From the NCBI GenBank assembly GCA_905331295.1, contig CAJNYD010000132.1:260863-312064 (forward strand): a stretch of DNA of 51,202 bases, written 5' to 3'. The stretch comes from Rotaria socialis. Taxonomy: Eukaryota. Each line of letters opens with the position of its first letter. Positions within the stretch are counted from its first letter, which is position 1. The notes beneath the pieces are model-generated. The model did no database searches, was not told the DNA's origin, and worked only from the letters and a program-made list of their open reading frames with translations. Made by a program: the position numbers and the translations under genes. Below are positions 1-51,202 of this stretch, piece by piece.

Positions 1-303
1 AAATACAGTCAATAAAGAACTAGCAAGACTATGAAGAACTTGTAGAGGTATATTGTCAGATCTGTTTTGACTTTGATCTATAAATTTAGTTGTTTCTTCA
101 TCTTCATGAAATTCATGAAATAGTTCTCGAAGTTCTTCAAGTAAAAGATCACTTCGTGTTAAACGATACCATGTACGTCGATCAATATCTGCTAAATGTT
201 GATCGCTTTCTATTTTTGTTAATGCAGCTTTAGCCCAACTGGAACGAACCGGTAAATAAGATGTTTTTTGACATTGAGAACAACATTCGTTGTTGTTTAT
301 CAT
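1..303 (-). CDS. Partial CDS of unknown product (runs off the left edge)
   Basis: ATG at 303 directly after an acceptor-like ttttag. Open for 101 codons to the window edge (MINNNECCSQCQKTSYLPVRSSWAKAALTKIESDQHLADIDRRTWYRLTRSDLL...). Not in the ORF track because no stop lies in the window. Confidence 0.6.
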   Translation of the reverse strand, partial: MINNNECCSQCQKTSYLPVRSSWAKAALTKIESDQHLADIDRRTWYRLTRSDLLLEELRELFHEFHEDEETTKFIDQSQNRSDNIPLQVLHSLASSLLTVF

Positions 304-908
304 CTAAAAAATAAAGAAGCTGTATTTTATGGTTCTGCACAAAATCGAATGAATCGTCTATAGTTGATGAAAGATTAAACCCATTAAAAAAATCAGTTCC
401 TTCAATATTATTATCTTTTATTTAAAAGATAAAGCTAAAGTATGTGTCAAAATTCTTAATCAAATTGATTGATAAATTCTGACGATACTATGCAAGAAAA
501 CTAAAACGTATTAACGAAAACTAAAACTATGAATTAATCATATTTTCATTCTTCCATAATCCATCTATTTTCACTAAGCGTCTTCTGGGCAAGTCGCCGA
601 ACATTATTCATTATAGTCTTCTTCACCATTAACATTTATTAAAGTAATACCAATACCTTTTTTTTGTATTTAATCTATGTACATTTGATCACATAGTTGT
701 TTTTAAAATTTTCAGTACTCACATTATTAGTATCATGCATGAATAGAATTAATAATTATTTCCATGCAGCGTATGCTGACTTAGCCCAATCGTATATTTT
801 TTATTTAATCTTCAAACGAAACAAGAAACGACAATTATAAGATGACAAAATAAAATAATCAATAGATAGATAGATATATATATATTTCGGAATAGAAAAA
901 GAAAAATA

Positions 909-3577
909 TTAATTTCCTTCACAAATTACAGTAATAACACTAGCTTCCATAAGAACAGGATCTAAACATCTCATAGCCGTACTACTAACAATTTCTTCAA
1001 GTAGATTAGTTATAAATCTATCGTCGTTATTAACAAATGACCAAAGATAATTGTATAAATAATTAATATCAACTTGTACTTGTTGTAAACCATAACGTGA
1101 AAATGTTTTTAAACGAATACATTCTAAATATGTTTTTAAAAGTAATTTAATTATGCTAGATAAAATAGAAGTTTTTTGAAATTGTAAATCAATGAATATA
1201 TCTAATTTTTCATTGAATACTTTATGAAAATTAAGTTGAAGATTTCCCGTGGAACCAGCTGAACTACCTGGTCCACCGCTTGTTGCTCGATCAAGTGCTG
1301 AACTACGTGGCATTATTATTGTACGACGGCCACCATCAGAACTTCGAGCTCCTCCACTAACTAAATTCGAACGATGATAATAACGACCATAAGACGATGA
1401 TAATGGTGCTGGTGATTGTTGATCATTATACAGCGTTTTGACTTGTTTATCTATTTGAGTTAAATCTTCAATAATACGTTTCATGACTGAACGAACATGT
1501 CTTGGTTCGACAGTATTCAACCAATCTCGAGTTTCAATGGATTTACGAAGCATTTGAGACAATGTGAAACCTTGAGAACAAATATATTGTTTAAGTAATT
1601 GTTTGGCAATAACACTAAATTGTTTTTGAACTGCAATTAATTTCGAACGATCAATTGAAAATGATGATGATCCACTTTTTTGATTATCGCCTAAATAGTT
1701 GAGAGAATGATAAAGAAATTTATTTAATGAACACTATATATATATATATATATACTTCGTTGATTATTTTCAAGAATAAAATGAAACTTTTCTTCAAATA
1801 CCGTACATAAATAAGGCGTTGAACTTGAATCAAAATCAAGTATTAATTTACTCAAGATAAGTAAAAGAATTGGCGGTGATGATTGTTCATGTCTTATCAT
1901 TGTCGAATGATTACTTGCTGTTGTATACTCATGTTCAAAATAGGTTATTAAACGTTCTAATAATGTTAAAAAGAATCCGTTCCATACATGATTTGTAGCA
2001 AATTGTTTCATAAATACATTTTTCTTTCCTGCATAACAAACTAATTCTGTACCATCGAGAAATTTTGATAAATTTTGAAATGTTGATTTAATATCATTAG
2101 TCAATTGTTTAAGCATTTTATCAACACATTGTGATAAATTAAGTTGTGATGGTTGATGGTCAGATGACGATTGGATTTGTTCATTTGTTTGAATGATAGT
2201 TAATGATTTTCTTAATTCAATAATTTGATCGTGAAAATGTCGATCGATACGTGAATGATAGAATTTTAAACGACATTCAATGGCAAATTTTAGAAATGCA
2301 TCGAGCATTGAACGCATTTTTTCTAATGCATGTTGAGTAAATAAATATTTGTAAATATCGCTTGATGAACGACGTAAAAATCGATCTATTGCGCGTACAT
2401 ATAATTGAATATCATCATCTTGTCCATAGTATTTTGATTGAAATAAATCATGAATAAATTTTATATAGGCAGAATACAGTTCAAGTAAAAAATTTTCTAA
2501 GTAATGTTTACAACGTTCTTTATATTCATCTTCAATACTTGGCGATGATGGTATATTCGATGGATTTCGAATGAATAATAATTCATAAGATTCAACAAAT
2601 TCATGAAGATTTTTCATGTAGGAATTATAGCTTGTATCAACAAATTCAAGTATATCCATTGGATGCATTTCTATTTAAAAGAATACGACTTATAAAATAT
2701 GAATGGCATTTAATTACTATATCGAAAATTAGTTTCAATTAAAAACAAATTCATATTACTTACGTTGTGCAACTACATTTGATATTGTTACTGATGATGA
2801 CAACGATCCCAATTGACTTTCAACAACAATAAGTTGTTGTTTCATTAATTCTAATGGATGTTCGAGTCTTAATTTATTTTGTGAAAGATATTGTTGAGCA
2901 AGATAATCAGATGATTCACCTAATTGCAGTAATAATTTAACTACATTACTTGATGATGTTTGTTGTTGATCAATTCTTGATTTAAGTTCATCACGTATAT
3001 TAGTCATTGTTTCTTTACATGTCTGTTGAATATGATTAAACGATGGTATATGTTCATATTTTTGTAATGCTTTTAAGGCTTTTGTATAAGTATTTACTGC
3101 TAAATCATATTGATTATCATCAGCATATTCTTTTAATTTAGCCGGTAATTGAAATAGATATTGTAGTTTTTGTAATAGTACATGTATGCTTGTTAATTTA
3201 CGTATTTCTTGACGGCGATTATCGAGTGTTAAATGTATTTGATGATTATTTGAATTAATCGTACTCATTGTTGATATAAGACGTGTCATTTCATCTTCCA
3301 TTGTTTTAAAGTCTTTTTTCATTTGACGAATTGTATCTGTTGCTGATATAAATTTATTATAATTTTCATACACAAGTGTTTGCATTTCATTATCAAGAGT
3401 TTTTATTTGTTTGGTTAATAACTGTTCTTTATCTATCAATTGTGCTAAACGTGATTCGCGTAATAATTTAGTAACATACGTTTCAGGATCAAAGCCAGGA
3501 CTATCAATATTTGTTGGATCATATGTAGAAGGAAGAATATTTGCTTGAGAATTTGATGTAGATTTTGAAGGATCCAT
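909..3577 (-). CDS. VPS51: Vacuolar protein sorting 51 (GARP/EARP subunit), 3 exons: 3577-2764, 2670-1756, 1690-909
   Basis: Vps51 N-terminal motif FDPETYV...LDNEMQTLVYENYNKFISATDTIRQMK and C-terminal motif IRLKTFSRYGLQQVQVD...RCLDPVLME. GT-AG introns join the three ORFs in frame. Confidence 0.93.
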
Positions 3578-4378
3578 TGCCTAAATATTACAGTAGTTTA
3601 TCTGTAATAAAACGATAGGTAATTGTTTATTGATTTCAAATGATACATATATATATATATATTTCTTTGTTTCTCAATTCTCATCGATCGAGATTAGATT
3701 CATTGATCAAAGTTTGAATCATTTGAATGTAAAATAAAATAGAAGAAGAAGAAGAAGACGAGAACAAACCTGCATCTCGTTCGTCAAGAAGAATCACCAT
3801 AGAAAAAGATTTATTCAAGTTGGTTGATCGATTGTTTGTTAGCGCCCTCTGTTGTTTACTCATCAACCAAAATCTCTCACTCAAAAGCACATTCATAAAA
3901 CACTTCCACAAAATTTATTTCGAGGTATACAAAACACGCTTACGCTATTTAAGAGTATGAAATGTATCATATTGTTTTCTGTACAACGTGAATAACGGAA
4001 TTCAATTCTTTTTCAAAGGAACACATATTTTAACGTAACCGAAGTAATTTATCTAGGCGAAATAGATGATATCAATAGAAGTCTTGAAATAGTTTTATTG
4101 GTAGCTATAATTTTTGAAATTTATTGTATTTGTTCGTTCTATAGGTTTCTCGTCATTTTATTTTAGAAGTTTGAACATAAATCATGTTTTAACTTTTATT
4201 CACTTCATGCTGGGATCGTGTAAAAAGAAATAATTCAATATATAACATGCAATTCCAGAGCTATTTTTAATTCGATAAACTAATATTAAATTATTCAAAT
4301 AGTCTGGCATCACTATCATCTGTCGAGTTTTCTGACAAAAGACTTTCTCAGCAATGAGTCATTTTAAATTGTCGCATA

Positions 4379-4403
4379 CTATATATATATATATATATAT
4401 ATA
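4379..4403. repeat. (TA)n microsatellite; similar simple repeats at about 1735, 8196, 10333, 10821 (GA), 15131 (CT), 25230 (GT), 42540 (CTT)
   Basis: Seen directly in the sequence. Confidence 0.9.
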
Positions 4404-6305
4404 TGATCAAGAAGTTCTTAAAAGCAATTCAAAAAGATATAACTATTCTTCTGGCAAAGATTGAATGAGTTCTTAATATTGCGAAGTATATTAAAACCTT
4501 GAACCACCGATCTTTGAACGTTCGACCTGTGTGTTTCCACAGACGATGAACATGCCCATATGTCCATATGGAACTCCATCAATCTTTATTAATAGAAATA
4601 GATTAACAACTAATGATATCTTTTTTTCCGGAAAAATAAATAACAACTCTCTAATTATGATCTAGTTGTATTTAGAGATAGAAAATCATCACACTCATCT
4701 AAGCATCCTTAAGAATACTTTTTAAATTATACTAAACTATATACTATCGTCTTTTGTTTGTTTGCTTTTCTGTGTGAAAGTTGATTTTTCGCTGTTAGGG
4801 CTTACAAATAATCACACAAAACTACAACCCAAAGAATTGACAGATGTTCCTCAAATTAGTTGACGTTTTAACTGCCATCCTCTCCCCCGGACATGAGAGA
4901 TGAATAAAGAGATCCAGTTGCTGTTTGTATATACTAGGTCACATACAAATCTAGTTATTATTTTTAGCAGACTAATTATTAATTTATTTTGCTACGGTAA
5001 GAAAATATTTTCATTATTTTTGATAAAAAACAGAGCCATATATAAATTCTCTTCAAATACTATCAGCAATTCTTTTCTACATATCTAACCCCCACCATCA
5101 AATACTTATTGTAGTCTACGACTAATATATATAGTGTTTGGATAAATCACAAAGAAATCAATGCCATAAACCTAAAATGAACAAATAATTTCATCTTTTA
5201 TTCCTTTATTTAAAAAAAAACGATATGATTTTTAAGAGCATTCGACGGTAAACATCATATATTTTTAATTTCTATAGAATCATTCTTTTCAGGTTGTGTT
5301 TTATCACGTATGATTCCTTTGTGGGTTGTTACCGTCATTCGTGCGATAATTGTTTATATACGTATATATATATATTATAATGACATGTTTTTATTTTCTA
5401 TTAAACATTCAGCAAGTATTGGTCATAGTAGTTCTGACACAAAAAGAAGCTTATGGATGCCTCAATTAGTCTCTACTTCTTCTATAACTATGGTTTAAAT
5501 TTACAGTTGGAACAGAAAATCTTATGAGTACCTTGACAACAAGTAATTTCATCATGTTTTTAACATAAGAGAATATTAATATTATAATCAATGAAGATAA
5601 AAATTCTTTTCTGAAGCCTTTTCACATCTTTTGTCGCTCGGGGTCTGGTGTAACCTGAGCTGCCAAAATCGTGTTTTCCATTCATAATTCAAATGTAAAC
5701 TAATATGATCGAAGGTGCGTCAAAAATCTTTTCTAAGTTATTTATGACCTTGGAAATAGACGATCTTGTTCCTTACAACAACAACAAAATAAATAAATAA
5801 ATATACAATAATAAATTGTTTTCCGTCTATTAAATAATAATAATTTTTTGCTAATTTAGTTTTTAATTCTGCTCTTAGAAAACTAATAATGTCTTATTTA
5901 TTGAAAGAGTACTTGATTTCTTTCATTGATGCCGTCTGACCTTAATCAATTTTTTTCCTATTATATAATATTTTAATATAATAAAAAGAAAAGTCTTGGT
6001 TGAGATTTTTTAAAGAGCCCATAATCTGGGATGAATGTCTGACTTAATTTTAAAAAAAATACTAAGTATCGCCATGATAATAAAAACATTAGCACCATTG
6101 AAAACTTGAGTAATTTTCTTTTAATAGCAATAAACAATAGCAGAATGATTGATTTGATCAATGCAAACTGCCTAATTATAACTAAAAGCATAGCCGACTT
6201 ATCGCATACTATGAAAATATTTGTCAATATGATTGATGAATTCTTTTTTTCTCCTTTATCTTTCTTCGGCACTAAGTGTACGTTTTATATGCATCTTTAT
6301 GTTCA

Positions 6306-6536
6306 TTATTTCCAAATTAAATTTCCAACTGCAATGTGATGATTATTTTTTTCATAAACACGATTTTTTAGACTTTGCCAATAACTACCTGTAACCGAAC
6401 ATCGGAATCGTTTAAAGAGATCATTAAATTCTTCCATAGTCCATTGAATTCTTATAGGTTGACGAGATCTTGTTTGGAGATCAAAACGAACTCGTCGTTG
6501 TTTATTATTCTTTTTTGAAGGCTTTTCATCATTCAT
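6306..6536 (-). CDS. Putative 76-aa single-exon small protein with an RVxF-type motif
   Basis: ATG preceded by an A-rich context (gaaaATG). Charged, protein-like composition (KQRRVRFDL...WTMEEFNDLFKRF). No homology recognised. Confidence 0.4.
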   Translation of the reverse strand: MNDEKPSKKNNKQRRVRFDLQTRSRQPIRIQWTMEEFNDLFKRFRCSVTGSYWQSLKNRVYEKNNHHIAVGNLIWK

Positions 6537-6879
6537 TTTCTAATTTTTTAATGTCAATTAAATAATAAAATACACAAAAAAGTCAATCTATAATATCTCA
6601 ATTGGTTGTCAATAGAGATATTAGTATTAATTTATTTATTTCCCTCGTAAAGTATGTAACACATCATACGTCATATATCACATTGCGAGAAAAAAAGAGA
6701 GAAACATATATTCATATACACGTACTGTTCGATGATGACTATTACAAAAGAACGAAGAAAATAGAGTAAAAGTAAAAATAAATGGGAAAACGAAACAACA
6801 TATGCTTCGAAAAAATTCCAGACTAGACCATTTATTATGTATTTCTATTTTCTATAATATACATGCGCTTTTTTCCAGT

Positions 6880-8195
6880 CTATTTCAGAACGTATTCAAC
6901 GTGCATATTTAGATAGACCATCCTAAGTATTCAAAAGAAGTAAAGATCAGAATATTTTCAAATAAACTTACCAGTAAATAATATTGAATACAATAAAAGC
7001 AACGGGGAAAAGAACTGCGGAGACAATATCAACCTTGTTTGAAAAATAAAAACAGTAAATTCCGAGGATAATTTTCTTTTGCTATTAACTTACAAATTGT
7101 GCACTGTCACGAATAGGCTTAGCTGGCTGCGCTATACGAGCCGGCTGAGGCACGGCAATCACTGGTGGTGGTGGTGGTGGTGGTGGTGGTGGCGCAATAG
7201 CTGGTGTCGATGATGTTACATTTGCGTTTGACATGGATGAATATTGTACATGAGAGCTAGTATTACCACTTGTATTTCTATCCCCACCACTAGATTTATG
7301 AACCAGTGTCTCCATCATTTCACCACCATCCTGTGCATCATCTTTTTTATAAAAATGTACTTGAGCAAGACGATTTCCAATAACCTAAGAAGATGATATA
7401 GAATATGTTTCTGCAAAATAATGTCACAATATATTACACAACAGATAAACTCATACAATATAGAAATAGATAAAAATCTGCTTGTAAATCATATAACAAA
7501 TAATAAAATTAAAATAAAGAAACTAATAATATTATGTGTATAGTGAAAATTATTTAAAACAAAATATAAAATAATTTGTGATGGTAAATATGTGAATGAG
7601 TGAAAGAAGAAGAAAAATAATAACAAGGGGGGGAAATATAATCTAGTGACTAATTTACTCTCTCAGCAGCAAAAGATGAACCATTCTGTAGCCTTTGAAT
7701 CAAAGTTAATTTCGGCGGTCTGTTCGAACTTTTCTTCTATAAAAATAAATTTTATAATAATAATAAAAATACTAAATTCTAGTGTATTGATGATTGCAAG
7801 AAATAACAGAAAATAACAAAAGAAAAAGAAAGTCTTTTGATTTTGTTATACAAACAACTTACTTCTTTTGAAAAGCGAACTTGCTGTCGTAATTCACCTT
7901 TGCGTGCAATAACATTGACCAATGCATATTCAAGTAAACCAGCAAAAACAAATACAAGGCATGCTGACATCCATACGTCAATTGCTTTGATATAAGACAC
8001 ACGCGGGAGTTGTGATCGTATACCTACATACAGGACATATATCATATTCTCTATTGCTAATTAGTATGACAAAAGGCATTAGGCAAAGCAAAAAAAAAGC
8101 AAGAGGCGCTATGGGATTTATCATTGTTACCTGAGCTTTGTGTAGTAACGGTAAGAACAGTTAAAAGCCCGACTGAAATTCTTGCTGGAACCTTA

Positions 8196-8231
<36 letters not shown>

Positions 8232-10246
8232 CTATGAATGAAAATATCAGCTCTAATGTATTTAATAATCTTACCGATTTATGATCAATCCAGAATGAGA
8301 CAAATGAAAGAATTACAATGAGCATTGATGGAATATAAACTTGAACTATATTAAATGATTTTCTTATGTTTTTTCTTCTTCTTCTCGTCAAATAATAAGC
8401 ACGATTAAACTCACCGAGATAATAACCAAATAGACGCTTTAAATGAAGCACAACAAGAAGGCATGTAAAACTGCCTAGAATATTAATCGTTCGAAGAAAA
8501 CAAAGCTACTATATAAGTGATGATAGAAAAAAAAAACTTTCTTCATTGACACATTTCTTTTTGCTGCTCATGTAGATATCAAAGAAAAGGAAACGGAAAT
8601 TATTTATAATCGGAAAAAAAATATTATAAAAAAGATACTGAACAATAAAATGTAAATTAGTGCATGTGTTTAAATATAATCACGGCTGAATAACACAAAA
8701 TACTAGTGCATTAATCATTACATATTGTGTGTTTAAATAGTTGTGCAAGCAAAATGCGCGTGTCTGTGCTAGCTTTACAATTGAAAAAAGCACAAAAAGA
8801 CGTGCGTTTTTTTGTACCTTCAGCTTTTGTTGTTAAAGTAACAATGCAAAGCAAACTTAATAAAGTTCGTGCAGGATGTGATTTATAGTCGACCCAAAAC
8901 GCAACAAATGATAAAGCAACTATCAATGTTGCCGGTAAATACAGTTGTTGGATATATAAATTGACATTTCGTTGAAATGCTAGGTGTACTTCAAGACAAG
9001 TGTACGTGCCTATGAGGGGAGTGAAGGAAAACTTAGTTATCACAAAGTAAGTTAGAATTGGTGCTGTATATTATTAGCAATACAATGAAATTGTGAGAGA
9101 AATGAAGAAAGTTGTTTTTTCTTTCGAAAATTATGAATAACGTAGATATCTAACCTGTTGCTGTTGTTCGATTACAATACCGTGCTTCGTGGTTACTCAA
9201 AACAAAGTCAGGCATTTCAAGGTCTTCATTTACTCTGATAGCACTTATATTTTGGGTTTCATCCCAAAAGAACGCCAAATCAGTTGTACCAAAACCGTCT
9301 AAATCAAGACCAAAATATAAATCAGAAAATAAAACAAAAAAAAAGTAATGTATGGATTAATTAAATGAATACTGTTCTTTCTTTTTTTTTAATTTATTAT
9401 TTGAAAGATTTTTTTTTCATATAAATTCCTGTTTGTTTTTTAGATAGAAAAAAAAAGCTTAAGACGACTTCTCTAGAGAGATTTAACGTACAGCTGCCAA
9501 TGTTGACAACACATGTTTGATTATCAAGTGGAAATTTTTGTAATTTCATTTGGCAATCAAGTTTAAGTAGAAGTCTAAACATATAATAAATATATGAAAT
9601 AATAATTTATGCTGGATTTTTCGTTAAATAATAATCAAACCTTTGACTGTACAGTACTTTTCCATCGAGATGAATACGAATTAATCGATTGGGTACTGTG
9701 ATGTCACTTCGTTTACCTTCTTTAGCATTACGAAAAAAAGAATCAGGTACCCATATACGATCAATAAGTGAATAGTGCAATGTAATCTGTGGTGATTTTT
9801 TTGCCCAATCTGTTCCTGAATAATTCAATCTTGGATCGTACCATGACTGACGAAAAATCAAATCAGTATTATAATCCTAATCAAAGAAAAGCGACATATA
9901 ATGAATATAATTTGAATAAAACCAGCTGTATTCTCATTAATGAACATGTCTTACCATGTTAACTTCATTGATAGCTGAAATCGTGTTAATATGAATCGTC
10001 ATCGTCACATTGCACGGTTCTGTAATAGAACAGTCTCGTGAAAATAAAAGCTGAAAAATAAAATTCAATGTACTAACTTCGCTGATCAAAAAATGGTCGA
10101 ATTCGCCTATCATAATGGCTTGAATTAATGAGTGTATCAAGAAATTCTTCAACTGTATTTATTGATGCATCATTGTGTAATAAATTTGCACTAGAAATAA
10201 GTGTGAAGATTATTGTTACAATATATAGATCGATGTGTAGACACAT
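6880..10246 (-). CDS. Cys-loop ligand-gated chloride channel subunit, glycine-receptor/GluCl-like
   Basis: Exons 10246-10078, 10019-9955, 9876-9641, 9574-9492, 9298-9155, then either 9009-8818 or 8474-8415 + 8345-8275 + 8191-8131, then 8023-7863, 7736-7659, 7384-7094, 7033-6972, 6922-6880. Motifs: [25 protein letters not shown], Cys-loop [15 protein letters not shown], loop [10 protein letters not shown](S/T)(F/Y)TC, anion-selective PAR, M3 [20 protein letters not shown]4 [21 protein letters not shown]. Confidence 0.93.
8131..8474 (-). CDS. Alternative pore block B (three exons, 60+71+61 nt) of the Cys-loop channel
   Basis: Encodes [64 protein letters not shown] with canonical GT-AG junctions. 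Confidence 0.88.
8818..9009 (-). CDS. Alternative pore exon A (loop C end, M1, M2) of the Cys-loop channel
   Basis: 192 nt, no stops. Acceptor ttctaac...ttttccttcactcccctcatag, donor G|gtacaa. Encodes [64 protein letters not shown]. Confidence 0.85.
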
Positions 10247-13200
10247 AGTTTGTTGATAATCACGAAAGAAGATGGATAATACGAATTTGTCGTTATTTGT
10301 CTTTCAGTAGCGATGTATCGCATCGATTAATTTATATATATATATATATATATATATTTACATAAAAGTGCGCACAGGAAGGCCAAAAAATTCTTAACAC
10401 GATATAACAAGCATATACATCTTTTAATAAGGAATCAGTTGCGGCGAATGCTGACGGTATATTGATGCCGACATGTTGACATTTTGCACCAAAAAGGATA
10501 AATAAACACTTATCAACCGTATATTAATAAGAAAATTAATTTATTATGCGAGATGTTACGGTTTACTGCTTGGTATGATACGTCTTTGTTAAAGAGGTGC
10601 TCGTGCACAAAGAATCAACTTTTATCTGACTGCTTGACTGACACTTCGTTGTAGCAATGATGAGCCCGTGTGTATTCTCAATGAAGACACACAAAATGCA
10701 GAGATTTACAACAGCAATAATGATGAAGACATACAACCGACAAGAAGTAAAGACGAGAGATAGAGAAAAGTGTCAAAGAGAAAGATAGCGAGAAGTAGAG
10801 AGGGGGCAAACGGAAAGCACAGAGAGAGAGAGAGAGAGTAAGCGAGAAAGAGTATAACAGGAAAACGCAGAGAAAAGAACTAGTCGACGAAGGAAGAGTA
10901 GTTCGTCATGCCGTCGAAAGGAAATATTAATACAAGAAGCGCGTTCTTAGCTTTCAAAAAAATAACAATAAAAACAAAAATTAATTAACTATCAGATTAA
11001 CTCTCAAATCCGGATGTACAAAAAAACACATTTTCATTTAGAATATATATACAAGAAAACAAATTTGTCTTCGTATAATGCTTGGTCTTTTCTAATGAGA
11101 TTTTCCTATGTAACTACAATCGAACGCTCTCAATGCGTATTTATCGCTAGTAAAGATCCAAAATTAAACATATAATTATCATCAATAGAAGCGCCATTAT
11201 ATTGATGATCATCCGGCGTTGTCTTTCTCGGAAATAATTAGATACCCTATCGGTAAAGTATAAAGCTAATCTTAAGCTTAAATCCTATATTGATGATAGG
11301 TTTGATACAATATATTTCCGTTGTTTCAATTAACTCAGTGAATAAGACGCTTAACATGTGCTGTTAGTTTGTTGATTACTTGCCAATTCATCTGCGCTCT
11401 TGTTTTCTCTCGCTCATTGACGAAACAATCAGGATTCTAGAAACTTTTTATTATAACAGCAATCAATGCAGTAACAATCTTCAACTTGACGTACTATATA
11501 ATTTCTCTATACATTTTCTAGCTACTTTCTTTTCTATGTGTCTGAATTGACTTTTCCATCATTTGTCAAGAGCGTATGAGCGAACACGACATAAAAATAT
11601 AGAGAACGACTTAGGACTTATTTATTAGACTTGTGATAGTTTCAATTAACAACACTCAACGAATGTTTATATCTATACAAACTAAGATATTGAATAAAAG
11701 ATGTATTTTTTTTCTTGCTGCTGCTTGAAGCGATCTTATGTACAGTAAACGTGCATATGTGTAATTCAACATTTTTTTGAAGACTAAAAAATACTATAAT
11801 AATGATTGTTATGGTAGTAAAAACAATAGCAAGTGGTTCCCCATGGCGAGGTGCTTTTTTCATGTTATGCGAAGAGAAATCCTTGTTGGATTAAATTTTC
11901 TCTGGTAATGGTCAAGGACTAAATGTATTCGTTAACATATTTATGTACACACATATATATGTATATATAATAGATTTTCTATTATGTAAAAACGCATGAA
12001 ATCAGTCTATAGTATTTAGACATGAAATATATTCTGAATGATGATAGATATAGCTATAGTGAGTTCATTAGTCGTTTTCAAGCGGCTCTGCATCATACAC
12101 TCATGAGTCAAGGATACGCAGCTTTTTCTTTCGAATGATTTTTTCGTAGAACTTCCGCTTTAGTTCTGCTTTTTCATTGTTGCCGTTATTTGTCAAGCAA
12201 TTGATGGCGATACTAGACTTAATTATCAAGAAAATGTTCAAATGAAAAGAAAAAACTGAAAACGTAACACTTGACAAAATTTCAAATGGATACGGTAGAG
12301 AAAACAAAATATTCAAGGACCCACCCGATCGAACCATTATTGATCAAGTTCTTCTTAATTGTCAACTGTTCTTCGCAAAATAATGGATATTGAAAGAATA
12401 GTGCGTGAAAAATAAGCCCGATGATAATATTTGTTTGAGTCATCAATGAGACCAACGCACGTTCCAAAGCATGATCATATACTAGGATAGATAATAATCA
12501 CTCTGCAATCAATGCTAATCTTTTGTTCACGGCGTCATTTCTTCACATCAGCTTTTTTTCTTGTTTCTATTCTTATTTACTGAGGTATGTGTCTTATGTT
12601 ACAACTCGTGTCCTGCAGTTAGCTGTTCACAGCATCACATACTCGATGAAGAGATTTTAAGACGTTGTCTATTGATCGGAACCTTGCCTCTGCTCTCTTC
12701 CATTCTTTTTCTACTGTCATCTTTCTCGTACTCCCTCTCTGTCTTTCTCTTTCGACATGCTCGCTCGTCACGCTCTAAACCAATTTGCATCAACACTATT
12801 AGATTCTCAGAACGCAACAACCACAGCAAATGATTACGTTACTTTATCGACATCTATTTATAGTGCTCACTTTTTTCTTCTTACTTTCACAGTTTGGGAT
12901 CCACATTATTCTCACTTAAATCGAGAAAGAACAAAGAACTACAGGCTCAACACACATACTTTTAATGAATAGAAACGACGGCAACGTTGACAAGAGGGCG
13001 TGAATGAATGTAATAATCACCTGTAGAGATTGAGAGGCTCATAAAAACCATGATCATCAGCATCAACATCTTTCTACTTTGTTAGTCTGTTAGGGCAAAT
13101 CTATTTTGCGCATCTCTCTTCTAGCATAATAATTAGAAATAAGGTATCCAAGGCATATCAAACAAATCTTATTTATAATATCGTGTTATACATCGATTGT

Positions 13201-14630
13201 TAGTATTGTTACTATTACTATTGATGTTGACTGGAACGGATCAGTAGTGAAAGTGACAATTCCCTCAGTTCCTGCTTGCTTGTTTGTTGGTCTCCCTCTT
13301 GGATTCTTTAGTATTATAATTCAATTGTGTCCTTATTCGTTTGTTCGTGATATTATTGTAATCAGTAGGCACGTTCTAAATGCTTCTAGAATGTCTCTGT
13401 CTCTTTCAATGTTTGTCTCTTGATAATTGTCGTATGTTCGCCTATCTTATCATGGATGATACAGTGTTCGGCTCTTACACTAATTAGCACAAGAATATGT
13501 ACACATACTAAATAGCCGTAATTGAGTCAATCATAATGAAACCGGAATATATGAATACTAGCGATATGAAATGAACATGACGAGAATTTATCATTGAATT
13601 TGTTGCGCATCTCTCGGGTCATAGTTTCTTTGATGAAATGAATGATGAATAGCAAAAAAAAACAGGCCCATCTCGACGAAGATATATATATATTTAAGAC
13701 AGTCTTTTAAAAAATTGGAAGAAAAAAGATATAGCTGTGGTCTGTTAATGCTTTTACGAGCACATTGAACAAGAAAACGCAGCAATTTCAACCAACTGTA
13801 AGTATGATAGGGATCGCTATTTACTTTTCTTCTAATAATAATGATATTATCTCGGCATTCAATGCGCGTATGCTTCGCAACTAGTTCAACCAATCTGTAT
13901 TTAATTGCTAGATTGTAAAATAAGCAAAGAATTGGTTCCCGTTATTGCGTTTTCAAGTTAAATTATGTTGTATTTTCTTTTAATAATGATTTGAGAAGAA
14001 TCAAGGTAAAAAAAGTAATAAGTAATGTATGGAATCGTAGTGCACATCCGGGTTGCATGCATCAAAAGCTTCTCGTAATGATGTTGTCTATGTATATATT
14101 ATCTTTAGGTTTTCTTTGTCTTTCAACAATAATTGTTTCCAGTAGTAGAACGATCTCTACTTTATTCATCATACATTGTATCTATTACTTTAACTTTACT
14201 CAATAATTGATCGGATAACTAATCGATATGTTTCTCAACTAATTCAAGAGAGAAAACAATAACTGCTAATTTTATCATAGACTTAAGTATTAATAATAAT
14301 GAATTTTTACAAACAAGAAAATAAACGAAGTTAAACTAGAGATATCTTAAATGAAAGCAAAAAATAAATAAAATCCTTTAGTTTTGTTGTTTCTAGTTAG
14401 TTTTCCACAGTTTCTCTGTTTCTATTTCTTATCGTGTTTGTTATGATAAGATTTAAATAAGGTTCGCGGCAATATCATTATCAACAACACGAACATCATT
14501 AGTTCTCATGCGCATGCCAACCATGATTTTCTTTTCTATATTAGTCTAATAAACTTTGAAGTTCAGAGAAGAACGATAGCAGTAGGAGTGTAAAAACTAA
14601 CTAGAAAATAAATCAAAATAAGCAACATAC

Positions 14631-14815
14631 CAGTTGCCGTTTGTTGAACGTCCTGTGTCAATCATTTTTTGCCACAATCGATGATTTGGATGACCGTCTT
14701 GTAAATCAATGACTTCGGTTGCTACAGTAGTTGCAGTAACTGTGTGTACAGCAAATATGAAGATTTGATTTTGGATCCAAATTAAGTGAACTAAGAGTAG
14801 TAGTTTGAGACACAT
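14631..14815 (-). CDS. Probable distal first (signal peptide) exon of the Cys-loop channel
   Basis: MCLKLLLLVHLIWIQNQIFIFAV... with a hydrophobic N-terminus. Phase-2 donor TG|gtatgt at 14631 fits the phase-2 acceptor ttatttctag|T GCA AAT at 10190. Confidence 0.6.
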
Positions 14816-15124
14816 GGCACATTACGAAATAAATCGAGACTGACTATGTGTCAGCCCGGAGATGAATCATTCATCCGTATCATTGACTTTGTTCGTTCAT
14901 CTGACTGTAATTTAAATAAATTTTAATGTATAAGTATAATGTCTGTATGTTTGTGCTACAAAGGAAGTGAAAGAGGTGTCGATAGAAATAAGAATGTGGG
15001 AACAAAGAAAGATGAAAAAGAAAAAGAAAAGGGCAGACTCGTTGTCGCAACAATGTATCATGCACTACGTAGTAGCCGATTTTCTATTTTGCGTTTTCAT
15101 TTTTGTTGATTTCCACATATTTCT

Positions 15125-15155
<31 letters not shown>

Positions 15156-18111
15156 CTCCCTTTTTTCTCTCATTTTTTTTTCTTTGGGAGTGTCACAAGT
15201 CATGTAGCAAGAAGAAAAGATCTTTTTTCCTCTCCCATGAACGAGAGTAATCATAATAATGGATACATAGTGATGATGAAGATGAGAGGGGGAACTGATC
15301 TTCCTTTCCCATTCTATTTATTGTATCTCTAGATTGCCTTTCTTTCTTTCTTTCTTATAGTGTCATCTTTGACGGTGCTACATAAACGCGTTGATGCGTA
15401 TTCTTTCGGCACGAATTAATAATTTACTAAAAAATTTCACCGGAGATTTTTTATATCGCGATGTCACTATTAAAAATGCACGCGTCGCAGTTATCGCTCT
15501 CGATTGGATTGTAATTTTACCTAGGAGACATATAGAGAAAAAAAGCAGAACTAAAAAGATCATTATTTTTGTAGTATTCGTTTAACTTCCTACGCTTGAA
15601 TGCTTGTTTCTTAACTCTGGGTTGTTTTCTTTTTTTGAAGAATTGCAAATATCTAGTCGATTTTTACGAAATCAATCGTTACATTTGTTTGAAAATGTGA
15701 TGAAAAAAAACCTATTGAAATAATGATAGACGAAGAAGAAGAAAAGAAGAATGCGTGAGTATCAAGGAAGCTTTTTCTTGAAAATGAATATAAACAATAT
15801 TATTTTAGTTTTGTTATGACACGAGAGAGACCGGAATCTTTTCAAGTACATGTTTTTTTAAAGAGCAAAACGGCTATCTATCTATTCTAAATGCAATTAA
15901 TAAAATAAAGCAATGATCTTCTTCTCGGTTCATTTATCAATAAAAACAGAAATACGATAAATTAAATCTGTTTTATTTTATACACATGTTCTATAATATA
16001 ATAAATACTACTACAGGACTTCAAATGAACGAACTATTATGTATTCTATTTACAAGATTTCTTAGTCATTATCAAACGATTTGTGCATGATGTCTAAATA
16101 GGAAAAAATTAATTGTAATATACTATATGGTTTCTTTATTTTGTCACAAGTTAGTTATAATCAATAGAACCGAAAATACTTAGTTTTTACAAGGTGAACA
16201 TATCAAATCAATGACACTAATTCAGATAAAATATTACGCAATATTTTAGTATACTGAGATGCTTTAAGTAGTGCTATTCGTTAGAGATGTATGTAAATAA
16301 ACATATATATATATATGCACGTAAAAGTTACGGTTAAGCAGTGAAGAAAAGTGAGAGAAAAAAAACATAAGAATTATTCTGATCTAATTGGAATACTTTA
16401 TTTTTCTAGCCACGAACGACTGAGAGAAGTGTGTTGACGACACGTCACGAAAAGGGCTATGCAATATATAGAGAAAGTCTCACACGAAGTCATAATAAAA
16501 TTAAAATTAAGTTACGGTAGCTAAGATGATTGAATGTCGATGGCCTTCATCAATAAATATTGTGTTTAATCGATGAAGCCATTTGCCATTAAGCACGAGT
16601 ACCACAAAAAGAAAAAAAGAGAAATCTTTTTTTTGTGCGGGTCTTACGCCTGTTAGCACAACATTTTGATGGGATAGTCAATCGTTTCTTCCGTTTTTGA
16701 TAATGTCTATTGAATCAAACGGAAATCAACAGTCTCTCACATAAATTCACAATCAATATTGGGCAGAAGAGAAAATTCTAAATTGAAACAGTCCAAGCAA
16801 TAAAAGAAAGAAAGCGTCTTAAGTAATTCTTTATTGAACAATTGTTTAGAATTGAATAATTCACATATCATCATTTGCTGTTCTATATTCGAAATCCATT
16901 GATTATTTTATCATTGTGGCTAAAATAACAATTGGCAACTACATCGAACGACGAATTTTACTATTCTGTCAGTCGATCTCAAGAGAATTCTATATCATAT
17001 GGCGTGGCTTAAACCATCAGCTAATGCTTAAATGTATGCAAATATTGTAATGGAAAATAATCTTCTTTTGTTTTGATATTATATAAAAGTGTTTAAATAT
17101 ATTTCTATCGTTAAGAGTTCTCTTAGATTCTGTAAAATAAATAGTACCAGTCTCATGAATGCGCTGTCGTTTATCAATGTGAACAAGTATTCATCCTATT
17201 AGATCGGCAATTTTCGCATTCTATCAATATAAAATAGCAAGATAGATGAGCATATTTTGATAGTCTCGGAAAGCGTAATAATAGCAATCTTGCACACGCT
17301 CATCATATGAAGAAGAAGAAGAAGAAGAAAAAAAAAGAATGAATAGACAATTCGTATTCTCTGTGGAGAAAGTCAATTCTAAATTATATCAATTCTGTTG
17401 GCATTCAATTATCTACTATTCTTGAGATCAATAGACTTGATTGAAATATTTCATATTTGGATCAATCATTTCCTGTACATACACTATAACGTGTTTGTAT
17501 CTTCGATTGAATTGATATAATATAAGAGAAATATGTTACACTAAAGGATAATTATCGAACACTTTTTATCTTATCATTTTTAAAATGAATGAAACTGTGT
17601 TGCTAATAATTTTATTAATATAAAATTTGTTATTTTAATTCAACAATATCGATATGATATTCATGATTGGCTAATTTTGATAGAGTGAAAATAAAGTTCG
17701 TTAAATGTAATGAAAGCAACCTATTCATTATTATATTAAAAAATCAAGCATAGATAATAACAAAAAAAATTAAAAAGAAACCACTGAGATTGAAATATAG
17801 GCAACCAAAGAAAAAAAATCAAGAACAACGAATTCTTTATCATAAAAGACATAATTCAAGCACACAGAGAACAACTGTAATTTGTTTGTTTTAACGGACA
17901 TTATATTTGATAAAATAAGAGGAAATTGAAAAATTAATTGATCAGCATGCTATATGTATATATCTATATATAGATATAGATATATGCTAACATCCAAACT
18001 GAGAATACGCCTAATTCCGGATTTGTCTAAGCAAAGTTTGCATTTGAAATTGAACGTAATCTCTACTTGGCAGTTAACATATATAAAAACATATACACAT
18101 ATATCACAGTT

Positions 18112-21100
18112 TTATTGGTTATGATTTTGTTCAGAAATATCATCAGTACTGTTTGATGTTGTGTCAGTATTTGTCACAGGCGTAGCTTCTTCACCGTCAT
18201 TATGTGTGAGTGCATGAGGAGATTGCTTTTTAATTTGCATACGGTAAACATACGTATCTTCAGTCGATTCAACACAACCAGAATTCAAATCAAATGATCG
18301 ACCTTTCGTAGTTAATGATGTGGCTGCTGGAGGTGGACTCCACCATGATATAATATCTAATTGAGTAAGCAGAACATAAATTAACATATCAATTCATTTT
18401 TCATGTTTATTTCCTTACTTGAAATGACTGGTAATTGTCTTAAAAGACCTTCTTGTGCAAGTATCTGCTGATTTTCATTTTCTAAATCTTTTTGAACCTT
18501 TTCAATGCCAATTTTGATTTTTTCGGCCATATCTTCAACATATTTTAATGACGTTTCCGTTTCTTTACCACTATCTGCTATCTTTTGTAATAATACATCG
18601 AGATCATCGCATTTTCTAATCATTCCTAAACGTAAATAAAACATTGAATCATGTTCATTTGTTCCACCGCCCAATGAAAATGCCGAATCATTGACTTGTA
18701 GTTTTCTTGCTAATTCAGCTTGAATTGTATTTATATCATACGTTGATAATTCGGATTGTTCCTGCATATTAATATGACTCGGTATATAACGAATCGCTCC
18801 AATACCTGCCCAATTAGGTACTGAAATAGAAACTATATTTTCATAGTTCGCTACACTTGATGGAAGTCGTACGCGTGCAGCCATAGTAGCAAGAAGAATA
18901 TCACTGTAATGTTGCATATCATCTGTAAAAGCTTGAACATCGAGAACATCGATAATATCTACTAAGTGTTCTAACGGAGCAAATCGAATAGCATGGGCTG
19001 GCGTTCGTTCTGCACTGTTATCAACTGGCTTTAACATTTGAAAATGAATACCTTTAAGTAATTCTAGATTCATTTTTGGATATTGTTGAGAGAGTTTATC
19101 GAATAACCAAAGATTAAGAAGATCAATATAATTATATAAAGCATCGAAGTCTCCAATCTAAATAATTGCTCGAATAAAATATGAACAAATTTAATCTGAA
19201 TAATTTAATTTAGCAATTCGAATTGAATACTATGTTAGATAGAGTTGTATCTATGAATTTAAGTTATTCTGTCGAATTTTGTTAAAGCAAAATATTTTAT
19301 CCATAATCTATTGGTGATTCATGAATTCAACATAGCTAAAAGTTATCTTTTAGTTGTTACATTTAGAGAGATAATATTTTCCTATCGATTTATAAAGAAT
19401 TCATTTATCTCGAATAAAAAGCATGATTACATCATCAAGGTCTGCTATCACCTTTTCTATTTCAGATATTTATGAGTGTAAATGATAGTTAACTTCAGAA
19501 ACTGGCCCAATTTCATAGCGCACAGAATCATCCGCTCAAATACAATATCAGTTGTTAAATGTCGTATCTCATAGCGCATCAACCTATATTCTTTGCTTCC
19601 CAATAGTGAAAATTTATTTTTCTTTAAAATATTTTCAACTAAAAAATCAGACATGTTCAAACATGTCTGTTCCTGTTATACATTGAATCATACACAAACA
19701 GTATTTACCGATTTGTGTCGAGTAGCCTATTGATTTTTTTTTCTATGTTTGGCACATACTTTAATATACATATAGACATAGGATCAAATAGTTTTAGACA
19801 TTGTAGATTATCGACAAACGAAATAATTTTAGTCGTCGAATGAGGAATATAAATAAACATTTTCAAATGCATTTTCGTTTCTTTTTTCTAGTGAACAAAA
19901 CTAATGAAAAAGTAAACAAAATTGATTTCTGTTGAATAAATGCAGGAGTCGATATGTTTTAGAGGACAAAAAAGTCAAATGGAGTTTATGCATGATAGCT
20001 GAAGATTCTCTTGACCCTAAAGTTGAGTCTTTTCAAAATTCAACCAACAAGTTACATAACCAAAATGGCATAAAAAGTAGAATACAATTCATAAAACAGC
20101 AGAGCAAAAAGCTAAAATTCAATCAAAGTTGACCTTGACAATATTTTTTAATTTTTTGTTTTATTCACTATTGACAAATTCATTTTTAACCATTCGTATA
20201 TCAATACATAGAAAAATGTTTGTTCTAATACAGAAACTAAAATATACTTATATTCAATGAACAATATTTTCTCCTGTCCAATAGATTCCTACTAATCGAT
20301 TAGAATTCGCTGATTTTTAACATGAATTAAACTGTCTATTTCTATTTTCAATAAAATCTATCTGATTAGAGTAAAAAGTTTTTGAGAATTCCTCATTTTA
20401 AAACTATGAATGTCTTCCATAGAGAACGCATACGATAAATAATATCAAACAATAAACTTCCGCTATACAGTGAAATCATAAGAAAAGTATTTCTAATTGA
20501 TAGAAAAAAATCGTGGAATAGTCGAATATCATTGGTAGTTATATTAAGAGAATTCTCAGTTTCTAAGTAAATTATCAATTAATTAAATATTTCATTAGAA
20601 GCGATATTGATCCCATCTTAATTTATATTATACCAGATATTAATTTTCTCAAGTTTTATCCGTAAAAATAGTTTCAGAAGTCTATCGCTCTTGCATATAT
20701 GTAACTAGTTATATAGATATATTAATTAAATGTTTCTAAAGAATAAAAAGAAGCAAAATATACATACGTTTGGTACATCAGTAGTTTGAAAACGAAAAAT
20801 AACCATAGTTTTTGGTAATGGTTCATCGGATACATCACCTGAACAAATACGTTTATAAGTAAAAACTCCTTGATTATCATCATCAGTCAATATTTTTAAT
20901 GTTTTAATCTTTTTTAAATTTTTCATCAAAATATTTGATAACTCAAATGAACGTTTCATATGATGAAGAACATCATTGTTTGAACACCGCTGACTAATAG
21001 ACCATATACTTAAAAAACTAATTGATGGGCTATGTAAAATAACATCATCAAATGAATGAGACATTGATACATTATTAATATTTAAAACTGTTGCTGTTGA

Positions 21101-22272
21101 TGATGATGATGATATATTTGTACTTGCTGTTGACTTTGTAGATAAATTATCAGTGCTTAATTGTTCATCATGTGTAGAATTAAAGTCTATTTGTTTATCT
21201 TGTTTTTTATCACTTGCCGATCGAATCAAAAATGTTACATATGGTAAATTTTGAATGCCAAATAATTTAACAATATCAATCGTTAGACTATCACAACTGA
21301 AGTTCACATTTTCTTTAATGATTGAGAGCAACATTAATGAACCCAATAAATCACCTATTGCATGAAGCCAAATATTATGTTGGTTACAAATTTGTTTTAT
21401 TTTAATCAAATCATCACAACGACCCAATAATGTAGTGCCTAAATAAAATCAAATATTTGAAATGTTTCATTGTGCTTTTCCATTGCATTTCATTGAAAAC
21501 ATACCTATATTGGCAATGACCATAAATGGATACGAATGTGCGTCATTTAAATCTTGTTTAATTGATTCTTCAAGTTTCTGAACATCAATCATATCTTCAT
21601 GTGTGAAATCATTTTGTATATGTTCAAATTTAATGTTTGATATTGACGATAATAAATCATTTTTTAAATTTTCATCAAAATCCATCGATACATAAATAAT
21701 AGCTTTTTTTATTGATAAATCATTGTCATAATGAACTTGTTTAAGTGTACAACGGATTACACGCACAAATGCTTCCGAATAAAAAGTTGAATAAAGTAAT
21801 GTCTCACAGTTAATATGAAATAACTTTCGACACCATTCAATGATTTCATTTTGATATTTTTGTAAAACAGATGCTTTTATGTTAAATGGAAGTGTATCAA
21901 AAAAAGCAGATATCTATAGGTAACAAAAGAAAAAAAATTACGAAGAACTTCCTATATGATTTGATTCATTTTTTATTTGTTCTCACTCACCATGGCGACG
22001 TCACCGACACATTGCAAGTATTTATTCCATACAACTTGAACGCATTCTCGAGCTTCTTCATCATCTTGTAAAAATGATAAGCAATAAGATATAAAATCAT
22101 TTTTAGTTTGATTATTTAATTCAGCTAGTTGATTTGAATAATTCGCATCTGCGTCATAATTAGCATCATCATGCATACTATTTGTCGTTATTAAACCTTT
22201 TCCAGACGATGATTTTAATCGTGCTGATGAATCAGTTATTCCGTTCATATTATGTTCAGTTTTATCGTCCAT
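18112..22272 (-). CDS. PDXDC1: Pyridoxal-dependent decarboxylase domain-containing protein 1, multi-exon
   Basis: Group II decarboxylase-like PFMVIANIGTTLLGRCDDL...IWLH, and the PDXDC1-type C-terminus EGLLRQLPVIS..ISWWSP...KGRSFDLNSGCVESTEDTYVYRMQ. Approximate exons 22272-21991, 21913-21505, 21438-20768, 19157-18420, 18357-18112. Confidence 0.85.
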
Positions 22273-24949
22273 GTTTGTCAGTTTAGAATATGGTTACACA
22301 ATATGAATTGTATTTTTCTGTGCACCTTTAATTGATTCAATAAACAATCTGAAACAATAATAGTAAAATGAAGAAATTATGAGCATCCTTGTGTCACTTG
22401 ATAACGTGTATGGTGCTTATAGAAAATTGTAAATTTACATACTTATTTGAATCTCATATATGTATTTTGAATACAATGCTTTAATATGAATAGAATCAAT
22501 GCCAATCGTATAGGTTGCCTTATAACTGCTTCGTCTCGTTCTTTCTTTTCTTTTCTTTTCTTTTTTCATCAGGTAAAAGAGAATGAGGACGTGGCAGTTG
22601 AAAGAAAGAAAAAAGAAGTAAGCGCATGGCGTGTTTGTCTTTCTTTTTCGTGATTAGAAGAATAAAATTAAAGTAAAATTTGAGTTACTATAATTTATTG
22701 ATCAAATTTCACATCAATGGGACATGTTTAATGTTCAGTTCATAGAATAGAATGAAATGAGTTTAACGTACAGTTCATAAATATATAATTAGTTCTACAT
22801 TATTGTACGACAAGGGCGGAGGATATGTGAGACTATTTATGATATAAATAAAAAAACATGAACAAGGAAATGTCACATTAAATTAGTACAAAAAGCGTAT
22901 CGTTTTATTTATTACTCTTTTTTTGTAAAATAAAATGGGAAGATGTATGGAAAGTCAACAGCAAGGTTGTACATGAAAGAAAATTCTTAAGCACATTATC
23001 TTTTAGGTAAATTATATCCCAAAAATACGAATGTAAATCTTATATGAATAGAACGAAGCAAATTGAAGTGATCTGTATGACTTTCTTAGCGATTTTGTAC
23101 TGAAACATTACAAGTGTTTTTTTCTGTATACTTTAAGATCGACTGTTTGTACTGGTTAAAATTAGAATAAATTAATTTTATCGAACAGTGAGTTTTAATG
23201 GTTTGTTGTTGTGGCAAAAAGAAATTTAAGCAAAATTTCTTGCTACAAACGGCAAACATCAAGAGTGATAATAAGAATTTTCAAAGTTTGTGAAAAATGG
23301 TTATAGATAATCGCCTGAAAGAATATTAAAAATGACATACGATCAATGGAACCCGAAATGAAAATGTGGACATGTAACTATTGAAAAGTTGGTTTATTAC
23401 AATAGCCTGTTGTATTCTAGAAGCATTAATAGGCTCTATGATCTATCTCCGTTTGAATAATTTATTCAAACACATAGAAGAAACATCAATGAATATTAGA
23501 CATACAAAAAGATTTATTACCAGTCAAAATAATAATCAATGCATTCAACATAGATTGTTGTGAAAATAATTTCTCAAAAATTTGTTTTTCGGATTTTCAA
23601 AACGATAGATTCAAGTGCATGTGAGTCCTTTTGAACGTTGAGTGTGAATCATGTTCGATTGAATGATACTAATATAATTTCTTTTTACTAATAAAACAAT
23701 GAAATCATTTGGAATGCCTAGAAGATATTAACATGAGCTCTGCGAATTGATATTCGAAATACAGTGTGTAGCTTAGAATACCTTCCATTTTTCATGATAC
23801 GATAAGAGACTTCATTATAGAAGACATTCATTTGTTCAGTGTAATGTAATAAGGAAACTTTCTAATTAATTCTATCTATCTATCTACTTCGACTGATATG
23901 AGAAAAGAGATTAAAAATGTCGGTTTACTGTCTAACACTAGAACATATGACAATGAAAGAGGCTCCAATGAAAACAATGATCTATAATTAGTGAAGTAAT
24001 AAAGAGAAAAGATTTACACCTAATGTTTAACGTATACCTTAGAAAATCAGGTTGGAAAATAATCAGCGATGAAGAACTATTGAAACAGGAGCATTGATAT
24101 ATGTGAAGAGAGACAGCAATTGATTGATGTGTATAAAAATCATTCGTTATGAGCATGAACTGTTAATAGTTGTCGAAAGAAAAAGTATGAAGACAATTAA
24201 CTAACGAACAGCTTATCTAAAATGAAGAAAGTAAAATTATGTCTTTCTAATAAAAAAGTGTGCTGAAGAAGAATTTAACATAAGAATACAAAAAATGTAT
24301 GAGCGTGTCGTTTTGGGAAATCAATAATATTCAAATGATTGATAAAGGCAAGCAAGAAGTTCGTTTTGTATTTTCCATGCTTTCAAAAATAAATAGAAAG
24401 CAACTTCTCACGCATGTTTTTGTTTATTTTAAAACCATGATAATCTATCTGAATGTAGAATATCGTGGCCTTTAACTTTGTTTAATTTTATGATATTGAT
24501 GAAGTTCTCATACACATCAAGCACTACTATCAAAAATCGTTCATTTCGTCGTGGCAGTCAAGTTGCAACAAGAGCGATGCCAATCTGTTTCTTGGAGTCA
24601 TACTCTATAACAAGGACGCCAGTAGATGTCACCAAAAATTATATTTTATAATGCTAAAGTAACCGTATGCGATTTGAGTCCTGAAAAAGAAATGCAATTA
24701 ACTGATAGTAAACTATTATACACTTGATTACTTACTTGGGCTGGCGTTCTGCGATTGTATGTTACGAAGCAGAGGTTCAACCAGGCTGCGTTTTTGCAGG
24801 CCTATGAATTCCAAGGCTACATGTGCCTGCCAACGTATTTGTTTGGCCTGGCCTGTCTGGAAAGGCCTGCCTATTTTTCTTTTATGTCAATACCATTACC
24901 AGAGGTATCGCAAGCAATCAAACATTGGGAAGGAGTAGCTAGTGTTACC

Positions 24950-25140
24950 AGGTCTTCCGGATTTGAAAGTTTTTTTCAAGATTTTTGCAGAATTCTTTCT
25001 AAGTTTTCAGAGTTTTTTCTAAATTTTTTGAAATTTCCGAGATCTACCTAGATTTTTTGGCATTTCTTCTAGTTTTTTCGGGAACTTTTGAGATTTCTTC
25101 ATGATTATTTCTAGTTTTTACAGAGATTTTCGAGTTTTTC
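24950..25140. repeat. Degenerate short-period T-rich tandem repeat (ttttt..ag.tt units), probably TE-internal
   Basis: Recurrent units such as ttttttcaagatttttgcagaattctttctaagttttcagagttttttctaaattttttg. Confidence 0.45.
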
Positions 25141-27337
25141 AGCTGGGGATAACTTATAACATCGTGCTTAGCATTGTATAAGTTTCATTTTGTGACATAC
25201 AATGCAAGACAATTTTTCGAATATTGCAGGTGTGTGTGTGTGTGTGACGGCACAAGCGTCACGAGTGTTATCTTAGTGCCTGTTTGTTTCTTTTTCTAGC
25301 TTCCCTCTCTTTTTCTGTTGTTTGTTTTTGCACCTAATGTTGACAATTCATTATTCTTATTCTTCTCTTGTTTCATCAAGCTTCTTCATATATCTCTCTT
25401 CACTGAGATATACCTATACTCATTCTTTCAATACCTTTTGTTCATCATTCGAACGTATCTTCTCTGACTACTATTTTTCTTCTCTATCAAAAAGAATCAT
25501 CTTTTTGATTAATTGCATATTACCTTTCTTTCAACTTGATTGTTCCCTACAATCGTTCCAACTCGTGTCAGCTACTTGCTTGTGGAGTTCTTCTTATTCT
25601 CAACTATTTGTGTTCATTGAATAAACTATTGGATCTTCATTCAATATTCAATACTATTTTATTTCCATTGTTGTCATTCTGCCATAACCAGTACTGTAGC
25701 AACTGGCATTGTTATTAGTTGCGTCTCTGATTCTTATCAAAGCGTTACAGGGGAAGGTGGGACGGCGGTCAACTCCACACACCCACACCCACACCCAAAA
25801 ACGAATAGAGAATTCTCCATTCGTTTTTCGAAACTAATGCTGAAATCGTGTTCTACCTCTAAAACGTGCAAATCACTCAACCAAGTATTCGACGTTGTAT
25901 TACGTGCGGTCGTTTTTATCAATTCATTTTGCTAAATATTCTTTTGCACCTGATAAACGAAACAGGTATAGTCATAGCAGCAGCGACAAGAAATATAACA
26001 GTTGGAATTGTCTGTTTCAGTGACATTCAAGCAGAGAAAAAATTTCGAAAACGCGTTTAAACGCACAGAGAACGACGAAAAATCGAGAAAAGTGGGCATG
26101 TTTGGATGACAATAGAGGTCCCCAATTTTAAGCGAAAAACGCTCATTGTTCGCTCCAAGTGTGCATTCAAACGTGTCTACAGCTCACAGTTAGGATCCCC
26201 GATTATCATACAAGCACACCCACTTTTCCTGAATTTTTTCCTCTTTTTTGTACATTTAAAAGTGGTTTTCCAAATTCTTCTTTCTTTGAGAAATGGTTCA
26301 GCGTAGAGGTCATTACTGTTTTATTTTGAACCTTTTAACATCTGCTTCCGAACTTAAATTCCATTGTATAATGAGGAGAGATTAGTTTTCATTTCTAATG
26401 CAAAAAGTTTTACTATCGACTGAAAAAGAATGTAACCGTGCAGTTTTTTATTGTGTCTAGCATTATAAAAAATCATTTTTTTCTAAAAACAACCAGTGGT
26501 AGGGCTCGCATCTCCAGTGGGTAGGCTGAGTCCAACCATGCCCTACCCTGGTTACGTCACTAGCCCACACCTGCTGACTAAACCCTTTCAAATAATACTT
26601 ACTGTTCCTTTTGTTATTACGACTAGCCTAAGTAAAAGAAATTAAAAACCTTATTTGTTTTATCATCATAATAACCTATTATTTTGTATTTGATTTTCAA
26701 CTAAAAGGGTAAAAAGAAAAATTATACTTACGTATGATTTTCAATTTTCTTTTCTATCCAACTAAAAGGCTGAAAGAAGTAAGTATCTAAAACAAATGAT
26801 GCTTGCATTTGATGGGATCGCTTCGAAAAATCTAAATCAAAAACGATTGATTCACGAAAATAATAATTGCATACAATTTTTTATCTTACTCATGAAATTC
26901 TTCGAGATTTACGAATAAATACTTAGGTTTACTATAGACGCCTCACCTACATAAAACAAAGTTTCATTTTGTTTTTCAGGCTGATCTAATTTATGGAGAA
27001 TGACAATCGTTTAAAATGAGGTTACAAGCTATTGCAACATAGAGAGAGAGCGAGCTGTTATTCTGTTTCTCACTAATCTTTGTTTCTATTCTACGATTTC
27101 CTATCTAATCATAAAAATACTTGATGAATAGTGTTACCAACCAGAAAAGTCAACATCATTTTGATATATATATGTTTAACGTATCTGATTTGCATTCAGT
27201 GAAAAAAATCTATTTTATGGAAGGGTACAATAAGAAACCGTTTGAATACACGGATCGAACAATAAACCTTTCATTGTAGAATCATAAATCCTTCTCCTTA
27301 AATTCTGGTGCAATAAATCCTTTTTATTTTCAAATAT

Positions 27338-27634
27338 CCCAGGTCGAACAGTCCGGCCGGGAAACGGTCGGTTCCGAGTAGTTCCGTTGATTTTGTGAAA
27401 GCAGTATTTCGGTTGAAAAATTTTCGCATTTTTTCCAGTGATTTCCGATCAATTCCTGTCGGAAAGCACCGGAACTTGGCACGAATTATCCGGAAAAGTC
27501 CGGCCGTATTTTTGACCGGAATACTGCTTCCATGTTCCCACGATTTCCCGTGTTTTCCTGCAGGATATGGTGACTTTTCCGCATATTCCCTGGAGTATCC
27601 TACAGAATCCGGTGGCCGGAATGTTCGACCTGGG
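27338..27634. mobile_element. MITE copy 1 (297 bp)
   Basis: 21-bp TIR cccaggtcgaacagtccggcc / ggccggaatgttcgacctggg with 1 mismatch. GC-rich against an AT-rich background. Confidence 0.85.
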
Positions 27635-27641
27635 ACCCTTA

Positions 27642-27939
27642 CCCAGGTCGTGGACGTACGGCGGGAAACGGCCGGAAAGCACAGGAAAGCGCTGGAAACT
27701 GGAAGCAGTATTCCAGTTGGAAGTTACCGGATTTTCTTCCTGTAGATTCCGATCAACTTCCAGATGTAAAACACAGAAAAATGACCGGAAAACACAGGAA
27801 AAAAATCCGGTAACTTCCAACTAGAATACTGCTTCCAGTTTCCAGTGCTTTCCCATGCTTTCCGGCCAGATACGGTGATTTTTCCGCATCTTTCCGGCCG
27901 GTTCCTACAGTATCCGTCCTCCGGAATCATTGACCTGGG
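27642..27939. mobile_element. MITE copy 2 (298 bp), related family, largely palindromic, TA on both flanks
   Basis: cccaggtc...gacctggg termini. Long internal inverted repeat ggaaactggaagcagtattccagttggaagttaccggatt / aatccggtaacttccaactagaatactgcttccagtttcc. Confidence 0.85.
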
Positions 27940-29632
27940 TAGTTTCATCAACGCTTCAGGCAATTCGTATACACTTTTAGAGTTTTGGACGAAAACATAA
28001 ACCATTTTAGGGTTTATAAAACTTATTTTCTAGTACTAGAGTTTAGTATTCTACGATTTTTTTCTAGTGCACACACCCACACTATAGGGACGCAACGGTG
28101 ACGGTGTATCACCGGTTCACCGTCCACCGGTAACCGGTCGTACTAAACTAGCTCTGATTGGAACTAGTTGCTAAAGGCAACAATTAGTTTTGGTCTCCCA
28201 TGGTTTCAACAGCACTTTAGCGACCACAAATGTAATTATTCAAAGTCAAAATTTTAAGTTGAGGATATATTAATGGCGCTGGCCATTTCTCTTTCTTTCA
28301 GATATTTTCTTAAGAATTGCTGATAGTGGAGTTGACATGCAGGTGATTTAACTGCATTGAGTACTCATTGACAGATGCTATATACATTAATGCGATTGCC
28401 TAGATAAAGATGGATCGTGTGATAGTCTTTTTGTACTTTAGACGACTTCATCAGCATAGTTTCTACATTATCTGAGATCATCATACTCATGTCTAAATAG
28501 TTGATCACAAAGTTCAAAGTTTTGCAAAATTCTACTAGAACTGCTATATAATTAAAATTATTTACTTGAAAATTGATTGTTATCTATTGAATAAGTACTA
28601 GGAATGAAATATCAATTGAAGGAAAAATTATTTTTCGAGAATATATGTTATTTTACAAGACAAAATAGAGAAAATTTATTTTTATGCGATATACGCCTAA
28701 ACGTCTAATGTTTGCCAAATGAAAAGCATCTATGTTATTAGTACCAACAAATTCGCTGTTTTCTCCACTGTACGCTGCCTTTTTGCATAGGTGTCTAATT
28801 TTTGTTATGGAAGAAATTCATCAAAGAAAGTAGGTATGTACTATATAAATCTATTCTATGATAGGAGTCTGTTGGAATTCTTGAATGAACTGGCTAGTAC
28901 CATTGTTGAAACCTATCTCCTTGGAATACAAAAATTATGGCCAATTTGAGAAGTATGACACAAACAGAAGCTTGAAATTAGAATATGAAATATCATCTGC
29001 TTGTGCATGATTGCGTTCATACATATTGAGAACAATATATCAAATATGACATTCTTTCTTCGTCTACAATAAAACATGGATTTTCGTTTCTTCTAGTACT
29101 ATTTTGGTCAATTAAAACGTGTTTGTGCAGTCTTTTACTTAATTATATTATAAGGCTGACGGTCAACATGAATACGCGTCACAATGCAATACTGATGTTT
29201 TTTTTTCAGTAGAAATTCTATCGTAAACATGATTGTATTATGCAAATTGAACAACGTCACCCTACATTAGAACTATAGATGCAACAAACACAGTCATTCA
29301 TATACAATACTAATGATAGTACCTACAAACGCTGATCAACAAATTCACTGCAAGTCAATAATATTAAAAAAAAATATAAGTAACTCGGGGAAAGCTGATT
29401 AAGTTTTGCTTGTTTCTGAAAAATAGACATTATATTAAATTAGAAATAGGAATTAAGAGAAGTAGAAGAAGAGAATAGAATAGGAAAGAAACATCGTTTA
29501 GAAAAGAAAATTATCGCTTTCTTGTGAATATGCATCATGTCAAGATGATTCTATGTGTAAGTATAAAAAAGAAGTAGCTTATAGTTAGCATATCTTTATG
29601 TCTCTCAGCTAGATTTAGTTCATTTAGTACTT

Positions 29633-32046
29633 TTAGGCATATCTTGAATAGGATGCAGATCGACTTCCATCGTTGCCACTATATTGACCATAACCACTTC
29701 GACTGCCATTTTTATTTGAATATGATGCACGATAGGTTGTTGTATAAGCTCCTAAAAAGGATTACCTAGTCGGTAATTTTTTTTTATAGATCTTTGAAAA
29801 AAACAAACCTGGATAGTTGGCAGTCGTTGTACTATATTGTTGTGTCGGTTCGGTATGACTCAACTGTGGTTGAGGTGATTGACATTCATAACAATTTGAA
29901 CTTCGATACGATTGTGCTTGAACCGTTTGAGATCGATGATTTGTCAAATATTTTGAATAATCCATTGGTAAGTCAGTTATTCTGTCAACCATACGTACCT
30001 CACTGTGAACCAAAATAAAATATAAAAATATGATATTTTTCTTTTTGATCATTGTCCTACCCCATAGTACTGGTGGCATTATGCGACCGAGGATCGGCAC
30101 GAAAAACACCTTCATCAATAATAATTTGTTCATGATGAGCTTTTGGTTGTTCATATTCAATAATCACATTTTTCGGTGGTCGAATACTATAAGATAATTT
30201 TACAAAGAAAATCCATCTATACATGATACATGAAATTTGCTTATGTTCGCTTACAATTCAATGGGTGCTGCTCTTTCCACAATGACCGGTCGTTCTTTTG
30301 TTTCTTGATAAGGTAACCATTTTTCGTAGATTACTTGACGTGGTTTTGGAGGCGGTGGTGGAAGTCGTTCAACAATCACTTGCCGAGGTGCTGCTGGTGG
30401 TGCTGGTAAAATTCTCTCAATGATTTGCGGTTGTTGTTGAACGGGTGGTGTTGGTGGACGTTCACCTAATATTCATTAATAATAATTTAAGCTAACAGAA
30501 AAATAAAATGATTAACTAACGAATAATAAGAGGAGGAGGAGTTGGTGGTGTAGGCGGACGTTGGCGCACAACCACTGGTGGTAGTGGAGGTGGTGCTGGT
30601 GCTTGTCGTTCCTAAATGTATACAGAACTAAATTGAATTTGTATTGTTTTATGTATTAACCTTGATAATAATTGGTGCTGGTTCAGGCCCAGGTGGTGGT
30701 TCCAAAAATCGTACGTTAACTTGTTGTTTATAATGAATACTTTGATCACTTGGTTTTATCACATGTAATGGTTCGCTGTCATTTTGAACATTTAAGTATT
30801 CAAAACGTCCGTCAGGTGAAATAACTAAGTACCAATGAGAGAAATTATTGGAAAGTCTATTCAGATAAATTTTTCAAACCTTCTTGTGTACGATATTGTG
30901 GATGTTGATAATGGTGACTTGGACCAGCACGAGAAAGAATTTCATTGCCAAATCGTTCGTCATGAATAACATTACCTGCGCTACGCATTGCTGATGTATC
31001 ATAATTGTTACCGTAGCTCTGGGATCGTTGTTGCGTATTACTAGTGAAATATAATGTGAAATAAAAGTATTCTATGTAAATGTTTATAATAGAACAACAA
31101 TAAAGGGTTCGTATTGGTACATTAATTGCAAAATAGAATAAGATTTAGGCCTACTTTATTCATAGACTAGAGAAATAAATGAATCTTTATATTAAAAGCA
31201 TTTTATTCGTTTCCAGACTTTTCTACACGTGATGAGTCGTGTCTACAATAGTCAATTCAAAAGAAAAGTCACATCGTACTCATTTTTTTGTTCTTTCGAT
31301 GAAAACAGTTTGTTGTTTTTAAATAAGCAATCAAAGTTAGAAAAACATAAAAAGACGAAAGAAGGGTAAGAGGCTCGAAACTCGACAACCACTTACCTTG
31401 ACATATAAGTAGATGTAATGTATAAGAAGAGAAAAAATCAATTTTATAAATTCTTCGAGAAAATGTTCGATTGAAATGATGCAACATATCAAAAAGAAAA
31501 ATTTAATAGAAATAATGATTACCCTTTGTTTGTATCTTTTAATGCTGAATTATATGAAGTTGTTGCTGAACGATATTTATCCAAAAAACTAGATTTAGAT
31601 CGATATCGATGATCATAACCGATTCGATCTAGTGATTTTTTCGACTGTCGTTTGCTGGTACTTCCCTGATATTGTACAGGAATTTGTTCTCGGTGAGTAC
31701 GTGACATATATCTTAAAGTCTGACTGTCTGCTGAGATTTATTTTTAAAAAATGGACGTAAGATTTCACAATATGAGACACATAAAGGCGTATTAATTCTC
31801 GTTCTTTTTCCATCATGATATGACTATTTCGAAACTATCTCATTCCCTCTCTCTCTCTCTCTGAATAATAAATACGATTATTTTCTTCTTTCTAGACGGT
31901 ACTTGATATCGTGTTTTGCGGAGATGATAATGTTTTACAAGAATATTACTATTTGTATCTTACCCATTTGCTGTGTTTAAATTGTGACGATATTTATCAA
32001 GAAAGGAACTATAGCCATTATATCCTTGTTTACCAGATGCAGCCAT
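29633..32046 (-). CDS. Proline-rich protein of unknown function with VIVER/PPxP repeats and several candidate 5' exons
   Basis: Short exons splice in frame to give ...YKQQVNVRFLEPPPGPEPAPIIIKERQAPAPPPLPPVVVRQRPPTPPTPPPLIIRERPPTPP...RQVIVERLPPPPPKPRQVIYEKWLPY...EVRMVDRITDLP...YSRYA*. Stop at 29635-29633. Mostly missed by the ORF track. Confidence 0.8.
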
Positions 32047-35000
32047 CGATAATTTCTTATGACAAAATTATTTTCTATCTTAAATGATGTTTTCTTTTTT
32101 AACAATGAAGTATACAGTGCAATAAAAACAATAATAATGAAGAAGTAAAGAAGAAAAACTTCTTTTTCTTTTTCTTTTTCGAGGCGAAGATATAGTGAAG
32201 TTATTTAAAGAGAAAATGCGAGAAGCCATAACTACCAATACTCTTGGCAGTAATGTTTTAAATGCCTGTGGCTGGTTGCTATTCAACGTAAGCCTCCGTT
32301 AGCGAATACGTAGTTAACAAATGCCGTGTCGCTCCGTGTATCTTTCTTTTTACATATCTTTAATATTATTAGCGGTATTTTCAGTTGCTTAGTAACCAAA
32401 AAGAACGAAGAGAAGAAAGGAATTCCGATGTTTCTCTTAGCAAATATACAAAATGAAATGTAAAATTTAGAGAGAATCGCTCAAATTCATGCTCGGTTTC
32501 TTTTTCGTACTCGTCGATTGTTGTTTTTTCTCGCTACTTATAACAACAAAAAGGCTGTTTACTATTCGTAAAATCTAATTCTTTTCATATATGTGATTAA
32601 AATTATGTCATGTATGCTACGTATAACAATAAAGAATCTTTATGGCCTCTTTTTTTCTTTTTTTCTTCTGTTAAACGAAAACGGCAAACGCTCATAACAC
32701 ACAAGTGAACAAAAATAAAATCAGTACAACACACCAGCAATTAATATAATACAGAAAACGAGAGCAAAAAAAAGCAAAATAAAATCTGTCCCAGTAGAAA
32801 TGCACAGTATAGAATAACTCAATCAAAATATTTAAATTGATGTCAAATTGAGCACATTATGTGATTGATGTAAACAATAATTTGAATAGCCTGAGAGAGA
32901 GAAAAAGAAACAATCTTTTCGTTTCTTTTTTCAAGAGCAATAAAACTGCCCTTTGTTGATTCGTATCCTAAAGGTTTTTTTGACTTGATCACGATAGGCA
33001 GACGATCAAATTTTCTTTATTATTTTAAAATCGTTTCGTTTAATCAATTGGCAATTCAAATCAAGTTTTATGATATTATTTTGTATAATCGACCAAACCA
33101 GATGGATCTACGTATGAGAGAAAGAAGTCATTAACGATGAAAATAGTTTTAATTATTTCTAGTAGTAAAAAAAAGTCATTCATTTATTCTATGTTAAAGT
33201 ATAAATTAAATTGATAGGATCCTAATTGAAATAAAAAAAACAATTAACATCTACGATCATATGATTCTCTGCAACATTTAAAACAAATTATTTACAATCC
33301 CTGACTTTTGTTTTATTGTATAGAATTTTCAAGAATGTTTCATTCAATGTCAACTCGAATTCAACTAATGCCTACTGGCGTTCATATCACAATGATGATA
33401 GTTTATAGATAGATTTTTACACATGCCCACACACGCTAACACTGAACTATAGTGAATAGCTTGTTTTGATTAAAGTTGTTTTGTTTAGTGTAAAAGCGTC
33501 TTTTTTCTCAGAGAGCTTAAATTTCTTCCTTGATCAAGCTCATTAAATTACATGAAAACTGATCTCATTGACTGATGATTATTTCGATTTCTATTATTTG
33601 CAAATTGCAAATAACACAAACCTTATTAAAGAAGAAATTAATATGAAAAACATGTTTTCAAAAATAGAATAATATTCTTCAGTAAGTTTTAATTGTGATT
33701 CTCGATTATTCATCTTGATTAATAGAAAAAATCCAGTATTTCGATTAGAAAGTTAACTATTTGATCATGAATACATTCAATCGAGAAAACACTATTCTCG
33801 ATAATAGCTCTTCACGAATCTGATTATTATTTTTGATCCGGTTTAATAAATCTTTACTTTCTTTCTTCACTGAAACAACTCGATCAATTAAAAACATGTA
33901 AAAGTAATATTTATGAGACACTTCGATGTATGCTAACCAATTAGCCCTAAGGAGAAGCACTCTAGCTATGATAAAAAATCATTTTACCTATTGTGCTATA
34001 GTGTTCTGAACTTTGTTTTACAACAGGCATAGTCAATGGAAATTGAGCGATTACAAATGAATATTTTTAGTCGATGTTCTTTAGAAAACATTTCAAAACG
34101 GAATTTAAATTCGCATCAGCTGTCATCGTATGTTTCCACCAAATTTTGGTCAAGTAGAATTTGTTGGCTTTCATTGAATAGAAATACACAAATTTAAGGG
34201 AGTAAACCATTAAGGTCATAAATGCTTTGAGGGCTTCACAGTAACTTACTCATAATTACATCTATAAAGTCAATGCCAAAAATAGAAGCCAGTTGACTTT
34301 AGATTTTTCTGACTCAAATTTTAATTCAGAATGGTATTCAATAGTCTCACCACACTTATTTGATAGAAATTAAAAGCTATCTATCTGTATGTGGCATTCA
34401 TGTCAAATATTTCAATCGTCGTAATAGTATTCAAAAGTTTCCCTTTTAATGTTACATTGTTCATAGTTCATTATCGTGATCAATAAATCGTTGTGCAGTA
34501 AGTAATGAGTACTGCTTTCCTATATGATTTCATTCATAAAAAGAATCCAATCAATAAGGTATTACGTAACTTTTTACTTTCATGACCAACGTTATCAGAT
34601 AGTTATGCTGTTGTTGTTGTTGATTCATGATCCATTGTTGCTCTATCCATTACTAGACTTATAGAATTACAATAAAGTGCATAACACGTAGTTTAAATTT
34701 CTATTTGCTGATTCGAATGTCGTAAATAATAAAAAAATTACAAGGAAACTCAATGCCTCAAGCACCTCTTGAAGTACTCTTCTTCATATTGATTCAACGA
34801 TACAACGTGCTTAATGTGTATGAACAAAACATGTAAGATTTCTAACAAAGATATCAATTTAAGCCTGTTAGGTTGTTTTTCTGTTCTTACTTAAACTTAC
34901 ATATGTCAATTATCGCACTTTTATTTTTCAGCCGATACTGCTTTCATGCATTATTAAAAAAAATAAAAAGCGTGAGAGGTTCTTTTTGTCATCTAATGTA

Positions 35001-35748
35001 TGTTTGAGAATCATTCACTAACAAAGTTGATTCCTATCTAACGGGTGNTGACAGCATCAGTATACTAGACTCGATATTACTCGTGATAGTTCGCCCCCTT
35101 AAAAAACTTTTGTATGACCTCCCGGCAACTGAATTTGCCCTCCCGGAGTGAAAAACCTAGATAAAACACTGACCTTTACACAAGTAAAACATTGCTTACT
35201 TTTGTCTTCTTCTTTTTTGCACAACTGGAATGACAACAACATAAGTGTAAATCGAAATAATTCTCATTAAAAAGCAAGATAATATCAAAATTCGTTCAGT
35301 TTTTGTCTATATGATCTTTAAAATAAAACGAATTAGAAAGTGTTATGAAGTCAAAATATAACTTTTTTTTATAACCCTAGACAACATCAATTGAAAATGC
35401 TATTTTTATTTTTATTCAAGTTAGTCAAATAGATAAACTATCTCTGTTTTATCCAAAAGTTTTAGTATAGGCTGAATGACTTGTTATGTAAAAATCAGTT
35501 GGAACAAGTTTGAATTGAATTTTGCATTAAGATACTTCGTTTATTCGATAAAAAGAAAGATTTTACACTGTTTAGACCTACAAAGAGCATCATTCTAATG
35601 TTGATTTCCATGTATTGACATCTCTCATATCATAGTTTATTTTATGTTTTTATATATTATATGTCCAATGAACAAGAAAAGTACATGAATATATGAATAA
35701 AGTTGATATTACAATAAAAGTATTTACAGTAACAGTTTTTGAATATTT

Positions 35749-38700
35749 CTACGATCTACCAATAAGAATCATCAATGCTAATGCTAATCCAAAAGCCAAT
35801 ATAATATGAAGTAAAAGAGCTAATAGTTTTATTCGATCTTTCGTAGGATTTTCTTTCGATTGGTTTGCGTTTGGTTCATTTTTAGAATTTGCATGAAGAT
35901 CATTCATATCATATGCATCTACTTTGTTTGTTAATGATGGATTTTTCTTTCGGAAATAAATTTCAATCGTTTCAAATATAATAAAAACAATAGGTAACCA
36001 ACAGGACCATACAACTAAAATTGACCATTCTTTATTTAATTGAAATTGAAATTGTGTGAAAAACATTGCTAAAAATATCGCTACTATTGATAATACTAAT
36101 GCACTAAAACCAACAGTTGCATGTACATAATTAAATATGAATCGATAACGATCATCTGGATTACAACGAAATAATGCCATAAATGGTTGAATTACAGAAA
36201 AACTTATGACAAGTATACCAACTATTGAATGAGCAAATTCGCGTTGATTTTTCTGTGATATCCATTGACCTTTTTTATAGACAAGAATAAGAATAAATGC
36301 AACTAATGTTAAGGTAGCCACACATGTCATTATTGTACGATGAATACCAAACCAAACAGCTTTACCACAGATTTTTGAATTTGGCCACGACTGTTTGAAA
36401 TAACGTGCGACAAGAATACCTGTTGAAACAAGCACTATCCAAGTAAATAGCATAATAATACCATGTGCTTTCATTAGACCTGTTGAGTCCGATCCAACGG
36501 ATTGTAGATCATAGATAATTATTTCGTTTCTATTAAGTAAAACAGTTTGCGATAGTGCTTCTCGTGAATTCTGTGCATGTTGCATTAGATTATCTATCGA
36601 TTGCAAATAGAAATTCCTCTTCGATTTAAATACATATATATTAACATTGATACACTTACTCGAACTATCTAAATTTCCTATTGCTATGAGTGGTCGATAA
36701 CTAGCCGTTTGAGAAAGTGCAGGAAAACTATTTTGACGTTTTCGACGTTGTGTACCAGCGAAATTGGACAAAGTAAAGTCACAATACGTTATACCATTTT
36801 CAAATTTTTGTAGACTAATATTAAAACTACCACCTGGATTAACTATTGTACTAGCTAAAGCTGGTCGTGTACGACCTTCTGGATTAATAAAACGGCCAAG
36901 TAAAATTGTATTATCATTTAAACGTTGACAAATAAATACATGATCGTGTCCCTGAATAGAAGAAAATATAATTACTATTCTGTAAAATATAATTAAATAA
37001 AATACCATCGATTCATCAAGCGAAAGACCCATTGCAAGCCATTGAGATATTTTTAAATTATCAATGACCATTTTCACAGTCGTTATGCTATCAGCATATG
37101 ACCAAGTAATATTAACTCTAATATTGTTTGCGTGTGGAGCTGCTGTAGTAGTTGTCTATGACATATAAACTATTGTTGCATCTATGGATAACTCTGTAAA
37201 CTACACCAGTTAAACTTACAAGTGATTCGTCAAGATCAATAGCTTCAGAATTTTGTAATTGATATGTTTTAGTTGAAACAAATGTAAAATTATGCTTAGC
37301 TACTTGTTCTGATATGATAAAAACATATTTATCAAATTGTGATCAGAAGAATTTCTTAAAAATTATACCTCCTGCTCTGAGACGTCCTGCTGCATAAATT
37401 AGATGATAGTTTTCTCCGATGATTATTGGCGCTGATTCATTATCAGCTTGTGTAGAGTTCGTTTCAAATGAAAATTTGCAAGTAACACCGCCATTCTCAC
37501 TTACAGCGCTATTAATATTTACTGGTACACTAGACGGCAATGGGCTATTCGGTACAATTAAAGATGTACTAACAGGATTTAAAAGAAAAGAATAATTACG
37601 GTCGCTTGCCCAATTTTGTATGCATTCGTCGAAGCAATGCATTACCTGTAGATGAAACTTGACATACAAATATGTATTCATTACCCTTTTATCGAAACAA
37701 TCAATTTATCAAAATTAAGAATAAGAAGTTTATTTATTTTTTTCCTTACCATGTCTTGATCAAGTGAAAAACCAATAGCAGTCCATTCTCCAACATTAAC
37801 TGGTTCTGATGTCATTATTACTGTTACTATGTTATCACTATAATCCCAACTTATCTTTGTCTTTGGATTTGCTATCATACGTGTTTCAATATTTGTTGGT
37901 ATCGATTGAACACGTAAAGAATTCTTCTGAATGAAATTAAGAGGAAACTGAAAATATTATTTAGATCAGTGTCAACATTAAACATACTTGTTTAGGCTTT
38001 AGTGTAATGTTAAAACAATCAACATAAATCTCATCATATGATGTAACAACAGTTGCTCTATATACGTATGCATGATATTCGAATATATTGGTATGCATTG
38101 AAAATAAAAAGTACTGACTTTATAAAAATATTTCCTTCAGGTATGAATGATGGGGCATGCCATAATGCGGCTATTTGTAATTTATTTTCAGTTGACAGAT
38201 GAGTTATGGTTGTATTATCTGTTTCATTACACGAAATTGTTTTAATTGATGAATTTGATAAAGACCAAGTACCAATGATGTGTTGATTATTTTGATCTTT
38301 TGCAACTAGAAGAATTCCTTTGAAATAATCAGCATCTGTTGAGCCACGAACAGTAACTAAAATTAAAAGCAAAATAAAGAACAGTATAAATTGAAAGAAT
38401 TTTATCAAATTATTGACATTGCTGTTCGAATAATTTAAGCCTATTTCATTAATCTCAAAATCGATAGTCAACCTTGACTTTATTTTACAAGGTTATTTTG
38501 GATTTGATTATACATCAATTTTTATTCACATGTAAGAAGATTCTATATCATAGGTATCGATATGATTTTCCTGTGAGCATTCGGTGAAACTCTTCTATGT
38601 TGAAAGAGATTCGCATAGAATGCCCACCAAAGCAAAGATCTCGATATCGCTGATGCAACATCTTAGATATCAATAAAAACTGATTTGTTGTTGACTTCAA

Positions 38701-39524
38701 AATAATCTTGTGAAATGAAATCACAGTTTAATATTGATTTTACGATGACTAAACTGGAATTGAACTTCTCAGGCAGTCAAATTGTGTGTTTCAAACAGTT
38801 TTTTGTGTACTCCAAAAAAAATGAGTACACTCTAGATTCGGTCGGTGTGTCCGGCCGGCCGTTAACACGATAAATTTTGAAAGCCTCACCCAATTGTCAT
38901 GAAATTTTGTACACATAATGATTTCATTAATATCTCAGTCGAGTTCGAAGATGAAAGCAATCTGTCAAGAAATGACTGAGTTATCGAAAAAATTGTCACT
39001 ATTGAGCAGACTATCCCTGAGGGAGGTACAGAGATTTTTTGAAAAAAAAAGTGTTTTTCTCAGAATTATTCACAACATATATAAATCGACTCAATCTTTA
39101 ACGCTGATTCCGAATCTAATACTAGTTTTGAACTAAATCGTAGCTTTCTAACGAAACATCGCCTGAAAACGGTCTCAAAATGCACAAAAACTGCATCCAG
39201 AAACCAAAGTGCCTAGTTTCTCATGGTAATTTTGGTGTTCAGACATTCTAGAATGACTTATATGTCCCATGTACTTTTTGCAGTACACATAGCTTTCGGA
39301 TGAAATCCGAAGTTTCCACATTTATTTAAATGAATAATATTACTTCGAAGAATCTGATTAATATCATATTCAGATGTATCGGATTGAATAATATATTTTG
39401 GTTGACATATTTTTGGAGAAACATCATGATGAGACAACATTACGGTACAGATGCTGTTGGGTGCACCGTCTGGATAACCATATGCAAGTTTGATGCTAAT
39501 TAAGATAAAGATAAATTTAATCAT
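35749..39524 (-). CDS. FRRS1: Ferric-chelate reductase 1 / SDR2-like: signal peptide, reeler, two DOMON domains, cytochrome b561
   Basis: Reeler YPDGAP...C..M..HH and FKGILLVA. DOMON motifs WTAIGFSLDQDMG and WLAMGLSLDESMG. The b561 domain has the heme histidines KAHG, WFGIHR, AHSIVG and FNYVHATVG. Confidence 0.88.
38799..39325 (+). mobile_element. Helentron-associated non-autonomous element (HINE/DINE-1-like) in FRRS1 intron 1
   Basis: T-run start, subTIR tgtgtactc (38804-38812) with its inverted copy gagtacac (38823-38830), microsatellite-like cggtcggtgtgtccggccggccgt, 3' subTIR agtacaca (39282-39289), stem-loop ttcggat-gaa-atccgaa (39295-39311) and a T-rich end. Confidence 0.7.
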
Positions 39525-41145
39525 CTAAAACAAATTTAAAATTTAAAGTTAGAATTTATTAGTTATTTCTGTCAATATTCGTGATAAATGTTTTATCAAA
39601 TTAGTAGTCCTTGTGCATTTTCACCTATGATATTATGTCAAAGTCAATATTTGTTGTAGTGTTGTTCCTAGAATATCGTATACCTGACATCGAGTCATTA
39701 TTTATGTATGATATTTAGGAGTATCGCAATCTTCTAGTTTATCTGTCAGTATAATGTTTCGAATGTAAAACCATGCTGGAGTCTTTATACTCTAAATTTG
39801 ACCTTAAGCATTATTTACATCAAGAAAATGTAAGAATAAAAAAAGATTTATTATCAATCAACCGTCAACAATGACAAGCAGTTTTTTTTTATGAAAGCGC
39901 ATATTTAAGATTATGTTAATAGTGACGATGATTCGTAGGTACTATAGCTATTTTTTTACCTGTAATCTCTATTGAATCATCAGGTTTCGAGAGCATTTAT
40001 AAACAGAAAAACTTCTTCTGTAGTTAAAAAATCATCATATTGATTACTGTCATAGATACGTATGAAAAACAAACAATGAAATAACTTTGTTTTCTATCTG
40101 AAGGAAAAATAAAATATACTATTACGTGCGTACTAAGGTAGATCTATATTATTTAGTTAATCCTGTCTTTCCTTCATGTTTATTGCCGTTAATTTTCTTT
40201 TATTACGTTTTGGTTTTCAATGGTCGTAAATAGTTATATGGATATCAAAGATTATAAATTACGTCCTTCAAATATATATATTTATTTATTCATTCATATT
40301 AAGAGGATATTGCTCATGTGAAATACTAAACAAACGGTACGATCAACTACCGAATGAGTATTTAATCATCTCCAAATACTTACGTGATAGCACTTTGCTT
40401 TGTCTTGTCGAAAGACTTCTATATCTACAGTCATCGGTTTTTTTTACCTAAGTACTTGTCTAGCATTTTATCAAACAATGACATGACAGATATTTGAAAA
40501 CATAAACGTTTCAGTTCATTTATTGAAGATATAACAAAAAACACACATTCTAAAAATTGATGTGTGATATTAAAGCCGCACGAGAAACAGACAACAGCAA
40601 TATTATATGGTTGTCTTAGTTTTAGATTAATGAAATCAAATTGCAAATTAGAATTAATAAAACGAAAACTAATCTGCATTCCAATATGAAACTGCTTGTC
40701 AAATTTTTATTAAAAACAAATAACAGCAAAGCCTTCTAAATGATTTTCATAAGGTTTCAATAACATTTTCATCTTTGTACATAGAATCTGCAAAATGTTA
40801 TGCTTAAACATTGACAAACATGAAGACATACATCAAAATGTCAATGGATTTTAAAAACGCGAAATAAATGTGTGAAGTAATGTAAAGACAAACAAAAGTA
40901 AAGCGATGTGTGACGAAGAAAAAGAAGAAGAAAAATATGGCCAATTAAATGAAATAGTTGAAAAATTTTATGTTTACTTACCTATCGCTAAAAACTCGAA
41001 GCAAAATTCATACATGTGACAGAATATTATAAAAAAAAGGACACATGTATTGCATTAACATTCAAATTCGATATTTTAGTGAATACTACAAAGACACAAC
41101 AAAAATGATTAGAGATAATTCACAGTATTTTACCTTGTAGTTTAA

Positions 41146-43288
41146 ATGACAACGAAACGTAATAAAAGTAAGTGTTAATCTTGGTTCTTCTTTCTTGAAA
41201 TATCATTTTTTGAATGTCACTGTGCATAAAATACGATACAAAGTAGAATCCTGTTATTCATTTTATTCAAAAAAAACAATAGGCTTCCCTATGCTTGATC
41301 GTGTTGCACCTGCGCCTTCAAGTTATCGTAGTGATCCAAAAGTATCTAATGACGCCGAAGCCCTACGTGCGAATTTCGATAATCGATTAACCAAAGATGA
41401 TATAGCTAGTATATTCTCTGGTTATCATAATACGAATGATTCAACAAAGTTAGCTACATCAGCACGACCTACTGTTGAACTCTTACGTGCTAATTCGCCT
41501 ACACTTAAGCGTTTAATAGCTGCACGGGCAAAACTTGATAAATATGTTAGCTCAAAATTAAATACTGATTTCACTAATCGAGAATCAATAGACGGACTAT
41601 ATGAAACAAGTTTTATATCAAATCATGAAAAATCAGCAACCGCAAATATTCGTATTTCATCATCAGCACATAAACGAATTAAATCACAAAAAACTTTCAG
41701 TAGTTTACCACTTGATAAAGTAACTTATGAAAGATCTGCGCATACTGGTAATGTTAGACAAAAATGTTCATTAGAAATTTGGTTGCCTAAAGCTGGTGCT
41801 GATGATGATGATAATAATGATGATGAGCATATAAATCGAGTAACAGCAACGACAACAACACCCCCACTACCATTACCCATACTACCAGTACCCACACTAC
41901 CATTACCACCAGAACCAACATCTGATTCGAAAACAACAGAAAAAAGACCTCAATCGCCTCAGTCGTCATCTATCAAAAGTCTTCGATCGAGCATCATAAA
42001 AACAGCAGCATCAACAATAACTATTACTACTGCATCAACTGATGAAACACTTTCGAAAAAACCTGAACCTGCTGTTATACCTCGTGTTTATCATTATGAA
42101 GATTATCTACAATATCCAACGGAAGAACGACCACGTTCAAGTAAAAGTAGTAATACAAGTAAATCGGACTTTAAGACATCAAACAAAACTATTAAACGTC
42201 ATCGTACACGTCAAGAAGCTCGTCGTCTATCATCTTCAACAAATCGTACTGATGATACTTTGCCATCAGGCACATCAGAAAAGCCGATGTCATCAAAAAA
42301 TTTAATTGCAAATATCAAACAAACATCTACAGGTTATGAACCAAAAGGTACATTAGGATCTGGTAATACTTTAATGATTCATGAATTGATGCAAAAATAT
42401 TCCATGATTAAACGGACTCATCAAGAATTAGTACAAGCAAAACTACAACTTGAAAAACCACGTCAAGATTCTAAAATTACTGCACAAGCATTAAAAGGTA
42501 TTTGATTTAGTCAGAAAACAAAATGATACATTCTTGATTTCTTCTTCTTCTTCTTCTTCTTCGAAGACAATTCGCTTGGATCACCTTTTACATCAGATAC
42601 AGCATCTTTTACTTCTTCTGATCATCTGTCACTTTCGGTGAAAAAAATTGTGAGCGAAAATTCGCCACCTCGATCAGCTGGTACTTATAATAGTACAAAT
42701 ACACGATTACTTGAGCGTCGTTCAGCATATCGTCAACCAGCACATTCCGACATATTGCCTCAAACACGTTTAATCTCTATTGTGAAAAATTTTCACACAC
42801 GTCAAACATCAGCCAATACATCCACAACTCACTTACCAGCAGTTATCGGAAAGAAGAATGATGATTCAATTCATTATTTAGAACGTAGTAAAACACTTCA
42901 TGTTATGTTCGATATTCCTATTGATCATTCAAATAATATTTCATCACCTGTACCTGTTCCACCAGATAGTCCTGACAATGTTTCCGATTCATCTAATTTA
43001 TTACCACGTAAAACTAATGGTGTTGAACCCGTATCTACACGTAGTCCTAAACGATCTATACCATCTGCATCCACGACTCTTCGTCCGCAACAGCAACAAC
43101 AAAAGCAGCAAAGTACTCAACCACTTGTTCATTTAGTTCAGTATCAAAATATTCAAAATTCCGCACAACGCTATCATCATTCTGCACATGCACCAGCAAC
43201 TACAAGTGTTTCCGCAAATAAAGCGCTCGTCCATTTGAAATATAGTAATAGTGGAATTACAGATCGAAATTATCTTCTGCCTGAATAG
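41146..43288 (+). CDS. Ser/Thr/Pro-rich, largely low-complexity protein of unknown function; exons 41146-41167, 41283-42497, 42567-43288
   Basis: Two long ORFs joined in frame by a phase-1 GT-AG intron. A short ATG exon (MTTKRNK) with an A|gtaagt donor is in frame. Confidence 0.75.
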
Positions 43289-43524
43289 ATATTTATATTT
43301 TCTCTTTATAGACGAAGTTTTATTTTTTTAATTTTTTTTCAAGCATTTCAAATCAACATAGTTGCATTATAGCAAGAATATAAGAAATAACATAATGGCT
43401 CTTTTTGTGTAACAAGAAATTATTATTAACATATACAACTACATACAAAAAAAATCAAATACGTAAAAACTACAGTTCTGATGAAAGAGATAGTATAAGT
43501 GTAACCAAACCATAATAAAAATTA

Positions 43525-46500
43525 TTATTGAATCGTTTTACGTTGACGTTTATGTATTCGATGATCTGGTGTTGTTTGACGTCGAAGACTTTTTGTTGAT
43601 GAATCAATAAGACTGGATGACGACGATGGTGATAATTTTGAAGGTGTTCGAATATTTGATAAAGTATTCAATATATTATCATCACTATCCGTTTCATTAT
43701 CACGATGAAACATACTTGATGAATCATTATCATCAACTTGATTATCATCGTTTTTCCACGGAGTACGCGCGTTTTCGATAGGCTAGAAATAGATAAAGAC
43801 GATTAAATTTTTATTAAAAACAAAAAGCTGTAAGCATAATTATTGAGATTATAGATGTGAAATACAATCAAGTCGTTTTTGTTAATCGGATGAAAATACA
43901 TTTGATTTAAAGACATATTGCTTCAAAAATTTTTTTACTTGAACTTCTTGCAATACTACAAGATCCGAATGTTATGGTAAGATACTAAATTTAGAAAACA
44001 TTTTCTGTTGAACAAATGCAGAGAAATGTCTACGAAAGAATATCTTGTTATATAACAAAGGAAAGTATATTTTCTTCGGTGAAAGGAAATAGCAATTGTT
44101 AGCTAGATACGGATTAGTACTAAACTTTATTTGTATCAGTCATGATTCACAACAACGTGCGTTCACTTGTAACGGTGAAAATTCAAACTTTGATAATCGT
44201 GATAGATCTAGTGATGACTTACGTATTGAAATAAGTACAATGATTGATGAATGCAATAATGACTCCGAATATTTATCAATATGTCATCGATTCGAATTCG
44301 AAGATAATAATTCAAAGAAAATGATAGTAAAAAAACTAACGAAATACCTTGAATCAACATCTAATAATGGTATTCGAGGCTTGATAGATAGAAATTCATA
44401 TTTTGAAGACTCTTTTAAAATTTTTCTATGCTACAATCATAATAATCAGCAGACCAAAGATTGTTTTTTTTTGTATGTACACGAAGTTCCTATCAGAAAC
44501 TTTCATTGTCGTCTTTAGAAAACACGATTCAGATTTCTATCTCTATACTTCAATCTTTCTTTTTGGGTCATGTATCATAAAAATGAAAAATTTCTTACTA
44601 AAAATAATTCCATAGCATAATTTAACATGAATTGTGCATGTCCGTGAATATCTAGATCTCGATGATACATTGATAAAGCATTAGTAAACATTAATAAAAT
44701 ATCGCGTTCAAATAATAGAAGATTATCATCATAATCACCATTATTCATACGTTCACGTATTTCAGGTATATCTAATGGTTTCTTGACATGAACATAATAT
44801 TCTTCAGGTAATTTAAATGACTTAAGTGGTTTAGCAAAATCAGAACCATATCTAAAGTAAGTTAATAAATAAAAAGAAACACAATTGAAATTTATATTAC
44901 TTAGCAGTTTTTAAATTAGCAAGAACTGACATAATTGATTTACGGTAATTGTTGGAGATTGAGACTGTTCTCAAACTTAACAAAAAATAAAAATAAATTT
45001 GATTTTTGTTTTTGTTTTTGTTCTAAAAGATTCAATTTTATACCGTGATTTTCTTTTCGAACTATTTGCTACTGTTGATTCATCATTTTCATTGGATTTT
45101 GATATAATTGAAGCTTTAGAAGTATCTGCATTTGATACTGTTTCATCAACAGCAAAACTAGCATAATGATTACTCTGTACTGTAACATCAGTGTGAGCAT
45201 CGAGACTTTGTTCAGTCGTATCCATTTGGTTCGTTTCATTGTCTTCAACAGACACACGTCTTGATGTTGTTGAAATCGATTCATTTTCAGTTACATGACG
45301 ATTTTGATCTTGTGTCAGTTGCACTTGATCAGTACCGAACATATAGTTATCATTCGAACTACTTACATTTGTATTCAGATAATGATTCGATGCTACCAAT
45401 GGAACATTACTACTAGAAATATGAATCATGAACTAAGAAATAAAGAACATAAATATTAGATATACCTGAACGATGTTTGTTCTTCAGTCGATAGTCGAGT
45501 ATCGGATGTTGATTGATTACTAATACCAGTACTACTTGCATGTTCATATAAATATCTATCATTCGAATTAGATACTTCAAAAGTTGCTGGTGCTGGCGGT
45601 AGTGGCGGAATAGTTAATGATTCATTTATTTCCGTTTGTTCAGCAGACATAAATGATGACTCATCCTGTTCAATAACTATACTTGTACTATTTATGGGTT
45701 CATCCTTATGAGGCGTGTATCCTGTTTCGACTCTATCATCGCCATCATCATCATTATTTGAACTAAGTTCAATTTCTTCGATATCAGCTTCATTTGATTG
45801 ATTATTATTATTATTATTATTATTATTTGAAAGATCTTTTTCATCTTTAAGAAAAACATTATTTGACTGTGCGATTATTGGAAATGGCGATGTATATGTT
45901 GTTTCAGATTTAATATGATTATCAATTGACGGTACTTGACGATCATTTTCAAGTTTCGCTTCGACCGGTTCTTCTTGAGAAATATGATGTTTAATTATTG
46001 GTTGGTGATGAAAGGCTGGTGGTAGTGGAGGTAGCAATTCAACTGGACATGATGAATATTGATGCTAATAAAAGAGAAAAAAAAGATATTTAGATTATTC
46101 GGTTCTACTAAAATTTCAATTATGAAAATGATTTTTACAATCGATACTTGTTTTGTCATATGTGATTTAAGACGCTCAAGCATTTTTATTTTTTGTTCTC
46201 GTTCATTAGCTTGGATATTACTATCAGTTGAAGCACTAAGAGGAAACAAAACGTAGAAGCAATTTCATAACGATAACACAAACAAGAGAGATTGATTCTT
46301 TTACCTATTTTTAATATCATGTAAAATATCACCTATATCATTTGGTTTAAGCCGACCAGTTTTAAACAAATGTATGAAATCATATATGGCCATAAGCAAA
46401 TCTCTTGATTCAGCCATTCTTCCACATAGATCACCATAATAAATACGTTTTATTGTTGAAAACACATAGCTATCAAGAGGTTCAGCTAATTCTTTTTGCC

Positions 46501-47202
46501 TTGAAAAGAAGAAAAATTTCGATATAAAACACTTCAGCAAACATACTACTGGTAAAGTTGTTTGGACGAATTTGTTTCAAAGAAAATTTAACCTTCACAT
46601 ATGGTTATGAGAATGCAAGGTAACTAATGTTTATCTCTTCACACTTAAAAGCATACAATTTTTTTAGACAAAGTAAATCTATCTGAAAAAGTTCCTAGCG
46701 CATTCCCAAAACAACTTAAACAAAGTCTTTCATGTGATTAACACGAGAAAGATTCCTTCTATTTTTGAACATATTTCCTAATTTAATATTTAATTTAACC
46801 CACGTAAAGTGTAATAAGTTAGGTCATATACTAGAACGAGACGTTATTAATATATGATCTTTTTCGTACAACAATAACGTCCGTTCCATTCCGTACTGCA
46901 AAACAATTTCTTTAGGTCGTATTCCACAAATTCGTTCAATATTGTATTTATTTACCAGTCTTGGCTGTATTGTTGACACAAAAGGCCGAATTGTGCTTTA
47001 CAAATCTGTAAAGAAAAAAGCAGTACCGGAATAAGCATGAACTAGTTCCAAAATAACTACAAGTAGTTACTTGTGGTGTTGTATCAATAAAATCAGCTAG
47101 ATCTTTCGAAATTAAATCCCATCGTTCTGAATTCAAACCATATTTACAAACAGTAAACGCTAGCATATAGTTTTGTTTCATATCCCATTTATGGTTCGTC
47201 AT
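43525..47202 (-). CDS. BRD8: BRD8-like protein (N-terminal SANT-like/coiled region, C-terminal bromodomain)
   Basis: N-terminus WDMKQNYMLAFTVCKYGLNSERWDLISKDL resembles BRD8. Bromodomain YGSDFAKPLKSFKLPEEYYVHVKKPLDIPEIRERMNNGDYDDNLLLFERDILLMFTNA. Last exon 43782-43525 is in phase 0. Orthology is less certain than the domain call. Confidence 0.7.
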
Positions 47203-47308
47203 CTGAAACAAAACAAAAAAATTGTTTTGTGTTATTTCTCTATTTGGATTGAACAAAAAAAAATAATTGTTTTTTTTTCATGCACAAAAGAATGTATCTT
47301 ATAAATGA

Positions 47309-47710
47309 TTATTTGTATTTAATTCTGTCAATAGCAACATAGAACTCTTTTTCTAATTGCCTAGTTGATGGATTTATCGGAGAAAATCCTATTGGACCGC
47401 GTTCGCAATTAGCACAAACAAGATATTTTGTTTGATTATTAACGGTATTTGAGAAACCAACATTTTCAAATGTAAACATATCCGATACAAGCCAAAATGA
47501 TTCTAATGAATCACATATATGATCACTACCATTGATTGACAGACGATTACTTTCTGTATCTGATGACGGAGTTTTTTCAATGTTCATTTGTGGTAATAAT
47601 GTTGGTTTATTTGTTAAAATGGCTGTTTGTGGACGAAGTATAATATCATCACAGAAAGAACATACAATTGTTTGTGTATTACGATCACCAACTGCTGGTA
47701 AACTATCCAT
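47309..47710 (-). CDS. RABIF: Guanine nucleotide exchange factor MSS4 / Rab-interacting factor, intronless CDS
   Basis: Two Zn-binding CxxC motifs, FWLVSDMFTFENVGFS and KYLVCANCERGPIG. Confidence 0.93.
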   Translation of the reverse strand: MDSLPAVGDRNTQTIVCSFCDDIILRPQTAILTNKPTLLPQMNIEKTPSSDTESNRLSINGSDHICDSLESFWLVSDMFTFENVGFSNTVNNQTKYLVCANCERGPIGFSPINPSTRQLEKEFYVAIDRIKYK

Positions 47711-48016
47711 AAAAAAGCAAGTTTTTTTCTTTTCAATTAATCTATAAAAAGAAAATTTATTTTATTTTTAGAGTCATTCGTAGTATTTATTTTCTGACAA
47801 GTTTCTAAACACAAACACGCATACAGTCATGCGTAAATAGACTAGAGGACAGATATACACAGCGACCAAAAAAATAAGTAAAAAGGGAAGAAAACATATT
47901 TCTACAGTCAACTTTTTTATATCCGAAACTAAGTGAGAAGAAGAAAAAGATTTGCGTGATTATGGACAAAAACCGATTCATAACATTTGAAAAATGAAAT
48001 ATTTCGAAATGAATGT

Positions 48017-48710
48017 CTAATTGAGCATATCAAGTAGACTAGATACATCAATGCGAGAACAATGTGGTGATTGATATCGAATCGTATTTTCAATGCCAGC
48101 GTGAAAGGCAAACAAATTGATACCATTTGTTTGATTGGTAAGCATACGTTCAATGCGTTCATCAGTTGGTATAAGATCATCAAATGTATCTTCATAAGAA
48201 TGACTACTTCTTTGTGGAAGATCATCTTCTGAATTAGAACGTGTCATATTAGTAGATGGGACTTGAGCTATGACAGGTTCATCCGGTTTACTATTTACTT
48301 CTTTAAAACTAGCTAATAATGCAGGATCATCATTAGGTAATGTATGACATATCGGATTATTGTTATTCACAAGTCCTAAGGCACGACGGCGTTGAATAGA
48401 TACTGGTGTTGAAAGTTTAATTTTATTTAAACGAATTGGTGTTTTTATTGTATCATTACACGATTGTAAATCATTCATACTGGTTGTACCAGTAAATTTG
48501 AGACTCTTGATATGATTTGAATAAAAAGCTATATCATTCATTGTCACTGATGATAACATACGATTGCGTACTAGAAATTGTTTTTAAATTCTTAAGATTT
48601 TATTTTATTCCGAATAAATTTTTACCTGGTGTAAACATAGCAGTACGAAGTGGTGTTTTAAATAAAGGAAAATCACAATCATTTTCTTTACTTCGTATTG
48701 TTGTTGACAT
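48017..48710 (-). CDS. Securin-like APC/C substrate; exons 48710-48626 and 48570-48017
   Basis: Spliced start MSTTIRSKEND (KEN box), D-box RRALGLVNN, several TP/SP sites and an acidic C-terminal half (about 210 aa). Confidence 0.6.
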
Positions 48711-50910
48711 TGTTTGTGTTAAATATAGGATCTGAAATAGAGAGCAGCTTTGTTTAAATTGTTTTAGTTACTTTTGAAGAAAAAAGTACACTCAATATTC
48801 GTATTTTTTAAAATTAACCAACGATAGATACTTATTCAAATATCGTATAGAAAACTCTTGGAAAGACAGAAAAGAAGCTAACTGTTTCATCTCATGGTAC
48901 GGAAAAAGATTACTGCTATTATGTTGAATAATGACATTAAACTAATAATATAATGTTTAATATAAAATTTATTTCTCTTATATTTATCATCAATCTAACA
49001 AGATAATATTTACTTCTTAAGAAAACCAAATAAATTTATATTTGTTTTTGTAGCTTATTTCTATGAGTTATTGAAAAGAATGTAAAAGAAAGATGCAAAG
49101 AATCTAATGAAATAATTATTGATATTTTTCCATTAGGTTATAATATTGGAAAATCGTGAACCAACGATGCTAAATAAATAGTCCAACTAAAATGAAATTT
49201 CATGTGAAGTAAACATACCATTTCTTTTGTTTATTTTTTTCTTTTTCAAGATAGTCTTTATCAACTTCATAAAGATTTCTTATTTTACATGTCAAAACAA
49301 ATGAAAATAATATATACAAATACAGCGTCACAATATTGGAAAAAAAAGAGCGAAGAGAAATTTCAATAGCAAATGTACTAGACACTAAAGGGAAAAGTCT
49401 TTGTTCATCACACACACACAAAAGAGTTATATTAAGGAAAAATAAATTGTTAACGTATAATTCTGATAGAATGATAAATAAAAACTAAACGACTGGATAC
49501 AAATCTGTTAACATGCTATACTATGATATTACGATGCATTTCTCTTTGTGACAAGCTCATTCATTTTTACTTTCTTTCTTTTGTCTATGGTCAAGAAATG
49601 AGTCTGTGTGAAATACTAATAAATAATAAATATTATACTGAAAGACTAAAAATCGAATGGTATTTGAATAGTAGAAAAATAATCGAAAGTTTTTACAAAT
49701 GAATAATAGAATTTTTCGTACGTTCGTTTGTTATAAATAGATGTCGTCAGAAGATGATAGATGCCTTTTGATAGCAATTCAAAAACAAATTTAGTTTACA
49801 TTTTTATATATTCTAATTTTAACTTTGAAACTATTGTTGTTTATACATACAATGCAAGTATTTTATATATTTTATCTAGTATCGAATTCATTGATCTAGT
49901 GGTGATTAATGGTTTAGATGTGAAGCTGAATCAAAAGCCAGCTTTTTGTAACATTATAATAACAAAAAATAGAAAGATATGTTCTGAACTATAATTAAGA
50001 TATATTTACATACTAGAGCATCGGAAAGCGTATTGAACTCTCGAAGATGAAAAAATTCAGATAATATTCTATTAAAACGATGATTGAAAGTTGCATTGGA
50101 GTTTAGAACTTGAGAGCGTCCAGTTGCTTTGGTTTTTTTGAATACCGATGATAAAATAATTTTCATTTTTCAAATACTCGTATCCAAAGCGATCGCTGTA
50201 TTGAAGAAAATTTTCATATGCGCATCATAATGAGACGTGATTGAATGAGCACCATATTTAAATATCTTAAGAAATCACTCTTTCCGTATGCTATTCAAGT
50301 TCAAGACAATTTTCCGAAAACAATCAGTTTGCTATTCATAAATCAAATTGTATAGTTAGAACTCATCCAATTAGAATTAAATCATCATGCTAAAGCTTCA
50401 AGTTATATCTTCATTTTAATAGCATTAATTTATATATGTGATAGTATCTCACAAGATTGTACAAGCATACAACAATATTTGAAAAAAGTTGTTCATCTAT
50501 GACGTTTATATAGAAGAGAACATGGTTCTATAATTCAAACGAAAATAGAAAATAATCTAATTGAATGATGTTTCGAAAATCTATCTAAAAGCCTATCTTG
50601 TCGAATATTGTAGATCTTATTAATGACAGTAGCTTCAATTTATGAAAAGTTTCACAGACTGTACACGATTTGCTCAAGCCCAAGAACTTTGGCTAGAGAT
50701 TAGTTTTTAGATATTCATGTAATACTGAAAGTCGAGATCCACGTGATACTTGAGACCAGTAGATTAATTGTTGAGATAAGCTGCATACAATTCGTAAATA
50801 CATGAGGCACTCTCACTCATGGTTAAGTGCACTTTAATTGGTGTAAGAAATGCCCATCTACAACGGACGTTCTTTCTTTCTTTCCTTCTTTTTTTCGGTT
50901 ACTCAATTTA

Positions 50911-51078
50911 GGGCCCAATCACACTAAGAAGTAAATTAACATTACAGTTGAATTAAGCCATGTGATTGGTGCATTAAGAGTTAAGTAATATTTTAGAGGT
51001 GATTTTAACTCTTAATGTATCAATTAGATTACTGAATAAGACTTTAACTTTATTCACAATTCCAGTGCGATTGGGGTC
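50911..51078. mobile_element. Tourist/PIF-Harbinger-like MITE
   Basis: Imperfect TIR gggcccaatcacact / agtgcgattggggtc, flanks tta / ttg, and internal inverted repeat cattaagagttaa / ttaactcttaatg. Confidence 0.6.
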
Positions 51079-51202
51079 TTGAAATCAACCTCTTTATTTA
51101 TTAAGCATGGCTACGGTCAACTGTAAATATAGATCCATATACAGTAAATGATATTATTTTTCTTCGTTCTATAGAAAATAAACTTATTTAATTAGTCTAC
51201 TT

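Follow-up and report, generated by a model that had tools for sequence, protein, structure and literature searches.

The window, a stretch of 51,202 nt from Rotaria socialis, contains on its minus strand a glycine-receptor-like chloride-channel gene of this bdelloid rotifer. As read from the sequence, the gene product comprises a ligand-binding domain with a C-x13-C loop and a four-helix membrane domain; matching proteins carry the precomputed annotations PF02931 and PF02932. Judging by resemblance, we take the neighbouring genes, likewise on the minus strand, to encode Vps51 (3580-912), a pyridoxal-dependent decarboxylase-domain protein (22293-18115), a DOMON/cytochrome b561 protein (37956-35752), MSS4 (47761-47312) and a bromodomain protein (47277-43528). 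A GC-richer stretch around 27200-28030, in which either strand has long open frames and peptide words recur, is likely a repeat or a small mobile element. The parts of the channel gene are collected in Table 1.

Table 1. Exons of the channel gene and its conserved intron boxes, in window coordinates
Feature	Positions	Strand	Basis or remark
Shared ligand-binding-domain exons	10190-10078, 10019-9955, 9876-9641, 9574-9492	-	Cys loop in the last; sequence, contigs
Shared loop-C exon (e5)	9155..9298	-	phase-1 donor at 9155; joints to 9009 and 8474 in contigs
Intron box S1 (core)	9101..9113	-	41 nt behind the e5 donor; complement of box D
Exon A, intronless beta10-M1-M2 module	8818..9009 (192 nt)	-	divergent M2: 2' Leu, 4' Ser, 9' Val
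Box C, conserved	8743..8765	-	about 55 nt behind the A donor; predicted partner of its 5' part: start of the M3 exon (a lead only)
Box D, conserved, in the A-B1 intron	8535..8569	-	60 nt before the B1 acceptor; predicted docking site of S1
Exon B1	8415..8474 (60 nt)	-	sequence, contig
Exon B2 (M1)	8275..8345 (71 nt)	-	sequence, contig
Exon B3 (M2, ancestral-type pore)	8131..8191 (61 nt)	-	sequence, contig, tree
S2 candidate and YGCY-rich stretch, B3-M3 intron	8083..8098	-	pairing with D non-significant here, strong in L010 and L002
Shared exon, M2-M3 linker and M3	7863..8023	-	8004-7995 is the predicted partner of box C
Shared 3' exons	7736-7659 (cassette), 7384-7094, 7033-6972 (M4), 6922-6880 (stop)	-	contigs

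The solved structures that exon A matches best are glycine receptor alpha chains (E 8e-12), and by likeness to these chains the channel would conduct chloride. The Pro-Ala-Arg motif precedes M2 in A in 10 of 10 loci and in B in 7 of 7. Translated with the splice through A, the gene gives a protein that matches the NCBI model P0186, named Rotaria socialis, without any difference between the first shared exon and the stop. The AlphaFold model of this A-type isoform is ordinary (beta10 followed by the M1-M4 fold; mean pLDDT 63.8, with moderate confidence in the membrane part) and does not discriminate between the readings that are weighed below. Three candidate signal-peptide starts were seen on the minus strand: 14815-14633, which is joined to 10190 in an X2 contig end; 12443-12324, which resembles the beginning of the Adineta vaga protein P0028; and 10246-10191, an in-frame extension that is used by several models. 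Contigs of X1, X3 and X4 contain the 78-nt cassette exon of the M3-M4 loop; an X1 loose end at 7861 and the second gene copy in X2 skip it (the runs are described below).

Behind the shared loop-C exon the gene holds two paralogous versions of the stretch from strand beta10 to M2, namely exon A and block B, in which the same 192 nt are divided over three exons (60 + 71 + 61). All borders are AG/GT, both modules are entered and left in phase 1, and together with the shared exons they give open frames of equal length. In a gapless alignment 30 of 63 amino acids are identical and 33 are changed, and nucleotide identity is highest at the second and lowest at the third codon positions (32, 46 and 23 of 63 for positions 1, 2 and 3, respectively). 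Among the protein variants, M2 of A differs from M2 of B by Leu for Ser at 2' (21 of 21), Ser for Gly at 4' (21 of 21) and Val for Leu at 9' (20 of 21), positions that are numbered after the glycine receptors and that we take to be pore-facing. Two smaller observations concern block B. The B1-B2 intron (8414-8346, minus strand, 69 nt) is open in frame in the window, probably by chance, since it measures 59-66 nt in other copies; and the synonymous sites of B are unusually fixed, 14 of 32 four-fold sites being invariant over seven loci as against 5 of 25 in the M3 exon, which hints at splicing signals inside B.

The distribution of exon A was traced in proteins and in genomic loci. A protein search with exon A alone matched 30 proteins among 53 candidates. 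At 74-100% identity A is found in models of Rotaria socialis, R. magnacalcarata, R. sp. Silwood1, Adineta ricciae, A. steineri and A. vaga, and it also occurs in Didymodactylos carnosus (P0304), which in the available text of the genome study is a distant outgroup to Rotaria and Adineta (PMC7943196). Fifteen metagenome loci were fetched by exon A patterns, a sampling that cannot show how often A is lost; merging of near-identical loci left eight distinct genomic loci that include the first two introns, an overlapping fragment (L015) and a spliced contig (L004). Exon A is 192 nt long and intronless in all 14 loci that hold it in full, and the two introns of B (49-83 nt) lie at the same places wherever B is covered. 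Pairwise dN/dS, calculated from the six loci that have both modules, amounts to 0.125 for A (at a dS of 0.88) and to 0.023 for B; A changes about five times faster than B. The low ratio, the fixed length and the lack of any stop across the deepest bdelloid split argue that selection acts on the protein encoded by A and not only on splice signals; to judge from this conservation, exon A is no relic, and it is old and selected at the protein level. The original prediction had described the layout of the two modules, their gapless though strongly diverged alignment and selection on both. Its coordinates proved exact to the base, its phases and lengths hold, the alignment and the dN/dS values bear out the rest, and A, whose absence or disruption in relatives it had named as counter-evidence, is intact in Rotaria, Adineta and Didymodactylos.

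A tree built from 25 modules unites the nine A sequences in a single clade (100/100) on a long stem, and B falls near Brachionus and Seison; the bootstrap of this tree is not fully settled. Six unnamed ORFs match the module unbroken, beginning and ending at the same Gly residues as exon A, and then continue in unrelated sequence; one of them is 94% identical to Brachionus calyciflorus P0307, and all six group with that protein (94/93). These monogonont-like ORFs are best read as genomic single exons with the borders of A; a scan of bacterial genome contigs turned up no monogonont locus. As judged from ORF borders, not from genomic DNA, the ancestral state was likely one intronless 192-nt exon, and B would have gained two introns after the duplication. 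The simplest history would then start with a duplication in the bdelloid stem, after which the conserved copy gained two introns and the other first changed fast and then became fixed. This likely origin of the one-versus-three asymmetry is an addition to the original prediction. An origin of A as a retroposed copy was considered and is disfavoured, because relatives already have an intronless exon with the same borders.

Parts of the gene occur in five runs, none of which is recorded as RNA; we read them as spliced RNA because their contigs skip GT-AG introns, and the joints reported here come from contigs of four runs (X1-X4). A 1002-nt contig of X2 (depth 13), nearly identical to the window, has the loop-C exon spliced to A (9155-9009), and the independent contig L004, spliced across the entire ligand-binding domain, likewise leads into A. 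For block B, an X1 contig with 0 differences from the window runs through B1, B2, B3 and the M3 exon. The loop-C exon of a second gene copy is joined to B1 in contigs of X2 and X4; that of X4 combines the loop-C exon of the second copy with B letters identical to the window and is possibly an assembly chimera. For the window's own copy the 9155-8474 join therefore depends on a 10-letter loose end in X1. A full-length B-only protein (P0177) stems from a 1946-nt contig, and its N-terminal part is the same as that of P0017, the protein of L004. From these joints (to A in X2 and L004; to B1 in the X1, X2 and X4 contigs and in P0177) it follows that both acceptors are used.

The far end of A gives a different picture. 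All three contigs that cross it continue unspliced into the intron (for 256 nt, to 8562, in X2; for 106 nt in L004; for 9 nt in X4), and the X4 contig is also unspliced on the other side of A. Neither an 8818-8023 nor an 8818-8474 joint was found in the contigs of X1-X4, which show presence only, and the 3' exons of the window's gene copy have no cover in X2. When short proteins were searched with the A-to-M3 region, no junction of this kind that derives from a transcript emerged. The 10 of 298 proteins that contain this junction were rejected as splice evidence, all being NCBI gene models; the rotifer models were made by BRAKER according to the available text of the genome study (PMC7943196). 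Gene models were likewise rejected as arbiters of exon choice, a single A. steineri gene having B-only, A-only and A+B models. Every contig over the end of A runs on into the intron, and the join of A to the M3 exon is an interpretation. Of the junctions by which the original prediction had proposed to check itself, 9155-to-9009, 9155-to-8474 and 8131-to-8023 were recovered in contigs. It would have been contradicted by transcripts that never include A, and the X2 and L004 contigs carry the loop-C-A joint; nor are A and B always included together, the loop-C exon being spliced straight to B1. Both upstream joins and the full B path are supported in this way; its central claim of two channels with different pores stays provisional, as do the 8818-to-8023 join and the product of A.

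The introns around the two modules contain pairing elements that were absent from the original prediction and are new here. Box S1 is the reverse complement of box D, and their pairing is predicted to extend about 25 nt beyond the core of S1. When the two introns are paired over their whole length, 0 of 200 shuffles attain a duplex as good as the real one in eight of the nine distinct loci, and 3 of 200 do so in the ninth. On the alignment 87.7% of 293 cells are paired, compared with 43-56% in slid controls; five of 34 pairs have changed on both sides. As high a count arises in 79 of 500 shuffles, and as high a covariation score in 7 of 500. L011, the most distant locus, carries a fully matched 10-pair extension of its own. 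Folds of the whole region place D on S1 in five of six loci; the exception is the window, where D pairs inside its own intron and where the S1-D duplex is the weakest (-25.7 vs -35 to -42 kcal/mol). It is likely that the predicted S1-D stem would loop out exon A.

The pairings on the downstream side vary more between loci. In some copies box D is also the predicted docking site of S2 in the B3-M3 intron: the shuffles that attain this duplex number 0 of 200 in L010 and L002 and 9 of 200 in L005 and L011, and it is non-significant in the window, L015 and L009 (52, 61 and 93 of 200, respectively); when S2 and S1 are compared with box D alone, the test favours S1, D having been picked by its match to S1. 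With the first intron removed from the fold, D moves to the B3-M3 intron in three of six loci. In four of seven loci, that of the window included, no control window pairs as well with box C as the beginning of the M3 exon does, and in two more this pairing ranks in the top 4%; it fails (432 of 1140 windows) in L010, the locus with the strongest downstream pairing of D. The core of this pairing has only 5-10 pairs and its test is post hoc, and no consistent partner of box C was found in the e5-A intron, exon A or the B3-M3 intron. At the core of its partner in the M3 exon an Arg codon is invariant in 7 of 7 loci, compared with 5 of 25 comparable sites. We treat the pairing of box C with the M3 exon as a lead, and the predicted downstream pairings, which form a weaker case than the S1-D stem, would loop out B. 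The B3-M3 intron is also rich in YGCY, which we take to be the Muscleblind site motif (36 in 1353 nt over seven loci vs 1 in 902 nt across eight further introns in the window). Rfam returned four weak hits, all below the gathering score.

Taken as a whole, we consider mutually exclusive, RNA-steered splicing that yields two full-length subunits from one gene to be the best explanation, with a probability of roughly 60%. In the default state S1 would pair with D, as predicted, exon A would be looped out and the loop-C exon would join B1, the product that is seen in the contigs. The two short introns of B would be removed, after which B would act as one 192-nt exon, so that the exon choice becomes an ordinary two-way one. 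In the alternative state the loop-C exon joins A, as it does in X2 and L004, and S1 would thereby be removed; D would be freed to pair downstream, box C may pair with the M3 exon, B would be looped out and A would join the M3 exon in a slow or regulated step. This kinetic order of the splicing steps is our proposal. B keeps the ancestral pore, and the pore of A changed quickly and then became fixed. By analogy with UNC-49C, the A-type product would most likely be a minor, modulating subunit in mixed pentamers.

The open frame through A and B suggests another product, a subunit with two tandem M1-M2 hairpins translated from one mRNA with both modules, and many NCBI models are drawn in this way. 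We find this quite improbable: the loop-C exon is spliced straight to B1, so joint inclusion is not obligatory; the three kinds of model for the one A. steineri gene mean that models decide nothing; and such a subunit would repeat a beta strand of the extracellular domain between two membrane hairpins, an arrangement that we know of in no Cys-loop subunit. The intron that is read past A bears on two further explanations. Read-through from A gives tails of 12-65 aa that share no common sequence and then meets a stop. Exon A could accordingly be a regulated dead end, in which the retained intron with its premature stop leads to decay and lowers the amount of B channel, or simply a decaying duplicate, and its roughly fivefold faster evolution would agree with this; a dN/dS this low at dS near 0.9, in a module of fixed length that is stop-free across the deepest bdelloid split, makes such a fate about as improbable as the tandem product.

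More weight, though still that of an unlikely explanation, goes to A as the last coding exon, with the next intron either kept or cut and polyadenylated. The product would be a truncated regulator or dominant negative made of the ligand-binding domain, M1, M2 and a short tail, and the S1-D pairing would still switch A off. The continuation of three of three contigs over the A donor into the intron is what it predicts, although a slow intron would also leave partly spliced RNA. It further agrees with the weak downstream pairing in three of seven loci and has a precedent in the truncated AVR-14A of Dirofilaria immitis, as described in the available text of PMC8841521. However, 11 of 11 sequences have AG|GTA as their donor even though the residues that it would encode vary, the tails are unconserved, AATAAA is present past A in two of 11 sequences and no polyadenylation hexamer is shared. 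The M2 of A is moreover conserved up to its last residues, as for a helix that runs into the M2-M3 linker.

The full-length reading with two exclusive modules can be compared with several known systems, for which we refer to those parts of the cited articles that were available. In its splicing logic the closest appears to be exon 4.1/4.2 of Drosophila serpent (srp), which is controlled by bidirectional RNA pairing (PMC4691838): there, too, conserved elements lie before, between and after two duplicated modules, and the upstream stem includes the second module and the downstream stem the first. In the rotifer gene, however, the second module consists of three exons, only the upstream stem is well supported as a prediction, and a single central box seems, in some copies, to work in both directions. 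Related logic is found in exons 7a/7b of human ATE1, where two similar elements compete for one element between the duplicated exons (PMC7797038); both competitors precede each exon directly there, whereas the second rotifer competitor would lie after block B. Duplication itself has been proposed to create competing pairings (PMC6071210). A block of several exons is chosen as a unit in swaps of the GNAO1 exon 7-8 type, but these are gene-terminal and exchange equal numbers of exons (PMC8373072, PMC5896119).

With regard to the channel, exon 8 of the insect nAChR alpha6 gene includes part of TM2 (PMC6393475, PMC1919356), and its variants 8a/8b/8c are likewise internal, mutually exclusive exons by which a Cys-loop subunit alters its pore helix; the variant that is used most is also the most conserved. 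They are single short exons covering part of TM2 in a nicotinic subunit, whereas the rotifer gene would exchange the whole of beta10-M1-M2 in an anion-type channel, where one exon faces three and 33 of 63 residues differ. In unc-49 and avr-14 one ligand-binding N-terminus is spliced to alternative C-termini with their membrane domains; one variant works alone and the other modulates, UNC-49C and AVR-14A being inactive alone and UNC-49C shifting the picrotoxin IC50 from 0.9 to 166 uM (PMC8841521). In a protein named UNC-49 (P0031) the modules even begin at the same beta10 strand. These are terminal swaps with their own M3, M4 and 3' end, in contrast to the rotifer swap, which would be internal and would rejoin a shared M3-M4. 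The alpha6 case, as a pore-changing splice choice, and the multi-exon 3' swaps of unc-49 and avr-14 mean that the novelty claimed in the original prediction was overstated. A split alternative, with one exon against several, is not found in the available text of PMC2257972, and our search of article texts (supplements with gene-structure tables lay outside its scope) found no literature on this gene or on an internal one-versus-several exon swap.

A more specific claim, that an internal one-versus-three-exon switch run by a kinetic RNA fold makes a standard and a beta-like subunit from one gene in all sampled bdelloid lineages, is tentative, and we put it at slightly less than even odds. If it is true, the first splice would itself remove the box that silences A, and 2' Leu and 9' Val would alter the gating and the blocker sensitivity of the pentamer. 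Exon choice by RNA pairing would then work on an internal multi-exon block and survive intron gain in one of the alternatives, for which the literature search gave no case in the rotifer group. Owing to the short introns the whole switch measures about 1.3 kb and would fit a minigene, and A would provide a naturally occurring variant of the pore, in which selection has fixed positions 2', 4' and 9' while the subunit is otherwise the same. Public gene models that fuse A and B are unreliable for this gene. Tandem beta10-M1 or M1-M2 repeats were also seen in P0042 and P0184 (unnamed), P0044 (Hyalella azteca) and P0048 (Branchiostoma belcheri), which are possible cases of independent pore-exon duplication.
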